Both the position numbers and the translations under genes were made by a program. From the IMG/VR virus record IMGVR_UViG_2899924645_000001, positions 1 through 64,000 of that record: a stretch of 64,000 nt of DNA. One strand, 5' to 3'. Each line of letters begins with the position of its first letter. Positions within the stretch are counted from its first letter, which is position 1. Shown here one piece after another: positions 1 through 64,000 of the stretch. The notes under the pieces are model-generated. The model was given only the letters and a program-made list of their open reading frames with translations. It was not told the origin of the DNA and did not search any database. This DNA is from a virus. Its lineage: Duplodnaviria > Caudoviricetes.

Positions 1-1209
1 ATGGAAGTGGGGCGCCTGAGGGAAGAGGGCGATCACAACGTCGGCGGCATCCCCGGCCTGTACCTTCAGATCATCGACGGCTCGCGCTCGTGGATTCTTC
101 GCTTCAAGTTCGGCGCACGACGGCGGCGCATGGGCCTTGGCAGCTTTCCGGCGGTGCCGCTCGCGCAGGCGCGAGAACGTGCACGGGAGGCCCACAAGCT
201 GCTCGATGAAGGGGTGGACCCCATCGAAGCGCGCGATGCCGTCAAAAAGGCTGCGGTGGCTTCTCAAGCTCGGGCGCTGACTTTCAAGGTCGCCTGCGAA
301 CGCTTCATTGCAGCGAAAGAGTCCGAATGGCGCAATCCAAAGCATCGGCAGCAGTGGGAGAACACACTGGAGACATACGCCGAGCCCGTGATCGGACAGC
401 TCGACGTTTCGGCCATTGGCCAGGATGAGGTACTGCGCGTGCTCGATCCGATCTGGCGCACCAAGACCGAAACAGCCAGCCGGCTGCGCGGCCGGATAGA
501 GCAGGTGCTCGACTGGGCGAAGACGCGTGGCCATCGGCAGGGGGAGAACCCGGCCGCTTGGCGCGGGCACCTCGACAAGCTGCTACCCAAGCCAGAGAAG
601 ATCGCAAAGGTGAAGCATCACCCCGCCGTCCCGGTCGCGAAGGTGGCCGACGCGGTTGCGGCAATCCGGGCGGTCGAGGGGGTGAGTGCGCAGGCCCTTC
701 TCTTTCAGGTGCTGACGGCAGGCCGTTCGGGGGAAATCAGGGGCGCGCGCTGGCCAGAGTTCGACCTTGAGGCGGGGCAATGGGATGTGCCAGCCGAACG
801 AATGAAGGGAAAGAGGCCACACCGGGTGCCGCTCTCCAGGCAGGCCATCGAACTGCTTAAATCGATGCCCCGCTACGAGCAGTGCGATCTGGTGTTTCCC
901 GGCCGAAAGATGCAGCCGCTATCGGATATGTCGCTGACCGCGTGCTTGCGGCGGCTGAACTTTCTGGATGCAGCTGGCCGGGTTTGTGTGCCGCACGGCC
1001 TTCGGTCGACCTTCCGGGACTGGGCAGCCGAGCACACCCACTATCCGCCTGAGATGGCAGAAATGGCCTTGGCTCACGCGATCGAAAGCAAGGTTGAAGC
1101 GGCCTACCGGCGTGGCGACATGCTCGCCAAACGCCTTGCGATGATGCAAGACTGGGCCGACTACTGCATGCCGGCGCCTCCGCCGAAGCGGAAGCGCCAG
1201 AGGGCCTAG
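1..1209 (+). CDS. int: Tyrosine integrase, P4/IntS-type with N-terminal arm-binding domain
   Basis: GLYLQI..SWILRF..RRRMGLG arm domain; catalytic R (TAGRSGE), HGLR, H (LAH) and Y (AAYRRG); start may lie slightly upstream of the window. Confidence 0.95.
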   Translation: MEVGRLREEGDHNVGGIPGLYLQIIDGSRSWILRFKFGARRRRMGLGSFPAVPLAQARERAREAHKLLDEGVDPIEARDAVKKAAVASQARALTFKVACERFIAAKESEWRNPKHRQQWENTLETYAEPVIGQLDVSAIGQDEVLRVLDPIWRTKTETASRLRGRIEQVLDWAKTRGHRQGENPAAWRGHLDKLLPKPEKIAKVKHHPAVPVAKVADAVAAIRAVEGVSAQALLFQVLTAGRSGEIRGARWPEFDLEAGQWDVPAERMKGKRPHRVPLSRQAIELLKSMPRYEQCDLVFPGRKMQPLSDMSLTACLRRLNFLDAAGRVCVPHGLRSTFRDWAAEHTHYPPEMAEMALAHAIESKVEAAYRRGDMLAKRLAMMQDWADYCMPAPPPKRKRQRA

Positions 1210-1472
1210 TCGTCGGTATGTGAGCTGGTGGACGCCGCCACCGGACGTTCTTCGAGCCAGGAGTCAACCTCAGCTGCGACCCAGCCAACAGCACGCGGGC
1301 CGAGTTGCCGCGGGCGTGGAAACTTCTCGCTCGACATCCAGCGGCGCAGGGTAGTTTCTGAGATCCCGAACTTCGCGAGGACGATGTTTTTACGATAGAT
1401 CAGCGGTGCCGCGCCGGCCGTCACTCTCGAACTCTGACCGCCGGATGCAGAGACAACGTACTTGGTGCTCAT
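1206..1472 (-). CDS. AlpA-family excisionase/regulator
   Basis: HTH ISETTLRRWM..KFPRPRQLGPRAVGW; convergent with integrase. Confidence 0.85.
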   Translation of the reverse strand: MSTKYVVSASGGQSSRVTAGAAPLIYRKNIVLAKFGISETTLRRWMSSEKFPRPRQLGPRAVGWVAAEVDSWLEERPVAASTSSHTDD

Positions 1473-2263
1473 CTTTGCCCTCCCAGATCGAGCTGCACGG
1501 GTCGGCTTCGTTCTTCAGCGAAGATGCTCTCGAGCGCTTCCTCGATTCGCCGGCACGCGATGTCGAAGTACTGCAGGCTCTGCTCGCACCCGATGAACCG
1601 GCGGCCCAACTTGAGTGCGGCGACACCGGTGGTGCCCGATCCCATGAAAGGGTCTAGCACCAAACCGCCCGGCTGGCAGATCTCGACCATGTCGGCCATC
1701 AGCGCCACCGGCTTCTGCGTCACGTGCTCTCGGTCTGTTGGTGCGTGGTATTCGTAGAAGCCAGGCAGGCACCCCACGCCGCGATCGACAGGCATTGGCC
1801 CAGCCGAACCCCAGACGACGTACTCGGCGGCAGACGTGAAGCGCCCCATCTGCGGCCGCGGCGACTTCTTCACCCACGGCACCACTCCGCGCCACACCCA
1901 CCCGCCGGCCTGCAGGTAGTCGGACGAGACAGGCAATTGCCGCCAGTCCGAGAAGAACGCCGCGGGGGCGCCGGACTTCGATGCACGAAGCGCAGCCGCT
2001 GACCAGAGCGTCGACCAGAAATGGAATGAGCGTTGATCGCGGTTGTCGCCACCAAAGTCCGATGTCTTCTCGTGGTTGCCGGATCCGGTGCTGAGGTACT
2101 TGGCTTTGGTGTCCAGCGCGCGATCGCCCCGGAAGGCGCCGCCGCTGGAGTAGGGTGGGTCGGTGATGACGGCGTCGGCCGTTCCAGGCATGAGAGCCTG
2201 CAGTACTTCGAGAGCTTCACCGTGATACAGCGTGGCGCCGCCGATGGTTTCGATCCGCATCAC
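1469..2263 (-). CDS. DNA amino-methyltransferase (N6-A/N4-C), beta class, orphan
   Basis: Motif IV DPPY precedes motif I DPFMGSGTTG; HVTQKPVAL. Confidence 0.9.
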   Translation of the reverse strand: MMRIETIGGATLYHGEALEVLQALMPGTADAVITDPPYSSGGAFRGDRALDTKAKYLSTGSGNHEKTSDFGGDNRDQRSFHFWSTLWSAAALRASKSGAPAAFFSDWRQLPVSSDYLQAGGWVWRGVVPWVKKSPRPQMGRFTSAAEYVVWGSAGPMPVDRGVGCLPGFYEYHAPTDREHVTQKPVALMADMVEICQPGGLVLDPFMGSGTTGVAALKLGRRFIGCEQSLQYFDIACRRIEEALESIFAEERSRPVQLDLGGQR

Positions 2264-2754
2264 GCACCGCCTTTCTCGGCGGCGCCGGCGCCAGCGTAGA
2301 TTTCAGCGCCCGCCACGTCGGCGAGTCGCGCTACGCCATCGCGTATCCGCGCCGCGATGTAGTCGCCGCTTGAGATCTGCTCGACCCCGATGCCAGGATG
2401 CGCGATCAGCAGGGCGCTCGCTTCGTTGGCAGCGTCGGACAGCACGCCGGCCTGCGCTGCCTGCCAGGCGTTGTCCATGCTGAGCTGGATCACCATGCGC
2501 AGCGCGGCGTGCAGCCGCTTGGCTTGCGGAAGACCGGGCGCGACAGCGGCGGCGATCTCGGCGCCTATGCCGATGACCCATCCCAGGTGCGAGAGAAGAT
2601 CGCGCGCCGGCTCGCTGTCGGCTGTCATGTAGACGGCGATGCTGACGGTGGTCATGTGACTGGCCATCCTCGCTTTCGCGACCGCGGTTGCAACCGGATG
2701 GCTGTGGCACGGCTCGCCACCGCTGCGGCGAAGGCGGTTCTTCGCGCGCCTCAC
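2260..2754 (-). CDS. Hypothetical phage protein
   Basis: Stop/start overlaps with both neighbours in the early operon. Confidence 0.55.
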   Translation of the reverse strand: MRRAKNRLRRSGGEPCHSHPVATAVAKARMASHMTTVSIAVYMTADSEPARDLLSHLGWVIGIGAEIAAAVAPGLPQAKRLHAALRMVIQLSMDNAWQAAQAGVLSDAANEASALLIAHPGIGVEQISSGDYIAARIRDGVARLADVAGAEIYAGAGAAEKGGA

Positions 2755-3062
2755 AGCAGCAGCTCCAGCAGGTCGAGGGTCGGCAGGGCTGCGACAGCCT
2801 TTCCGACCCGTGCTGCGGCGGTCAGATCTGCAGCGTCGAGGTCGCGGCCGGACGCCTTCCTGATGACGTCAACCAGCTCGCCCTGGTTGCGGCTGTCGAG
2901 GTTGCGACCAGCCCACACCAGCGCGTCGTTGGTCGACAGGTCTTGCAGTTCGAACGCCTTGCCGGTCGCGTAGCTCGGGCCATGGCCGGGGCGGCCGGAC
3001 TCGGCCAGCATCTTCACGATGTGCTGCGCGAGCGGGCACAGCTTGGGGGACTTCTTGCGCAT
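2751..3062 (-). CDS. Hypothetical phage protein
   Basis: Translationally coupled ORF in the early operon. Confidence 0.55.
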   Translation of the reverse strand: MRKKSPKLCPLAQHIVKMLAESGRPGHGPSYATGKAFELQDLSTNDALVWAGRNLDSRNQGELVDVIRKASGRDLDAADLTAAARVGKAVAALPTLDLLELLL

Positions 3063-3065
3063 CGT

Positions 3066-3692
3066 TCAGCCCTCCGCCCGAGCAGCGATTCGAATCGCCT
3101 CGATGCACCTGCGCGCACCGAGGTACTGGTACCCGTGGGCCTGCGTCACCTCCGCGTGATAGCCGTTGGCATGAAGCCCCGCCCGCAGCTGCGTCTGGTG
3201 GTAGTTGGCGACCTTCTCGCAGATGGCGAGCGCGGCCTCGTGGCTGCCATTTGTCACCGCGCGCGAGGCCCAGGCGTCTGCCTCATCGGCGAACAGCACC
3301 ACGCGGTTGAGGAACTGGCTCACGAACTCGTCGGCACTGCCCTTGAAACTGAATTGCTCCGGCATGCTCTCGGCACCTTCCGCCAATGTGACTAGCAGGC
3401 CCAGCGCGCTCGCGATGTGGTGCTCCAGCGCGGCGCCCTTACTGTTCGACCAGCCCGGCAGCAGGTGAATGCGATCGCACGTCACCAGCTGCGCGATGTC
3501 GGCGCGCATGCATGCGGCCCAGCCCATGTTCGGGTCGACGTTGATCTCGGCAGGGTTGATGACTTCGAGGCCGGCGACTCGCAGGGCCTTGGCCTCGGCG
3601 TGGAAGGCCGGAAAGTTGAGTTCGGCGTAGCCGGTCATCGGGCCGGCGATGTAGACGCGGCCGGCGCGCAGGGAGGTGTGTGCTGCGCTCAT
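3066..3692 (-). CDS. DUF4406-like (nucleoside deoxyribosyltransferase-fold) protein with C-terminal extension
   Basis: VYIAGPMTG..NFPAF..INPAE..LLPGWSNSKGAALE signature. Confidence 0.75.
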   Translation of the reverse strand: MSAAHTSLRAGRVYIAGPMTGYAELNFPAFHAEAKALRVAGLEVINPAEINVDPNMGWAACMRADIAQLVTCDRIHLLPGWSNSKGAALEHHIASALGLLVTLAEGAESMPEQFSFKGSADEFVSQFLNRVVLFADEADAWASRAVTNGSHEAALAICEKVANYHQTQLRAGLHANGYHAEVTQAHGYQYLGARRCIEAIRIAARAEG

Positions 3693-3862
3693 TGCCCAAG
3701 GCCTCCCGTCAGGCTAAGGGTGAGCAGGGCCAGCGTGGCGAGCGCGCAGCCCACCAGCGTGATGCGATCGGCAATGCGCGCCGCCCGCGCCTTGCGCCTG
3801 GCTCGCTCCTCGATGGTCTTCACGGCCTGGATGTCGTGGTGGTTGAGGCGGTGCGCGTTCAT
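3689..3862 (-). CDS. Small membrane-anchored hypothetical protein
   Basis: MNAHRL start at 3862 overlapping the upstream stop; C-terminal hydrophobic helix. Confidence 0.5.
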   Translation of the reverse strand: MNAHRLNHHDIQAVKTIEERARRKARAARIADRITLVGCALATLALLTLSLTGGLGQ

Positions 3863-4188
3863 GCGGCCCTCCGTTGTTGCAGGGCAGCGATGCGCACGAC
3901 GGTCGACGGGAACATGTCGGCCTGCTGCTCGGGCCGCACGTCCGCACGGCGCGGCTTGCGCCGGCCGGTGGCCTGGGCTTCGAGCAGGCCGCGCACGCGC
4001 TCGATGGTGGCGCGCACGTCGGTGGCGCACGCCGGCAGGTAGGGCGCGGTGATGTGAACCTTGTGCGCCATCGGCGGCGCGTAGGGCTTGTGCTGCGCGA
4101 TCTGTACGACGGCAGCGGTGCTGGTGCGTGGCATGGTGATGCGGCTCCGGTTGGTGGTTGAAAGGGTTGGGTGCATGGGGAAACTCAT
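3859..4188 (-). CDS. Hypothetical phage protein
   Basis: ATGA overlap with the gpA stop. Confidence 0.5.
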   Translation of the reverse strand: MSFPMHPTLSTTNRSRITMPRTSTAAVVQIAQHKPYAPPMAHKVHITAPYLPACATDVRATIERVRGLLEAQATGRRKPRRADVRPEQQADMFPSTVVRIAALQQRRAA

Positions 4189-6239
4189 CGACCGGCCGCG
4201 GCCAGCTCGCGCATGACTGGCGCGAAGGCCTTCATGCGTGCGAGCAGGGCGTCGAGGTCGTTGGCGGGTGGGGGCGTGGCCGGGGTGGCGGCCGTGATCC
4301 GGACGCACTCAGGCATGCGGAACGTGGTTCGCTCGCCGGCGATGTGGTTGACTTGCTCGATCGGGGCCGGTGGGGTGGCCTTGCGTGGCGCCGGCGGCTC
4401 GATTTCGAGGGTGTCGTGGGCCTTCGGCCACGGCAGATCGCCTCGCATCAGCAGGCGCTGCGGCTCTTCGTTGAGCCGGACCGTACAGTTATTGAAACGA
4501 GTCCAAGGGCGGCCCAGCGCTTCGCGCTCGGCCTTGTCCTGCGCGGCTTCGCTCGCGCAGGAACGCCACGCTTGCCGGCGGCTCACGAGCCAGTGCCCGA
4601 CGCGCGTTTCGACGCCCACCACTGTCTTGCGGTCGATGGTCTCGCCGTAGCTGTTGGTCGTCTCCTTGGCGACGCGAACGGCGCTGCGCAGCATCCATTC
4701 CCGGCGCTTTCGGCACATGCCGCCCTGGGCGCGGACGTAGCCTTCCCAAGAGGCCTGAATGGCGCCTTGCTTGTGGCAGGCCCGCCATGCCTTCACCGCG
4801 GCGGCGTCGCCCAGGTCGAGGCGCATCTGCGCGTGGTCGATCTGGTCCTTGGTGACCCGGCGCATTTCGCGCCACACCGACACCGGCGGCTGACCGAGGG
4901 GCTGAAACTGCCGAATCCCCCAGGTGCTGGCCCAGGCGTCGACGCGCTGCCAGCCCTTGAATTCGCGCGTGTCCATGACGTGCTCGAAGCCGTCCATGGT
5001 GTCGGTGTGCTGGCCGACGCCGGCGTCGCCGCCGTCCTCGGCGCCAATGTTCTTGGCTACGTACTTCGCAACGTAGCCCGCGGCGCCGCCGCGCTCCATT
5101 GCGATGAACTTGCACCGGTTGCGCACGGCGCCGGGCTCATCGCCCGCGTCGCTGAGCCAGTAGCCGCTGATGATGTCTTGAGCCTGCTGGGCCTGCTCTG
5201 GCGTATCGAACCACAGCAGCGCGTGCCAATGCGGGCACCCGTCGTGATGCGGCTCGGCGACGCGGAAGCCGTAGCCCGCGATGCCCTTGCGGCCCATCTT
5301 CGCGCGGGCCTTCGCCCACATGCTGCACAGCCACTGCTGCGCATCGCGGGGCGTGGCGCCCTCGTATTTGTTGTTTCGGGTTGGCTTCGCCCATCGAGAC
5401 TTCCCGCCCGACAGCACGGCATGAAAGCGGCTCGGGCAGGTGAGCGTGAGAAAGAGGCCGTGGTGCCCGTTCGCGTCGGCGAACTCCTCACACCCGCGAA
5501 TGCGCGTCATCAGCTCGCCGCGGCGGATGTCCCGGTTGCTGGGCGACAGCGCCGCCAGCTCGGCCAGGCTGTAGACCTGTCCGGCCTCGTTGCGCATCTT
5601 CACGCGGGCCAGCAGATCGGCGTTGCGCTTGTGCTGGTCGACGCGCCGGCGGCAGGCCTCATCGCTTGCATAGCCGCCGTTTCGGTGGTGCACAACGGCC
5701 AGCTTGATCGCCGCATGTTCCACGGTGCGCGCCACCTTGCGGCGCAGTGCGCGCCGCCACCATTGCTCTGTGATGGCCCGGGCGATCAGCCCCTCGGGCG
5801 TCTTGGAGTTCGGCTTGTCGACGCCCAGGCGCTCGCAGTAGTCGAGCGCCGTGTCCAGCTTGTCCTGCAGGCTCATCGGCAGGGGATGGCCGTTGAGCAT
5901 GTCGTCGAGCGCCCTGGCGCAGCGGCGGGCGCGGTCGCACACCTCCGAATCACCGACGGCCCAATGCAGGATGTCCTTGTGCTCGTGCTCGAAGGCGCGC
6001 ATCGCATCGACGCGCGCAAGGTTCCAGCTCAGCCAGTCACCGCCGACGGCACGCACCGTCGGCTTGAGCGGCATGATGATGTCGAACGCCGGCTCCCACT
6101 GTGGCGGCAGCTCGCCTCGCATGCGCGCGTCCATTTCGCGCGCCACCCGCGCGACGTGCTGGTCGTGCGGGAGGTTGGAGCGAAGCCGCATCCAGAAGAC
6201 CGGATCGGGCTTGGCGTGGCGTTTGGCGACGATGCGCAT
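4185..6239 (-). CDS. A: P2 gpA-like rolling-circle replication endonuclease
   Basis: FLTLTCPSRFH; HUH motif EPHHDGCPHWHALL; two catalytic Tyr in GYVAKYVAKNI. Confidence 0.93.
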   Translation of the reverse strand: MRIVAKRHAKPDPVFWMRLRSNLPHDQHVARVAREMDARMRGELPPQWEPAFDIIMPLKPTVRAVGGDWLSWNLARVDAMRAFEHEHKDILHWAVGDSEVCDRARRCARALDDMLNGHPLPMSLQDKLDTALDYCERLGVDKPNSKTPEGLIARAITEQWWRRALRRKVARTVEHAAIKLAVVHHRNGGYASDEACRRRVDQHKRNADLLARVKMRNEAGQVYSLAELAALSPSNRDIRRGELMTRIRGCEEFADANGHHGLFLTLTCPSRFHAVLSGGKSRWAKPTRNNKYEGATPRDAQQWLCSMWAKARAKMGRKGIAGYGFRVAEPHHDGCPHWHALLWFDTPEQAQQAQDIISGYWLSDAGDEPGAVRNRCKFIAMERGGAAGYVAKYVAKNIGAEDGGDAGVGQHTDTMDGFEHVMDTREFKGWQRVDAWASTWGIRQFQPLGQPPVSVWREMRRVTKDQIDHAQMRLDLGDAAAVKAWRACHKQGAIQASWEGYVRAQGGMCRKRREWMLRSAVRVAKETTNSYGETIDRKTVVGVETRVGHWLVSRRQAWRSCASEAAQDKAEREALGRPWTRFNNCTVRLNEEPQRLLMRGDLPWPKAHDTLEIEPPAPRKATPPAPIEQVNHIAGERTTFRMPECVRITAATPATPPPANDLDALLARMKAFAPVMRELAAAGR
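4485..4511 (-). other. Candidate rolling-circle origin/nick region inside gene A
   Basis: Minus strand CGCCCTTGGACTCGTTTCAATAACTGT resembles the P2 ori as recalled (GCGCCTCGGAGTCCTGTCAATAACTGT); encodes PWTRFNNC. Confidence 0.6.
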
Positions 6240-6246
6240 GGGGTGC

Positions 6247-6615
6247 CTACAAGGTCAGCGCGAAGACCGTGCGAAGGTCGTTCTGCAGCTCTCGGATGGC
6301 CTCGCCAACGGCGTTGCGCTCAAGAGGCGGCAGCTCCCGCCAGGCACGCTCCACGGCGAAGGCGATGCCGTTGACGTCGTAGCCGGCCCAGAAGAGCAGC
6401 ATTGCCCGAGAGCGCTTCGAGATGCCTTCCCACTCGCGCTCAGCCGCGGTGATGTTTCGCGCATGGCTTGTGCCCTGGGCGAACTCTTCGCGCAGCTCCG
6501 CGAGCCGCGCCGCGTGGCGGGCATAGAACGGGTTGGGAACGCCATCGGCAATGTGGGCGGTGGGCTGCGCCGGGCCAGGGTTCTCATGGTGTTGCGGTGG
6601 CTCATCGCGCGGCAT
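6247..6615 (-). CDS. Hypothetical phage protein
   Basis: ORF directly upstream of A in the operon. Confidence 0.55.
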   Translation of the reverse strand: MPRDEPPQHHENPGPAQPTAHIADGVPNPFYARHAARLAELREEFAQGTSHARNITAAEREWEGISKRSRAMLLFWAGYDVNGIAFAVERAWRELPPLERNAVGEAIRELQNDLRTVFALTL

Positions 6616-6619
6616 GCGG

Positions 6620-7237
6620 TCAGCGTTCGCCGGCGGTCTGTGCGTCCGCGTGGAGGCTGTCGTTCAAGGGCTTGCCGGTGTCGGTCGCCGGGTGGCGCCC
6701 CGGGGTGTCGGCGGTGATGTGCCCGGCCTCGATGGCGTCGATGACCCACTGCCGCATGCACGTCGTCTCTACGGCGCGATGCCCGTGCATGAAAGTGACG
6801 CGATCCAGCCAGACCTCGGAGCTGCCCCCCTCGACGTGCACGACGCGCCAGCCGGCGGCCTGCAATGCGTTGGCGACGGCATTGATCGCCTTGGGATTGC
6901 GCCAGCTCGAAATCGTGTCCGCGGCCTGGAGCACTACCGCATTGACACGCCGGCCGAACTGGCTGGCGCGGTAGTTGAAGAAGCTCTGCCGCACATGGTC
7001 GATCTCGATGTACGCGCCATCGCCCTGCGCCGCCTGCACGATGTCATCCAGCGCGCCAAGCTTGTCGGCCACGCGGCGAATGTCCGCAAGCCGGTTGGCG
7101 TGCCGGTCGTGCTCCCGCAGCAGCACGCGGTCGAGCAGAGGCAGGCGCGCGGCGTCCTCGCGAGAGAGCTTCGAGACCTTCGGGACGTCAATGCGTTGGG
7201 CTGGCTTCTCGGCGAAGCGGCGGGCGGTGAGGGACAT
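6620..7237 (-). CDS. Hypothetical phage protein
   Basis: Likely start MSLTARRF at 7237 within ORF 6620..7303. Confidence 0.55.
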   Translation of the reverse strand: MSLTARRFAEKPAQRIDVPKVSKLSREDAARLPLLDRVLLREHDRHANRLADIRRVADKLGALDDIVQAAQGDGAYIEIDHVRQSFFNYRASQFGRRVNAVVLQAADTISSWRNPKAINAVANALQAAGWRVVHVEGGSSEVWLDRVTFMHGHRAVETTCMRQWVIDAIEAGHITADTPGRHPATDTGKPLNDSLHADAQTAGER

Positions 7238-7341
7238 GACTTCGACTCCTGTGTTGAAAAAGGCGTGAGAAGGGCCGCACGCCTTGAAAAAGGCGCGTGG
7301 CAAGGGGTGGGCAGTGGGGCGCCGCGAGGGCGCGGACTAGA

Positions 7342-7737
7342 TCAGTCGGGCGGGGCGCCACTCATGGCGCCGCCCGTGCCCCAGTCGTTGGTGGGCGTGT
7401 GCAGGTTTGCCGCGTAGGCGGCTGCGTCATCGGCGACGTTGCCTTCGTCCGCGAGCGCCAGGGCGAGCTGGCCGCGGCGGATGTGGCGCGAGAGCGGCAG
7501 CGAAACGTCAGCTGCGGGGATGCTGGAGAGCACCAGCACGCGCTGAAATTCCAGCGTGGCCACGCCCGTGAAGCCGCACCGCCAGTTGCGGCAGCGATAG
7601 GTGATCTCGCGCATGGTCTTGCTCATGGCGCGGCTGTCGCAGGCCACGCAGCGGGTGCCGCAGTGTGGGCACTCGATGGTGATGCGCATGTAGCGGTTGC
7701 CGGCTTCGCCGGCCTGCTCGTGAAGGCTCTCGCTCAT
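7342..7737 (-). CDS. ogr: Ogr/Delta-like zinc-finger late-gene activator
   Basis: CPHCG..C..SR..SKTMREITYRCRNWRCGFT. Confidence 0.9.
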   Translation of the reverse strand: MSESLHEQAGEAGNRYMRITIECPHCGTRCVACDSRAMSKTMREITYRCRNWRCGFTGVATLEFQRVLVLSSIPAADVSLPLSRHIRRGQLALALADEGNVADDAAAYAANLHTPTNDWGTGGAMSGAPPD

Positions 7738-7943
7738 TGCCGCTTTCCTCCCGAGGCAACCAGACGGGGGCCGCGACGGCGGCCGGTGATGTGTTCGATG
7801 CCCTTGCGCAGCCGGGTCCGCACCAGCCATTCGATGGCTTCAGCGACGTCCGCCAGACCTTGCTCCCGGCGCACCCGGTCGAACACGTCGTGCTCGGCGT
7901 CGGTGAGTTCGATCTCTGTGGACGTCATCTTTTCGTCAGACAT
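7734..7943 (-). CDS. Small putative DNA-binding protein (RHH-like)
   Basis: IELTDAEHDVFDRVRREQGL pattern; coupled to ogr. Confidence 0.5.
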   Translation of the reverse strand: MSDEKMTSTEIELTDAEHDVFDRVRREQGLADVAEAIEWLVRTRLRKGIEHITGRRRGPRLVASGGKRQ

Positions 7944-7989
7944 TCGGCGTTTGTTGCGCTGGCTTCAAGCCGCGTTGATGCGGCTGGGC

Positions 7990-8208
7990 TTAGCCCGCGG
8001 CGCGGGGCAGACTGGCGTCGGCCTTGGGTTCCTGGCCGAAGAAGGCGTCGGCCAGCATTTCCTCGGCCTGGCGCATGGCCAGCTCGCGAATGAGCGTCGA
8101 GGTCTGCGCGCCGGTCATCTTGGACAGGATGCGCAGCAGCTCGTCTTCGTAGTCGTCAAACCGGACGGTCTGGCGGTTGTCGCGCACGCGCTTGGGATCG
8201 GGGTACAT
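7990..8208 (-). CDS. Small phage protein (RHH-like)
   Basis: MYPDPKRVRDNRQTVRFDDYE, typical of betaproteobacterial P2-like early regions. Confidence 0.6.
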   Translation of the reverse strand: MYPDPKRVRDNRQTVRFDDYEDELLRILSKMTGAQTSTLIRELAMRQAEEMLADAFFGQEPKADASLPRAAG

Positions 8209-8255
8209 CGTCGAGAGTCCTTCGGGCAAAGGAGGGGAGAGACTGGTGCGGTGGG

Positions 8256-8483
8256 TCAGGCGGCGGATGTGGCGGCGCCGGCCTGTTCGGCCTCGTACTG
8301 CGCGAGGCCCTTGAGGTAGACGCGGCGCGCGAAATTGCCGAGGGAACGGCCCTCGCGCGCTGCGTATTGCTGGGTGCGTTCTTTCTCGTCTGGGGCGAGG
8401 CGCATGGCGATGGGCGCTTCGTTGACGAGGCGGATCTCGGGTGGAAGCTGGGGGCGACCACGGCGACGGGCGGTGTGAGCCAT
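8256..8483 (-). CDS. Small DNA-binding protein, first gene of the early operon (Cox/Cro-equivalent position)
   Basis: RGRP AT-hook-like motif plus RHH-like IAMRLAPDEKE..AAREGRSLGNF; divergent from repressor. Confidence 0.6.
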   Translation of the reverse strand: MAHTARRRGRPQLPPEIRLVNEAPIAMRLAPDEKERTQQYAAREGRSLGNFARRVYLKGLAQYEAEQAGAATSAA

Positions 8484-8492
8484 GCGTTTAAT

Positions 8493-8573
8493 ATCCGAAC
8501 GGATTAATTTGTGTGTGCGGCGGACTTTATCACTCGAATGGATGAAGTTCAACCAGTTTTTATCCATATGGGT
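8493..8573. promoter_or_regulatory. Three 12-bp operator-like dyads in the divergent switch
   Basis: ATCCGAACGGAT 8493-8504, ACTCGAATGGAT 8532-8543, ATCCATATGGGT 8562-8573 in an AT-rich intergenic region. Confidence 0.55.
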
Positions 8574-8957
8574 GATTTTTCGTCTCGACTGAGGGAAGAG
8601 CGCAAGCGCCTGGGCCTGTCGCAAGAGGCCCTGGCAGAGCTTGGCGGCGTGAAGCTGAACGCTCAGTCGAACTACGAGACGGGGAAGCGCGCGCCCGATG
8701 CGGACTACCTGACTCGTGTGGCTGCGCACGGAGTCGATGTGGCGTTCTTGTTTTCGGGTCAGCGGACACTCGCCGGAAGGGGTGCACCTGCAAATGACGA
8801 GAAGCAGCCAGCAGCGACGGGGGACACTGTCATGCGGGTTATCACGCGGGAAGAGGCCGCACTGCTAGACAACTATGAAGCGGCGGACGAACGAGGCCGA
8901 GCCGCGGCGCGCAGCGTTCTTGATGCGCTCGCGCAACCGAAGAGGGCCAACGGGTAG
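8568..8957 (+). CDS. XRE-family HTH prophage repressor
   Basis: RLREERKRLGLSQEALAELGGV..AQSNYETGKRAPD. Confidence 0.9.
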   Translation: MGDFSSRLREERKRLGLSQEALAELGGVKLNAQSNYETGKRAPDADYLTRVAAHGVDVAFLFSGQRTLAGRGAPANDEKQPAATGDTVMRVITREEAALLDNYEAADERGRAAARSVLDALAQPKRANG

Positions 8958-9044
8958 GCTGGGTCTGGTCCTCTGGACCTTGGCCCGTTGGATGTTCATG
9001 GCGATGGGGGACGCCGCTAGCGAAGCGGCGGAGTAGAGGGATCG

Positions 9045-9656
9045 ATGCGAAGTGTTCTATTGACGCTGGCGTTCGCCTGCGGCTTGTCTATGCCTGCTGG
9101 CCCTTTGCTGGCTCAGGTGTCGACGCTGGGTAAGGCGGCGATGCCTCCGGTATTCGCGGACGCGAAAACGGCCTTCGACGCGCTGGGCGACTACAGCCCG
9201 GAGTTAGGACAGGTGAAGATCCTGAAGCCTTCGCCGCTGCATGTGCAGATCAAAGCTGAGGTGGAGGCCGCAACCGTTCGTATTTCACCATCCGTGATGG
9301 TGGAGCAAACGGCCGAGGTGCTGGCCTATGGACTCTTCCGCATGTTCATTCACACGAAGGCTAATGAAGTGACCGTCACGGCCCTGCCCGTGCTGCAGAC
9401 GTTCAGTGACAAAGGGTCAACTGAGAAGGTGCTGAAGGACAAGTCGGTTCAAGTCCGCATGACACGAGCCCAGGCCGAGCAGATCGCACGCAACGTGGTC
9501 GGCGTGCAGAACCTCAACGACTTGGTGGCGAAAGAGCTGGTGGGCTGGGGTTGGTCAAAACCGATGCAGATGACCCTTGGTCAGGGGCGGGGCAGCAAGG
9601 GTGTGGACCCCACCTTTCTCAAGGCTCTCGGCCTGCAGGTCAATTCGCCTAAGTGA
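9045..9656 (+). CDS. Exported hypothetical protein (cargo)
   Basis: Signal-peptide-like N-terminus MRSVLLTLAFACGLSMPAGPLLA; co-oriented with repressor. Confidence 0.6.
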   Translation: MRSVLLTLAFACGLSMPAGPLLAQVSTLGKAAMPPVFADAKTAFDALGDYSPELGQVKILKPSPLHVQIKAEVEAATVRISPSVMVEQTAEVLAYGLFRMFIHTKANEVTVTALPVLQTFSDKGSTEKVLKDKSVQVRMTRAQAEQIARNVVGVQNLNDLVAKELVGWGWSKPMQMTLGQGRGSKGVDPTFLKALGLQVNSPK

Positions 9657-9775
9657 TTCGGTGCGCTTCAAGTCTCGCGTGAAAGTGGGAGCCCTCAATG
9701 GATGCCCTAATTAACGCAACATAGGAGCTCGGATTTGCGGGAACATTGTGTTGTGGCGTTTAGCAGGAAGAGTGC

Positions 9776-10720
9776 ATGTCAGAACCCCAAGTAGCAAGAG
9801 ATAACTCAGGCGTTGCGCCGACTAGGGCTGCAATTCGGCATGGCCAATTTCGCCTCATTGAGTTCTACCTCTGGGTGCTCATCGCTGGCGTTTGCCTTAT
9901 TCGAGTGCTTATTGCAGCAGCTGCGCGCGAATCAGCCCAATCCTTGATTCGCGACTACTACGGCGATCTGCTGCTCAGCTTTTTTGTAGTGATGTTCCCG
10001 ATAGTCTTCCTGCTCGTTTTCGGTTCATTGCCTCTTGAAGCTCTGCGACGCCGCCGATATGAGGGCGCGTCAGTCGGGCTGGAAACGGATGCATCTAAGA
10101 ATGTCGTCGGCGCGGTCCAACCTCATCAGTATCCCCCCGCCCCGAACTTATCGCAGGTCGTGCCACCGGCTCTCACCGGTCAAGAGGTCATCTCGACTCC
10201 GCCGTCGCTCACAGCGGATACGTTGGTTTTAGGTCTCGCCAGAAGTTCGAAGAACTTGGCGGATGGCATATATCGCCGATCTGGTGTTTACCTTCTTGTT
10301 GGCGTAATGGTGGCCTTTTCTGGCCTCGCCTTCTTCTATCTACAGACCAGCAGTACTTTCAACACGACCGACTTAACTGGTTTGCTCGTGTCTTTGGCTC
10401 CCAAGTTCGGCATTCTTTTCTTCATTGAGTTCGTAGCCTTCTTCTTTTTGAAGCAGTATCGGACATCCATGGAAGAATTTCGATACTACGAGGCGATCAA
10501 GCGCCACCGCGAAGAGATCCTGGTTCTGCTGAAGGTTGGGGACGAGCAGAGCAAGCCGATCGATGCGTTCGAGTTGGTAAGGCTGGGGCAGTTCTTTTCG
10601 ATAGCTGGCCGTCTCCAGAAAGAAGAAAGTACCGAAATTTTAGAAGCGCGAAAGCTTGAGAAGAATGAAACGGCTGTGCTGGAGAGAGCAATAGATGCTA
10701 TTGCTCAGATTCGCAAGTAG
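9776..10720 (+). CDS. Multi-pass membrane hypothetical protein (cargo)
   Basis: Four hydrophobic segments in two pairs; AT-richer than phage core. Confidence 0.7.
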   Translation: MSEPQVARDNSGVAPTRAAIRHGQFRLIEFYLWVLIAGVCLIRVLIAAAARESAQSLIRDYYGDLLLSFFVVMFPIVFLLVFGSLPLEALRRRRYEGASVGLETDASKNVVGAVQPHQYPPAPNLSQVVPPALTGQEVISTPPSLTADTLVLGLARSSKNLADGIYRRSGVYLLVGVMVAFSGLAFFYLQTSSTFNTTDLTGLLVSLAPKFGILFFIEFVAFFFLKQYRTSMEEFRYYEAIKRHREEILVLLKVGDEQSKPIDAFELVRLGQFFSIAGRLQKEESTEILEARKLEKNETAVLERAIDAIAQIRK

Positions 10721-10722
10721 CG

Positions 10723-10791
10723 CCCTAACTAATGCTTGCAGCTGACCGCCTCTGGCAGCTACCAATCTCAATCGCTGAGCAACTGTTATCG
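10723..10791 (+). other. Degenerate attC-like (integron cassette) site
   Basis: CCCTAAC 3 nt after the stop, TTGCAGC..GCTGAGC inner boxes, GTTATCG end; imperfect pairing. Confidence 0.3.
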
Positions 10792-10910
10792 ACAGTTGGC
10801 TAATACGATTCGGGCCGCTACGTCTGTTCAGCTGGCACGAGCCTCGGACCACTTCGCCGCAAGAGCAGACTTTTCAGCCGCCTCCGCATCCGCAGCACAA
10901 AGATCTCTCT

Positions 10911-11900
10911 ATGACCGAAATGAGCCTTACTGATCTTCTGGACCCTCCATCCACTGCGGATAACCGATGGTTTCAACAGCGCGGTAGGACCTTCGAGCGA
11001 ATCCTTGTGAATCTGCTTGAACGAGAGCATATGGAACCACAAGCCAGCATGCGCCCTAGCGGAGAAGAAATTGATGGCTCGTTTGCTATGGGTGACCGCT
11101 TCTTTCTCCTTGAGGCTAAGTGGCTTGCAAGTCCGGTTCCGGCATCCGCTCTGTATGCGTTCAAGGGCAAAGTTGATGGAAAGTTGGTTGGCACAATCGG
11201 AGCGTTCTTCTCCATGTCCGACTACAGCACTGACGCCGTAGACGCCCTTCTCTCAGGCAAAGAGTTGAATCTCATCTTATTCGGGCGAAAGGACTTACTC
11301 TTGATCGAACAGGGAATGATGTCCATAGCGGAGGCAGTGCGTGCAAAACTGCGTTATGCAGCAGAGTACGGGCAGCCATTCCTTTCTTTGGAATCACATC
11401 CCTCAGTTCATGTTAAAAAAGACCATGCAGCGCCCTTTTTCGAGCCTATCCAAGAGTGGGTCGTCGTGGTCGAAGGCACGGATGATGTGCAACCCATCGA
11501 ACTACTGATTGAACGTTTTAAAACCCAGGCCAAAGTGACCGTTTTCCCGGCTGGAGGTCAACTCTCTGTTGCTTCGTTGGTCCAACACTTGAAAAACATG
11601 GGTGGACAGAATGTTGCGGCAATCGTCACGCCAATCGCTGACGCAGACCTTCAAAGAGAAATTCTCAATGAGCTCAAGGCCAGCAACGCCGAGGTCATTG
11701 CTTTGCGCCAGCCGTTGGAGGACTGGCTCGGCAACTACGTGTCGGTCGATTACTACAACACGACCATGATGCTGACGAATCGCAACGGGAAGAATGCACG
11801 GCGTTACGCGCGCAATCTGGAGCTAGAGAAAATTCTTAAAGCGAACCCATCATTCTCAGCATTTATCACCAAGTTGGAGAGGGCCCCTAAGCGCGCATGA
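10911..11900 (+). CDS. Mrr-like PD-(D/E)XK restriction endonuclease fused to a TOPRIM-like domain
   Basis: EIDG..LLEAKW nuclease core; C-terminal VVVVEGTDD..VFPAGG TOPRIM-like motif. Confidence 0.7.
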   Translation: MTEMSLTDLLDPPSTADNRWFQQRGRTFERILVNLLEREHMEPQASMRPSGEEIDGSFAMGDRFFLLEAKWLASPVPASALYAFKGKVDGKLVGTIGAFFSMSDYSTDAVDALLSGKELNLILFGRKDLLLIEQGMMSIAEAVRAKLRYAAEYGQPFLSLESHPSVHVKKDHAAPFFEPIQEWVVVVEGTDDVQPIELLIERFKTQAKVTVFPAGGQLSVASLVQHLKNMGGQNVAAIVTPIADADLQREILNELKASNAEVIALRQPLEDWLGNYVSVDYYNTTMMLTNRNGKNARRYARNLELEKILKANPSFSAFITKLERAPKRA

Positions 11901-12133
11901 GCAGACTACACGGTTCGATTTGAGAGCACTAACTTTGTAGTAGAACAGGAGCCATGCCAGCGTCAGATAGCATTAGCGCAGCACATGCTCGAAGTGACCC
12001 AGTGCCTGTGCAGAGTTCTGAGTGACCAGTCTGCATGAAATCGTGGATCGCTGTTGAATAAGCAAGTGACCGGCGTTGATCGACTGAGGCTGTTGGTGGC
12101 ATTCTCCCTAGCGCGTTGCATTAAGATGAACTG

Positions 12134-13297
12134 TCAATCGTCTACGCTCGCGCCTTCCTGGCCTTCCACTCCCTGGGCCTGCTCGGTCTCCAGCGTGAGC
12201 TGGCTCGTATAGCCGCTGCCGTCGAGCGTGTGGCGCACGCTGGTGATGATCCATGGCGTCTCGTCGATCTGCCGTTTGAACCCTACCACGCGTGCCGGTC
12301 GCTGGGGCGTAATGTCGGCGCGGCCGTAGGCTAAGGTGATCTCGAAGTCGAAGATCCCGCGCTGAATGCGCAGCCATTCGGCGCGAGCTGCGGCCAGCGC
12401 ATCAGCTTCGCTCGCGAAGGTGGTGCGCAGCTCCTTCGCGCGACCACTAAGCCCGGCGATGACGCTGCTGCGTCGCCCGGTCTTGATGTTGTTCCACCAA
12501 GCCTTCACACCGCTGTACGCATCGCGGTCGGCACGGCTCCAGCGGTGCCTGTCGCCGTCTTGCCGCGTGATGACTACCGGCGGCAGCACCTTGCCACTTG
12601 GTGTGCGCGCGGCGCGCGCCTGGCTGAACAGGAGCTTGCCTTTCTTCACGGTGCACAGGCAGTCGTAGGTCTGCGCGAGCCGGCGGAGAAAAGACGCGTC
12701 CGATTCGCCGAGCTGGTCCGCGTGCTTGACCTTGCGCGATGCGATTTCCTTGGCGACGACGGCCTCGATTCGGTTGCGCTTGGCCACGCTGTTGACGATG
12801 ACGCCGACGGTGGTCTTGTGCCACGACTCATCGCGCAGCGTTCGCAGGCTGTCGAGCAGGTTGGCGGCGCGTGCGCGGATGGTGATCTCGTCGGGCGTGC
12901 CGGCGTATTCGACCGCCTGCACGGTGTAGGCGCCTTTCTCCACCAGGCCGACGGGGAAGCCCATTTCTTCGGTGGTGAGCTGGCGGTATGGCGCGGCGTT
13001 GAGCTCGGCAAGCCAGCCGATGGCCACTTCGACGGTGTCACCGGTGTCCGGCAGCTCTACGGCGCCGTCGTGGTCGCTCACGACGAGCTCCACCTCGTCG
13101 GCATCGTTCTGCCGGTCATCGGTGATGGTGAGGCGCACGAAGCGCGGCAGGATGCGATCGGAGACGTTCACGCCGTTGACGGTGATGCGCCAGATGGGCG
13201 TGAGGTGCGCCGCGGCGCGCCGGGCGTCGCGTCTGCAGCTGTTGGCGCTGACGTTGACGGTCGGCAGCGTGGCGGTGATGGCGTCTACGTCGGTCAT
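12134..13297 (-). CDS. D: P2 gpD-like late control/baseplate hub protein
   Basis: ITDDRQNDADEVEL, ESDASFLRRLA; start MTDVD at 13297. Confidence 0.9.
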   Translation of the reverse strand: MTDVDAITATLPTVNVSANSCRRDARRAAAHLTPIWRITVNGVNVSDRILPRFVRLTITDDRQNDADEVELVVSDHDGAVELPDTGDTVEVAIGWLAELNAAPYRQLTTEEMGFPVGLVEKGAYTVQAVEYAGTPDEITIRARAANLLDSLRTLRDESWHKTTVGVIVNSVAKRNRIEAVVAKEIASRKVKHADQLGESDASFLRRLAQTYDCLCTVKKGKLLFSQARAARTPSGKVLPPVVITRQDGDRHRWSRADRDAYSGVKAWWNNIKTGRRSSVIAGLSGRAKELRTTFASEADALAAARAEWLRIQRGIFDFEITLAYGRADITPQRPARVVGFKRQIDETPWIITSVRHTLDGSGYTSQLTLETEQAQGVEGQEGASVDD

Positions 13298-13304
13298 GGT
13301 CTGT

Positions 13305-13796
13305 TCACACCACGCTGGCGCCCACGCCCAGTGACAGGCCCGTGTTGTCCGCCGCGTCCTGAAGCAGGGCGCCCAAGTCGCCCATGCTGTCGGCGATGAG
13401 CTGCTCGGCGACTTCCTGCGCATCTTGGTCGACGCGCTGCAGCGTGAGGGTGAACTCGATGCGGCGCGCTTCGCCAGTCTCGAAGAAGAGGGTTCGGGTT
13501 TCCTGCAACTCGGTGATGACGAAGGCGCCGTAGATGGTGCCGGTGCCTTCCACCAGCACCCATGCGGCGCCCTGGTCGGCCATGAGTCGCAGCACCGACA
13601 GGCTGGCCGCGGTGCCCGCGAACTCGGGCACCACGATGCCATTGAGCGTGATGATGTCGTCACCCGGCCCCAGGTACTGCGAGGCGTTGCGCGCGCCCAC
13701 GAGCGGCTGCGAGGCGTGCTTCCAGCTGCTGCGCCGCTGAAGCTCTTGGTAGCTCAACGTGTCGAGCATGAAGACGAAGAGGCCGAGGCAAAGCAT
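13305..13796 (-). CDS. U: P2 gpU tail protein
   Basis: MLCLGLFVF..YQELQRRSSWKH..QYLGPG. Confidence 0.9.
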   Translation of the reverse strand: MLCLGLFVFMLDTLSYQELQRRSSWKHASQPLVGARNASQYLGPGDDIITLNGIVVPEFAGTAASLSVLRLMADQGAAWVLVEGTGTIYGAFVITELQETRTLFFETGEARRIEFTLTLQRVDQDAQEVAEQLIADSMGDLGALLQDAADNTGLSLGVGASVV

Positions 13797-13804
13797 GGCA
13801 GGTG

Positions 13805-16456
13805 TCAGTTGTCGTAGTCGATGAAGGCGCCGCGGGCGCGGGCACGCTTGTCGGCGTCTCGCTTGTCAAGTTCGGCACGGATGGCCCGGGCGAGCTGCGC
13901 GGCATCAGCGCCAGGTGCCGCGGTGATGTGGATGGTGATGGTGTCGCCCTGCACGACGACACCGCCGGCGGCCCGGCCGGAGGGCGCTACGGCGATCGGC
14001 GCGCGGGTGTCGAAGTTGCCGGGGGCACGGGGGAGCTCTGCCGCCATGGCGGGCATGGCCACAGCCGTGGCGCCGGCCAGACCGAGCGCCGCGGCGCGCA
14101 GCAGCGGCCGGGTGCGGTCGATGCCGATGGCGGCGCCTTCGACGATGTTCTCGCCGGCCTGCATGAACACGCGCGAGGGGCTGCGGATGCCGAGCTTTTC
14201 CCTGAACCATCCGACGGTGGAGTCGGCCGCGCCGTTGATGGCGTCCTGCACGGTGCCGAGCATGCTGGTGATGCCGCTCACCAAGCCCTGCATCATCTGC
14301 GCGCCGAAGGTCGTGAACTTGGCCGGCAGCTCGATGCCGAACCACTGCATGACGCCCGCGAAGGCCTGGTAGAACAGGCCGAGGGGCGACCAGTTGACGA
14401 TGGTCTGCGTAATGGTGGTCACCACGCCCGAGAAAGAGCCGCCGAGCTGGTCCCAGATGGTCTTCAGGCCGCCGACGATTCCGCTCCAGTTCCGATAGAT
14501 CAGGTAGGCCGCGCCGGCGAGTAGCGCGATGGCGATTCCCAAGGGGTTGGCCAGCAGCAGCAGGCCCACGCGCGCGACGGCCATGCCGACACTCAGGAAC
14601 GCCGACCCGAGGCGCACGAGCAGCCCGGCGCCGGAACTCAAGAGCGGGCCGACGCGAAGCATCTGGAAGCCGAAGAGGCCCAGGCCATAGCGCACCACGG
14701 CGAACGGCCCCAACAGTGCAGCCGCGCCCAGGCTCAGCGCGCCGAAGCCGGCAGCGAGCAGACCGACCCACAGCACGGCCTTGCCGATGTAGGAGGCGAG
14801 GACCGGGTTTTCCTGCGCGAACTGCGTGATGCGCTGCAGTGCGCTGCCCGCGGTGTTGAGCAGGCTGATGTAGGCCGGGAGCAGGGCGCGGCCGGCCTCC
14901 TGCATGGCGTCGTGGAAACGCGCCTGCGCTTCGAGTTCCTTCCCGCTCAGGCTGTCTCGCGCCCTGGCGTCCAGTTCGTCGATTCCGAAGGCGCCGGCGT
15001 TGAGCTTGGCGTTCTTGTGGATCTGGTCTCTCATCATGTACATCTGAGAGAACAGGCTCGATGCCGTGCGGTTGCTGAAGATGGAGCCGATGGCGTCGTT
15101 CACCTGGTCCTGGCTGGTGAGGCCCTTGGCGGCCAGCGCCGGCAGGAGCACCTTCTCCATCCATTCGAACTGGTTGGTGCGGAAGAGGTCGCTACCCTTC
15201 AGCGCGCCAGGGTCGAGGAACGAGACCTGCCCCGTCTTGTCGTGCTTCACCTTGGATGGGTCGCCGATCAGGTCGTACTTCATCAGGTTCTGCGCGGCGC
15301 GCTTGGTAGTGCGGCCCTGGTAGAGGTTCTGGTACGCGGACATGGTGGCCACGCCGGCGCTTGCGCCACCCATGATCTGCACGATGGGCTCAAGCTGGTA
15401 GTACATCGCCTCGCTGGAGAGGCCCTTGGCGGCAATGCCGCCGCGCTTGATGAAGTCCAGCCATTGCGTGGAGTCGACGCGGCCACCGGTGGCGGTGATG
15501 ACGCGTTGCACCATGTCGGCCTGCTGGGTGAACTCTTCCTTGCTGCTCAGGCCGTTGCGCGCCTCGATGACCTTGAGCATGTCCATGAACTTGCGTTCGT
15601 TCTCGGAGCCTTGTTCCTCGCCGAACATGGCCTTGTTCGCAAACTTCATCTTCGCCATGGCTGGCATCACCATTTCGGCGTGATGCACGTCGGCAAAGGC
15701 AGTGGTCGCGTCCAGCATCAACCCGAGGTTGTCGTTCATGCTGGTGCCGTAGGTCTTCATCCGCTTCGCGTAGTCGACGGCCTTGGTGGTCTCTTCCTTG
15801 CCGAGGCCCAGCGATTCGATGCGCGCAGTCGTGGTTTCGTATTCGCGAATCTGGTGCAGCGGCTCGGTGACGGCGCGGCGGATGCCGTAGGCGGTGCCGA
15901 TGCCGGCGGCGCCGGCCATGGCTAGGTGCCCGGCCGTGGCGCGGGTGCCGTTGAAGCTCTTCTGTAGCTGCGCCTTCCGGTTGCCGGCGTTGGCCAGCGC
16001 TTCGAGGCGAGCTTTCTGCTGGGCAATGGCGCTGTTCGTCGATGCGATGTCCCCCTGCAGGCGGTGCTGGTCCGCCGAGAGCTTGCCGATGCCGCTGGCG
16101 GTGGCCGCGGTGCGCAGCTGCACGAGGGCATGGCGCTGCTTGTCGTAGGCGGCCGTCGCGCGGTCGACCTGGCCCTGCAGTGCGCGCGCCTGGTCGCTGT
16201 TCGCGCCGTAGGTGCGGGTGACGCTGTCGAGGTTGGCGCGCAGCACCTTGAGGCTGTTGCCCTGCTTGGCCAGCTCGGCCTGGTACTTCCGGATGGCGTT
16301 GACCTGGCCGAGCTGGCCGTTCAGCAGCTTGAGGGCGTCGCGCGACTGTTTCAGGCTCGCGGCCGTGGCTTTGCTCTGCGCGTCGAGCGGCTTGAGTTCG
16401 TTGACCGCCTTGGCCGCGCCGGCCAGGATCAGCTTGAGGGTTAGCGCGGTGGCCAT
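13805..16456 (-). CDS. T: Tail tape measure protein
   Basis: 883 aa, Ala/Gly-rich, downstream of E/E'. Confidence 0.9.
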   Translation of the reverse strand: MATALTLKLILAGAAKAVNELKPLDAQSKATAASLKQSRDALKLLNGQLGQVNAIRKYQAELAKQGNSLKVLRANLDSVTRTYGANSDQARALQGQVDRATAAYDKQRHALVQLRTAATASGIGKLSADQHRLQGDIASTNSAIAQQKARLEALANAGNRKAQLQKSFNGTRATAGHLAMAGAAGIGTAYGIRRAVTEPLHQIREYETTTARIESLGLGKEETTKAVDYAKRMKTYGTSMNDNLGLMLDATTAFADVHHAEMVMPAMAKMKFANKAMFGEEQGSENERKFMDMLKVIEARNGLSSKEEFTQQADMVQRVITATGGRVDSTQWLDFIKRGGIAAKGLSSEAMYYQLEPIVQIMGGASAGVATMSAYQNLYQGRTTKRAAQNLMKYDLIGDPSKVKHDKTGQVSFLDPGALKGSDLFRTNQFEWMEKVLLPALAAKGLTSQDQVNDAIGSIFSNRTASSLFSQMYMMRDQIHKNAKLNAGAFGIDELDARARDSLSGKELEAQARFHDAMQEAGRALLPAYISLLNTAGSALQRITQFAQENPVLASYIGKAVLWVGLLAAGFGALSLGAAALLGPFAVVRYGLGLFGFQMLRVGPLLSSGAGLLVRLGSAFLSVGMAVARVGLLLLANPLGIAIALLAGAAYLIYRNWSGIVGGLKTIWDQLGGSFSGVVTTITQTIVNWSPLGLFYQAFAGVMQWFGIELPAKFTTFGAQMMQGLVSGITSMLGTVQDAINGAADSTVGWFREKLGIRSPSRVFMQAGENIVEGAAIGIDRTRPLLRAAALGLAGATAVAMPAMAAELPRAPGNFDTRAPIAVAPSGRAAGGVVVQGDTITIHITAAPGADAAQLARAIRAELDKRDADKRARARGAFIDYDN

Positions 16457-16477
16457 GGTGGTTCGAAGGGGTTGCGG

Positions 16478-16606
16478 TCAGTCGTCGTCGTGCTTGCTCG
16501 GGGCGTAGCGCTTGCGGGCGGCCTCGCGCCAATCCATCAGTTCGGCCAGGGGGAGGCCGTCCATGTCCTGGGGGCGCCAGTGGAAGACGAGCGCCAGATC
16601 CGCCAT
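16478..16606 (-). CDS. E': gpE' C-terminal extension of the tail chaperone (-1 frame)
   Basis: MADLALVFHWRPQDMDGLPLAELMDWRE; in the -1 frame relative to E. Confidence 0.85.
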   Translation of the reverse strand: MADLALVFHWRPQDMDGLPLAELMDWREAARKRYAPSKHDDD

Positions 16607-16614
16607 GGCGTCCT

Positions 16615-16950
16615 CTACGCGCTCTGCAAGACCGCGTCCCGAACCGCTTTCTTCAACAAAAAACTGATAACGACGCCTCCCGCTTCGGACAGGTCCGCGG
16701 GGTCGAGCTGCGCGCACTCGGGCGGCGTGAGGCTGGGCGAGGTGATCCGCGGCAGCAGCTTGAGCAGTTCGTCGGCGTCGGCGGCGTGCAGCCGCTGCAG
16801 CGAGAGGCCGCGCAGCTCGCCGGCGTTGGGCTTGCGCAGGACGATCTCGGCGATGGTGGTGGCGCCGCGCTGGATGGGCGTGTCGAGGGTGATGGTGTTG
16901 GGCACGCTGGGCGCAATGGTGGCGGTGGGCTGTTGGGCGTCGTCGTTCAT
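16615..16950 (-). CDS. E: Tail assembly chaperone gpE
   Basis: ITLDTPIQRG..LRKPNAGELRGLSL..LDPADL. Confidence 0.9.
   Translation of the reverse strand: MNDDAQQPTATIAPSVPNTITLDTPIQRGATTIAEIVLRKPNAGELRGLSLQRLHAADADELLKLLPRITSPSLTPPECAQLDPADLSEAGGVVISFLLKKAVRDAVLQSA
16657..16663 (-). other. -1 programmed frameshift site TTTTTTG
   Basis: Minus strand AGT TTT TTG near the end of E, identical to the P2 slippery site; -1 frame is open into E'. Confidence 0.85.
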
Positions 16951-17003
16951 GGTGGTGGCTCGGTTCGAATGGGAAGGGCAGGGGGCGAGGTTGCGGCCTG
17001 GCG

Positions 17004-17528
17004 TCAGTTGACGCCAAAGGCCATGCCGATGGCCGCGCGGATGGCGTCGTACTGGTCGGTGCCGCCGACGCGGAACACCATGCCGGGCACGTCGATCTCC
17101 AGCAGCTCCTGGGCATTGACGGTGAGCTTGTAGTAGCTCGCGGCGATGGTGAACTCATGGTCGTTGTCTTCGCCGGCCTTGGCCTCGTTCGGGTTCCACT
17201 CGCGCAGGCGGCCGCGAATGACGACTTCGGCGGCGGTCACCTGGCCGGTGGCTTCGTCCTGATAGGCGCCGGCGAAACGGAAGATGTTGGCGCCGACGGT
17301 TTGCGAGCCCAGCATCGCGATGAGCTGGGTCTTCAGGCCGCCGGCCTTGATGCCCAGCTCGAGCTTTTCGTGGCCGAGGTCGATCTCGACCGGGCCGTGC
17401 ATGCCGCCGGCGCGGTATTCCTCGGTCTTCTTCGTGATCTTGGGAAGGGTGACGCTGGGGATCTCGCCGACCCAGCTTTCGCCGTCGCCGAACATGGCGA
17501 AGTTCTTGAGTTTCTTGGGCAGTGCCAT
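17004..17528 (-). CDS. FII: Major tail tube protein
   Basis: MALPKKLKNF..EEYRAGGM. Confidence 0.93.
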   Translation of the reverse strand: MALPKKLKNFAMFGDGESWVGEIPSVTLPKITKKTEEYRAGGMHGPVEIDLGHEKLELGIKAGGLKTQLIAMLGSQTVGANIFRFAGAYQDEATGQVTAAEVVIRGRLREWNPNEAKAGEDNDHEFTIAASYYKLTVNAQELLEIDVPGMVFRVGGTDQYDAIRAAIGMAFGVN

Positions 17529-17564
17529 GGTGGTGCGCTCCTATGCGTGATGGGTTGACGCCGG

Positions 17565-18761
17565 TCAGGCGGCCTGCACGGCCGCGGCGAAGTTGGCGAG
17601 AAAGTCGTCGGTGATGGTCTGGCGGAAGCCCAGGTCTTCGAGCGGCGGCACCGGTGTGTAGCGGTAGCTGATGCGCAGGCGGCCGACGAAGAGCTCTTCT
17701 TTCGGGTTGAGGTCGGGATTGATGAAGGCCTCGAAGCCGATCAGGTAGCCGCCCGTCACGAGGTCTTTGCCCTTGGCGTTGATGTTTTCGAGCATGTCCT
17801 TCACGAGCGTGGGATGCATGGGCTTGTCCACGAACGTGAAATGCGCCTCGGCCATCGTGTCTGCCAGCACCTGGGCGGTGCGGGTGTAGTTCTCGAAGAA
17901 GAACTTTCCGCCCTGGGCTTCGGTGGTGCGGTTGCCCCAGAAGCGGTAGCCGCTGCGGTTGATGATGGTCGTGACTTCGAGCGCGTTGAGGTAGGTCGTG
18001 TCGCTGCTCGGGCTCTGCAGGTCGAAGAACACGTCCGCGCTGATGCCCTGGGGACCGTTGACCACGATGTTCGACAGGGTCTTGTGCCAGCCGATCTGCT
18101 GGTCGAGCTTGGCGCGCAGGCCGAGGGCATAGCCGATGGCCGGCACCGTCTCGACGTCGTTGGCGACGGTGTCCCACGCGAGGAAGCTGGGCCAGATGAC
18201 CATCAGCTCGCGCTTTCCGAACTTGGCGCGATACGTGGTGGCCTCCTCTTTCGTGGTGGCGTAGGCCATACCGTCGGCCTTGCGCGCCGCGATGTAGCCG
18301 AAGCCACGCAGCGCCTCGGCGACGACGCCGATCTCGACCGCGACGGCCTCGGTGTCCAGGCCAGGCGCGCCGATGATGCGCGGTTTGTAGCCGAGCTGGC
18401 CCTGGGCGGCCAGCAGCGCCTGCAGGCCGGTCTTCTGGCCGGTCGCCGTGGTGGTGCCGATGACGTTGCTGGTGGTGGCGGCGGCGTCGGCGCCGGGCTC
18501 GACGCGAACCACGATGGTGACGGCCTGCGCCTGCTGGCTGATTGCCTTCAGCGCCTTCGCCAGCGTGCCGGTCGCGCCCGCCTTGCCGACGCTGCCGCCG
18601 GGGTTGGTGAGCAACACCGGGGTGTTGAGCGGGAAGGCCGTTGCGTCGGCCTGCGGCGCGGTGGCCACGATGCCGATGATGGCCGTGCTGACGACGCGGA
18701 TGGTCGCGCCGCCTTCCTCGACTTCGAAGACGCGTACGCCGTGGTGGTATTCGGTGGACAT
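17565..18761 (-). CDS. FI: Tail sheath protein
   Basis: YHHGVRV..STAIIG..GYRFWGNRT. Confidence 0.95.
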   Translation of the reverse strand: MSTEYHHGVRVFEVEEGGATIRVVSTAIIGIVATAPQADATAFPLNTPVLLTNPGGSVGKAGATGTLAKALKAISQQAQAVTIVVRVEPGADAAATTSNVIGTTTATGQKTGLQALLAAQGQLGYKPRIIGAPGLDTEAVAVEIGVVAEALRGFGYIAARKADGMAYATTKEEATTYRAKFGKRELMVIWPSFLAWDTVANDVETVPAIGYALGLRAKLDQQIGWHKTLSNIVVNGPQGISADVFFDLQSPSSDTTYLNALEVTTIINRSGYRFWGNRTTEAQGGKFFFENYTRTAQVLADTMAEAHFTFVDKPMHPTLVKDMLENINAKGKDLVTGGYLIGFEAFINPDLNPKEELFVGRLRISYRYTPVPPLEDLGFRQTITDDFLANFAAAVQAA

Positions 18762-18798
18762 GGTGGAGTGCTCCTGTGGTGATTCGGGTTGCCTGCGG

Positions 18799-19434
18799 CT
18801 ACTCGGCCGCGGGCGATTCAGTGGTCGAGGCGGCTTGCGCTTCGGCGGGCTCTTGCGCAGACCCCGCGGGCGGCGTTTCGAGCGGAGGGACGGAAAGGCT
18901 CGGCAGCAAGCCGGTCAGGGTTCGCTCCGACGGCTCGGCCATGGCGCCGGACTTCACGCGGTCGAGCAGTTCGTAGCAGGCGGCCCAAACCGCGGAGCGC
19001 CAGGCGCGCAGAGCGCGGCCTTCGTTTTGGAACTTGGGCACAGCGGGTTCCTCGGCGTAGGTCACCGCGGTCCTGATGTCGTCGTATCCGAGTGAGCGCG
19101 CCATCGCGTCCATGTATTCCTGCACATGGGCTCGTAGAGACGCAATGCGGTCATCGATGGTGGTCGGCGCAGGAGGGGGTGGCGGTGGAGGCACGACTGA
19201 CGGTTCAGGCTCGGGCATTGGCGGCAGCTGTTCCAAGGCCCACTTGCCGCGCACCATGCGAGCCCGCATGCCGCTGGGGATATGCGGCGGCGTGGTTTCG
19301 GTCGCCAAGGCGGGGTTGAGCAGCGCATAGACCGGCTTGCCAGTGCGCTCCGTCGCAACGGGATCGAGCGGGTGCACGGACTCGCCCACGAGGAATCCGC
19401 TTTCGGGATCGATCAGATAGATGGTCTTGGTCAT
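18799..19434 (-). CDS. Tail fibre assembly-like protein
   Basis: Directly downstream of fibre gene; MARSLGYDDIRTAVTYA..FQNEGRALRAWRS. Confidence 0.65.
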   Translation of the reverse strand: MTKTIYLIDPESGFLVGESVHPLDPVATERTGKPVYALLNPALATETTPPHIPSGMRARMVRGKWALEQLPPMPEPEPSVVPPPPPPPAPTTIDDRIASLRAHVQEYMDAMARSLGYDDIRTAVTYAEEPAVPKFQNEGRALRAWRSAVWAACYELLDRVKSGAMAEPSERTLTGLLPSLSVPPLETPPAGSAQEPAEAQAASTTESPAAE

Positions 19435-19450
19435 GGGGTGGGTGTCCAGG

Positions 19451-20581
19451 TCAGTAGCTGATCCACGCCGGGAAGGCCACGTTGCGGGGGCGCGCCTCCG
19501 AGCCATCCGAGTTGATCGAAATGCCCGTGCCGCTGTTGTTGAGCCAGATGCCGGTCTTCCGTGAATCGATGCCGACGTTGTGCGCATGGGCGCCGTCGTA
19601 GTTGATGGGCCTCGGCGAGTCGATGCTGAAGTCGGAGTACTGCCCCGTTCCACGGTCCGAGTCCGCCACGTTCTGCGGGACTTGCATGCCGTGGTTGTGC
19701 GCCCCTTGTGAGTCGGTCCAGCCGCCGTGCACGTGGCCGGGATCGTTCACGAAGTGGCCGTGGCCGGGGTCCGTAACGCCGTGGGTGTGGGCGGCGTTGC
19801 TGCCGGCCTCGGCTGAGCGCAGCACGCGCGAGGCATTGACGCCTCGTCCGTTGTCCAGGCATCGGATGAACTCGCCGCGAAGATCCACGAGAGAGAACGT
19901 GCCGGAGCCGGAGAGTCCCAGCCGCGCGACCAAGTCGGGGTAGTTGGCCTGCTCATAGCTCACGTCGGCGCGCACGGGCAGATAGCCGGGAATGCTCGAC
20001 GGGTTGTCGTAGCTGTACAGCAGCATGCCGGGCTGATGCCAGGGCGCGCGCACGTAGGCGGTGCCGTTCCAGACCATTTGCCGGATATGCGGGGTCTGCA
20101 CCGTGATGACGGGGCCGATGTTCACGGCGGGGACGGCGACGATGGGACCGCGGAACGCATACATCGGATGCGGGTCCGGGTCCGCGAAGTGAGCGGCGAG
20201 ATCCGCGTCGGTGGCGTACTGAGGATGCGGATTGACCTTGGCCTCGTGCGCGGCCGTCGAGTCGCTGAGTGCCGCATTCAGCTCGGCCGCGGTGTGGCCC
20301 CAGCGCGTCCATTTCGTCGCGTCGCTGCCGGGCGGGACGTTGAGGCTGTCGCCAACGCTGCGCCACGTGGTGCCGGCGTAGCTGACATAGGCCACATTGG
20401 CGGGGTAGCTCAAGGCCGGGTCCCACGGCGTGACGTTGCGCACACGCAGGTAGCGGGTGCGGTTCGCCAGCTCGCGCGGCGGGCGGTTGTCGATGCCCGA
20501 GGGGCCACCGAGGACCGGGTCATCTTCCTCGATCTGGTAGATGCCGGTTTCCCACTGGTCGGTTTCGTTGAGATTGGCCAT
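19451..20581 (-). CDS. Tail fibre protein
   Basis: N-terminal WETGIYQIE..PVLGG anchor; collar DLRGEFIR; HxH repeats. Confidence 0.85.
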   Translation of the reverse strand: MANLNETDQWETGIYQIEEDDPVLGGPSGIDNRPPRELANRTRYLRVRNVTPWDPALSYPANVAYVSYAGTTWRSVGDSLNVPPGSDATKWTRWGHTAAELNAALSDSTAAHEAKVNPHPQYATDADLAAHFADPDPHPMYAFRGPIVAVPAVNIGPVITVQTPHIRQMVWNGTAYVRAPWHQPGMLLYSYDNPSSIPGYLPVRADVSYEQANYPDLVARLGLSGSGTFSLVDLRGEFIRCLDNGRGVNASRVLRSAEAGSNAAHTHGVTDPGHGHFVNDPGHVHGGWTDSQGAHNHGMQVPQNVADSDRGTGQYSDFSIDSPRPINYDGAHAHNVGIDSRKTGIWLNNSGTGISINSDGSEARPRNVAFPAWISY

Positions 20582-21159
20582 CAGGCGCTTCCGTGGTTGT
20601 AGGCGCCGTCACGTCGGGTGGCGCCGTTGTGGCTGTTGGCGACCGATGCGTAGCGCAGCGCGACCAGATGGCAGCGCGCCGGCGCGACGGACGGCAGGAG
20701 CTTGCGCAGGCGCTCGGCCTGGGCATTGGTGATGGGGCGCTGCAGCGCGACCATGTAGGTCGCCCAGGAGCTGGCGAGCGAGGCGTGGGGATAGACGCCG
20801 TTGCGGCGGAACGTGCCGTCGTGGGTGCGACCGCCAATGCGCTCGATGATGTCCACCTCGCCGAAGCCCAGCGAGCGGATCAGCAGGCGGATCGCCCAGG
20901 GCGTGCCTTTGTGCCGATGGATCTCGATCGAGTTCAGGATCAGCGCACGTTTGGCGTCGTCGGAGCGGGCGTCCTGCCATGCCTCCACGGAGAGCGTCCA
21001 CGAGAGCCATGGCAGCAGCGGCGCGAGGCAAAGCATGGCCGTCCACAGGTGCCGCAGGCCATCGGTGTCCAGATCCAGCGGTGACGCGCCCGCGAGCGCC
21101 AGCTCCAGCGGCGTGCGGTTGGGCGGCAGCAAGCGCTGCGAAGGGGCGAGGCTAGACAC
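20581..21159 (-). CDS. I: Tail protein I
   Basis: LLPPNRTPLE..LPWLSWTLSV..HRHKGT. Confidence 0.93.
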   Translation of the reverse strand: MSSLAPSQRLLPPNRTPLELALAGASPLDLDTDGLRHLWTAMLCLAPLLPWLSWTLSVEAWQDARSDDAKRALILNSIEIHRHKGTPWAIRLLIRSLGFGEVDIIERIGGRTHDGTFRRNGVYPHASLASSWATYMVALQRPITNAQAERLRKLLPSVAPARCHLVALRYASVANSHNGATRRDGAYNHGSA

Positions 21160-22048
21160 GGACTACCTCTTCGAGGATGTTGATGGCCGTCACGCGAACC
21201 CACTGGGTTTTCGTGCACAGGATGTCCGTCGGCGGCTGCGTGATCTCGACACGGTCGACACCCGGCTGATGGAGCGCGGCGTCGATGCCGGAGTGAGGCA
21301 AGCCCTTGCCGAGCTTGCGGATCTGCTTGAGCCACTTCGCCAGCGCCGCCTCGCCGTTCTCGACGGCCACCTCGCCCGCAGGCCCTTCGTAGCGATACAC
21401 CTTCGCTGTGATGGCGGTCTCGAAGATCTCCGCACCCTGCACAGGCACGCTGTCGCAAAGCGGGCGGATCTTCTCGGCGTTGAGCGCAGCGCTCACGGTG
21501 TTGAGCAGCGCTTCGGAGGCAACGCCGCTCGCGGACGTAGAAAGCACCGTGACGCGCACGGTTCCGGGGAGTGGGCTGTCGACCTGCGCGTCGGCCACCT
21601 CGGCACTGGCCGTGAGGGCGTGATAGCGATAGCTTTCCGTCGGGCCTGCCGTTGTGATGCCTTCGGGCGCGAGTTGGATGCGCTCGCGGAAGCGTTCGTC
21701 GTCTTCGTAGACGGCCTCGACCGGCGGCACCGCGTCAGGGTCGGCCGGCGTGACCAGCAGGCGGGAAACCCGATAGTTCGCGCCGAGGTTGTCGAGGTCC
21801 GTCTTCGTCGCGTAGGCGAGCATGCAGGCCTTGGCCGCATCGTTGATGCGCTGGCGCATTTCCAGCTCTTGGTAGGCCTGCACCTGCAGCAGCTTCATCG
21901 CCGGATCGGATTCGAGCAACAGCGTGTAGTCGAAGCCGACCTTTCTGCATTCGTCCTTAAAGAGCGCAACCCGCTTGGCGAGGATGGCCTCGTAGTCCAG
22001 CGTTTCGATGACGGCCGGCGCGGGCAGCAGCGACATGTCCAGGCTCAT
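21152..22048 (-). CDS. J: Baseplate protein J
   Basis: LPAPAVIETLDYE..ESDP..TAGPTESY. Confidence 0.93.
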   Translation of the reverse strand: MSLDMSLLPAPAVIETLDYEAILAKRVALFKDECRKVGFDYTLLLESDPAMKLLQVQAYQELEMRQRINDAAKACMLAYATKTDLDNLGANYRVSRLLVTPADPDAVPPVEAVYEDDERFRERIQLAPEGITTAGPTESYRYHALTASAEVADAQVDSPLPGTVRVTVLSTSASGVASEALLNTVSAALNAEKIRPLCDSVPVQGAEIFETAITAKVYRYEGPAGEVAVENGEAALAKWLKQIRKLGKGLPHSGIDAALHQPGVDRVEITQPPTDILCTKTQWVRVTAINILEEVVRV

Positions 22049-22389
22049 GCGCCTCCCGCAACAGTGACGGTGAAGGTGGTGCTGTCGACGCTATTGGTGT
22101 CGCGACGCACGATGTGCAGCTGGCACTTGCCCTGTGCGGTGAAGGCGACGCGCACGCTCAGCAGGCGGGTGCGTGGCTCCCACTTCATGATGGCCTGGGC
22201 GGTCGCCGCGATGAGGCGCAGGCGATTCGCCGCGGTGGCCGGGTGGTCGACCATCTGCGGCAGGTAGCTGCCGTAGTTGCGGCGCATCAGGCGCGTGCGG
22301 ATGGGCGTCGTCAGGATGTCATTGATGGACTGCGCGATGTGCTCTCGGCGCGTGAGCACCTTGCCTGTGGCCCTTGAGATCCCGCTCAT
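22045..22389 (-). CDS. W: Baseplate wedge protein W (gp25-like)
   Basis: HIAQSINDILTTPIRTRLMRRNYGS..WEPR. Confidence 0.9.
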   Translation of the reverse strand: MSGISRATGKVLTRREHIAQSINDILTTPIRTRLMRRNYGSYLPQMVDHPATAANRLRLIAATAQAIMKWEPRTRLLSVRVAFTAQGKCQLHIVRRDTNSVDSTTFTVTVAGGA

Positions 22390-23141
22390 GCCACTGCACC
22401 GCCTGCAGTACGCCCGCCTGCGTCCTGCTCGATGTGGCCATGGCCTTGCACGCTGATATCGCCGGCGACGATGTCGCCGCCATCGGTCGTGATGCCATGG
22501 CCGTTGATGAAGGTCATGTCGCCGTCGATCTCGGCAGTCTTGCCGCCTGGGCCGGCGCCAGACCCAGCCATGCCCGCGGTAAAGGTGAACAGACCTTGCA
22601 CCAGCAGCTGGCCGGTGGCGATGGTCTTCGGGGCGTCGAGCGTGATCTGCTGCGAGTGCACCTTCGCGCTCTCGCTGGCCGTCACGTCGGCCGTCTTGCA
22701 TTTCACGGTGATCGCGTCGGGAACCTCGATGTCCGCGGTGCCGGCGGCGGGCAGCGTGACCTTGAGCTTGTGGGCGGCGTGGTCGTACTCCACGACGGCG
22801 CCGTCGGGGTACTTCGTGACGGTCTTGTTGGGGTCGGAGCTGGGCGCGGGGTGGCTCTCGGTGGGCAGGCCCGGCAGCGCGTAGCCGCCCTCGGTCATTC
22901 CATTGGGGGAGAGGAACAGCACGCACTCTCCAACGGTCGGCGGGTTCCATGTGCCGGTTTTGCCTGCTCGCAGTTCGACGTAGGGCCGCCAGTCGGTGCT
23001 GCCCTTCTCTGTGAGCTGCACGCGCACGAGCGGCGGAGTGGCGCTGTGGTCCACGTCGGTGATGGTGCCCATGCGAACGACGTTCGCCATCTGGCGTTGC
23101 AGGTCGGCAAAAAGTTGCGGCGATTCGGTTGGTCCGGGCAT
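22386..23141 (-). CDS. V: Baseplate spike protein V
   Basis: NVVRMGTI..WNPPTVGE..YPDGAVVEYD; C-terminal HxH. Confidence 0.92.
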   Translation of the reverse strand: MPGPTESPQLFADLQRQMANVVRMGTITDVDHSATPPLVRVQLTEKGSTDWRPYVELRAGKTGTWNPPTVGECVLFLSPNGMTEGGYALPGLPTESHPAPSSDPNKTVTKYPDGAVVEYDHAAHKLKVTLPAAGTADIEVPDAITVKCKTADVTASESAKVHSQQITLDAPKTIATGQLLVQGLFTFTAGMAGSGAGPGGKTAEIDGDMTFINGHGITTDGGDIVAGDISVQGHGHIEQDAGGRTAGGAVA

Positions 23142-23188
23142 GCGCCCAATGTGCCGAAACGCTCTCGCGTGCGCGAGCGAAGGCAACG

Positions 23189-23205
23189 GTGCATGCCGCG
23201 GGCAC
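23189..23205. promoter_or_regulatory. Candidate Ogr-type late promoter dyad upstream of V
   Basis: GTGC-N9-GCAC, 48 nt from the V start; related copy upstream of P. Confidence 0.45.
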
Positions 23206-23235
23206 TGAAGGGGCGTTGCGCGGCGCCCTCGAATG

Positions 23236-23739
23236 TCAGCCGTTGGCGGTGACGTGGTGCAGCAGGATGTCGGTGACGGCGTCTTCGTCCGCTGGTGTGA
23301 AGCCCAGCAGCTCGCGCTTCGGATACTGCACGGTCGGGCTGTTCGGCTTGCGCCAATCGACCTTGTCGCGCAGGCCGCGCTGGTGCACGCGGGCGATGCG
23401 GGCGGACTTTTCGCCGATGTAGATCGTGGCGCTACCGGCCGTTGCCGCCTTGCGCAGATACTGCGCGGTCCTCAGTTTTTCGAACATCTTGCGGCGGATC
23501 TCACCTTTCTTGTTTCGCAGCTGCTTGCGCGGCTTCCTGGGCTCGTAGGGCGTACCGTCCGGGTTGAGCTGCGCTCCGATGCGTTCCGCCTGGCTCCGCC
23601 GAAGGTAGGTCGAGATCTGCACCATGGCCGCGCGCCGGCGCTCGGGCGAAAGGCCGGCCATCAGTGGCGCGGCCCAGTTCGCGAGGCGGTTGAGCGCATC
23701 GGCCACGGTCAGCTTTCGTCCAGCGGGTGGATGCGCCAC
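23236..23739 (-). CDS. S: Virion morphogenesis/tail completion protein S
   Basis: RIGAQLNPDGTPYEPRK..ARVHQRG..RELLGF. Confidence 0.9.
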   Translation of the reverse strand: MAHPPAGRKLTVADALNRLANWAAPLMAGLSPERRRAAMVQISTYLRRSQAERIGAQLNPDGTPYEPRKPRKQLRNKKGEIRRKMFEKLRTAQYLRKAATAGSATIYIGEKSARIARVHQRGLRDKVDWRKPNSPTVQYPKRELLGFTPADEDAVTDILLHHVTANG

Positions 23740-24194
23740 TCCGCTTCAAGGTCGAGAATCGATTCGACTGGCTCGGCACCAGCGAGCACGGGCTCGCCGA
23801 TGTGCCGGGTCGTGAGCCGGTTGACGCCGTCGACGGTGCCGCCTTGAACGGCGACGGTCTCGGTGAGGTCGATCTCGAAGCCGATGTCGGACGTGGCGTG
23901 ATCGATGATCTCCACCTCGAAGCGAAAGGCCTTCGCGCGTCGCTCGGGGTTCTCGAAGATGTCGGGCTGATTGCACTTGAGCCAAGCCACGACGGGCACG
24001 ACGATCACGTCGGTGCTGCCGCTCCAGTCCGTCACGACGATATTCAGCGTATACCGGTACTCGAAGGACAGCGCCGGCGTGCCCGTGTGGACGATGTTGC
24101 CGCGCTCGATGAAGACCGTGAGCTTTTCCGGGTTGGTGGCCAGCTCCGGACAGGCGCGGGTGATGTGGTCGCGCAGCAGCTGCGGCTTCTTCAT
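23709..24194 (-). CDS. R: Tail completion protein R
   Basis: MKKPQLLR..NPEKLTVFIERG..SFEYRYTL. Confidence 0.92.
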   Translation of the reverse strand: MKKPQLLRDHITRACPELATNPEKLTVFIERGNIVHTGTPALSFEYRYTLNIVVTDWSGSTDVIVVPVVAWLKCNQPDIFENPERRAKAFRFEVEIIDHATSDIGFEIDLTETVAVQGGTVDGVNRLTTRHIGEPVLAGAEPVESILDLEAEWRIHPLDES

Positions 24195-24197
24195 GGT

Positions 24198-24731
24198 TCA
24201 GTGCTCGTTCGCCTCGGCGGCTAGGGCGTCGCCGAAGAGGGCGCGGTCGGCGCGGATGATGTCGGCAAGGAGCTGGATTCGCTGATCGCGGTCGACAAGA
24301 TCCGCGCGGAGCTGTTCAGCCACGCGTCGACCCTCTGCAAGGCTGGCGTCGAGTCGGGCTGCATGGCTTGCAAGACGGTCGCGCTCAGCTGCGCCGGCCT
24401 TGGACATAGCGAGGTACTGAGCGGCCCGCCCTTCGGCGGCGCGCTGCAGGCGCTCAGCATCAGCGATGCGAGCAGCGCCATCGACAGCAGCAGGCGCTTG
24501 TACGGCGTGGAAGTCGTCGACGGCGCGGGTGACGCTGTTGGCATGGCCTTGTTCCTTGGTTCGGGAGGTGTTGGTCTCTTCGAGAGCAGCAGTGGCTCGG
24601 CTCTTCGTGTCGCTGTCCCACGCCTGCTGTACCCGTGCGGCGCCGTGCTCATCGCCGACCCAGTACGAGGGCAAGGCCGAGGCAGCGGCGATCAACACCG
24701 CGGCCGCTAGGGCGATCAGCGCGGATTTCAT
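24198..24731 (-). CDS. Inner-membrane spanin (Rz-like)
   Basis: N-terminal TM helix then coiled coil; directly after endolysin. Confidence 0.75.
   Translation of the reverse strand: MKSALIALAAAVLIAAASALPSYWVGDEHGAARVQQAWDSDTKSRATAALEETNTSRTKEQGHANSVTRAVDDFHAVQAPAAVDGAARIADAERLQRAAEGRAAQYLAMSKAGAAERDRLASHAARLDASLAEGRRVAEQLRADLVDRDQRIQLLADIIRADRALFGDALAAEANEH
24221..24544 (-). CDS. Outer-membrane spanin lipoprotein (Rz1-like), embedded in Rz
   Basis: Lipobox LMLSA-C in an alternative frame fully inside Rz; Pro-rich. Confidence 0.75.
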   Translation of the reverse strand: MPTASPAPSTTSTPYKRLLLSMALLASLMLSACSAPPKGGPLSTSLCPRPAQLSATVLQAMQPDSTPALQRVDAWLNSSARILSTAISESSSLPTSSAPTAPSSATP

Positions 24732-25348
24732 GAGGTGGACAGCAGGGCTTCGAGCGCCCGATTGCACCGCTCGACACGGTCGCTGCGGCCGGCCATTGCT
24801 GCGCCGTTGATGCTGCGCGTGATGGCATCGAGCTGCCATCGGTCGGCGAGGGCGTTGAGGCCATTGGCCTTCCAGTACCACGCGCCGACCAGCACAGCGG
24901 CTTCCGGGTCCGCGACACGGTCCGGGTTCTGTTCAAGCGGAATGCCCAGGGCAGAGGCTGCCGTTCGATAGTTGCCGCGACCGGTGAGGTGCGGGAGGCC
25001 TCGGCCGCGGTAGTTCCAACCATCGCCGCTGGCTTCGCTGCCGTTGCCGTTCCGGTTGGCATAGACCCTGTTCGCGAGCGCCTTGGGCTGGCGCGTGAAG
25101 GCTCGCGCTTTCTCCACCTCGCGCAACGCGGAGAACATCTGCGCGATGCGTGCGGGGTCGGTGTAGTAGAGGTTTTCTTCCAGGCGAGTGAACCCGCTGG
25201 TTTCGTGGCTGTACTGGCCGATGAAGGCGGCCATCCGCCGGGGCGTGTCGATCTCGAACCGATCGAACGCGGCGATCAGGTGTGGCAGCAAGACACGTGC
25301 GACGGTCGGCGTGATGCCGGCGGCAATGAGCTGGGGCAGGTTGAGCAT
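24728..25348 (-). CDS. Endolysin, glycoside hydrolase family 19
   Basis: AAFIGQYSHETSGF..LEENL..YRGRGLPHLTGRGNY. Confidence 0.9.
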   Translation of the reverse strand: MLNLPQLIAAGITPTVARVLLPHLIAAFDRFEIDTPRRMAAFIGQYSHETSGFTRLEENLYYTDPARIAQMFSALREVEKARAFTRQPKALANRVYANRNGNGSEASGDGWNYRGRGLPHLTGRGNYRTAASALGIPLEQNPDRVADPEAAVLVGAWYWKANGLNALADRWQLDAITRSINGAAMAGRSDRVERCNRALEALLSTS

Positions 25349-25355
25349 GGCGGCT

Positions 25356-25865
25356 TCAGGTCTTGGCGATGGTGTCGGCGCTGGCCGTTTGTTCGGGCGC
25401 GGTGGCCACGGGTGCCGGCACGCGCGGGACGCCGATGCCGGCGCGGATCTCGGCGGCGAGTTCGCCGATATCGCGATCCTTGCGGCGCTCCAGCCACAGA
25501 AAGACCGCGGCCACGATCCACGGCCCGGGAATGCTGCAGAGCACGAACACGCAGCCGGTGATCACGAAGAAGCCGGCCTCGGGCGGGAAGGTGGCAAGCC
25601 GGGCGAGTGCGGCGCCAGCGGTGAAGACGTCGGGCTTGTGCTGCATGAGCAGCACGAGGGCGATGGTGCCCAGGATGAACGAGCTGGCCAGGCAACCCAT
25701 GACGCGATTGATGAGGTCGTTCCACGCCTGCCCGGGACGCAGTGGCACGAAACGGATGCCGAGCCAGAAGGCGATCAGGCTCGCAATGACGGGCAGCGAG
25801 AGCAGGGCCAGCTTGTAGCCTGCAGCGGTGCCGGCGGCTGCGGCGGTGGTGGTGGGCTCGGTCAT
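25356..25865 (-). CDS. Holin-like membrane protein
   Basis: Three hydrophobic segments; between X and endolysin. Confidence 0.65.
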   Translation of the reverse strand: MTEPTTTAAAAGTAAGYKLALLSLPVIASLIAFWLGIRFVPLRPGQAWNDLINRVMGCLASSFILGTIALVLLMQHKPDVFTAGAALARLATFPPEAGFFVITGCVFVLCSIPGPWIVAAVFLWLERRKDRDIGELAAEIRAGIGVPRVPAPVATAPEQTASADTIAKT

Positions 25866-25906
25866 GGTGTGGTGTCGTAGGGTTGAAGTGGGCATGGCGA
25901 TGTCTC

Positions 25907-26119
25907 CTAGTCCCAGAGCTGCACGGTGTCGATGCGGGCAGCATTGGCGGGGAGGTCTGGCAGCACGATGGCGAGGCCAATCGGAAGGATCGGTCCCAGG
26001 TCTGCGAGGCCGGGATTCATTCGGTACGTTGCCTCGGTGACGCCCGCCGTTGCGCCGAGGTGACGCAGGCACAGCAGATCCACCGTGTCGTGCTGCTGGG
26101 TGACAACGGTCCGCGGCAT
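25907..26119 (-). CDS. X: Tail protein X
   Basis: QHDTVDLLCLRHLG..NPGLADLGPILP..VQLWD. Confidence 0.92.
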   Translation of the reverse strand: MPRTVVTQQHDTVDLLCLRHLGATAGVTEATYRMNPGLADLGPILPIGLAIVLPDLPANAARIDTVQLWD

Positions 26120-26121
26120 GG

Positions 26122-26619
26122 CTAGATCAGCTCGACGGTCAGGCGCGAGGCGCCCAGGATGTCGCGCACTGCCCAGGTGGCATCGCGGCGGTGGTGCTCG
26201 GCCTGGTCCTCGCGGGCTTCGTCCTGATCCTTGCGGCGCTCGCGCCCGGTGGTGTCGTAGTCGCTGTAACGCTCGATCAGGTTGGCCTTGGCATAGCAGT
26301 GCACAGCGCGGCGAAAGCGCTGCACGTTGATCGACTCGCCGTCGACCTTCAGGGCGGGTACCGCGGCCAGCGAGGCGTGGCCTTCGTCCTCGCGGCTCTT
26401 CGCCCAGGTGGCGAGCTGGCCGACGGTGGCCGCGACCGCCTCCTGCACTGCCGGTAGCAGTCGCTGGGGCGTGATGGTGCCGTCGAGCCGCATGGCGTCG
26501 CGCAGGGCCGCGAGGTCGATCTCGGGCCACCATGCGCCAGCGGACACCTTGCCCAGCGGCGCCGGGTCGCTGGGCGGTGTGGTGCGCACGAGGGGCGGGG
26601 CTGCAGCGATGAGGGACAT
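26122..26619 (-). CDS. L: Head completion protein L
   Basis: WWPEIDL..RLDGTIT..LIERYSDYDTT. Confidence 0.9.
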   Translation of the reverse strand: MSLIAAAPPLVRTTPPSDPAPLGKVSAGAWWPEIDLAALRDAMRLDGTITPQRLLPAVQEAVAATVGQLATWAKSREDEGHASLAAVPALKVDGESINVQRFRRAVHCYAKANLIERYSDYDTTGRERRKDQDEAREDQAEHHRRDATWAVRDILGASRLTVELI

Positions 26620-26658
26620 GGTCGGTCTCGGGCTTGAGGTCTCTGGCTCGGTATAGGT

Positions 26659-26721
26659 GGGCGGTGGCCGTGGCGCGTTGTGGTGATGGCTCAGCCTTTC
26701 ACGCAGCGCCACGGGCCGCCC
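26659..26721. other. GC-rich inverted repeat between M and L
   Basis: GGGCGGTGGCCGTGGCGC ... GCGCCACGGGCCGCCC. Confidence 0.4.
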
Positions 26722-26745
26722 GGCACGCGGGGGTGCTCGGTTGCG

Positions 26746-27666
26746 CTACTTCGCGGCGGCGCGCTTGCGCGCGGGGGCCGTGGATTTCCTCGCCGGTGCC
26801 GCGTTCTTGTGGCTGCTGGCCGGCGAGGCCGTAGCGGGTTGTTCGGGTGGGGCGGCGGTCGACGCCTCGGCTGTCGGCTCGACGCTCGCGCCGGCCTTGT
26901 TGAGCGCGCGCTCGACGCGCTCGATGTCCTTTTTCACGCCGGCATTGCTGTCCAGCTCCAGGGCACGCTGCAGGCGCGCAAGGGCCAGCGACAGCGCCCC
27001 CGGCTCGATTGCGGAAAGGTCAGGCTCTTCGGCCGTCTGCACCTTGCCGAGCGCCGCGTAGGCAATGGCCTTGTGCAGCTTGGCGCGTGCTTGGTCGGGC
27101 GCATCCTGCTCGGCCGTCAAGGTGTCGGCCTCGATGAGCAGCGTGGCCGCTTGCGCCCGTGTGCGGGCGGGATCATCGTCGAGCGTTATGGGCGCCAGAT
27201 GCCGCACGTTCTCGGCGTCGAGCTGCACGAACAGGGGCGACCATTGGCCCTTCAGGTAGGCATTGGCCAGTTCATCAATCACGATGGCGGCCGGGCTGCG
27301 CTTGTAGTCGTCGGCCATGGCCATGCGATGGCGGATGACATAGGCCGCGATGTCCAGGCCCAGGCGGTAGGCGCCGGCGTCGAACGCCCACACCATCACC
27401 GTGGTGAGCACCTGATCCACGGCGCCCCGGCCCGTGTCGAGCGAGGTGTAGATCCAGTCGAAGTATTCCGGCAGCAGCCGGGCCTTCATTTCGGCGCGGC
27501 GCTCGTGCGACTGGATCTGCGACAGGCGGTTCTTGTCCTGCGAGAGCTTGACGCGCATGAGGCCGTAGGCATCGCCCTGCAGCTCGACGCCGTAGGGGCT
27601 GGCGGCCTGGGCCTGTTCTTGCAGAACGCGCGCGCGGTGGCGCTGTGCGGGGCTGAGTGGGCGCAT
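26746..27666 (-). CDS. M: Terminase endonuclease subunit M
   Basis: SPAQRHR..KARLLPEY..WAFDAG..GVKKDIE. Confidence 0.92.
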   Translation of the reverse strand: MRPLSPAQRHRARVLQEQAQAASPYGVELQGDAYGLMRVKLSQDKNRLSQIQSHERRAEMKARLLPEYFDWIYTSLDTGRGAVDQVLTTVMVWAFDAGAYRLGLDIAAYVIRHRMAMADDYKRSPAAIVIDELANAYLKGQWSPLFVQLDAENVRHLAPITLDDDPARTRAQAATLLIEADTLTAEQDAPDQARAKLHKAIAYAALGKVQTAEEPDLSAIEPGALSLALARLQRALELDSNAGVKKDIERVERALNKAGASVEPTAEASTAAPPEQPATASPASSHKNAAPARKSTAPARKRAAAK

Positions 27667-27747
27667 GGTGGTGTTCCGGGCTGGTGAGGAGGGCGCGGGG
27701 CCGAGTGCGGCCCGCGCGCGGTCTTTCGTCAGACTTTTGGCGCGGGC

Positions 27748-28767
27748 CTAGTTGGCGAGTTCGATGTTTTCCACGAGGGCCGCGCGGCCGTAGTCCTCGA
27801 CGACATAGGCGTCGTTCGAAGATTCGTAGTTCTCGATCTGGTCGCGCTCGGGCACGTCCTTGATGTTTCGGCGGCGTGCATCGCGCTGCCAGTACAGCGA
27901 CAGGTTGGACAGGGTCGTCACCATCACCTTGCCAGCCGGGAAGAACGGCACGGTGACGGCCTGCAGGCCGCCTACGCGCTTCTGGCTGATGATGATGTCG
28001 GCGGCCAGAGACTCGGTCGGCGGCTGGTCCTTGTTGACCAGTGGAAAGTACTTGTCGTGCATCAGCCCACGGCCGACGACGGCGACGAGGTCCGGGTCTT
28101 CCTGATACCAGGGGTCCAGCAGCGTGATGGCGTCGTAGACGACGGCATCGAGGTTGGCGTAGTCGCTGGTCGCCTTGTCCGCGCCGACGATGACCTTGCC
28201 GGCCTGCTTGCTGCCCTGGGCGAGCACGTTCTCCGGCGCGTGCTCGCGCATGTGCTGCAGCCAGCCCTTGTTCACGTCCTGCAGCAGCGGGTTCGCGGCG
28301 AGATCGGTGGTGGCGGCGATGCTGGTGCCGTTGAAGCCGACGCAGATGCGGTCGAGCGTCTGGCGCCGGATGATGGCGTCTCGCAGCAGGGTCTGGAAGT
28401 TGGGGAAACCGGCCCAGGCGTCGAGCTGCGCATAGCGGATGGCAGTGTCGAAGTTGGTCTGCACGCAGCGGTACTGGTTGTCGTCGAGCGCTGCGAGGTT
28501 GCGCGGCTTGCGCGTACCGTTGCCGCTGGTGTCGGTGCGGCTCGCCACCGGACCGCTCACACCGACGCCGACCTTGGCGGCAATCTGCTCGGTAACGCCG
28601 ATGACGTTGATGCGCTGCAGGAACGCACTCGATTCCTGCATCTTCGATTCGAGGGTCTGCTGTACGCGCGGCTCGACATTGAATTTCTGAACGACGCTCG
28701 CGACTCCGTTGAGGGTGGCCAGCTGAGTGAAGTAGGCGTCAATGGCCTGGCGAGTTTCTTTGCGCAT
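27748..28767 (-). CDS. N: Major capsid protein N
   Basis: MRKETR..FNVEPRVQQTLE..LDRICVGFNG. Confidence 0.95.
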   Translation of the reverse strand: MRKETRQAIDAYFTQLATLNGVASVVQKFNVEPRVQQTLESKMQESSAFLQRINVIGVTEQIAAKVGVGVSGPVASRTDTSGNGTRKPRNLAALDDNQYRCVQTNFDTAIRYAQLDAWAGFPNFQTLLRDAIIRRQTLDRICVGFNGTSIAATTDLAANPLLQDVNKGWLQHMREHAPENVLAQGSKQAGKVIVGADKATSDYANLDAVVYDAITLLDPWYQEDPDLVAVVGRGLMHDKYFPLVNKDQPPTESLAADIIISQKRVGGLQAVTVPFFPAGKVMVTTLSNLSLYWQRDARRRNIKDVPERDQIENYESSNDAYVVEDYGRAALVENIELAN

Positions 28768-28824
28768 GGTGTGTGCTGCCTGTGTGGTGTTGCGGATGAG
28801 GTGCTTGCGGTTGGTCGACTTGGC

Positions 28825-29667
28825 TCAGCAGTCGGTCTTCGTGGTGCCGTTGCCGCCTGTGGCCAGCGGGCGAGTGGTGCCGGTCGGCGTGGTGTCGAGG
28901 ACGGAGTACTTGGCCTTCAAGTCGGCTACGGTGGTCTGCAGGTCGCCGATGGTTTTGTCGCGAGCGGACAGCTTCTGTTCGGTGGCGGTGACGTGGGCCG
29001 CGAAGGCGTCGCCGATCTGCTCGAAGCCTTCCGCGATGGCGGCGAAGCGCGCATCGTCGGTGGCGGTCTTCGCGCCGAACTTCGCCAGGGCACCCGCGAC
29101 GGCCGCGCGGAACTTGGCTAGGGCGCCTTCGTCGGGCGCGTCCTCGAATTCGAGGGTGAACTCTTCGGCGGCGGTGAAGAGGTCGTCGGGCTTGTCCTTG
29201 CGCGCGGCGAAGGGGTTGGCGCTTGGGTTCTTGGCAGCGAACTCCAGCATTTCGGTGCCGAGGCTCGCTGGGTTGTCGGTGACGGCCAGGCCGACGAGAT
29301 AGGCCTTCTCGCTGTCGGCGAAGCGCGGCCGGACTTCCATCGACGAGTAGATCTTCTGGCGCTTCTTGTTGAGGTCGATCAGCTCATCGGTGGGGGAGAT
29401 CTGCGCGAAGAGGGCGAGCTTCTTCACGCCGCCGATCTCGACTTCGCCCGTCTTTACAGCGGTGACATCGCCATAGGCGCGGAAGTCGCTGTTCGGGCTG
29501 TAGCCGCGCATGTGCTCGATGTTGACGCGGGCGCCGTAGACGTTCGGGTCGTAGCTGGCGGCGATCTGTTCCAGCATCGCACGGTCGATGACGCGGCCGT
29601 CGCTGGTCGCGCCTTCGACGGCGACGCGGAAGAACTTGGAGACCGGCTTCTTTGCGGGTGTGGACAT
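28825..29667 (-). CDS. O: Capsid scaffolding protein O
   Basis: FFRVAVEGATSDGRVI..YLVGLAVTDNPASLGTE. Confidence 0.95.
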   Translation of the reverse strand: MSTPAKKPVSKFFRVAVEGATSDGRVIDRAMLEQIAASYDPNVYGARVNIEHMRGYSPNSDFRAYGDVTAVKTGEVEIGGVKKLALFAQISPTDELIDLNKKRQKIYSSMEVRPRFADSEKAYLVGLAVTDNPASLGTEMLEFAAKNPSANPFAARKDKPDDLFTAAEEFTLEFEDAPDEGALAKFRAAVAGALAKFGAKTATDDARFAAIAEGFEQIGDAFAAHVTATEQKLSARDKTIGDLQTTVADLKAKYSVLDTTPTGTTRPLATGGNGTTKTDC

Positions 29668-29767
29668 TGGTTGGCTCGCTGCTTGTTGAACGGGGTATCG
29701 CGTGGTGTTCGCGATGCGGTGAGCCAATGGTGTCGGTGCGTCCGTCCGCTCTCAAGCCGCCGCGCGT

Positions 29768-29784
29768 GTGGCTGTGGCGGGCAC
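29768..29784. promoter_or_regulatory. Candidate Ogr-type late promoter dyad upstream of P
   Basis: GTGG-N9-GCAC, 49 nt from the P start; shares GCGGGCACTG with the V site. Confidence 0.45.
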
Positions 29785-29832
29785 TGTTGGACGTGGTGGT
29801 GATGCTTCGCGCGCGCGGGCAACCTCGGCGGC

Positions 29833-31743
29833 ATGCCCCTGAAATCCGCTGCGTCCGGCCGCACTCGCCGGACTGTTTCTGTCGCTGCGAAGAAGTCCGC
29901 GTCGCACCAGCGTGGACGGGCTTCGAACGTCGCCAAAGCGGCGGCGCCTGCTGCCGATGTGGCCGGCGTCGCGAGCACTGCGGCGGGCCAGATTGCCACG
30001 TTGACGCCGCAGGCGCAACCCCGCACCGCGGCGCGGTTCCTCGCGTGGACGGGCTGGAAGGTCAAGCAGATCGCGGAGCACCTGGGCGTGCCGGCGTCGA
30101 CGGTCTACGGCTGGAAGGAGGCCGACAAGTGGGATGACGCGCAGCCGCTCGACCGAGTGAACGGCGCGCTCGAAGTGCGGCTCATCCAGCTGATTCTGAA
30201 GACCGAGAAGACGGGCGGCGACTACAAGGAGATCGACCTGCTGGGCCGGCAGCTGGAGCGCACGGCCCGCGTCGAGAAGTACCAGCAGACGGGGCGCGAG
30301 GGCGACCTGAATCCGAACATCGCGGCACGCAATGCAGCGCCGAAGCGAAAGCCCAAGCGCAACGAGTTCAGCGAAGACCAGATCGCGCTGCTCGAATCGA
30401 AGCTGCGCGAATCGAACTTCCCGTTTCATCAGACGTGGTTCGATCAGCAGTACCAGCGGCTGCGCGCGATCCTCAAGTCGCGGCAGATCGGCGCGACGTT
30501 CTATTTCTCGCGCGAGGCGCTGCTGTCGGCCGCGAAGGAGGGGCGCAACAAGCTCTTTCTGTCGGCCTCGAAGGCGCAGGCCCACCAGTTCCGAAGCTAC
30601 ATCGTGGATTTCGCGAAAGAGGTCGATGTCGACCTCAAGGGCGAGAACATCAAGCTTTGGAACGGCGCCGAGCTGATCTTCCTGGGCACGAACGCGATGA
30701 CGGCCCAGTCGTATCACGGCGACTTCTACTTCGATGAGTTCTTTTGGGTTCCGCGCTTTCGGACCATCAACAAGCTGGCCAGCGCGATGGCTTCGCACAA
30801 GCACTGGCGCAAGACCTACTTCTCGACGCCGTCGGCGATGTCGCACGAGGCCTATGGCTTCTGGACCGGCGACGACAGGAACAAGGGCCGCGCGAAGAAA
30901 GACCACGTCCGTATTGACACGACGCACAGGACGTTGCGCGGCGGGGCGTTGGGTCTCGACCGGAAGTGGCGCGACATCGTCACAGTGGAAGACGCTGTGG
31001 CGCTGGGCTTCGATCTCTTCGACATCGCCGAGCTGCGCGAGGAATACAGCGTCGACGAGTTCGCGAACCTGTTCATGTGCCAGTTCATCGACGACAGCCT
31101 TTCGCTGTTCACGCTGGCGCAGATGCAAGCCTGCATGGTCGACAGCTGGGAGACGTGGAGCGATGTCAAGCCGTTATGGCTTCGGCCCTATGCGCATCAC
31201 CCTGTGTGGATCGGCTATGACCCTTCGGATAAGGGCGATGCGGCGGCGTTGGTTGTCGTGGCGCCGCCGCGGGTGCCCGGCGGCAAGTTCCGCATCCTGC
31301 ACAGAGAGCAGTTCAAGGGCTCCGACTTCGAGGCCCAGGCCGAGGCGATCCGGCGCGTCACGCAGCAATACAACGTCGTGCACATCGGCATCGACAAGAC
31401 GGGCCTTGGCGCCGGCGTTTTCCAGATCGTGGAGAAGTTCTTCCCCCAGGTGAAGGGCTACCAGTACAGCATCGAGGTGAAGCAACGCCTCGTGCTGAAG
31501 GCGCAGCAGGTGATTCACAAGGGCAGGCTCGAGTTCGATGCCGGGTGGACCGACATCGCAGCCTCCTTCATGGCCATCAAACGCGTTCTCACGGCCAGCG
31601 GCCGGAATGTGACCTACGACTCGGGCCGCTCGGAAGAGACAGGGCACGCGGATCTTGCGTGGGCAACGATGCACGCGCTCGACAACGAAACACTCGCCGG
31701 CGACGTGGTCGGCGGCAGCTCTCGCATGGAGATTTTTGGATGA
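29833..31743 (+). CDS. P: Terminase ATPase subunit P
   Basis: LKSRQIGATFYF Walker A-like; YFDEFFW. Confidence 0.95.
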   Translation: MPLKSAASGRTRRTVSVAAKKSASHQRGRASNVAKAAAPAADVAGVASTAAGQIATLTPQAQPRTAARFLAWTGWKVKQIAEHLGVPASTVYGWKEADKWDDAQPLDRVNGALEVRLIQLILKTEKTGGDYKEIDLLGRQLERTARVEKYQQTGREGDLNPNIAARNAAPKRKPKRNEFSEDQIALLESKLRESNFPFHQTWFDQQYQRLRAILKSRQIGATFYFSREALLSAAKEGRNKLFLSASKAQAHQFRSYIVDFAKEVDVDLKGENIKLWNGAELIFLGTNAMTAQSYHGDFYFDEFFWVPRFRTINKLASAMASHKHWRKTYFSTPSAMSHEAYGFWTGDDRNKGRAKKDHVRIDTTHRTLRGGALGLDRKWRDIVTVEDAVALGFDLFDIAELREEYSVDEFANLFMCQFIDDSLSLFTLAQMQACMVDSWETWSDVKPLWLRPYAHHPVWIGYDPSDKGDAAALVVVAPPRVPGGKFRILHREQFKGSDFEAQAEAIRRVTQQYNVVHIGIDKTGLGAGVFQIVEKFFPQVKGYQYSIEVKQRLVLKAQQVIHKGRLEFDAGWTDIAASFMAIKRVLTASGRNVTYDSGRSEETGHADLAWATMHALDNETLAGDVVGGSSRMEIFG

Positions 31744-32807
31744 GCAAACGCAAGGGCACGCACGCCCACAGATCGACGCACGCCGCGCCGTTGGCTAATG
31801 CTGACGCCGCGGGTGCGAACCTGATGGCACAGCCGGGCGGTGGCGCTGTCGCGGCCTTCAGTTTCGGCGACCCCGAGCCGGTGAGCCGCATTCAGCTGCT
31901 CGACTACGTCGAGAGCATGTTCAACGGCCGCTGGTACGAGCCGCCGCTTCCATGGGAAGGGCTGGCGAGCGCGTTCCGGGCTTCGCCGCACCATGGCTCT
32001 GCGATCTTCCTGAAGCGCAATCTGCTTAAGACGATGTTCATCCCGCACCCACGGCTGTCGAGCGCGACATTCGGCGCGATGGCGCTGGATTTCTTGGTCT
32101 TCGGCAATGCCTACGTCGAGCAGCCGCGCGCCGCAACGGGCCGGCCGCTGGCGCTGCAGCACGCGCTGGCCAAATTCACGCGGCGCGGGGAAGAGGAGGG
32201 CCGCTACTTCTTCGTGCGTGGCTGGCATCAGGAGCACGAGTTCCCCGCTGGCTCGGTTTTCCATCTGCGTGAAGACGATGTCAATCAGGAGGTCTATGGC
32301 CTGCCCGAGTACATCAGCGCGCTGCAGTCGGCCTGGCTCAACGAGTCGGCCACGATGTTCCGGCGCAAGTACTACGCGAACGGCTCGCATGCGGGCTTCA
32401 TCCTGTACCTGTCGGATGCGCAGGTCAGCACCACCGACGCGGACGCGTTGCGCGAGGCGCTGAAGGGGGCGAAGGGGCCGGGCAATTTCCGGAATCTGTT
32501 CCTGCATGCGCCTGGTGGCAAGTCCGATGGCCTGAAGCTGATCCCCGTTAGCGAGGTGGCTGCGAAGGACGACTTCGCGGCGATCAAGAACGTGAGCAAG
32601 GACGACGTGCTCGCCGCCCACCGCGTGCCGCCGGGCCTGCTCGGCATCGTGCCGACCAACGCCGGCGGGTTCGGCAATGCGCCGGACGCGCTGGGGGTGT
32701 TCATCGACAACGAGATCCGGCCGCTGATGCAGCGCTTTCGCGAGCTCAACGAGTGGGCAGGGGAGGAACTGGTGCGGTTCCTCGTGCCGGAGCGGAAGGC
32801 CGCGTAA
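31740..32807 (+). CDS. Q: Portal protein Q (PBSX family)
   Basis: FSFGDPEPV..WYEPP..QEVYGLPEY..GFGN. Confidence 0.95.
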   Translation: MSKRKGTHAHRSTHAAPLANADAAGANLMAQPGGGAVAAFSFGDPEPVSRIQLLDYVESMFNGRWYEPPLPWEGLASAFRASPHHGSAIFLKRNLLKTMFIPHPRLSSATFGAMALDFLVFGNAYVEQPRAATGRPLALQHALAKFTRRGEEEGRYFFVRGWHQEHEFPAGSVFHLREDDVNQEVYGLPEYISALQSAWLNESATMFRRKYYANGSHAGFILYLSDAQVSTTDADALREALKGAKGPGNFRNLFLHAPGGKSDGLKLIPVSEVAAKDDFAAIKNVSKDDVLAAHRVPPGLLGIVPTNAGGFGNAPDALGVFIDNEIRPLMQRFRELNEWAGEELVRFLVPERKAA

Positions 32808-32915
32808 GGCCAGTGAACCTACGCGCTCAGAGACTCGGGGTGCCTTCCTACGATTGCACGGTTGCGACTAGCGGCGTATGGGAGAGGCCCAATGTCTCCT
32901 GATCCAGAGTGCGCG

Positions 32916-34358
32916 CTACTTGGCGAGCGCGAAGAACTGCGGCCGGTTGGCTCCGGCCGCGTGCACGGTTTGCAGAGCGAGCGCGCCGGTGCTCCGGTCG
33001 ATCGTAAAGACCGAGATCGTGTTGTCGCCCTGGTTCGCCGTATAGGCGAACCGGCCTGTGCGATCCACGGTGACGGAGTTGGGCGTGTTGGCGCCGACGG
33101 AGAACGGCTGGCCCGGTACGGCCGTCAGCGCGCCGGTTCGTGGGTTGATGGCGTAGGCCGAGACGTTGTGGGAATTCCTGTTCGCAACGTACACGAAGCG
33201 ACCGGTCGGATCGATGGCCATGCCAAAGGGCGTGTTACCGGAGGGCACCGAGCCGATCGAAGTCAACGCGCCTGTGGTTTGGTCAATGGAATAAGCGCGC
33301 AGGGTGCCGGGGTTGTTGCCAGTGCTCACGTAGGCGAAACGGCCGCTGGGTTCAGCCGCGACGTCGACGATGCCGCTGACTGGCAGCGCAACCGACGCGG
33401 GTGGCGAGATCGGAACGCCGGTGCCCTGATCCAAGCGGAACACCTCGATGGACGCGCCGTTGGGCACGAACGCGAATCGCCCCTCGGGATCGAAACCTAA
33501 CTTGCGACTGTTGCCGCCGGCCACGGCCACGGCCGTGCTGCCGTCGAGGTCGCCGGTGGTGGCGTCGATATTGAGCCGATGGATCTGCCCATCGCCGATC
33601 ACGTAGGCAAAACGTCCCTTGGGTTCGACGCCGACAAAAACCGGGCTCGTGCCGACGCCGGTGGTCAGATTGAGGTTCTGCGACAGCGTGCCGGCGGGGT
33701 CGATGGTGGATTGAGTGACGCCTTCGGTCCCGACGTAGACGCTGGTGTAGAGCTTTTTCCCCGAGGGATGCGCGGTCACGTGCTGGGGCGTGCCTGCCAA
33801 GGGGTACGCAGTGGCTGCTGACAAGCTGCCATCCGGAGAAACGGTGTATGCAGTCAGACTGTTCGATCCCTCATTGGCCGCAAAGCCGAAACGGTCGGCT
33901 CCGGCCTCCGAGCAATTGACCGTCACCGAGCTCACCGCCGCCCCCGCAACCGTTCCGAAGGCCTGTTTCGCAACACAGACCTGCAGCGCCGTGGGCTGCG
34001 TCTTCACGGTCACGCCGTACTCGGCACCGTCGTCCAGCGAAGAAGCGAAGCTGAAGCTCCCGTCGGCGGCTACGGCCAGGTCGTCACCTGCGTTGTTCTG
34101 CAGCACCAGCCCGCTGCCTGCCAGGCCGGTGACGGTGCCGCCGACAGTGAACTTCAGCGCGCCCGCTGGCGGCGCAGGGGGAGGCGGCGGCGGCGGTGGC
34201 GGGGGTGGCGGCGGCGCGTCGCCTACGCCGCTGTTGGCCGGAGGAAAGGGACCAAAGGAGAAGCCTCCGCCTCCACCGCCGCCGCACGATGTAAGCATCA
34301 AGGGCACGGCGATGGCCAGGGCGAGGCTCAGGCGGGTGCGACAGGGCAGTGGCGGCAT
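32916..34358 (-). CDS. Lipoprotein with Pro/Gly linker, Ig-like domain and lactonase-type beta-propeller (moron)
   Basis: Lipobox LMLTS-C, poly-G/poly-P, repeated DPxGRFAYV blades. Confidence 0.8.
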   Translation of the reverse strand: MPPLPCRTRLSLALAIAVPLMLTSCGGGGGGGFSFGPFPPANSGVGDAPPPPPPPPPPPPPAPPAGALKFTVGGTVTGLAGSGLVLQNNAGDDLAVAADGSFSFASSLDDGAEYGVTVKTQPTALQVCVAKQAFGTVAGAAVSSVTVNCSEAGADRFGFAANEGSNSLTAYTVSPDGSLSAATAYPLAGTPQHVTAHPSGKKLYTSVYVGTEGVTQSTIDPAGTLSQNLNLTTGVGTSPVFVGVEPKGRFAYVIGDGQIHRLNIDATTGDLDGSTAVAVAGGNSRKLGFDPEGRFAFVPNGASIEVFRLDQGTGVPISPPASVALPVSGIVDVAAEPSGRFAYVSTGNNPGTLRAYSIDQTTGALTSIGSVPSGNTPFGMAIDPTGRFVYVANRNSHNVSAYAINPRTGALTAVPGQPFSVGANTPNSVTVDRTGRFAYTANQGDNTISVFTIDRSTGALALQTVHAAGANRPQFFALAK

Positions 34359-34675
34359 TTCTTTTACTTTAGGAAACAAATGTGGCGGCGATGTTATCGG
34401 GACGCGCTGCCATTTGCACGCCCCGCGGCTGGCCGCCACTTCGTGCCAGATGCTGTCGAATTCAGCCACTTCGTCCAGCGTCGCACCGCCGTGGTGGTTT
34501 GGATGACGCAGATTCGCGCAGATGGCCTCCAAACACGACTTGTTCGCTCAAAGGTCCCCTTGCCCTTGCCTTGGGCCGCTCGGCCTCTCCATGGGGCTGC
34601 CACGGGCCTCGTAGCGATCCCGCCGCCTCCACGACCGTCCCCCCGACGCGGGCCGCCCGTCCCCGCCGACGCGCG

Positions 34676-34694
34676 GTCTAGCCCCCACCGAGCC
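34676..34694. other. Candidate P2-type cos site
   Basis: GTCTAGCCCCCACCGAGCC followed by CGCGGGCTTCG; 11/19 identity to the P2 cohesive end (GTGCTTTCCCCGCCTCGCC); downstream of Q. Confidence 0.5.
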
Positions 34695-35120
34695 CGCGGG
34701 CTTCGGGTAGTTGTTTTTACGACCCGGTCGGTGAGGTTTTAGGGGGGGCGGGTGTTGGAGCCGCGGTTGCTGTGCGAGGAGCGCCCCATGTACCCGTTAT
34801 TACGGGTTTTTCTCTCGTTATGCGTCGCGAGCCGGAGCTGTCGCAGCTGCGGGCTGTCTTGGGTAGACCAACACGTACGGCTACAGCTGGCCTTAGCCGT
34901 CGTTCACTGGCGAGAAGCGACCGACCGCGATTGTTGCGGTCTCGTCCCGAAGCCGCCGGATGACTGCCGTCATCGAAAGCTGACGTAGCTAACGCTCGGC
35001 GTTCGAGTACGCGGCGCGTCGTGGGCGTGCGGAAGCGTTGATTTGAGTCAAATATGTTACAAATGTGTTATATATGTAGGGGGCCACGCGGTCTCCGGGA
35101 AACGCAGAGGAGAACAAGCG

Positions 35121-35987
35121 GTGCATCCCTTTAGCCTAGGACAGGAGTACGAGCGAGCTGCCTTGCTCTCCTTCGTCGGCAGCCGCCAAGCCCAGCCAGG
35201 GGTGATCTGGGGAAGTAGGGAGCCAGGCTGCGTCATCTGTACTTCAGGAGGCCGGCACGGCAAGCAGGCCGGGTACGTGGACGGGCAGCAGCCTGATGGT
35301 TCGTGGGTCTACGTGGGCCAGGGCACTAGCGGGGACCAGCGACTTGAGAACTCGGCGAACGCGAAGCTCGCATCGTTCGATCGATCTGTGTTGCTATTCA
35401 CCACGCGCGAGCCCAACTCCAGGGAGATTGCGCTGCGCGGGTACGGCAAGCACTACGTCTTCCGAGGTGCATTCAATGTCGCTGGCTTCGAGTTCTTCTC
35501 CCCCGACTCGGGATCGAGGAAGGGCGACCGCCTGCTGCGATTCTTCTTAATGCCGGCAGACGACAGCTACATTGAAAGCCAAGCGTTCGAGCCGAGCGTC
35601 ACCGCTGAGCACGAGTTGTCACTCCGTGCCATGCAATTGAAGCTTCGCGAATTAGCAAGTCCAGCCAAGCAGAAGAGGCTGACGACGATCGAGTACCGAG
35701 CGCGCAGTGCGGCAGTGCATCGATACGCGTTGGCCAGGGCGAAGGGTAGTTGTGAGTGCTGCGGCTTGGGCGCACCCTTTGAAAGCGATCAGGGCATTCC
35801 ATACCTGGAGGTGCATCATCTCTTGAGGTTGGCAGACGATGGTCCTGATGCGCCAAGCAACGTAGCTGCCGTTTGCCCGAACTGCCATCGTGCCCTGCAT
35901 CATTCCAAGGGACGAGCTGCTCTCGCGGCGTCGTTGCGTTTGCGGGTTGCGAAGTTCGAAGATGAAATCGTCCATGCGCCTGGGTAA
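35121..35987 (+). CDS. HNH endonuclease with N-terminal SRA/PUA-like domain (type IV McrA-like)
   Basis: YVGQGTSGDQ..N SRA-like motif; CECC..LEVHH..DAPSNVAAVCPNCH; GAGGAGA RBS before GTG at 35121. Confidence 0.8.
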   Translation: MHPFSLGQEYERAALLSFVGSRQAQPGVIWGSREPGCVICTSGGRHGKQAGYVDGQQPDGSWVYVGQGTSGDQRLENSANAKLASFDRSVLLFTTREPNSREIALRGYGKHYVFRGAFNVAGFEFFSPDSGSRKGDRLLRFFLMPADDSYIESQAFEPSVTAEHELSLRAMQLKLRELASPAKQKRLTTIEYRARSAAVHRYALARAKGSCECCGLGAPFESDQGIPYLEVHHLLRLADDGPDAPSNVAAVCPNCHRALHHSKGRAALAASLRLRVAKFEDEIVHAPG

Positions 35988-36099
35988 GCGCGGCCCTTCA
36001 ACGAGCCTGGGCTTGGGCGTTCGATCCCTCTTGAGCAGGCCAGCGCCAACGACGTACCGTCACCGACAATCCTGTCCGTCCAACTAGAACACGCACTCG

Positions 36100-38469
36100 A
36101 TGACATCGAAAGAACTCCACTTCGACGTAAGCACGGGCTTGAAGCGCGTCATCGGACGCGACTTAATCACGAACGACGAAGTCGCCATCTTCGAGCTCGT
36201 CAAGAACTCTTTCGATGCTAACGCGCGGAACGTGCAACTGTACTTCTCGTCGCAAGGCCTGATCATCGTCGACGATGGCAAGGGCATGACGTATGACGAC
36301 CTGACCAAGAAATGGCTGTTCGTCGCGTATTCGTCCAAGAGCGGCGGGGCTGGCGCATCGGCCGCGCCCGGCCAGTTCCGAGAGCTGATCGCTGAGCGCA
36401 GGCACTACGCTGGCAGCAAGGGCATTGGGCGGTTCTCGTCTGACAGGCTCGGCAGCACGCTGCTGATGCAGACGCGTTCATCGGCGGAGAACGGGCCGGT
36501 CCACGAGGTCTTTGTCGACTGGGGCTTGTTCGAGGCCAACCTGCGAGAACAGTTCGGGAATATTCCAGTGCGCTACACGGAGCGCGAGGCATTCACTTTG
36601 CCCCCAGAGGTAGACGTTCCCGATCACGGCACGGCGATCTTCATTAAGGTCAACCCCGAGGATCGATTGCCCTGGGACCGGCATCGAATATTGCAGCTTA
36701 AGGCGTCGCTCGCGAAGCTCATCAATCCGTTCGGTAGCGGTGTCGATGGATTCCAGATCAACATCATTGCGCCGGAGGAGGAGGAGGCCGACAAGGCGGA
36801 GGCCCAGTCTCCTCGGAGGACGGAGGAGCTCAGCCCGAACGACGTCGTCAATGGCCACGTCGGTAACTTCATCTTCTCGACCCTACGGGACAAGACGACC
36901 TTCATCGAGGTGTGGTTGTCCGACGACGGCGGTTTCATCAACAGCGCGCTGACCGATCGGGGCGAACTGGTGTATCGGATTCGGGAGCCGAATCCTTACG
37001 AGTGGCTCCAGCAATCCGGATTCAGGTGCGAGCTCTACTACCTAAACCAGTCGGCGAAGACGACATTCGCCCGTCGGATGGGCGTGTCGTCCGTCAAGTT
37101 CGGGTCGGCCTTCCTCTTCCGCAACGGGTTCCGGGTCTATCCGATAGGCGAGGAGGGCGATGATTCGTTCGGGATCGACCGACGGAAGCAGCAGGGCTAC
37201 GCACGCTTCCTTGGAACCCGGGACATCATCGGGCGCCTGGACGTCTCCGGGCCAGAAGATCTGTTCAAGGAGGCCTCCAGCCGGAACCAGGGCTTGATCG
37301 ACTCGGCTGCCGTTGACGAGTTGAAGGCATGCTTCTGGGAATATTGCCTCAAGCGGCTCGAGCGCTACGTCGTGCCAGTCACGTGGGCTGATCGAGCGGA
37401 AAAGGACACGGAGGATCTTTCTCGCTTGCTGACAGACTCGGGCAAGGCTCGCGTTGCTAGCGCCTTCGCGAAACTTATCGACGACGCCGATGTCGAGGTG
37501 CTGGAGTACAGCAAGAAGCTAATCGGCATCTTGAACGAGCGATCGAGCCAGTTCGAGGAGTCGATGGTCAGCCTCCGCGCCATCGCGCTCAAGAGCAGCG
37601 ATGTGGCGATGCTTGAAAGCCTCGACCGGGCCGAGACGCGTTTCGCGGAACTCCGGCGGGCGGAATCCGAAGCTGTCAAGATCGCAGGCGAGGAGCGACG
37701 TGCGCGCGAGGCTGCTGAACGCATCGCGGAGCAAGCAAGGCAAGACGTCAATCGTCTCGAGGTCGATCTCGGCGAGGAGCAGAAGCGCACGCGCTTCCTC
37801 ATGTCGATCAAGTCCCTCGACCACGACACGATCCTGAACCTGCACCACCAGATCACCATCTACGCCGCCGACGCCAAGCAGCAGATCGAGAATTGCATCG
37901 CCGCGGCGAAAGTCAACGGACTCTCTCCCGAAGAGACCGTGGCCCGGCTGGAGAATATCGCCTTCCTGAACCACAAGGTGCTATCGATCTCGAGGTTGGC
38001 GACCAAAGCGAACTTCAGGCTGGAGTCCGACTATATCGAGGGAGATCTGGCGGCCTACGTCGACGACTACCTTACCCAAGGAGCGGCACCGTTCCTCGGC
38101 TCGGGCATTGAGCTCAAGGTGGGCCGGCACGATGCGGTTCTAGTCAAAAGGTTTCGGCCGATCGAGGTCTCGATCGTGATCGACAACCTTATCAGCAACG
38201 CCGAGCGAGCTCGCGCGACCGAGGTCGTCTTTGATCTCTCGAATCCGGACAAGAAGACGTTGCTTATGACGGTCACGGACAACGGTCGGGGCATCTCCCA
38301 TTCGATCGCGGACGTGGAGCAGATCTTCGAGCTCGGGTTCTCCAGGACTTCCGGCTCGGGGATCGGGATGTACCACGTCCGGCAGGTACTTGGGGAGATG
38401 GGCGGGAGCATCTCGGTGGATACCGCCGTCCGACGCGGTGCCAAGTTCGACGTTAAGGTGACCGCATGA
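36100..38469 (+). CDS. GHKL (MORC/MutL-like) ATPase fused to a C-terminal histidine kinase
   Basis: N-terminal ELVKNSFDA, DDGKGM, GSKGIGRF; coiled coil; LHHQI H-box, DNLISNA, DNGRGI, FELGF..GSGIGM. Confidence 0.9.
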   Translation: MTSKELHFDVSTGLKRVIGRDLITNDEVAIFELVKNSFDANARNVQLYFSSQGLIIVDDGKGMTYDDLTKKWLFVAYSSKSGGAGASAAPGQFRELIAERRHYAGSKGIGRFSSDRLGSTLLMQTRSSAENGPVHEVFVDWGLFEANLREQFGNIPVRYTEREAFTLPPEVDVPDHGTAIFIKVNPEDRLPWDRHRILQLKASLAKLINPFGSGVDGFQINIIAPEEEEADKAEAQSPRRTEELSPNDVVNGHVGNFIFSTLRDKTTFIEVWLSDDGGFINSALTDRGELVYRIREPNPYEWLQQSGFRCELYYLNQSAKTTFARRMGVSSVKFGSAFLFRNGFRVYPIGEEGDDSFGIDRRKQQGYARFLGTRDIIGRLDVSGPEDLFKEASSRNQGLIDSAAVDELKACFWEYCLKRLERYVVPVTWADRAEKDTEDLSRLLTDSGKARVASAFAKLIDDADVEVLEYSKKLIGILNERSSQFEESMVSLRAIALKSSDVAMLESLDRAETRFAELRRAESEAVKIAGEERRAREAAERIAEQARQDVNRLEVDLGEEQKRTRFLMSIKSLDHDTILNLHHQITIYAADAKQQIENCIAAAKVNGLSPEETVARLENIAFLNHKVLSISRLATKANFRLESDYIEGDLAAYVDDYLTQGAAPFLGSGIELKVGRHDAVLVKRFRPIEVSIVIDNLISNAERARATEVVFDLSNPDKKTLLMTVTDNGRGISHSIADVEQIFELGFSRTSGSGIGMYHVRQVLGEMGGSISVDTAVRRGAKFDVKVTA

Positions 38470-39392
38470 GGCTCGACTTCACGATTCTGTGGATCGATGA
38501 CCAGCCGCAACATATCCGGAGCTTCGAAGAAGGACTGAGAAATGCTTTGGACGCCCTGGGTTTCAAGCTAACCGTCATCCCCGTCGCTGGCTTGGACGCC
38601 GTCGATGCGACGGTGTCAGAGCATGTCCACGACGACGCAATTGATCTGGTGTTGGTGGACTACGACTTGAACGGGAAGGGCACCGGGGGCGAGGAGGCCC
38701 TCCTTCAGGTGCGAAAGAAGCTGCCCTTCAAAGACGTGATCTTTTACTCGGGCACCGACGTGAAGAAGCTCCGGGAGATCGCGTACAACGCCGGCGTCGA
38801 CGGCATCTATTTCTCGTCGAGGCCGGGGCTTGTCGGCAACGCGACGAAGGCGATCCAGAAGCTCCTAAGCAAGGTCATGGACCTCGACCACATGCGAGGC
38901 GTGGTTATGTCAGCCTCAAGCGACATCGACTTCGTTGTGGAGCGCAGCCTGCTCAAAATGCATGATGCGCTGGATGAAGCGGAAAGGGCGGCCCTGCATG
39001 CCGAGATCGTCGCCGAGCTGCGAGAGAAGCTCAAGAAATGGAGCGACGAGCTGGAAAAGGTAGGCTCGAAGGGGGACTTCGCCAGCCTGATGAAGAAGAA
39101 GCACATCTTCACCGCTTCGGACAGACTAGGCAGCCTCTTGAAGCGGCTCGCATCCTGGGAAGCGGAGCACGACGGAACGCGTTCTAAGGTTGACAACTAC
39201 ATCAATGGCGTCGTTCAACGGCGTAACAAGCTCGCGCACGCGATGCTACGGCGCCAAGACGGCAAGCTGCGGATGGTCGGCATGGAGCAAAACTGGACGG
39301 CCGAGGAAATGACCGCCCTGCGGCGAGAGCTGATCGACCACCGCGACAACTTTATGCTCATCGCGGTATTGCTGGACGTCAGCCTGGACTAG
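38466..39392 (+). CDS. Response-regulator receiver domain fused to a HEPN-like helical domain
   Basis: ILWIDD..DLVLVDYDL..IFYSG receiver; C-terminal RNKLAH (RxxxxH) at 39222-39239; ATGA-coupled to the kinase. Confidence 0.75.
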   Translation: MRLDFTILWIDDQPQHIRSFEEGLRNALDALGFKLTVIPVAGLDAVDATVSEHVHDDAIDLVLVDYDLNGKGTGGEEALLQVRKKLPFKDVIFYSGTDVKKLREIAYNAGVDGIYFSSRPGLVGNATKAIQKLLSKVMDLDHMRGVVMSASSDIDFVVERSLLKMHDALDEAERAALHAEIVAELREKLKKWSDELEKVGSKGDFASLMKKKHIFTASDRLGSLLKRLASWEAEHDGTRSKVDNYINGVVQRRNKLAHAMLRRQDGKLRMVGMEQNWTAEEMTALRRELIDHRDNFMLIAVLLDVSLD

Positions 39393-40674
39393 GCACCGAA
39401 GTCGCCAGCCACACGGCTACAGACTTCCCGATCGCTTCCGCCATCAGCGGGGGAACCGCGTTCGCGACCTGCGTGAAACGAGGAACCTCCTGTTTTCGAA
39501 GCTGGCCACCCGTCGTGTACTTGCCCCGGAATTGGAACCAGTCTGGAAAGCTCTGCAGCCGCGCATTTTCTCGTACCGTCAGGGTGCGAGGCTCGCGGTA
39601 GTGCAGCAGGTCGTCCGGCATGCTCGTGATAGTGGGCGACGGACGATCGGGATCGAGCACCCGTAGCGCCATTTTCTTGAGGCCGAATGATTCCCGGAGT
39701 TCGCGACTGATCGACACGTTCAGTCGGCCATCCTTGTGCGATATGTCGATGATCTGTTCGAAGCGTTTGACGATCTCGGGCCTGTGGCGCGCCAGCCTGG
39801 AGCTATCAGGCGTCGTCTCGCTTCCTGCTCGCATGAGCTTCTGGAAATTCGTCCTCGCGGGCCCGTAGGCGATCGCGCTGAACCCCTTGCTGTCGGGGCA
39901 GTCGATGACGCTGCCGCGCGCGAGCTCGAGATCCGATATGGCAGCGGAAGCGCTTGTGGTCGTTAGGAGCCCCTTGGATTGCAGGAATTGGTTACGGCTG
40001 CCAGTCAAGGCCTCGAAGGGATCTTGAGATTCCTTGAGCTCCTTCCGCAGGCCCAGCAGAAAGAAACGCACCCTGGCCTGGGGTACGCCGTAGTCCGACA
40101 CCTTGATCATCTTCCAGCGCACGCGGTAGTCCTTCGACAGCTCGCGCACCAACTTCTCGGCGTAGTTGATGCGGCCGTCGTTGCTGGATTCGTCCACGAA
40201 GTCCACGGTGATCCCGTTGACATTCTCGATCAGGACCGCTCGTGGGCGAACCTTCCGCACGAGCTTCAGGTAGCTGTCCATCAGGGCATTGCGCGGATCT
40301 GCGGCATTGCGACGTCCAGCGCTGGAGAATCCCTGACACGGCGGGCCGCCGGCCATCAAGTCGACTTTACCGGACAGCGACGCCAGCTTCCCCGAATGCT
40401 TGGCAAGCAGTTCCATGGCGCAGATCGGCTGTTGCGGTAGCCATGCCGGCCATTGGTAGCAATGCTCGCCCTCGCGCGCCAACAGGTTCGTCTTCAGGGT
40501 TTCAAAGGCAAATTTATCCTTCTCAACCGCGAAGAGGCCATTCCAGCCAGCTTGCATCAGGCCAAGGCTAAGGCCGCCGCAGCCGGCGAAGACGTCGATG
40601 AACGTCAGGCGCTTCGTCTGGGCAGTGCTTGCCTCCTCGCCGCCGTCCTGGGGGGGACTTTTGACTTGTAGCAT
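39379..40674 (-). CDS. C5 DNA cytosine methyltransferase
   Basis: FAGCGG, GGPPCQGFS, ENV, QARVR, RENARLQSFPD, QVANAVPP; convergent with and overlapping the receiver gene by 14 nt. Confidence 0.95.
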   Translation of the reverse strand: MLQVKSPPQDGGEEASTAQTKRLTFIDVFAGCGGLSLGLMQAGWNGLFAVEKDKFAFETLKTNLLAREGEHCYQWPAWLPQQPICAMELLAKHSGKLASLSGKVDLMAGGPPCQGFSSAGRRNAADPRNALMDSYLKLVRKVRPRAVLIENVNGITVDFVDESSNDGRINYAEKLVRELSKDYRVRWKMIKVSDYGVPQARVRFFLLGLRKELKESQDPFEALTGSRNQFLQSKGLLTTTSASAAISDLELARGSVIDCPDSKGFSAIAYGPARTNFQKLMRAGSETTPDSSRLARHRPEIVKRFEQIIDISHKDGRLNVSISRELRESFGLKKMALRVLDPDRPSPTITSMPDDLLHYREPRTLTVRENARLQSFPDWFQFRGKYTTGGQLRKQEVPRFTQVANAVPPLMAEAIGKSVAVWLATSVPSPG

Positions 40675-41247
40675 ACCGGTCTAGTTGATACTGAGGGTCG
40701 AAGTATCGCGGAACCGCGCTGATTGCACCAGGTGCAATTGCCTGAAGATGCGCGTTGCGGTCTCGACTACGCTGCATGCTGTGGGACTAAGCTCGCCAAG
40801 CGAAGCTTCGGTCCATCGACCAGGGTTGGGGTACCAGACGTGCAGACGTCTGCACATCCTCGCCGTGGTGAAGGTGATGGGCGACCGAGGCAGGCGATCG
40901 GCGGCTGGTCAAAGTTCTCCTGCATCGCTGCCCTTCCGGTGTTTAGAAGCGCTCGACGGGAGTTGTCGGATAACCAAACCATTAATCTCATACGTCCTCT
41001 CCGCCGAGAGGTCTCCTAAGCGTGAGCTGACCTTTGTGGCGTCGACTTGAACTACCGCTGTCGCTGACCTGCCGAAATTGGGCCGACAAAACGCACCGCC
41101 GGACGGCGAACCGATCAGGAGCTGTCGGTGGGGGTGTGCGAGGCAAGGACATCAACCGCTGCCAAGCACATGTGCGCAGCGGTCCCGACCCGTTGCCTTC
41201 GAGTTCTAAGCCGATCGGTCCTGGACCTCAAGTAGGTAGTCAAATTT

Positions 41248-41266
41248 TATGGCCTGTTGTATGGCC
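41248..41266. repeat. Direct repeats TATGGCC, candidate integrase arm sites of prophage 1 attR
   Basis: 41248-41254 and 41260-41266, 12-nt period, about 55 nt left of the att core. Confidence 0.45.
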
Positions 41267-41320
41267 GGTAGAAATGAATGATGAGTTCAAAGGGCCCATG
41301 AATACAGCATTCTTCGCGGT

Positions 41321-41334
41321 CACACTCTCCGCCA
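41321..41334 (+). other. att core: duplicated 3' end of a tRNA-Ser-like gene (CACACTCTCCGCCA)
   Basis: Acceptor-stem 3' strand plus discriminator G plus CCA; no intact tRNA body upstream; lies at the prophage junction. Confidence 0.65.
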
Positions 41335-41357
41335 GAATCAATCTCTGGCAGTTTTTG

Positions 41358-41391
41358 AAAGTCCCGCGCAGTCCCTGCGACGGGACTTTTT
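41358..41391 (+). terminator. Rho-independent terminator (possibly bidirectional)
   Basis: AAAGTCCCG-CGCAG..CTGCG-A-CGGGACTTTTT. Confidence 0.75.
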
Positions 41392-41458
41392 CATTGGAGG
41401 ATTGGTCTTTGTGAGTCTCGAAGGGTCCGGCGCGAAATCTCCCCAGCCCGGCTCCCAA

Positions 41459-41496
41459 CATGGCATCAGTCATGGTATTTTCCTGCGGATACCATG
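41459..41496. repeat. Candidate arm sites of prophage 2 attL
   Basis: CATGGCAT 41459-41466, CATGGTAT 41471-41478, inverted ATACCATG 41489-41496 overlapping the int start. Confidence 0.5.
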
Positions 41497-42657
41497 ACAC
41501 TCACCGTTAAAGCTGTTGACGCGGCCAAGCCGCGCGAGAAGGCGTACAAGTTGGCGGATGCCCACGGCCTCTACCTCTACGTTTCGCCCAAGGGCGCAAA
41601 GAGCTGGCGGGCCAACTACACGGAAGCCGGAAAGCAGAAGACGCGGACGTACGGCCTCTACCCTGGGGTGAGCCTGGCCGAGGCGCGAAAGGCCCATTCA
41701 GCGGGGCGAGAAGAGGCTCCAGCGCCAAAGCTGGCGCCGACATTCGAGGCGGTAGTGCGCGACTGGCTGAAGGCGAAGCTGCCGACGCTTTCCAACGGCA
41801 AGCATCAGATTCAGGTGGCGAACACCTTGGAGCGCTACGCGCTGCCGTTTCTCGGCAAGCTGCCTATCAACGCGATTCCGAGGTCAGAGCTGGTGAAGGT
41901 GGTGCGTGCTGCCCAAGCGGGCGGAAAGATCGAAACCGGACATCGCGTCGCGAGCCGGATTTCGGCGGTTTTCGATTTCGCCCAAGACACCGGGCTGATA
42001 GAGCAGCATGGCGCAGCCGGCCTCACGCGCGTGCTCATCGCGCGCAAGACAAAGAAGCCGATGGCAAGCATCCCTCCGGAAGAGGCCGGAGTGCTGATGC
42101 GCGCCATAGATGGATATGACGACTCAGTAACCCGGCTCGGGCTGCTGCTGCTCGCGCACACCTTCGTCCGGGTTGGTGAGTTGAGGGGGATGCTATGGGG
42201 GGAACTGAAGGAAGGCGGCGCGGTGTGGGTCGTTCCCGAGACCCGAATGAAGATGCGCATGCCGCACGTCGTGCCTCTCTCGCGACAGGCTCAGTCAATC
42301 CTTGCAAAGCTGCGCGAGATGAGCGGCGACGGTGCGCTTGTGCTCGATTCGCCCATTCATCCGGGGCACCCGCTGTCGGAGAACACCTTTCTGTTTGCCC
42401 TGTATCGGCTTGGCTACCGTGGGCGGATGACGGCCCACGGGTTCCGCGCCTTGGCTTCGACAGTGCTCAACGAGCGGTCGGGGTTTCCGCATGACGTGAT
42501 CGAGCGGCAGCTCGCGCACAAGGAGACAGACGCTGTTCGCGCGGCGTACAACCGCGCTGAATACCTTACGCAGCGCCGTGAGCTGATGCAGTGGTGGTCG
42601 GATTGGCTGGAGGCGGCTCAACGAAGCGACGAAGGTCCGAGACCCGCCAGCGCGTGA
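41494..42657 (+). CDS. int: Tyrosine integrase, P4/IntS-type
   Basis: KAYKLADAHGLYLYV..KSWR; TFVRVGELRG; HGFR; QLAH; AYNRAEY. Confidence 0.95.
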   Translation: MTLTVKAVDAAKPREKAYKLADAHGLYLYVSPKGAKSWRANYTEAGKQKTRTYGLYPGVSLAEARKAHSAGREEAPAPKLAPTFEAVVRDWLKAKLPTLSNGKHQIQVANTLERYALPFLGKLPINAIPRSELVKVVRAAQAGGKIETGHRVASRISAVFDFAQDTGLIEQHGAAGLTRVLIARKTKKPMASIPPEEAGVLMRAIDGYDDSVTRLGLLLLAHTFVRVGELRGMLWGELKEGGAVWVVPETRMKMRMPHVVPLSRQAQSILAKLREMSGDGALVLDSPIHPGHPLSENTFLFALYRLGYRGRMTAHGFRALASTVLNERSGFPHDVIERQLAHKETDAVRAAYNRAEYLTQRRELMQWWSDWLEAAQRSDEGPRPASA

Positions 42658-42802
42658 GGCCGGCAATCTTGACCGGCTGCGGGAGTTTGTTCTCTCTGAC
42701 TTTGTTCCAGAAGGTGGAGCGGCCCATCGAGAGCATTTGAGCGGCCTCGACCGCGGGGACAAGGAGCTTTTCGTTCATCGTTTGCGTGGTGCTTGTGTTC
42801 AT
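42566..42802 (-). CDS. AlpA-family excisionase
   Basis: EAAQMLSMGRSTFWNKV..LPQPVKIAGLTRWRVSDL. Confidence 0.85.
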   Translation of the reverse strand: MNTSTTQTMNEKLLVPAVEAAQMLSMGRSTFWNKVRENKLPQPVKIAGLTRWRVSDLRRFVEPPPANPTTTASAHGAA

Positions 42803-43248
42803 TGGCTGATTCCTTCCTCTGCCGCGGCCTGGCGGCGAATGCGCGCGAGCGATTCGATGAATGCATCGAACATCTGCCTTGGCGAGCTGTTGCGGGTTAT
42901 TTCTTCGCAGACCTGGAGGCCGGCGGCCATCGCTTGCAGGCCGGGTCCGTCGAAGCCATAGCGGCCGTGTCGGCCGTGAATTGCGTCGCAGCGGCGAAGC
43001 GCGTCTGCTGCGGCGCGGAGGGGCGCGAGGCAAAGCTCGTCTATCTGCTCGGCGCGCACCATGACCGTATTCAGGTGCGTGCTGAGCCTGTCGAAAAGCT
43101 CGTCGTCGGTGCTGCCCGTCTTCAGGTCTGCGAAGGCGCTGTAGACCTTGGTCATGATGTCGTCACCGGCCGGGATGTTGTGCACCTGACGTGCGGCGAC
43201 AGCGACAGCGACCATCGCGGGGCGGACGCGGCGGCTGTTGCGCTTCAT
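42799..43248 (-). CDS. Hypothetical phage protein
   Basis: Coupled ORF in the early operon. Confidence 0.55.
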   Translation of the reverse strand: MKRNSRRVRPAMVAVAVAARQVHNIPAGDDIMTKVYSAFADLKTGSTDDELFDRLSTHLNTVMVRAEQIDELCLAPLRAAADALRRCDAIHGRHGRYGFDGPGLQAMAAGLQVCEEITRNSSPRQMFDAFIESLARIRRQAAAEEGISQ

Positions 43249-44162
43249 GCGGACTCCCTGATTTGGACGATCAGGTCGCGTGCGACGGGCGGGCATACGG
43301 CGTTGCCCAGCATGTGCATCGCGGCCTTGTGCTGCGGCGGCAGCTTGTAGTCGGTCGGGAAGCCCATAGCGGCGCGCGCTTCATTGGCTCGCAGCATCCG
43401 CATACGGTTGCCGCGCACTAGCGCCCACCGGTCAACAGTGGTGATGGTCCCAATGGGGCGATGGATGCTGCGGCCGGTGAGGCCCGAGCCGCTACCGTAG
43501 TAAGGGATCAGGAAGCGTCCGCATGCAAGGTCCCTGCGGCCCTGATGGATGCGCCGGAGCGTTGCCGGACTACGCTTTGCGGTCCGGATGGGCGACCATG
43601 TGCCCGCCTCGAAATCGACGATGGCGCTCGCGGGAACATGGTCGCGCTGCGGCAGCTTGAGCGTGATGGGATTCCTGCTGCGCGTGCCGACGACGAAGAG
43701 CCGGGCGCGGTGTTGAGGTACGCCGTGGTCTGCTGCATCGATCACCATGGGCGCCAGTGCGTACCCGAGCCCTTCCATGGCGAGAGCCCAGGCGGGATAG
43801 AGAGCCCAGTCGATGAAGGCCGGCACGTTCTCGACGATGAACACCGGCGGGCGGTGGCATTCGGCGGCCGACACGACAGCCCATGCCGTGCTTCGCAGCG
43901 CGTCGTGGTGAGGCTTCTCCTTGCCTCGGGCCGGGCTGTGCCCTTGGCAGGCGGGCGAGGCCAGCAGCAGATCGTGCGCCGGCACCTCGCGCCAGTCGGC
44001 CTGCTGCAAGTCCTGGCATGCGTGCACGGTGCCCGGGTGGTTGGCCGAGTGAATTTCTACGGCGGCCTGCCAGTGGTTCGCCGCCCACACTACGCTGCAG
44101 CCCGCTTGCGTTGCTCCAGTCGAGAAGCCGCCAGCGCCGGCGAAAAGGTCGATGGCCTTCAT
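43245..44162 (-). CDS. C5 DNA cytosine methyltransferase (phage orphan)
   Basis: DLFAGAGG, ASPACQGHS, VENV, QHRARLF, LGNAVCP. Confidence 0.93.
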   Translation of the reverse strand: MKAIDLFAGAGGFSTGATQAGCSVVWAANHWQAAVEIHSANHPGTVHACQDLQQADWREVPAHDLLLASPACQGHSPARGKEKPHHDALRSTAWAVVSAAECHRPPVFIVENVPAFIDWALYPAWALAMEGLGYALAPMVIDAADHGVPQHRARLFVVGTRSRNPITLKLPQRDHVPASAIVDFEAGTWSPIRTAKRSPATLRRIHQGRRDLACGRFLIPYYGSGSGLTGRSIHRPIGTITTVDRWALVRGNRMRMLRANEARAAMGFPTDYKLPPQHKAAMHMLGNAVCPPVARDLIVQIRESA

Positions 44163-44818
44163 CGCTTGGCCCCCAGTCCCGCGAGAGTTCGAGCCACCTG
44201 CAGCTCGGCGAAGCGCGTGAGAAAGCGCTCGCGCCAGTCCTTCCACGTCGCGGCCTCGCGCTCGGGCGTGTCGAGGCGAACCCAGTCGGCGGGCGCGACC
44301 GGCTGCAGCGTGTTGTCGTTGAGCGCGGGCCACGGCATGTGGCGCGAGGGGTTGTAGGGCGTCAGGTCGCGGCGAGCCGTGGCGAGCGCCTGCAGGTCGA
44401 TGGAGCGCAGAAACTCGCGATGCCCGGCGAACACCGACAGAAGCTTGAAGTGCTCGCGCACGCCCTTGGCATGCTCGGCTTCGAAGGCGTGCCATGCGCC
44501 GACGCCGAAGGCCATGCTGTAGCTGTTGACGGCTTGCTTAGCGGGACTGATGAGGTCGTTGGTGTATGCCTCGTGCGCGTCGTGCAGCAACGCTGCCATC
44601 TGCACGAACACCGATGCGCCGGCGCGCTGGGCGATGTCGCAGCACAGGAGGCTGTGCTCGGCCACGCTGTAGGGGCGCGACGTGGCGCCGTTGAACTGGG
44701 CGACGATGGCGAGGTGGTGCGCCACGTCGTTGATGTCCACGGGGCGGCCGCATGCGCCGTAGGCGGTGGGGCCGGCGAGGTGGTACTCGGCGCCGCTTGC
44801 GGTCAGCATCCACGTCAT
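44159..44818 (-). CDS. HD-domain phosphohydrolase (YfbR-like)
   Basis: RF/QFNGATSRPYSVAEHS..LLHDAHEAY. Confidence 0.85.
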   Translation of the reverse strand: MTWMLTASGAEYHLAGPTAYGACGRPVDINDVAHHLAIVAQFNGATSRPYSVAEHSLLCCDIAQRAGASVFVQMAALLHDAHEAYTNDLISPAKQAVNSYSMAFGVGAWHAFEAEHAKGVREHFKLLSVFAGHREFLRSIDLQALATARRDLTPYNPSRHMPWPALNDNTLQPVAPADWVRLDTPEREAATWKDWRERFLTRFAELQVARTLAGLGAKR

Positions 44819-45012
44819 TGCACGCCCCCCGATTGCTGTTGCAGGCTGCGGGCGAGCAGGGCGGCGCGGTGGTCGTTGAACACCTTCTTGAAGTGCTGCC
44901 CCGAGCGTTCGTCGAAGGGATAGCTGCAAGCGAAGTTGAGCGAGTGGCCGGCCTCGGCCGCCTCCTTCGCTTCGCGCTCGATCTTGTCGAGCGACACGAT
45001 GGGAAAGTCCAT
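44815..45012 (-). CDS. Hypothetical phage protein
   Basis: MDFPIVSLDKIEREA; ACSYPF. Confidence 0.55.
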   Translation of the reverse strand: MDFPIVSLDKIEREAKEAAEAGHSLNFACSYPFDERSGQHFKKVFNDHRAALLARSLQQQSGGVQ

Positions 45013-45034
45013 GGAGTCTCCGGTGACTGGGTAG

Positions 45035-45376
45035 TTAGGCCGCGTGGGCCGGGGCTGGGGCGCGTGCGGGCAGCAGCTCGCACGAGGTGATGGCGGCGTG
45101 GATTTCGGGCGCGTGCGCGCCTGGCATCGAGCGCGGGTTCGCGAGCACCAGGCGCAGCGCATCGCCGGCCTTCAGGCTGCGATGCTTCGCGCGCCATGCA
45201 GCGGCCTCGGGGCCGACCCAGCGCACCACGTAGACCTCGACCGCACGAGGGCCTTGGTTGTCTACGACGCGCATCTTCAGGACGAAGGCGCCGGAGTCGT
45301 TCGTGTGCTCGCTGACGGCGGGTCGCGTGGCGTGGTCCTTGCCCACGAAGAAGAGCCCTGTCGTGGTCGTCGTCAT
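45035..45376 (-). CDS. Hypothetical protein, possible OB-fold
   Basis: beta-rich; coupled ORF. Confidence 0.5.
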   Translation of the reverse strand: MTTTTTGLFFVGKDHATRPAVSEHTNDSGAFVLKMRVVDNQGPRAVEVYVVRWVGPEAAAWRAKHRSLKAGDALRLVLANPRSMPGAHAPEIHAAITSCELLPARAPAPAHAA

Positions 45377-45543
45377 TGCTGCGCACCTCGCTGCATCTCG
45401 GCGCGGATGCGCTTGAAGGTCTTGCGGATGTCAGTGGCGACGGCCGGCGTGTATTGGAAGCGGTCATCGGCGAGGCCGCCGACCGGGCCGGTGCGCTGCG
45501 GCTGCTTGGGCCGGCGCGGGCGAGGGGAGGTAATCACGATCAT
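45373..45543 (-). CDS. Small hypothetical protein
   Basis: FQYTPAVATDIRKTF motif; ATGA coupling. Confidence 0.5.
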   Translation of the reverse strand: MIVITSPRPRRPKQPQRTGPVGGLADDRFQYTPAVATDIRKTFKRIRAEMQRGAQQ

Positions 45544-45662
45544 GGAGTGCTCCAGCCGTAGACGCACATCGCGGCGATCACGATGGGCAGGACGATGAAG
45601 ACCGCCAGCGCAGCAGCGGTCGCGAGGACGCCCGCAACGGGCGCGACTGGCGATGTCCTCAT
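45540..45662 (-). CDS. 40-aa hydrophobic peptide
   Basis: Below the ORF-track cutoff; single TM helix; stop overlaps the next start. Confidence 0.4.
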   Translation of the reverse strand: MRTSPVAPVAGVLATAAALAVFIVLPIVIAAMCVYGWSTP

Positions 45663-45711
45663 GAGGCCATTGCCGGTTTCGTGGAGAGAGGTCGAGCGCA
45701 TGGCCGGCCTT

Positions 45712-45984
45712 TCAGAAAGGGCAGGCCGCGAGTGCGCGGCCCGGGGTGGTGAGGGCGATTTCGAGCGCGATGTCGAACACCTCTTCGTCAGAGGCGCCGT
45801 GCCGGCTCGCGAGCAGGGCCGCGCTCATCGGATTGCGCTCGCAGTACGGCGAACCCGGGCGGTGCTCGTAGTGGTATCCGCCGCACCGGCACAGGCGATG
45901 GCCGGTCGCGCGCAGGTGCTGCGTGAACAGCCCATGGTCGCGGCGGCGCGTGCGGCACTCGGGACAGCGGAAGAGGAAGGCCAT
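45712..45984 (-). CDS. Cys/His-rich zinc-finger-like hypothetical protein
   Basis: CPEC..H..CRCGGYHYEHRPGSPYC. Confidence 0.55.
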   Translation of the reverse strand: MAFLFRCPECRTRRRDHGLFTQHLRATGHRLCRCGGYHYEHRPGSPYCERNPMSAALLASRHGASDEEVFDIALEIALTTPGRALAACPF

Positions 45985-46151
45985 CAGCTACGGCCCTCGC
46001 GGTTAAGGGGCGCTTGGCTAAGCCAGCCGCGAGCCCATGCAGAGCGGGCCCACCGCGGCCAGTTAAGGCGCATTGCCCGGCCGTAGATGAGAGGCAGGCC
46101 GCGCGAGTGTGCAGAGCGGCCTTGTGCCTCGAACCAGATGCGCGCCTTCAC
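45984..46151 (-). CDS. Small hypothetical protein
   Basis: GTG start overlapping the upstream stop. Confidence 0.45.
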   Translation of the reverse strand: MKARIWFEAQGRSAHSRGLPLIYGRAMRLNWPRWARSAWARGWLSQAPLNREGRS

Positions 46152-46432
46152 GATGCGGCCTCCGCGAGTTCGACGTGCGCCGCCCACCACTTGCCGACTT
46201 TGGCGGACCTATCGTTGAGCACCGAGACGCGAGCGCCATCAGCATCCCAGCTCGTAACCTGGCCCATGAACGAGCCACGGTAGTGGGTCACCCTCACGCG
46301 CGCGTCCTTCGGATACGCCTTCTGAAGCGCTGCCAGAAGATCGGCCTTCGCTTGCCTGACGCGCTCGTTTGCTTCCTCAACGTCGCGGCTGTAGTTGGCC
46401 GCACCCTGCGAGCCCAAGTCCCAGTAGCTCAT
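46148..46432 (-). CDS. Hypothetical protein
   Basis: ATGA-coupled chain. Confidence 0.55.
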   Translation of the reverse strand: MSYWDLGSQGAANYSRDVEEANERVRQAKADLLAALQKAYPKDARVRVTHYRGSFMGQVTSWDADGARVSVLNDRSAKVGKWWAAHVELAEAAS

Positions 46433-46623
46433 GCTGCGCTCCCGGTGGCCTTGGCGATGGCGGCGAGTGCGGCTCGGACAGCGCGAGCTTCACGGCGGCC
46501 CTCGGAGTCCTCGCTTGCCTTGACATCAGCGTAGGCACTCATCTCCGCATTGATGATGCTGAGTCCTTCGCGGACCAACTTCGAGGGCTTCGCCAGCGGC
46601 CCCGGCGTGTGCTGCGCGCTCAA
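46429..46623 (-). CDS. Small protein, QHTPGP N-terminus / KATGSAA C-terminus
   Basis: Member of a repeat-bounded ORF array. Confidence 0.55.
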   Translation of the reverse strand: MSAQHTPGPLAKPSKLVREGLSIINAEMSAYADVKASEDSEGRREARAVRAALAAIAKATGSAA

Positions 46624-46889
46624 GATGCAGCCTCCTGGGCCTTGGTGAGGGCGGCGTGCGCTTTACGCAGGGCCGACTCCAAAACGGGGTTGGTGCCAGT
46701 GGCGGGGAAGCTCGTCGCCGCGTACAGGCTCTGGAGCGCGTCGATCAGCTCTTTTCGCTCGGCCTTGCGGCGTGCCATGCCGCGCAGGATTGCGCTGTTT
46801 TCCACCGTGGCACGCCCGACCGTCATGCTGTGGCGGCCATCGACTTCAACGCCGACCGGCCCCGGCGTGTGCTGAGCGGCGGCGGTCAT
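46620..46889 (-). CDS. Small protein, QHTPGP N-terminus
   Basis: Member of a repeat-bounded ORF array. Confidence 0.55.
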   Translation of the reverse strand: MTAAAQHTPGPVGVEVDGRHSMTVGRATVENSAILRGMARRKAERKELIDALQSLYAATSFPATGTNPVLESALRKAHAALTKAQEAAS

Positions 46890-47071
46890 GCTGCGCTCCC
46901 GGTGGCCTTGGCTGCTTCGATCAACTCCCTTGCATTGCGATGTGGGAGCCAGTCTGGAGCCCAGGCATGGGCGCCGGAACGCCACGCGCGTTCGTACTCT
47001 CGGCACATGGCCTCTAGCGCCTCGACCAATTCAGCCTTGGTGGGTGCCTGTGTGTGCTGCGCGGCGCTCAT
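46886..47071 (-). CDS. Small protein, QHTQAP N-terminus / KATGSAA C-terminus
   Basis: Member of a repeat-bounded ORF array. Confidence 0.55.
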   Translation of the reverse strand: MSAAQHTQAPTKAELVEALEAMCREYERAWRSGAHAWAPDWLPHRNARELIEAAKATGSAA

Positions 47072-47268
47072 GCTGCGGCTCCTGCAGCGCGCAGGGCGTC
47101 GGTGCGCGCCCGCTCGAAGGCCTCGATTTCCTTCGACAGGGTGGGGTGTTCGGTTGCGATGAAGCCGACAACGTAGTGCCAGTTCGCATGCCCGGATTCC
47201 TTGGCGGACTGCATCGCGCGCACGAGGGCTTGCGCGGCGGATGTGCGGTGCGTGCGTGCTCGCGTCAT
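47068..47268 (-). CDS. Small hypothetical protein
   Basis: ATGA-coupled. Confidence 0.5.
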   Translation of the reverse strand: MTRARTHRTSAAQALVRAMQSAKESGHANWHYVVGFIATEHPTLSKEIEAFERARTDALRAAGAAA

Positions 47269-47615
47269 GCCGCACCTCGCGCCGAAAGGTTCATCGCGTC
47301 GATGTCGCTGTTGAGTGCGCGAGCGCGCTCGGCGAAATCGGCAGCCATCGGATGCGCCGGCGCTGCCTCTTCCTCGTAGCTCTCGACGGCCGCATCTGCG
47401 AGGCCGGGGAGGTCGATGCTTCCGGCCTTGAGGGCCTTCAGTGCCAGCGGCACGCCCATGGCCTGCCACGTCGTGACGCCGGCGAGCTTGCAGCGATAGA
47501 ACGCCTGGCGCCGGCGGCCGGTGGTGCGCATCCAGATTTCGACGCGCGCGGCGCGGGTGGCGACGAACGGCGACGGGCGGCCGGCGGTTGCGTGGTTGGT
47601 TTGTGCGCGGGCCAC
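47265..47615 (-). CDS. Hypothetical protein
   Basis: Second gene of the leftward early operon. Confidence 0.5.
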   Translation of the reverse strand: MARAQTNHATAGRPSPFVATRAARVEIWMRTTGRRRQAFYRCKLAGVTTWQAMGVPLALKALKAGSIDLPGLADAAVESYEEEAAPAHPMAADFAERARALNSDIDAMNLSARGAA

Positions 47616-47619
47616 GGCG

Positions 47620-47802
47620 TCAGCCCTCGATGCGCACGGTATCGAGCACCGGGCACCCGGTGATGCGGTGCGCGATGTCGGCGGCCTGCGTGGCGCTGGT
47701 GGCGTGGAATTGGACGAACGGCGCGGCGCCGGTGTCCGAGGGGTTCAGGTGCCCGTGGGCATCCCGAGGGGTGTAGTAGCAGCGATAGCGGCGAGTTGCC
47801 AT
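47620..47802 (-). CDS. Small hypothetical protein, first gene after the PL-like region
   Basis: GGAG RBS before ATG at 47802; YRCYYTPRD. Confidence 0.6.
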   Translation of the reverse strand: MATRRYRCYYTPRDAHGHLNPSDTGAAPFVQFHATSATQAADIAHRITGCPVLDTVRIEG

Positions 47803-47833
47803 GTCCGACTCCAAGTGGAAGACGGACAAATAG

Positions 47834-47899
47834 TAGCGATGCTGCTTTTAATGGTCAATAGCAATGCTGCTTCTGTTGCAAATTAAAGTAGCGTGGCTG
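47834..47899. promoter_or_regulatory. OL-like operator triplet
   Basis: TAGCGATGCTG 47834-47844, TAGCAATGCTG 47859-47869, TAGCGTGGCTG 47889-47899. Confidence 0.75.
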
Positions 47900-47902
47900 C
47901 TA

Positions 47903-48424
47903 TCAGGTGCCTGGAGCGCGACATCCGAGCCTGTCGCACTCGCCTTGGAGGCGGTCTACGATGCGGTCGGCGCCGGTCACTCGGTTTTGGCAGGTAGTCG
48001 CGGCGGCTTGCATTTCGGCCGCAATTGCTTGGTCGCGCGTGGCGCCTGCGAGATTGTTCTTGGAGGATGCCTGCCGGGCCTGGATCGTGCGCTGCTCTTG
48101 TTCGCAGCTGCTACGCATGCGGTCGGCGTCTAACTTGGCGTCGTTGAGCTTCACCCATCGTTCGCGCTGCATGCGCTCTTCGGTGAGCGTGTCTGTGAAC
48201 GACTTCTTTTCAGCGGTGCCGGTCGATGCGTTTCCGCCCGCGGTGCTTTGTGTTGGAGCTGGAGCATTGCCCGAGGCGGGGCGCACTTCGACTTTCGAGC
48301 CATTCGCGCCGGCGCAGGGCGTCTGCTGGAACTGAAGTTTGCCTGTGGCGTCCGGGCATTTGTAGACCTGCGCAGATGCTGAGGCCATTGCAACGACGAA
48401 AGGCAGGGTGGCGAGCAATTTCAA
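47903..48424 (-). CDS. DUF4124-like exported protein in the immunity region
   Basis: Signal peptide, AQVYKCPDATGKLQFQQTPC. Confidence 0.8.
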   Translation of the reverse strand: MKLLATLPFVVAMASASAQVYKCPDATGKLQFQQTPCAGANGSKVEVRPASGNAPAPTQSTAGGNASTGTAEKKSFTDTLTEERMQRERWVKLNDAKLDADRMRSSCEQEQRTIQARQASSKNNLAGATRDQAIAAEMQAAATTCQNRVTGADRIVDRLQGECDRLGCRAPGT

Positions 48425-48488
48425 GGGTCCCTCCTGTAGTGCCCATTGTTGTACTGCCGCTTTCTACCATGTGCCTCCGGTATGTGGA

Positions 48489-49250
48489 TTAGAGCTTTGC
48501 TCCCATCCAGACGGCTCGCCCGATGATCTCAACGTGCTGCGCATTGTTCATGGAGATGTCGGGATTTCCGTCGGGATTGTCCGAGCGGGCGACCCAGCCG
48601 TCCGGGGTTTGAATTAGCCGCTTGACGATGAGGTCGTCCCCGTAGGCCATCGCGAACACCGAACCATTTCGAGGCTCGCGGTTCCGCGTGTTGACCAATA
48701 GCACGGCCCCATTCACGATGGTTGGTTCCATGCTCGTCCCCGTGACATGGACGATCCTTGCCGACTCCTGGGTAGCCCCGCAGGAGGAGAGAAAGTCCCG
48801 CCTGAATTGCAGCGAGCCTTCGACTTCCTCGACGACAGCGGCGGCGCCTGGCCCGGCAGAGAGCCGCACGGTGAGTCGCTGAACCGGAACGAACTCCGAG
48901 TCGTCGTGTGTCGAAGGATGACTTGCGATGGCCTGTGCCGCGCCTGCAATCTGTGCGGCAATCGTTGGACTGAACTCCCCAATAGGGACGTTGAGGCCTC
49001 GCGCGAAATTGGTTGCCTGCTCAATGTTCAACGGCCGACGACCGTGCAGGTAGTGGCCTAAGTTGGCCTGCGAGCGCAGGCCGTACTTGGCCGCGAAGTC
49101 ATCCTGCTTTAGTCCGCCTGCCGCGCGGTACGCCTTGTAAAGCGCGAGCAGTCTCGCGGCGTCTTCACGCTGCCAGCCTTCGAGGGTGTTGGTGTCGTCT
49201 TTCGTCACCTCAAAAACTGTAGCGTCGCTATTAGTCTTGACAAACAGCAT
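48489..49250 (-). CDS. cI: CI-like repressor (HTH plus S24 autopeptidase); true start probably GTG at 49208
   Basis: QANLGHYLHGRRPL HTH; SAGPG Ala-Gly site; GTSMEPTI; IVKRL. Confidence 0.92.
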   Translation of the reverse strand: MLFVKTNSDATVFEVTKDDTNTLEGWQREDAARLLALYKAYRAAGGLKQDDFAAKYGLRSQANLGHYLHGRRPLNIEQATNFARGLNVPIGEFSPTIAAQIAGAAQAIASHPSTHDDSEFVPVQRLTVRLSAGPGAAAVVEEVEGSLQFRRDFLSSCGATQESARIVHVTGTSMEPTIVNGAVLLVNTRNREPRNGSVFAMAYGDDLIVKRLIQTPDGWVARSDNPDGNPDISMNNAQHVEIIGRAVWMGAKL

Positions 49251-49280
49251 TGCTATTGAAGTAACATAGCAGCAAAGCTA
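49220..49280. promoter_or_regulatory. OR-like operator triplet with TTGACA at 49237-49242
   Basis: TAGCGTCGCTA 49220-49230, CAGCATTGCTA 49245-49255, CAGCAAAGCTA 49270-49280 (25-nt period). Confidence 0.75.
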
Positions 49281-49290
49281 CTAATTCGAC

Positions 49291-49533
49291 ATGCACAACC
49301 TGAAATCCATCCGTGAACGGCTCTGCGTGACGCAGCAGGTGCTTGCAGAGGGCATTGGCTGCACGCAGGGGAACGTTGGTCACTATGAGCGCGGCCAAAC
49401 CTTGTTGCCTGAGGTCGCCGCGAAGCTGATCGCGTTCGCGGCTTCTCGGGGGCTTCGGATCGGCTATGACCACATCTACGGGGATGCGCCGCTGCCGCAA
49501 CTTGAGGCAGAGGTAGGAAGTGCCCATGCGTAG
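49291..49533 (+). CDS. cro: Cro-like HTH regulator
   Basis: IRERLCVTQQVLAEGIGCTQGNVGHYERG; divergent from cI. Confidence 0.85.
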   Translation: MHNLKSIRERLCVTQQVLAEGIGCTQGNVGHYERGQTLLPEVAAKLIAFAASRGLRIGYDHIYGDAPLPQLEAEVGSAHA

Positions 49534-49577
49534 GCGACGGCGGTTCGGCGTTGCCTCGATGCGTGCCGCTGTGCACG

Positions 49578-49874
49578 CTAGGAGAGCCATTCCGACGCTG
49601 ATGGAGCCACATCGACCGCCGGCGAAAACACGCGCCCGCAAAGCCAGTCCATCGCCGCACGCTCGCGGGACGACTGCAGACCGTGGGCGGTGGCGCACTT
49701 GTTGGTTAGCTCGATCCACGCTGCGATGTTCTCGCGCGTCAGTTCTGGCTCGACCTCCAGCAGCAATACGAGCTGCTGCAGGAAGTTTTCAACAGCTCCC
49801 ATTCGCTCTTCGAGCGTGGGCGCATGGGTTGTTGCGCTGGCGGCGCGATGGCCTGTTTCATCTGAGGTTTGCAT
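49578..49874 (-). CDS. Hypothetical protein antisense to the cro-cII direction
   Basis: Helical, protein-like composition; start shares CATG with cII. Confidence 0.4.
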   Translation of the reverse strand: MQTSDETGHRAASATTHAPTLEERMGAVENFLQQLVLLLEVEPELTRENIAAWIELTNKCATAHGLQSSRERAAMDWLCGRVFSPAVDVAPSASEWLS

Positions 49875-50403
49875 GGGAGTGACTGTCTCAATTCCCGATG
49901 GCATTGCCTATGGCGCAGACGAAGCCTTGCCCGCCAGAGTGCAGGGGCAGAGCGTTGCCGAGGTTGCCTACAACACGGTGTACGGCTTCGAGCCGGGTAT
50001 CGAAGTCCTTGCGAAGCGCATGAACATGAGCGCGAACACGCTCGCGCACAAGGTCAATCTGAAGAACAAGACGCATCACCTTTCGCTGCGCGAAGCCATT
50101 GAGCTGCAGCGCGCGACGGGCAACTTTGCGCTGCTGCATGCGATGGCGGACGAGCTGGGCCACACCGCCACGCTCGCCACGCCGCCGCAGGCCGAAGGCA
50201 ATCCCGTCGAGACCATCATGCGCATGCACTGCGAGTTCGCCGACTTCACGCGCGCGGTTGCAGACGCCGTAGGCGACGGCACGCGGTTCGTGACGGGCAA
50301 CGAGATGCGGCGTGCGGACTACCACGGGCAGGAAGCCGTCGCATCGGTGGGGCACACCCTCTCCATGCTGCGCTCGCGTGTGCGGAAGGCGCCGACGACG
50401 TGA
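49873..50403 (+). CDS. Phage regulatory CII-family protein
   Basis: LAKRMNMSANTLAHKVN..HHLSLREA..LLHAMADELGH. Confidence 0.8.
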   Translation: MGVTVSIPDGIAYGADEALPARVQGQSVAEVAYNTVYGFEPGIEVLAKRMNMSANTLAHKVNLKNKTHHLSLREAIELQRATGNFALLHAMADELGHTATLATPPQAEGNPVETIMRMHCEFADFTRAVADAVGDGTRFVTGNEMRRADYHGQEAVASVGHTLSMLRSRVRKAPTT

Positions 50404-50440
50404 GACATCGGTTTGCCAGACGGGGAGGGTGCGCGACCCC

Positions 50441-51385
50441 ATGAGCATCCGCCTGATGTCGATGATTTTCGAGCGCTACCCCGAGGGCGGTAGCGAAATG
50501 CTGCTCGCGCTCGCGATGGCCGACCATGCGAACGACGATGGCGCGCGCATCTGGCCCTCGCTCGATGAGTTGGCCCGCAAGACCCGGCAGAGCCGGCGCA
50601 CCGTGCAGCGGCAGATCGCAAAGATGCTGGCCTCGGGCTGGCTGGAGCAGGTTCGTACGGCCACGGGCCGTCCTGGCGCGACGAACGAATACCGCGTTTG
50701 CCCCGCCTGGGTTGCTGGCGCAGAGCTTCCAAAGACGGGTGTCAAAGTGACACCCGTCGAGGATTCGCCTGAACCGGGGACGGATGACACATTGACACCC
50801 CTCGCGCCGCATGAGGTTGTCCACACGGGTGACAAAGTGACACCCGTTGGCGAAGGGGAGAGGGGTGTCACCCGTGACGCGAGGGGTGTCACCGGTGACG
50901 CGAGGGGTGACACAGCTATGTCACCCGAATCTTCAGGAACCATCAAGAACCATACCCCCCTACCCCCCGATGGGGGGGCGGACGGGTTCGAAGCCCTTTG
51001 GGCGATCTACCCGAACCACGACAACCGGGCGAAGGCAGAGCGGCGATACCGCCGGCTCGCGCCGAGCACCGCGCTGCAGCAGGCCATGCGCTTGGCCATC
51101 GAGGCACAAAGGCTTGGCAAGAGGTGGACGAAGGACGGCGGCGAGTTCGTGCCCGAGTTCGCGACCTGGCTTCGCAATGAGCGTTGGCGCGATGAGCCGG
51201 CTACCGCTGGCGCGACGGGCCGAGGATGGGACGAGACACGCGCAGGCATCGATGCGAAGGCCCGCGAGCTAGGCATCCCCGCATGGGACGAGGCAGCGTT
51301 CTCGCTGGGCAGGGGGCCGAGCTACCCGGCATTCACGGAGCGCGTGCGACGCGCAGCAGAAGGAAGGGAGGCCGGATGCGCCTAA
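50441..51385 (+). CDS. Replication initiator (HTH_36-like)
   Basis: LLALAMADHANDDG..WPSLDELARKTRQSRRTVQRQI; FEALWAIYP; WLRNERW. Confidence 0.85.
   Translation: MSIRLMSMIFERYPEGGSEMLLALAMADHANDDGARIWPSLDELARKTRQSRRTVQRQIAKMLASGWLEQVRTATGRPGATNEYRVCPAWVAGAELPKTGVKVTPVEDSPEPGTDDTLTPLAPHEVVHTGDKVTPVGEGERGVTRDARGVTGDARGDTAMSPESSGTIKNHTPLPPDGGADGFEALWAIYPNHDNRAKAERRYRRLAPSTALQQAMRLAIEAQRLGKRWTKDGGEFVPEFATWLRNERWRDEPATAGATGRGWDETRAGIDAKARELGIPAWDEAAFSLGRGPSYPAFTERVRRAAEGREAGCA
50735..50927. repeat. Iteron-like origin repeats inside the rep gene
   Basis: ACGGGTGTCAAAGTGACACCCGT 50735-50757, near copy 50825-50847, 21-bp tandem AGGGGTGTCACC(C/G)GTGACGCG 50861-50902. Confidence 0.8.
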
Positions 51386-52158
51386 CGATGACATTCGATA
51401 GCGGCCTCGCCAGCGTGCAGCGTCAGCTCGCCAAGCTGTCCAGTCATCAGGCTAAGCAGGCATACGCCGAGGGCTTGAACGACGGCGGCTTTCGCGTGCG
51501 GCGCGAGTGGCAGCGCGAGATGAGCGACCAGTTCGACCGGCCCACCGCCTACATCCTCAAGAGCGTGTACGTGCGCAAGGCCACACCCGACCGCTTGAGC
51601 GTGGACATCGAGCCGACATACTTCGGCGGCAAGGGCGTGGACCCGCAAAAGATTCTGCAGGCGCAGGAGTTCGGCGGACCACGGCGCGACAAGCGCAGCG
51701 AACTGGCCCTGCGCCGCATCGGCATCCTCCCGGCCGGGTATCAGACGGCCATGCCCGCCACGCCTTTCCCGGGCAGCGATGACGGGCGGGGCAATGTGCG
51801 CGGCAGCTTTCTCGTGCGGTTGCTGTCGTACTTCCAGGCGCTGGGCGAGCAGGGCTATCGGGCCAACATGACGGACAGGAGCAAGGCCCGTCTGCACAAG
51901 GGGACGAAAGGCCGAGAGGGCGTCCGCTTCTTCGTTGCGTACGGTCGCCTTCGGGGTGGTCCCACGCGGCATCTTGCGCCTGGCATCTGGGCTGCGACGG
52001 GTACGCAGGGCGTCATCGTGCGGCCGGTGCTCATGTTCGTACGCAACGCAACGTACGAGGCGCGCATTAGCCGCGAGCGCGTAGCAGAGCGTGCCGACCT
52101 GCAGCCGTACATCGAGCGGCGCATCCGCTTCCGCATCCGGCAGATGGTGGGCGAATGA
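51376..52158 (+). CDS. Phage protein, gpZ-like/tail-completion-like
   Basis: Basic protein (QFDRPT..V..RKAT); precedes the packaging site. Confidence 0.5.
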   Translation: MRLTMTFDSGLASVQRQLAKLSSHQAKQAYAEGLNDGGFRVRREWQREMSDQFDRPTAYILKSVYVRKATPDRLSVDIEPTYFGGKGVDPQKILQAQEFGGPRRDKRSELALRRIGILPAGYQTAMPATPFPGSDDGRGNVRGSFLVRLLSYFQALGEQGYRANMTDRSKARLHKGTKGREGVRFFVAYGRLRGGPTRHLAPGIWAATGTQGVIVRPVLMFVRNATYEARISRERVAERADLQPYIERRIRFRIRQMVGE

Positions 52159-52235
52159 GGGGAGGCCACGTCATGTCGCCCCGTCGCGCGCACCCTCGCC
52201 CCCGCACCATCGTGGGGCGCCTTGGGGCGCCGGCC

Positions 52236-52275
52236 GGGTCCTTCTGGGAGGTGCGCGATACGGGTAATTCGAACC
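52236..52275 (+). other. Candidate lambda-type cos region (cosQ-like GGGTCCT at 52236-52242)
   Basis: GGGTCCT identical to lambda cosQ, followed by TACGGG, upstream of the small terminase. Confidence 0.55.
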
Positions 52276-52315
52276 GCGTCCTCGGACTGTTCCGCGGCCT
52301 CGCTAAGGGGGTTAA

Positions 52316-52879
52316 GTGAAGGTAGTTGAAGCATTGGGAGGCCCGATCACGCAAGCGGAGTTCGCCGCGCTGATCGGCGTCAGCGAGGCGAAGGTTAGTC
52401 AGCTCGCCAGCGAGGGCGTCATCGTCCGTGGCGTACCGGGGCACACATGGTTGCTCGCCTACTGCGAGCGGCTGCGTGAAGTCGCGGCCGGCCGTGCGTC
52501 CTCGGATGGCGGCGGCCTTGACCTCGTGCAGGAGCGCGCGGCGCTTGCGCGCAGTCAGCGCGAGGCGCAGGACATCAAGAACGCAGTGGCCCGTCGTGAA
52601 TTCGCGCCCATCGGCCTTCTCGCCGACGTGCTCGGCAAAGCGTCGAGCGCGGTAGTGGATCGCTTCGAGCAGTTGGAAGGGGCGATGCGCAAGACATGTC
52701 CGGACCTCCCCGATGAAGCCTTGGCGACGGTGCAAAAGATCATTGCCAGCGCACGCAACGAATGGATTCGCTCAACGGCGAAGCTCGTCAGCGACGACCT
52801 CGATGCCTTGGAGCAGTCGCCCGACGATGGCGAAGACGACGACGCATCGACGTTCGGCGCCGAGGGTGCGGAGGTCTGA
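52316..52879 (+). CDS. Terminase small subunit (Nu1-like)
   Basis: wHTH TQAEFAALIGVSEAKVSQL; coiled coil LVQERAAL. Confidence 0.8.
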   Translation: MKVVEALGGPITQAEFAALIGVSEAKVSQLASEGVIVRGVPGHTWLLAYCERLREVAAGRASSDGGGLDLVQERAALARSQREAQDIKNAVARREFAPIGLLADVLGKASSAVVDRFEQLEGAMRKTCPDLPDEALATVQKIIASARNEWIRSTAKLVSDDLDALEQSPDDGEDDDASTFGAEGAEV

Positions 52880-54951
52880 TGGGGGCATACGTTTCGCGTG
52901 AAACATTGCTCGCTGTTCGCCGCTCGGTCGAACTCGGCCTTAGCAGCCTTCGCGCCGAGCTGTTCCAGACCTTGAGCGAATGGGCGGTGGATCACTTCAA
53001 GCTCGCGGGGGAAAGCTCGCACCAGAAAGGCGGATGGATCGCTTGGTCCTTTCAGGTCGGCATGCTCGACTTCATGAGCGATGACCGAATCGAAGAGCTC
53101 GACGTAATGAAGTCGAAGCGCGTCGGCTACACCAAGATGATTACCGCCTTCGTCGCCTACAACATCGCGCACCGCCGCCGAAAGCAGGCCCTATGGCAAC
53201 CGACAGACGACGACCGCGATAGCTACGTCAAGAGCGAAATCGATCCGTTGCTGGATGCTCGCGACGGTGTGCCAGCCGTGCAGGCCGCTCGGCGCAAGGG
53301 CGGTGGCAACGACGACACAATCAAGATGAAGAAGTTTCGCGACAGCGTGCTTCATCTGCTGGGCGGCAAGGCGAAGCGCGCCTATCGCCGAATCACCGTG
53401 GCCGTGGCCATCCTCGATGAGTGGTCTGCGTTCGATCAGACCATTGAGAAGTCGGGCGATCCTGGCGGCCTGGCGAAAGGGCGGACCGAAGGCGCCGCAT
53501 ACCCGAAGTTTGTCGGCGGCTCGACGCCCGGCTTCAAGGGGCTTTGTCACGTCGAGCGTGCGGCCGGCAACGCCGAAGGCTTCGTGCGCTTCCACATCGA
53601 CTGCCCGCATTGCGGCTTGGAGCACCCGCTGATGTGGGGTGGCCGCGAGAAGCTCTTCGGCTTCAAGTGGGAGCGGGGCCAGCCTGCGACGGTGCGGCAT
53701 GTCTGCCCGCACTGCCACGAATCCATCAGGCAGAGCGACTACCTGCAAGGCGGCTTGCCGACGCAGGGCGTATGGGTCTGTGAGAAGACCGGCAAGCGCT
53801 TCGGTCCGGATCGAGTCTGGCGCGACGCGGCAGGCATGCCCACTCGGCCGCCGAAGTCCCTCGGCGTGCATGTGTGGGCGGCCTACAGCCCGCAGCGCAC
53901 ATGGGAAAGCATCGTCAAGGAATTTGAGGAAGCGCTCGATGCCTTGCAGCGCGGCGACGCCGGACCGATGCAGCTCTTCGTCAACGAGACGTTGGGCGAA
54001 ACATGGGAGGTCGTAGGCGAACGCACCGACGACCACGAGCTGCAGGCACGCGCCGAACCCTTTCCCCTGCGCACCGTGCCTGCTGGCGGCTTGGTGCTAA
54101 CGGCCGGCGTAGACGTGCAGCGAGACCGTTGGGAAATCGATGTATGGGCATGGGCGCGCGGCCTCGAATCTTGGATCGTCGATACCCATGTCATAGAAGG
54201 CAATCCCGCTTCGGAAGCCGACTGGGCTCCGGTTACCGAGTATTTGAGCCGGCGCTACCTGCAAGCCTGGCACGGCGGCTCGATGGGACTGAGCGCCATC
54301 TCGATTGACTCCAGCGACCAGACCCAAGCCGTCTACAACTGGGTGCGCAAGGTTCAACACCAGCTGCCGAAGCTGCGCGCCATCAAGGGCCGAGGCGAGG
54401 AAAACATCCCGGTGCTCGGTCCGAGCAGTGCGCAAGAGGTGAAGTGGAACGGCAAGCGTTGGCCGAACGGCGTCAAGCTCTGGAGCGTTGGAGTCGACAC
54501 CGCGAAAGACCTGCTGCTGGGGCAGCTATCGATTGTGGAGCCTGGCCCGGGCTATGTGCACTTCAGCGCTGAGCTGCCGCGCGAGTGGTACGAACAGTTG
54601 ACGGCAGAGCAGCGAATCCTCGTGAAGGTGGGCGGCCGAGAAACCTATCGGTGGGTGAAGCGCCGTCCACGAAACGAACGGCTCGATTGCCGCAACTACG
54701 CATTGCATGCCGCCTTCGGCCTGGGCTTGCACAACTACACCGACAAGCGTTGGAGTGAGCTGGAGGCTTCGGTGCAGCCGCCGCGTGACCTGTTCTCGGA
54801 GTCCCTACCTGCCCCCCTCCAAGCATTGCCACCGGAGAGCACTTCGGCAACTGCCGCAGAGCACGCGACCCCCGCACTCGAGTCCGCCTCCCGCCCTCAC
54901 ACTCCCGCGCCGGCAACGCGCGCTCGGACCTCGTTCGGACGAGATTGGTAA
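52879..54951 (+). CDS. Terminase large subunit, lambda gpA family
   Basis: KSKRVGYTK, ILDEW, GGSTP, CPHC, LTAGVDVQ, PRNERLDCRNYA. Confidence 0.95.
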   Translation: MGAYVSRETLLAVRRSVELGLSSLRAELFQTLSEWAVDHFKLAGESSHQKGGWIAWSFQVGMLDFMSDDRIEELDVMKSKRVGYTKMITAFVAYNIAHRRRKQALWQPTDDDRDSYVKSEIDPLLDARDGVPAVQAARRKGGGNDDTIKMKKFRDSVLHLLGGKAKRAYRRITVAVAILDEWSAFDQTIEKSGDPGGLAKGRTEGAAYPKFVGGSTPGFKGLCHVERAAGNAEGFVRFHIDCPHCGLEHPLMWGGREKLFGFKWERGQPATVRHVCPHCHESIRQSDYLQGGLPTQGVWVCEKTGKRFGPDRVWRDAAGMPTRPPKSLGVHVWAAYSPQRTWESIVKEFEEALDALQRGDAGPMQLFVNETLGETWEVVGERTDDHELQARAEPFPLRTVPAGGLVLTAGVDVQRDRWEIDVWAWARGLESWIVDTHVIEGNPASEADWAPVTEYLSRRYLQAWHGGSMGLSAISIDSSDQTQAVYNWVRKVQHQLPKLRAIKGRGEENIPVLGPSSAQEVKWNGKRWPNGVKLWSVGVDTAKDLLLGQLSIVEPGPGYVHFSAELPREWYEQLTAEQRILVKVGGRETYRWVKRRPRNERLDCRNYALHAAFGLGLHNYTDKRWSELEASVQPPRDLFSESLPAPLQALPPESTSATAAEHATPALESASRPHTPAPATRARTSFGRDW

Positions 54952-55268
54952 ATCACATGACACAAGCATCGCCCACCCCAGCGCTCGACTCGTTGTTGCA
55001 GTCTGAGCCGGACCTCGTTGATCGCATCTTTGACTACCTCATTGAAGTGCATCCGGAGATTGCCGGCCTGAAGCTCGACGACGCACGGCGCGCAGTCCGC
55101 AGCCACCTGGCAGGAAGCCGGTACTACGTCGCGAGCCGCAAGCGCGACGACCTTGCTAGCCGCGTGCTTTCCCTCTTCAACGGCCGCAACGCGACCGAGG
55201 TCGCGCGAAAGCTTGGCGTCAGCCGAGCCACGGTGTATCGCTGTCTCAAGCAGCCGCGACGCGAGTAA
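54945..55268 (+). CDS. Mor-family transcriptional activator
   Basis: LAGSRYYV..FNGRNATEVARKLGVSRATVYR. Confidence 0.8.
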   Translation: MVNHMTQASPTPALDSLLQSEPDLVDRIFDYLIEVHPEIAGLKLDDARRAVRSHLAGSRYYVASRKRDDLASRVLSLFNGRNATEVARKLGVSRATVYRCLKQPRRE

Positions 55269-55271
55269 TCG

Positions 55272-55300
55272 CGTCTCAGTTTTTGGCTTGAATTGAGACG
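55272..55300. promoter_or_regulatory. Dyad CGTCTCA-N15-TGAGAC, copy 1 (upstream of gpW)
   Basis: CGTCTCAGTTTTTGGCTTGAATTGAGACG. Confidence 0.65.
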
Positions 55301-55345
55301 GAGCGCGGAATAGCGTGAATGCCTCTATCGACACCCTTCGTACGA

Positions 55346-55567
55346 ATGTCCCAATCCTCTTACACCTCCGAAGACCTCGCCGCTGTGCGACGAGCAATCG
55401 CCAGCGGCGAGCTCTCTGTCATGCACAACGGGCGCCGTGTCGAGTACCGCAGCATGGATGACTTGCTGAAGGCCGAGACGCGCATCGAGGGCGAGCTGCG
55501 CGCTTCTGCCGGACGTCCGCGAGGCGGTGTGCGCCGCTTCACATTCACCACCTACCGCGGCGAGTAA
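55346..55567 (+). CDS. Head-tail joining protein, gpW-like
   Basis: AIASGELSV..GRRVEYRSMDDL. Confidence 0.85.
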   Translation: MSQSSYTSEDLAAVRRAIASGELSVMHNGRRVEYRSMDDLLKAETRIEGELRASAGRPRGGVRRFTFTTYRGE

Positions 55568-55572
55568 AGCGA

Positions 55573-57021
55573 ATGGCCAATCTCTTGGATCGAATCATCG
55601 GCGTGATCAGTCCCGACCGGGGCCTGCGCCGGCATCGCAGCCGCGAGTTGCTGAAGCGAGCTTACGAAGGGGCGAGTACGCGCGACGGGTGGCGTCCAAA
55701 GCGGGCAGGTGCAAGCGCAAATGCGGATCACGCGGCCGACGCGCGGACGTTGCGCGTGCGCGCACGGTCCTTGGAGCAAAACGTGCCGTACATCGCACAA
55801 GGCTTGCGTGCACACAGTGCGAACATCATCGGGACAGGGATCATTCCGAGATGGAAAGACAGCAAAGAGCACGCGCTAGCCTGGCAGGAGTGGGCGCCAT
55901 TCGCTGACGCTGATGGCCGCCTCGATGTCTACGGCCTGATGTTGCTGGCACATCAGACCGCACAACGTGATGGCGAGGTGTTGCTCCGCGTTCGGAATCG
56001 CCGGCCTACCGATGGGCTGCCCGTGCCCATTCAGTTTCAGGTCCTAGAAATCGATTGGCTCGACGACAGTCGCATGGGGCGCATCGACGGGTACAACGTC
56101 ATCGAAGGGATCGCCTACAGCGCCATCGGCAAGGTAGTCGGCTACTACCTCTTTGACCAGCATCCGGGCGAGCCGATCATCTTTGGCGGACGCAGGGCGA
56201 CGAGCAAGTTTGTGCCTGCTGAGAGCGTGATTCACTACTTTGCGCCAAGTAGGCCCGGGCAGGGGCGCGGCTTTCCGCGCGTGGCGCCTGTGATTGCGCG
56301 CACACGCGACCTGATGCTGTACGAGGATGCAGAGCAGCATCGAAAGAACCTCGAAACGCGACTGGCTGTCATCGGCTCCGGCGACGTTGACGGCATGGCC
56401 GAGGGAGAAGGCGAGAACATCAACGAGACGCGCAGCATGGGCGAGCTTCCCAGCGGCGGGATGATGCAGGTTCCCTCCGGAACGAATCTCACGGTCGTGC
56501 AGCCAAATGCGGCGCCTGGGTATGTCGAGTACCTGAAGATGCAACTTCACCTAATCGCTGCAGGTGCCGGGTGGACCTACGAGATGATGACGGGCGACGT
56601 GCGGGAGGTGAGTTTCACCAGCGCGCGAATTCGACGGCTCGACTACCGGCGTGAGGCTGAGCAGGAGCAGTGGCTACACGTCATTCCGCAGCTGATCGGG
56701 TCGATGGTGCGAGCCTTCTCGAATGCCTGTGAACTCGCAGGGCGCGTTAAGAAAGCGGACTACAACGTGCGCTATGCCACGCCCAAGTGGGAATACACGA
56801 ACCCGAAAGACGATGTGGCTTCAGACTTGGACGAGATTGCTGGCGGACTAAGCAGCTACAGCGAAAAGCTGCGTAGTCGTGGCTATGAGCCGGACGAGGT
56901 GTTCGCAGAACTTGCCGAAGACATAGGCAAGCTGCGAGAGCTCGGGATCATGGATGTCATCATGATGATGCGAAAGGGGAAGCAGATGGCTGAAGAGGGG
57001 GCAGCGACAAAAACGGGATAG
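55573..57021 (+). CDS. Portal protein, lambda gpB family
   Basis: YEGAS..LRVRARSLEQN..RPGQGRG..YEMMTGD. Confidence 0.93.
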   Translation: MANLLDRIIGVISPDRGLRRHRSRELLKRAYEGASTRDGWRPKRAGASANADHAADARTLRVRARSLEQNVPYIAQGLRAHSANIIGTGIIPRWKDSKEHALAWQEWAPFADADGRLDVYGLMLLAHQTAQRDGEVLLRVRNRRPTDGLPVPIQFQVLEIDWLDDSRMGRIDGYNVIEGIAYSAIGKVVGYYLFDQHPGEPIIFGGRRATSKFVPAESVIHYFAPSRPGQGRGFPRVAPVIARTRDLMLYEDAEQHRKNLETRLAVIGSGDVDGMAEGEGENINETRSMGELPSGGMMQVPSGTNLTVVQPNAAPGYVEYLKMQLHLIAAGAGWTYEMMTGDVREVSFTSARIRRLDYRREAEQEQWLHVIPQLIGSMVRAFSNACELAGRVKKADYNVRYATPKWEYTNPKDDVASDLDEIAGGLSSYSEKLRSRGYEPDEVFAELAEDIGKLRELGIMDVIMMMRKGKQMAEEGAATKTG

Positions 57022-57043
57022 AAACTTCTTCTAATCCCCCCGG

Positions 57044-57676
57044 CTATTCCTGTAGCTCTTCCTCGATAAACTCGTTCGAAAGTACTTCTATGGTGCAGCA
57101 ATAGTGCGCGCGATCAAGATTCACCTCTTTCAGAAATGCGGTCGCCTTCAATACTGAAATCACCTGATAGCTAGACGAAGTTCCCTCAATTGGGAAGATT
57201 CCACCACGTCGATATCCGCGCGGGGTTACGAATTGAGTTGGGAGATGCCTCTCGGAAACAACACAGAGAAATGCTCGAATTCTGGAGTTGTGTTCTGCGA
57301 TTTCTGCAAGTCTAACAAGGTCCCGGTTGATCAACGAACTTGCAGATTTTGCGCGCTTGACCTCAATAGCGAATCTTGGGATTTTCCTCTTTCCCTCCGG
57401 CTCTTGAATCGTCTCCCATACCGAAAGGTCGACCCGAGCACCATCGCCAATTTGTGCATATTTATTTTGTTTGACAAACTTCTTGTAAGGCTCTTCACAG
57501 TGCAGAGAGTATTTGTCTCCCAAATGAGCGTGAATGAGGTTACAAAGCTCGGCGACCAAAGCGCCCTCTGTTAGAGCCCAGTCAGAATAGATGGTGCATC
57601 GATGACCGACCCAGAAAGCCAGCCTCTGTAAAGCTGATTTCAACCATTTGGGAGAGTAACGTAGAATTTCTTGCAC
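57044..57676 (-). CDS. PD-(D/E)XK-like nuclease-fold protein (moron)
   Basis: E(GAL)..RVDLSV..FAIEVKR..DLVRL spacing; AT-rich. Confidence 0.55.
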   Translation of the reverse strand: MQEILRYSPKWLKSALQRLAFWVGHRCTIYSDWALTEGALVAELCNLIHAHLGDKYSLHCEEPYKKFVKQNKYAQIGDGARVDLSVWETIQEPEGKRKIPRFAIEVKRAKSASSLINRDLVRLAEIAEHNSRIRAFLCVVSERHLPTQFVTPRGYRRGGIFPIEGTSSSYQVISVLKATAFLKEVNLDRAHYCCTIEVLSNEFIEEELQE

Positions 57677-57756
57677 GCGGGGGGGTACTAGACTTTTTAA
57701 ATGATGCAGAGAGCACAGAGTGCAACATGGTATTGGTGGGTAAATGAGTGCAATAT

Positions 57757-58641
57757 TTACCCTGAGATCGCGTAACGAAGTTGGTATTCAAATTTGAGTT
57801 CCGAGTTAACTGCATCGACACCTGTTCGCTGCTTCCGGACACGTAGAATTTTCACGAGGGCATACCCGCAGTTATTTCGAAAGATCACAATCTGCCCTTC
57901 ATCGACGGGCTTCGTGTAATAAGAGTCTTCAAACCATCGAGCAGGATCGTCGATCTCATCGAATGAGGTGCAATGCTTAGCCACTGCAACATTGAAATCG
58001 TAGTCGAGCGCGTAGATACTCCCGTCATCTCGATTCGTCCATCGAGTGTTGAACTCTCGTCCTGGCGACCCAAGCGTCCGTGAACCGACGCTGGCGTAAT
58101 CAAAAGCCGCCTTTCCGCTGTCGCGAACGGAAAAGTGAAATTTGCGGAAGAAGAGGTCGTTGTCGCGCCTCGCTTCGTTGCGAAGCTCCGGCGGGAAGTC
58201 GCGGGTTACTACACCGTTCGCATGAAAGGTTCGCCAAGCGAGCCCGCCTACATCGGGATTTGGGTCGCAATTTGCGATAAAGACACTCTTGAATCCCGTT
58301 TGAACTAGAAGGTCGGCGCAGCACAAACCAGCCGCCTTCTTTTTCGTACATGGTTCCAAGGTCACGTAAGCAGTTGCATCAGAAAAGTCAAACCCGTGCA
58401 TCTTCTCAATAAGAGCCTGCTCTGCATGAGCGTTGCTCTTAGCTACAAAGTCAACCAGATGCTCACCGTCAAGAAACTGGCCGCCTACGCCTTTAGCGTA
58501 CCAGCCGATAATTTTTGAGCCGCGTGCAAAAACTACAGCGACGCGTGGTGGAGGATTCGAGGACGTGGGGCTAACTACGCAGAGCTTAGCCTTATCAACA
58601 GCAAGTCTACAAAAGACGTAATGTGGATCGTTGGGCGACAT
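57757..58641 (-). CDS. RibD-like zinc deaminase without reductase, plus unknown beta-rich C-terminal domain (moron)
   Basis: HAE..YVTLEPC-x7-CC..DPNP. Confidence 0.8.
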   Translation of the reverse strand: MSPNDPHYVFCRLAVDKAKLCVVSPTSSNPPPRVAVVFARGSKIIGWYAKGVGGQFLDGEHLVDFVAKSNAHAEQALIEKMHGFDFSDATAYVTLEPCTKKKAAGLCCADLLVQTGFKSVFIANCDPNPDVGGLAWRTFHANGVVTRDFPPELRNEARRDNDLFFRKFHFSVRDSGKAAFDYASVGSRTLGSPGREFNTRWTNRDDGSIYALDYDFNVAVAKHCTSFDEIDDPARWFEDSYYTKPVDEGQIVIFRNNCGYALVKILRVRKQRTGVDAVNSELKFEYQLRYAISG

Positions 58642-58693
58642 AGAGAATATCTCTGTGTGTGTTTAGGCTCGGTCACAGTGGACCGTGAGGCAT

Positions 58694-59536
58694 TCAGCGG
58701 AACGACGTTGCAGAGTCAGGTTTGGGCCATTTCGCGTCTCGAATCGCTGTCAGGATTGTCTGAAAAGCGCCCATCCGGTACTCGTACGCAAGCGCCTCTT
58801 GAGACACCATGACTTGAAATCTGAAGCGCTCGTCGAGGACATCTTTGGAAATCGGTCGATTCAGGATTGAAGATGCACGATCCTGAAATTCGTAAGCTTG
58901 GGACACGTACTCCCCCACGGGCTGCAGCACTGACGGGTCGGCAGCTCCCCTGCGAGGCAAACTTGCAATATTCTCAAGTGCCTCTCGGCGCTTATCGTCG
59001 AGAACCTTGCCGGTGTTAGCTAGGAGTTGTGCGAGAAAATCGTGATCTGACTTAGTCAAGACTGACGTTGCCTTGTTCAGTTCTGCAGCAGATGTCAAGC
59101 ATGAAGATACTTCGAGTGAGAGATTAACGATGCGCTCATGACGAACCGCGCGCGACTCCTTTATCCCAGGTTGACCGATTGACAGTCTCGTTTCGGCACA
59201 GCGATCGGCGGCTGATCTAGCAAGTTGCTGCGTGAAGTTCAAGCGCCGCTGCTCGTAAGCCTCGCGTTTTGCCAACGCAATGTCCTTCTGTGCATTCTTG
59301 AGGTCAACTTCTCTTTGAGCGATCAGTTCATCTAGTACGGCCTTCTGATAAAGCGGTATCACCGTAAAGTAGAAGCCAAAAACGGTTGCAACCAGAGCGC
59401 CGACCTGCGCGATATATCCGAAACGAACAAGCCACAGATCGGCTTTGGGTTGCTGTGGAACGGACGTTTGTGTGTCGGCAACGCGTTGCGATTCTGATCG
59501 GCGTCGCTGCACATAAGCGGGCGTCTTTGATTTCAT
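58694..59536 (-). CDS. Single-TM coiled-coil hypothetical protein (moron)
   Basis: TM IAQVGALVATVFGFYFTVIPLY then coiled coil; likely start near 59536. Confidence 0.6.
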   Translation of the reverse strand: MKSKTPAYVQRRRSESQRVADTQTSVPQQPKADLWLVRFGYIAQVGALVATVFGFYFTVIPLYQKAVLDELIAQREVDLKNAQKDIALAKREAYEQRRLNFTQQLARSAADRCAETRLSIGQPGIKESRAVRHERIVNLSLEVSSCLTSAAELNKATSVLTKSDHDFLAQLLANTGKVLDDKRREALENIASLPRRGAADPSVLQPVGEYVSQAYEFQDRASSILNRPISKDVLDERFRFQVMVSQEALAYEYRMGAFQTILTAIRDAKWPKPDSATSFR

Positions 59537-59686
59537 TGTGGTCTGCCATCCCCCATGCGTTGATCGAAACTTGCGCAATCGTAATCTGAAGCATCGATAG
59601 CGACGACTGTCTGCTGCTCCTCCACATGCAGAAGGTTGGCGAACAATTCTGATCTTGGCCCCAAGAAATCCTTCTCTCATCCAAAT

Positions 59687-59715
59687 CGTCTCAGTTTTTG
59701 CCTCGAAATGAGACA
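59687..59715. promoter_or_regulatory. Dyad CGTCTCA-N15-TGAGAC, copy 2 (upstream of protease-capsid)
   Basis: CGTCTCAGTTTTTGCCTCGAAATGAGACA. Confidence 0.65.
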
Positions 59716-59738
59716 GCGTGCCGGGCACAGTTCCCCGC

Positions 59739-61844
59739 ATGCCTCAAGCACAAGACACCATCACTCGCCGCGACGATCTTCCGCTGGCAGGTCGCACGAT
59801 GGAGCTTCGCGGCTTCACTCGTGCCGCAGAAGAGGGCGCAGCTCAAACCGACATCCCTCTCGCAACCGCGCAGCTCGTCTTCACTGCCGGCGCGAGCGTT
59901 CGTCGCTACGACTGGTATCGCGAGCGCAGCTACCTCGAACAGCTCGTCGTTGAAGAAGGCGCCATTCGCCTCGACCGCCTGACGCGCGGAGCGCCGCTAC
60001 TCAACACGCACAACGCATGGAGCCTGGAGGCTCAACTGGGCGTTGTCGAGAACCCGAGCATCGATGCCGGCGCAGGCCTGTGCGACGTGACGTTCTCGCG
60101 CCGCGAATCCGTCGCGGGCTACGTGCAGGACGTTGCAGACGGAATCATTCGAAATGTCTCGGTGGGGTATGTGCGCCATCGCGTCGAGATGGTGCCGCCC
60201 GAGGCCGACGACGGCGAGTGGCTGTACCGCGTCATCGACTGGGAGCCCTACGAGGTTTCTCTCGTGCCGATTCCTGCCGACATGGATTGCCAAGTCCGCG
60301 GCACTGAAGCGCAACCGCCAGCCGGCGCAGATGCCGCGCAACGCATGTTTCCCTGCGAGTTCATCGAAGTTCGCAGTCGACCCGAATCGCCCACGGTGGG
60401 CGCCTCCGCCGCAATTTCAACCCTGAAGGAACCTTCCATGCCTCAAGCCACCGCCGGCGGCTCCGCCGCGACGACTGAACAACAACGCTCCGCGCCCTCG
60501 GGTGCACAAGACGCGCCGGCCGCAACAGTAAACGCCGCCGTCGATGCTGCTGCTGCGGCAGCGGCGCAGCGTGCCGCTGACATCAGCGAGGTGTGCGCAC
60601 GTCACAACGTTGCGCATCTCGCGGCCGGCCTCATCCGTGGAGGTCAATCGGTCGAGCACGCTCGTGCTGCCGTGCTCGAAGAGCTGGCGTTGCGCGACGC
60701 GGCAAGCGGCGGCCATCGCAACGTGCGCATCGAAACCGTGCGCGACGAAATGGCTACCCGCCTGGCTGGCCTGGAGCAGGCCATCATGCATCGCGTTGCG
60801 GCCGGCACGCAGCTCGACGACAACGGCCGCCAGTACCGGGGCATGAGCCTGTTGGAGATGGGGCGCGACCTTCTCGAAGCTCACGGCGTCAAGACCCGTG
60901 GCATGGAGCGCATGCAATTGGCGACTGCCATTCTTACCTTCCGCTCCGGCGGCATGCACACGACGAGCGACTTTTCTTCGGTGCTCGCCAATGTCGCGAA
61001 CAAGCGGCTGCGCGGCGTCTACGACGAGAACCCGGGCACCTATGGCTTGTGGGCGCGCCGTGCGCCGAACGCGCCGGACTTCAAGAACATCAACGTCGTG
61101 CAGCTCTCGGGTGCGCCCGAGCTGCTGCGCACCAACGAGCACGGCGAGTTCAAGTACGGAACGATGAAGGACGGCGCGGAGACGTACGGCATCGTGACCC
61201 ATGGCCGCATCGTCACCCTGTCGCGTCAGGCGATGGTCAATGACGACCTGCGGGCGTTCGACCGAATGATTTCCGGCTTCGGCGGTTCGGCCCGCCGCCT
61301 CGAGAACCGTCTGGTGTATGCGCAGCTCACGGGCAATCCGACGATGGGCGATGGCGAAGAGCTCTTCAGCGAGGAACACAAGAATGTGAGCACTGGTGCT
61401 CCGTCCGCGCTGCAGTTCTCCGCGCTCTCTGCGGGCCGTACCGCGATGCGGCTGCAGCGCGGTTTGCAAAACGAAGAGCTGAACCTGGCGCCGAGCTACC
61501 TCATCGTGCCTGCTGCGCTGGAGCAAACCGCCTACCAGCTCACCAGCTCCAACTACACGCCGGCAAAGCAAGCCGACGTGAACGAGTTCCGCGCGGGCGG
61601 CCGCACTTCGCTGGAGCCCATCGTCGAGCCGATCCTCGATGCCGTGAGTGCTTCGGCGTGGTATCTGGCCGCCGCGAACTCGCAGGTCGATACGGTCGAG
61701 TACACGTTCCTCGATGGTGCCGAGGGTCCTGTGATCGAGTCCGAAATCGGCTTCGAGATCGACGGCGTTTCCTACAAGTGCCGCCACGACTTCGCCGCGA
61801 AGGTGGTCGATCACCGCGGCCTCCATCGCGCAGACGGCCGTTAA
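59739..61844 (+). CDS. Prohead protease-major capsid fusion
   Basis: N-terminal PLLNTH..NVSVGY..WEPYEVSLVPIPAD protease; C-terminal TSDF..DFK..NDDL capsid. Confidence 0.88.
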   Translation: MPQAQDTITRRDDLPLAGRTMELRGFTRAAEEGAAQTDIPLATAQLVFTAGASVRRYDWYRERSYLEQLVVEEGAIRLDRLTRGAPLLNTHNAWSLEAQLGVVENPSIDAGAGLCDVTFSRRESVAGYVQDVADGIIRNVSVGYVRHRVEMVPPEADDGEWLYRVIDWEPYEVSLVPIPADMDCQVRGTEAQPPAGADAAQRMFPCEFIEVRSRPESPTVGASAAISTLKEPSMPQATAGGSAATTEQQRSAPSGAQDAPAATVNAAVDAAAAAAAQRAADISEVCARHNVAHLAAGLIRGGQSVEHARAAVLEELALRDAASGGHRNVRIETVRDEMATRLAGLEQAIMHRVAAGTQLDDNGRQYRGMSLLEMGRDLLEAHGVKTRGMERMQLATAILTFRSGGMHTTSDFSSVLANVANKRLRGVYDENPGTYGLWARRAPNAPDFKNINVVQLSGAPELLRTNEHGEFKYGTMKDGAETYGIVTHGRIVTLSRQAMVNDDLRAFDRMISGFGGSARRLENRLVYAQLTGNPTMGDGEELFSEEHKNVSTGAPSALQFSALSAGRTAMRLQRGLQNEELNLAPSYLIVPAALEQTAYQLTSSNYTPAKQADVNEFRAGGRTSLEPIVEPILDAVSASAWYLAAANSQVDTVEYTFLDGAEGPVIESEIGFEIDGVSYKCRHDFAAKVVDHRGLHRADGR

Positions 61845-61909
61845 CGCTGCCCATGCCGGCGGCTGGGTCTGGCCGCCGACGCCTCCCTTCACTCACCTAA
61901 GGAATCACC

Positions 61910-62254
61910 ATGAAGAACTACCGCCAAGCGGGCAGCGTGCTCACGCTGACCCCCTCCGTTGCTGTCGCCTCCGGCGTCGGCTACCTCTTCGGTGCCGCCC
62001 TGTTCGGCATCGCAACCTCGGACGTTCCGGCAAACACGCCGGGGGAGTTCAAGACCGATGGCGTTTTCGACCTGGGCAAGACGGCCGGTGTCGCTGTCAG
62101 CGTGGGAGATCGCCTCTTCTGGGATGCGACGAACAAGGTCGTCAACAAGACCAGCGCGAGCCAGGAGTGCATCGGCGTTGCGGTCGAGTCCGCTGCCGGC
62201 GCCGCTGATGTCGTGGCCGTGAAGCTGGGCGCAAGCCTGCCTGCGGCCACCTGA
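61910..62254 (+). CDS. DUF2190-family capsid-associated protein
   Basis: MKNYRQAG..VASG..GVFDL..LFWD. Confidence 0.85.
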   Translation: MKNYRQAGSVLTLTPSVAVASGVGYLFGAALFGIATSDVPANTPGEFKTDGVFDLGKTAGVAVSVGDRLFWDATNKVVNKTSASQECIGVAVESAAGAADVVAVKLGASLPAAT

Positions 62255-62274
62255 TACGCCGCCGCTGCCCCGCC

Positions 62275-62577
62275 ATGACCACTCCCTTCGCAGCACTTCA
62301 AGACCGAGTGAATCGCGCGCTTGACCGGCACCTGACGAATGCGCTCGCGCAAGTCGAGGGCGCCTCCGATCCGGTGCCGGTCGAGTTCGATGAGCCCTAT
62401 GCACCGTCGTTCGACGATCAGGTGGACGCGCAGGCCCCTGAGTGCTGGGGGCCTGCAGCCGCCTTGGGCGGTCTGGAACGGGGCGACTCTCTTCTCATCG
62501 ACGGCAGGCTCTTCGAGGTCTTGCGGTCGAAGCCGGACGGCACGGGCCGCGTGCATCTGATTCTGCGGGGCGCGTGA
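62275..62577 (+). CDS. Head-tail joining protein
   Basis: Position; PDGTG..LIL motif. Confidence 0.7.
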   Translation: MTTPFAALQDRVNRALDRHLTNALAQVEGASDPVPVEFDEPYAPSFDDQVDAQAPECWGPAAALGGLERGDSLLIDGRLFEVLRSKPDGTGRVHLILRGA

Positions 62578-62993
62578 TCGTGATCGCTCTGGAACCTGTG
62601 ATCGTGGAGCGGCTTCGCGCCAGCCTGGCTGATGCGTGGGTCGTCAAAGGCATGTTCTTCGACGACGGGAGGCGGTCAGGCGACCTGTTCGCTTCCGTGA
62701 CGTTCGCGGATGCGGACGTGCCGGCGAGCGAAGACACAGGGGCCATGGTGCGGCCATTGTGGCTCGTCACATTGGTTGCAAAGGGGACAGATGCCAACGT
62801 CGCCGCGCAACTCGATAGCGCCTTCGCGATTGCTGTCGAAGCCGTCCATGGGTGGGCGCCCGGGCCGGTGAGCGGCCGGCGCTGGGAGAGGTTCCGCCTA
62901 GCGCGCGTGAAGCCACCTCCCTATCTCGATACCGGCCTCGTCGGTATCGAACTCGGTTTTTCCACTTCTGCCCGCTTCGACGGGCAACCCTGA
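62574..62993 (+). CDS. Putative tail terminator/completion protein
   Basis: GTGA overlap; position before the major tail protein. Confidence 0.55.
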   Translation: MIVIALEPVIVERLRASLADAWVVKGMFFDDGRRSGDLFASVTFADADVPASEDTGAMVRPLWLVTLVAKGTDANVAAQLDSAFAIAVEAVHGWAPGPVSGRRWERFRLARVKPPPYLDTGLVGIELGFSTSARFDGQP

Positions 62994-63004
62994 AAGGATT
63001 TCCC

Positions 63005-63790
63005 ATGCCAATCGTTCACACCAAAACCGAACTGTCGGCCCCGCGTGGCCGCCTTCGCCTCGACATCATGAATGCCCTTGAAGAGCTGACGGGCGAGGAA
63101 GAAATGGGCAACTGCCCGAGCTTCGTGCTGTCCATCGACTCGGAGAAGGCCGAGGAATTCTCGTCCGAGACGGCGGCCAGCGAGCTCATCGGCACGCTCA
63201 CCGGAAAGATCAAGCGCACCGCAAAGATCGTCTGCAACAACATGAGCATGGCGACCTACCAGCGGTTTCTCGCCGCCACGAGCGAGACGGTCACGCAGTC
63301 GTCGGCACCGGTCACGGGCGAGTTGCGCAAGGTCGTGCCGGGCAAGATTTACCAGCTCGGCCAGACCACGGCCAACCCCATCGGCGTGCGCAACGTCACG
63401 GCCGTGACTGTGAAGAGCGAAGACGGAACCACGCCCTACGAGGCCGGCGAAGACTTCAACGTAGACCCGGAAACCGGCGCGGTGCAGATCGTCGCCGGCG
63501 GCGGCATCACGGCGGGCAATGTGCAGTTCGGCTACACGCCCGTTGCCGGCACTTACCAGCGTCTGAAGACCGGCGGCAACACGACATTCCTCGCGGCTAT
63601 CCGTGTGGTCGCCGACAACGCCTCGGGCAATAACAAGGACTGGTACATGCCCCGCGTCAATGTGACGCCCTCGGGCGAGCTGCCCATCGTTTCGGCGGAT
63701 GTGGAGTTTGTGAAGGTCGAGTTCGACATCGACGTACTCAAGCCGGCCAACGCTGAAGCCGTCTACGTGGGAGGCCGTCCGGTCGCCTGA
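63005..63790 (+). CDS. Major tail protein
   Basis: RGRL..GNCPSF..DYNVD-like GEDFNVDPETG..VTPSGEL. Confidence 0.75.
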   Translation: MPIVHTKTELSAPRGRLRLDIMNALEELTGEEEMGNCPSFVLSIDSEKAEEFSSETAASELIGTLTGKIKRTAKIVCNNMSMATYQRFLAATSETVTQSSAPVTGELRKVVPGKIYQLGQTTANPIGVRNVTAVTVKSEDGTTPYEAGEDFNVDPETGAVQIVAGGGITAGNVQFGYTPVAGTYQRLKTGGNTTFLAAIRVVADNASGNNKDWYMPRVNVTPSGELPIVSADVEFVKVEFDIDVLKPANAEAVYVGGRPVA

Positions 63791-63795
63791 TAGCT

Positions 63796-63869
63796 CCGCG
63801 CCTGGCCTTGCGCTGCAGGGCTAGGCGTGGAGACGCATGCGGATTCCCGAAGAGGCTGCATGCGCCTCC
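63796..63869 (+). other. Two adjacent long hairpins between the tail tube and tape measure genes
   Basis: 63796-63810/63816-63830 and 63829-63842/63856-63869. Confidence 0.55.
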
Positions 63870-63895
63870 CATCTCTTCACCTCAATCCCGATCCC

Positions 63896-64000
63896 ATGGC
63901 CTTCAAGCCAATCCAAATCCTTATCAACGCCAAGGACGATGCGTCCAAGGTGTTCGACCGTCTGCAGGCGCGTCTCGCCGTCTTTGCTGCGGCCGTGCTG
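63896..64000 (+). CDS. Probable tape measure protein, N-terminus (partial)
   Basis: MAFKPIQILINAKDDASKVF typical TMP start; runs off the window. Confidence 0.6.
   Translation, partial: MAFKPIQILINAKDDASKVFDRLQARLAVFAAAVL

Follow-up and report, generated by a model that had tools for sequence, protein, structure and literature searches.

The locus described here is a new branch of a class of defence loci that was predicted computationally and has been tested in only one distant relative. Its conserved unit consists of three genes rather than four, encoding a C5 cytosine DNA methyltransferase, a GHKL ATPase joined to a histidine kinase, and a receiver protein. We lean, by a modest degree, towards reading it as a mobile, methylation-linked two-component defence (or conflict) cassette in which a phosphorelay would gate a HEPN-type RNase. 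The locus lies in the first 64,000 nucleotides of the IMG/VR virus record IMGVR_UViG_2899924645_000001; this whole stretch is referred to as the window, and its relevant features are as follows.

31845..32807, plus strand: P2-like prophage portal gene, as context (phrog_68, E 2e-142)
35121..35987, plus strand: SRA-HNH nuclease, McrA/ScoMcrA-like (288 aa; GTG start behind a GAGGAG ribosome-binding site)
36100..38469, plus strand: soluble paraMORC-type GHKL ATPase fused to a histidine kinase (789 aa)
38466..38855, plus strand: REC domain of a 308-aa response regulator (acceptor Asp65 at nt 38658-38660)
38856..39392, plus strand: C-terminal output domain of the receiver gene, all-helical, probably HEPN (R253-N254-K-L-A-H258 at nt 39222-39239)
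39379..40674, minus strand: C5 cytosine DNA methyltransferase (431 aa; PF00145)
41494..42657, plus strand: tyrosine integrase, as context (Arm-DNA-bind_3, Phage_int_M and Phage_integrase domains)

The four genes of the locus and their couplings are borne out by the open reading frames of the window at the positions given to them in a first-pass annotation made from the DNA letters. There is a 4-nt overlap between the kinase and receiver genes, the receiver gene is a single reading frame (38466-39392, plus strand, 308 aa) that spans the REC and output domains, and the receiver and methylase genes converge with a 14-nt overlap of their 3' ends. That annotation regarded all four genes as one candidate defence system, an interpretation that our analysis supports in part.

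The kinase comprises a GHKL region (aa 1-135), a middle domain (aa ~135-470), a coiled coil, an H-box and a CA domain (aa 690-787); in Pfam, HATPase_c_3 matches aa 27-131 (E 4e-22) and HATPase_c matches aa 690-787 (E 9e-20). The HHQ H-box is intact, as are the two ATP sites. Bergerat motifs I-III, which characterize paraMORC and MORC proteins (PMC2292703), are preserved in the GHKL head, where E32, K35, N36, D39, D58xGxG and G105..R111 are invariant among 44 kinase homologues. Also invariant in this set are R362, R374 and S394-R395 of the middle domain, and H582, H583, Q584, D727xG, F743 and G746 of the H-box and CA domain. The C-terminal part is organized as in histidine kinases, where the H-box His precedes a CA domain that contains the G1, F and G2 boxes; here the H-box reads LNLHHQ, and either His582 or His583 (nt 37843-37848) is the predicted phosphate acceptor. 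Homologues of the kinase form more than 6000 clusters. The family-specific middle domain occurs in no proteins other than those with HATPase_c_3, and sequence searches gave no match to an S5-fold transducer after the GHKL domain. As the first-pass annotation had stated, transmembrane segments are absent: no hydrophobic segment is long enough for a transmembrane helix, and the kinase is soluble.

The proposal that the next gene encodes a REC-HEPN fusion holds for the REC domain, and for HEPN as a probable assignment. REC gives a weak Pfam match (E 2.8e-4), and its AlphaFold model (pLDDT 88) adopts the (beta-alpha)5 fold and retrieves PorX and CheY-like receivers in Foldseek with E values of 1e-7 to 1e-5. 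The canonical positions are occupied by an acidic pocket (D11/D12), the acceptor Asp65 at the end of beta3, S95 at the end of beta4 and, at the beta5 position, an invariant Arg119 in place of the usual Lys. Residues D65, S95, R144, G145, R253, N254, H258 and R286 are invariant even at 21-32% identity. The C-terminal output domain carries R253-N254-x3-H258, a HEPN Rx4-6H motif with a polar residue after the Arg, which is invariant in three alignments (A1, A2 and A3) down to 21% identity. Members of the family repeatedly match the Pfam families HEPN_RiboL-PSP, Swt1, Apea, LA2681 and MAE_28990, each per-member match lying below the gathering score, and the searches returned no match to any non-HEPN output family or to an HTH. 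With hhalign, the whole domain aligns to HEPN_RiboL-PSP over 130 columns with the motifs in register (probability 76.6%, E 2.1e-5), and the PADLOC Cas13-ApeA profile matches the receiver protein at E 0.002. The output domain is thus probably a HEPN-type RNase domain, as judged from these sequence comparisons.

The third gene is a C5 methyltransferase, as first annotated. DNA_methylase (PF00145) matches at E 2e-51 with 322 of 324 profile positions covered, PADLOC MTase_II matches at E 8e-82, and catalytic motifs I, IV, VI and VIII are all intact, as FxGxG (29), PPCQ (112-114, with C113), ENV (150) and QxRxR (199).

The extent of the conserved unit was assessed in 49 species-level genome loci from at least 10 phyla. 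The kinase gene adjoins the receiver gene in every one of them, with the 4-nt overlap in 48; the methylase is found in 48 loci and is convergent in 43, and in 36 of these 43 its 3' end overlaps the receiver gene. Conservation of gene neighbourhood, suggested in the first-pass annotation as a check, thereby holds for the kinase, receiver and methylase genes as tightly as an operon allows, and no gene beyond these three is conserved across the 49 loci. Among 93 first-neighbour ORFs no family occurs more than four times, so that the cassette forms a unit of its own, found in unrelated settings. The SRA-HNH gene, which had been counted as a fourth member, occurs in two of the 49 loci, in addition to the window and one metagenomic relative, and is an accessory outside the conserved core. 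[quoted passage not shown]

The distribution and divergence of the core bear on two other explanations. One is housekeeping signalling in epigenetics or repair, in which the MutL-like head would cooperate with Dcm and Vsr in very-short-patch repair, or would report methylation state. Vsr genes do lie beside the core in 11 of the 49 loci, and cooperation of MutL and Vsr is established (PMC2292703), but we regard this explanation as very improbable: the cassette has a patchy distribution, dispersed horizontally over at least 10 phyla and covering ~0.03% of species representatives, the locus is prophage-adjacent, the output domain is toxin-like and the receiver diverges much faster (median identity 34%) than the kinase (54%) or the methylase (58%). 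The other is a selfish addiction module, in which kinase, receiver and RNase would form the 'R' arm, so that loss of the methylase or its mark lets the RNase kill the segregant; such killing would stabilize a mobile element, with defence secondary or absent. The autonomy of the cassette and its insertion in unrelated contexts are in keeping with this, as are the convergence of methylase and receiver genes with overlapping 3' ends, seen in many restriction-modification (R-M) pairs, and the literature on post-segregational killing by R-M systems cited in PMC8011034. Addiction is, however, compatible with defence, and three loci (L001, L003 and L029) are without the cognate convergent methylase but have kinase and receiver intact, so that we consider addiction as the principal function unlikely.

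The conserved unit is not a wholly new kind of system, contrary to the description of the locus as a candidate new one, since the theme of paraMORC-kinase, receiver and C5 methylase has been reported (PMC8011034) and the related Ambrosia system defends against phage. The first-pass annotation was right that similar neighbourhoods had been noted computationally (PMC8011034); it knew of none that had been characterized experimentally, which Ambrosia has been. The computational precedent is that of Bellieny-Rabelo, Pretorius and Moleleki (2021), who described a sister family, HEF_HK/Response_reg_2 (PF19191, PF19192), beside R-M genes in a purely computational study that named no effector (PMC8011034). 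In both families the kinase is soluble, begins with a HATPase_c_3 (paraMORC) domain and ends with HATPase_c; a receiver-like protein is encoded next to it, and a C5 methylase gene is closely linked, in many cases with Vsr or HNH genes in the vicinity. Over 131 aa the two GHKL heads share 33% identity (E 3e-14). The present locus nevertheless fails the Pfam models of that family. The kinase has no match to PF19191, the HEF_HK DHp model, at E values up to 10, whereas the same library detects it in two control members, L056 (E 2e-27) and L057 (E 6e-7). PF19192 matches neither the receiver in a protein scan (E <=10) nor any part of the record (E <=1), and a family relative scores only 18.9 bits against a cut-off of 27. 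The architecture also differs: the kinase is 789 aa long with an HHQ H-box, against ~1000 aa in HEF_HK; the receiver has 308 aa and an RNxxxH domain, whereas Response_reg_2 proteins have 555-617 aa and a tail that carries no annotation; and the methylase is convergent and downstream, against co-directional and upstream in the HEF_HK system.

The identity of the accessory nuclease was partly confirmed. The HNH domain is clear (PF01844, E 4e-9; PADLOC mREase_IV, E 4e-20): the C-terminal half matches E. coli McrA (PDB 6ghc, E 2e-20), and the zinc-cysteine pattern CxxC ... HH ... N ... CxxC-H of the beta-beta-alpha-Me fold is present. The SRA domain is supported through homologues, the protein of the window having no Pfam SRA match of its own. 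Homologues at 46-49% identity match SAD_SRA at aa 6-148 (E 1.4e-5, below the gathering score), a homologue at 77% identity matches PF26348 (SRA_ScoMcrA) weakly, and the match of the window's protein to PDB 5zmm includes a local one in the SRA region of ScoMcrA.

There is about an even chance that this nuclease is simply an independent type IV restriction gene, located in the same defence island as the cassette but functionally unconnected with it. The gene is preceded by an AT-rich region and a ribosome-binding site of its own, and 112 nt separate it from the kinase gene. The nearest homologue, at 85% identity, and further ones occur without a kinase-receiver pair, often just after vsr, and the scarcity of the gene among the 49 loci fits as well. 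Its recurrence argues the other way. Although restricted to the window's own subclade, where the only related loci that have it are L001, L003 and L066, the gene stands beside the kinase-receiver pair in the window and in these three loci in three different arrangements, and in a further locus (L067) the nuclease lies less than 2 kb from such a pair. Moreover, a relative with a 90% identical kinase (L060) has an unrelated, non-homologous HNH_2 nuclease in the same upstream slot.

The same recurrence would fit a reading of the cassette as a transcriptional switch like that of Ambrosia (AbrR/A/B/C/D), in which a methylase, a HATPase-kinase, a REC protein and an HNH nuclease are anti-phage in P. 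aeruginosa, mutation of the GHKL Asn or the acceptor Asp abolishes defence, and the two-component pair controls transcription and not an enzyme (bioRxiv 10.1101/2025.09.30.679545). [quoted passage not shown] Ambrosia, which was read in this way, has the same parts list, a clustered DNA methylase, HATPase_c_3 plus HATPase_c kinase, REC protein and HNH nuclease, and it shows that such an architecture can be antiviral. However, neither an HNH gene nor any other nuclease gene flanks the core in at least 45 of 54 loci, and the HNH protein therefore cannot be the general effector. The output domain, moreover, gives no HTH match, has the invariant RNxxxH and aligns to HEPN, and the Ambrosia proteins are only remotely similar: with fragments of at most 76 aa from the supplement of that paper, AbrB matches the kinase at the conserved middle motif at E 0.013, and AbrC REC aligns in register with the receiver but at E 7. 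A switch of this type appears improbable. The locus differs from Ambrosia in every accessory part, and the kinase architecture alone agrees with the five-gene composition of that system. Ambrosia has an N6-adenine methylase, a 209-aa REC protein reportedly with a wHTH, a PtuB/retron-type HNH without SRA and an XRE regulator; the present locus has a C5 methylase, a HEPN-like REC tail that is 100 aa longer and an SRA-McrA-type HNH that is dispensable family-wide. No XRE gene was found at the locus, where a small upstream ORF gives no HTH match.

Phosphorelay control of an enzymatic effector, as in the reading we prefer, has a precedent in Detocs (DtcA/B/C), where His-Asp phosphotransfer gates a receiver-fused enzyme in abortive infection (Rousset et al. 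2023, 10.1101/2023.01.24.525353). Detocs itself is built from a TPR sensor kinase, which is not paraMORC, a buffer receiver (DtcB) and a PNP ATP-nucleosidase effector, with no methylase; at the present locus PADLOC reports no Detocs match, and neither a second receiver gene nor a PNP domain is present. The GHKL head in turn relates the kinase to the paraMORC ATPases of R-M loci, which include BbrUII/HgiDII-type enzymes (Iyer, Abhiman and Aravind 2008, PMC2292703; PMC8011034), and to the paraMORC3 protein VcSduA of the validated Shedu defence (PMC12137116). Common to these and the present system are intact Bergerat motifs, a link to cytosine methylase, Vsr or HNH genes and an effector downstream of the ATPase. 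In those other proteins a nuclease or TIR effector is fused to the ATPase or encoded beside it, whereas here a kinase module and a separate receiver stand between the ATPase and the putative effector. The NF050001 model matches only the first 120 aa of the kinase, with 61 bits against a cut-off of 550.

PrrC, RloC and other HEPN Abi effectors offer a further parallel, a HEPN Rx4-6H RNase that serves as a suicide effector and is genetically linked to an R-M locus (Anantharaman et al. 2013, PMC3710099), with the RNase of the present locus being putative. A REC-HEPN fusion is absent from that survey, in which the word 'receiver' appears once, in another context. PrrC is an ABC-ATPase-HEPN fusion restrained by a type I restriction enzyme and freed by a phage peptide; the present locus has no restriction enzyme, and phosphorylation would exert the control. 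The suggestion of a PrrC-like guard of an R-M system finds no support, as the locus encodes no companion restriction enzyme for it to protect. PADLOC 2.0 does not contain the family, in agreement with the expectation that no full match would be found, and the family merits addition to defence-finder catalogues once tested.

For the defence cassette we infer the following order of events. The methylase would mark resident DNA, and the N-terminal GHKL head would act as a MutL/MORC-like, ATP-driven clamp that reports the state of DNA or an infection cue, the simplest cue being DNA without the cassette's methyl mark. This trigger is a guess, because the kinase has no domain known to read methylation or DNA sequence. 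Closing of the head would lead to autophosphorylation on His582/583 and transfer of the phosphoryl group to Asp65 of the receiver, which may then dimerize and form a composite HEPN site (R253, N254 and H258); the resulting RNA cleavage would stop growth and abort infection. Where present, the SRA-HNH protein could add a second layer against 5mC-modified DNA, or it may act on the cassette's own mark, as proposed for the nuclease of Ambrosia (10.1101/2025.09.30.679545). A narrower version, an R-M analogue without a DNA-cutting arm in which the MORC-like clamp reads the presence or absence of the cassette's 5-methylcytosine mark on DNA and turns this epigenetic self/non-self distinction, through the His-Asp phosphorelay, into activation of the HEPN RNase, is offered tentatively. 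If true, this would be the first two-component system to couple the sensing of methylation state to abortive infection, and a direct bacterial model of MORC-type ATPases reading epigenetic marks.

The function of bacterial and eukaryotic MORC proteins is a long-standing question, and the core, being free of any DNA nuclease, allows DNA sensing by a paraMORC head to be examined cleanly. Should the mechanism hold, a compact three-gene system spread over at least 10 bacterial phyla would join epigenetic self-marking, MORC/MutL-type ATPase clamps and phosphorelay-gated suicide effectors, three subjects that have until now been pursued separately. The Detocs principle of a receiver domain gating an enzyme would then extend to RNases, and Ambrosia, the only tested relative, would gain a sister system with an enzymatic instead of a transcriptional output.

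The placement of the cassette between the cos and att sites of a P2-like prophage is upheld as regards the prophage. It lies directly to the left, with large and small terminase, portal, major head protein, sheath and tape measure genes, and the cassette adjoins its packaging end; a consensus scan gave no match to a cos site, the proposed att core is present in a single copy in the 80-kb record, and no tRNA gene was found in that record. No phage structural gene lies between the portal gene and the cargo region to its right, and the portal protein is 63% identical to the portals of Ralstonia P2-like phages, which sit ~2.7 kb from the genome end. Only two further IMG/VR records contain the cassette, which is therefore not typical phage cargo. 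The cassette DNA is lower in GC (59-61% versus 62-68%). The integrase at 41494 seems to open a further phage-like element, the second in tandem, which has a terminase of its own at 52762-54951.

ORF calls bear out the four adjacent genes of the first-pass annotation, together with their coordinates and couplings:

35121-35987, plus strand: SRA-HNH nuclease gene (Pfam HNH, E 4e-9)
36100-38469, plus strand: kinase gene (Pfam HATPase_c_3 at aa 27-131 and HATPase_c at aa 690-787)
38466-39392, plus strand: receiver gene (weak match to Pfam Response_reg, E 2.8e-4)
39379-40674, minus strand: methylase gene (Pfam DNA_methylase, E 2e-51)

The kinase and receiver genes overlap by 4 nt, and the receiver and methylase genes are convergent with 3' ends that share 14 nt. 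Hydrophobic stretches in all four proteins are too short for a membrane helix, as the claim of a system free of transmembrane segments had it, and a promoter scan of the region gave no match to the sigma-70 consensus. PADLOC returned zero system-level matches for the four genes, the expected outcome; its single-gene calls were a type IV methyl-directed enzyme for the first gene (E 4e-20) and a type II methylase for the fourth, and the head of the kinase was found similar to the ATPase head of some type II enzymes. The BbrUII/HgiDII family of NCBIfam matches the first 120 aa of the kinase only, with 61 bits against a cut-off of 550.

The receiver alignment, run against a single genome of each species, yielded 49 loci from Alpha-, Beta-, Gamma- and Deltaproteobacteria, Acidobacteriota, Cyanobacteria, Bacteroidota, Chlorobiota, Ignavibacteriales, Verrucomicrobiota, Fibrobacterota, Armatimonadota, Eremiobacterota and Binatota. 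In all 49 loci the kinase is directly upstream of the receiver, with the 4-nt overlap in 48, and a C5 methylase is present in 48/49, being convergent right after the receiver in 43 (36 of these with a 3' overlap, median 45 nt) and co-directional and upstream in 3. Clustering of the ORFs of the 49 loci revealed no fourth conserved gene; apparent extra conserved families were rejected as shadow ORFs within the core genes. A Vsr gene occurs in 11/49 loci. The first neighbours vary (LysR regulators, transposases, ABC transporters), and a Pfam census of 93 of them from 54 loci found no family more than four times. The fixed core and the lack of recurrent neighbours mark the cassette as autonomous and mobile. 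Thus, of the neighbourhood originally proposed as a four-gene system, the kinase, receiver and methylase are co-conserved and the SRA-HNH gene falls outside the core. Over the 49 loci, median identity to the window proteins is 54% (kinase), 58% (methylase) and 34% (receiver), which makes the output protein the fastest-evolving part. The receiver diverges fast, yet its catalytic-looking residues are invariant, a pattern expected of an effector under counter-defence pressure.

A locus from an uncultured Massilia sp. (L029) carries the kinase-receiver pair without Dcm, followed by a convergent Vsr gene and the gene of a large protein, the C-terminus of which matches DptH of the phosphorothioate-dependent restriction system (PDB identifier 7es4, E 7e-49). 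In another homologue locus (L069), a related large protein precedes Vsr and SRA-HNH:

L029:10032-16043: site of this arrangement; its large protein has 1842 aa and is 68% identical to the L069 protein
L069:944-6946: site of the related arrangement, with the large protein preceding Vsr and SRA-HNH

Homologues of the kinase form more than 6000 clusters, and the two ATPase domains recur in every one. Aligning 44 full-length relatives reveals invariant residues in the GHKL head (E32, K35, N36, D39, D58xGxG, G105..R111), the middle domain (F340, F344, P348, R362, G372, R374, S394-R395), the H-box (H582-H583-Q584) and the CA domain (D727xG, F743, G746), and selection therefore acts on the two ATP sites and on the phosphoacceptor region. 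Only other HATPase_c_3 proteins share the middle domain (aa ~135-470).

The AlphaFold model of the receiver, built from 28 homologues (pLDDT 88), adopts the (beta-alpha)5 receiver fold and is grouped by Foldseek with PorX and CheY-like domains. Canonical receiver positions are filled by D12, D65 (end of beta3) and S95 (end of beta4), and the beta5 Lys of receivers is replaced by an invariant Arg119 (window 38820-38822). A few members match the cREC_REC model (PF20274), the receiver type of other conflict systems. Helices and a single hairpin make up the C-terminal 175 residues, and the invariant positions there (R144, G145, R253-N254-x3-H258, R286) are kept in 38 members with just 21-32% identity to the window protein; in the Rx4H motif, an Asn directly follows the Arg. 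Sub-threshold matches of the members point to HEPN_RiboL-PSP (5), HEPN_Apea (3), HEPN_Swt1 (2), HEPN_LA2681 (2) and HEPN_MAE_28990 (1), with none recurring among non-HEPN output families for this domain, and the Cas13-ApeA model of PADLOC matches the receiver with E 0.002. Profile-profile comparison with 16 bona fide HEPN_RiboL-PSP domains aligned the whole C-terminal domain over 130 columns (76.6% probability, E 2.1e-5), placing the RNxLAH of the receiver opposite the RNDIAH of HEPN_RiboL-PSP. Of the REC-HEPN protein claimed at first pass, the REC part is thus upheld by the fold and by D65 and S95, and the motif and profile match indicate that the C-terminal domain is probably homologous to HEPN, a kinship through which it may possess RNase activity.

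Structure searches with the C-terminal domain modelled alone (pLDDT 87.6) gave no decisive match. The profile of the domain gave chance matches only against PDB sequences (E at least 0.9), and against 1.84 billion representatives it matched 704 clusters at 50% identity; the 150 matches listed all belong to the same REC-fused family or are fragments of it, nearly all of 300-320 aa, and hence provide no bridge to an annotated family. [quoted passage not shown]

The cassette has a defined anatomy, a conserved composition and intact sites. With a confidence a little above even, we hypothesize that it serves defence, is linked to methylation and has an RNase controlled by a phosphorelay, and this is the best-supported reading. 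The methylase would mark self DNA and the MutL/MORC-like head of the kinase would sense a cue from DNA or infection; ATP-driven closure of the head would activate the kinase, His582/583 would hand the phosphate to Asp65, dimerisation of the receiver would build the HEPN site, and RNA cleavage would arrest the cell. We infer the trigger, the sign of control and the activity, and phosphorylation could equally keep the RNase off. The same kinase, receiver and methylase might instead constitute a selfish addiction module, a role that is compatible with defence and that we regard as improbable, and it would be surprising indeed if they served repair or epigenetic signalling.

ParaMORC ATPases were defined in 2008 as parts of R-M loci, where they accompany cytosine methylases, Vsr and HNH (Iyer et al., PMC2292703). 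Bellieny-Rabelo et al. (2021, PMC8011034) later described a soluble HATPase_c_3 + HEF_HK + HATPase_c kinase beside a Response_reg_2 protein, with a HEF_HK/Response_reg_2 linkage of 91.6% in 644 regions and an enrichment of C5 methylases, Vsr and HNH_2, and proposed by computation a cytoplasmic two-component system tied to R-M, naming no effector. The earlier remark that similar neighbourhoods had been noted computationally is therefore accurate. Two HEF_HK members (L056, L057) have the gene order methylase, kinase (~1000 aa), receiver, Vsr, and their GHKL heads are 33% identical to that of the window kinase. However, their receivers lack detectable similarity to the window receiver, and the window kinase and receiver fail both Pfam models, so the window locus is a sister family of HEF_HK and not a member. 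The Response_reg_2 proteins of the two loci continue beyond the receiver for ~400 residues, a stretch without any Pfam match, and in L057 genes for Vsr and a NOV_C-domain protein lie downstream:

L056:6260-7927 and L057:7659-9512: Response_reg_2 proteins of 555-617 aa

Ambrosia, which was validated in P. aeruginosa in a 2025 preprint, comprises an XRE protein, an N6A methylase, a 747-aa HATPase_c_3/HATPase_c kinase, a 209-aa REC protein and a 213-aa HNH protein; its defence needs every gene, the GHKL Asn and the acceptor Asp, and infection induces its expression (10.1101/2025.09.30.679545). Two fragments of AbrB and AbrC, of at most 76 aa, are only marginally similar to the window proteins. 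Detocs is a precedent for an enzymatic defence effector under the control of a receiver domain (10.1101/2023.01.24.525353), and in VcSduA a paraMORC3 protein is antiviral (PMC12137116). The papers searched on HEPN, receivers, kinases and defence contain no account of a paraMORC kinase with a REC-HEPN partner, and the pair is absent from the 2013 HEPN survey (PMC3710099). Thus, the locus is less novel as a class than was first proposed, this being known from computation and one tested relative, and this branch, in which the output is HEPN-like and the C5 methylase is convergent and overlapping, seems not to have been described.

The C-terminal half of the SRA-HNH protein is closest to E. coli McrA (PDB identifier 6ghc, E 2e-20), and a short segment in its N-terminal part aligns with the SRA region of ScoMcrA. 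Its homologues (46-49% identity) match SAD_SRA along almost the entire length of that model (E 1.4e-5), and SRA_ScoMcrA is present in many of them, which makes the original SRA-HNH assignment a fair reading. Among the 49 loci, the gene is found in Pusillimonas and Allopusillimonas only, where it follows the receiver, the usual convergent methylase is absent, and farther along come an AbiE pair and a different Dcm; in Pusillimonas (L001) this pair marks the region as a defence island. Beyond these, a 77% homologue lies upstream of kinase-receiver-methylase in an arrangement identical to that of the window (L066), and a 69% homologue is convergent with a Vsr-methylase-kinase-receiver-Mrr operon (L067). 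In a locus with a 90% identical kinase (L060), the place of the SRA-HNH gene ahead of the kinase is taken by an unrelated, non-homologous HNH_2 nuclease.

L001:11008-12670: AbiEi/AbiEii toxin-antitoxin pair, between the kinase-receiver-HNH genes and the different Dcm methylase gene
L060:337-1113, plus strand: HNH_2 nuclease without similarity to the window SRA-HNH

We read the SRA-HNH gene as an optional add-on, with functional accessory and mere island neighbour about evenly probable. Other homologues occur without any kinase, typically right after vsr and near dcm. As in L065, L068 and L069, the family is often directly downstream of vsr, near dcm or genes of very large ATPases. This habitual linkage of a putative 5mC-reading nuclease to genes of 5mC writing and repair is odd for a plain type IV enzyme. 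That a putative 5mC reader should neighbour a 5mC writer is no paradox: E. coli K-12 has both Dcm and McrA. The Ambrosia HNH is proposed by its authors to act on the system's own mark (10.1101/2025.09.30.679545). The window locus might be an Ambrosia-like transcriptional switch with the HNH protein as effector, a reading that we consider doubtful mainly because ~90% of the loci are without a nuclease. The evidence thus supports a three-gene core, with SRA-HNH as an optional nuclease, in place of a four-gene unit.

The P2-like prophage recognized at first pass is confirmed by structural and packaging genes directly to the left of the four genes (tape measure, sheath, major head protein, small and large terminase, portal). 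The portal gene ends at 32807 and its product shares 63% identity with the portals of Ralstonia P2-like phages, in which the portal lies ~2.7 kb from the genome end; the four genes are plausibly cargo at the packaging end of the prophage. Their GC content is 59-61% versus 62-68% in the phage DNA on both sides. Other features flank the cassette:

32916-34532, minus strand: lactonase-type 7-bladed beta-propeller ORF, 538 aa (PF10282, E 8e-35)
41494-42657, right of the cassette: integrase, opening a second phage-like element
43245-44495: phage-type DNA methyltransferase of the second element (phrog_116)
52762-54951: large terminase of the second element, a different one (phrog_15)

The whole record is an 80-kb IMG/VR provirus, and a second element with its own integrase, methylase and terminase directly after the cassette argues that it comprises two tandem elements. 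The proposed att core with its surrounding 221 nt occurs once in the record, which contains no tRNA gene and in which no long flanking direct repeats were found; a scan with a P2-type cos consensus gave nothing meaningful. Searches with the receiver found the cassette in just two other IMG/VR records, and the kinase gave two weak partial matches only among sequenced phages, none of which has the cassette; a typical phage cargo was therefore rejected. The beta-propeller ORF, which sits between the portal and the defence genes and runs antiparallel to the portal, looks like further non-phage cargo.
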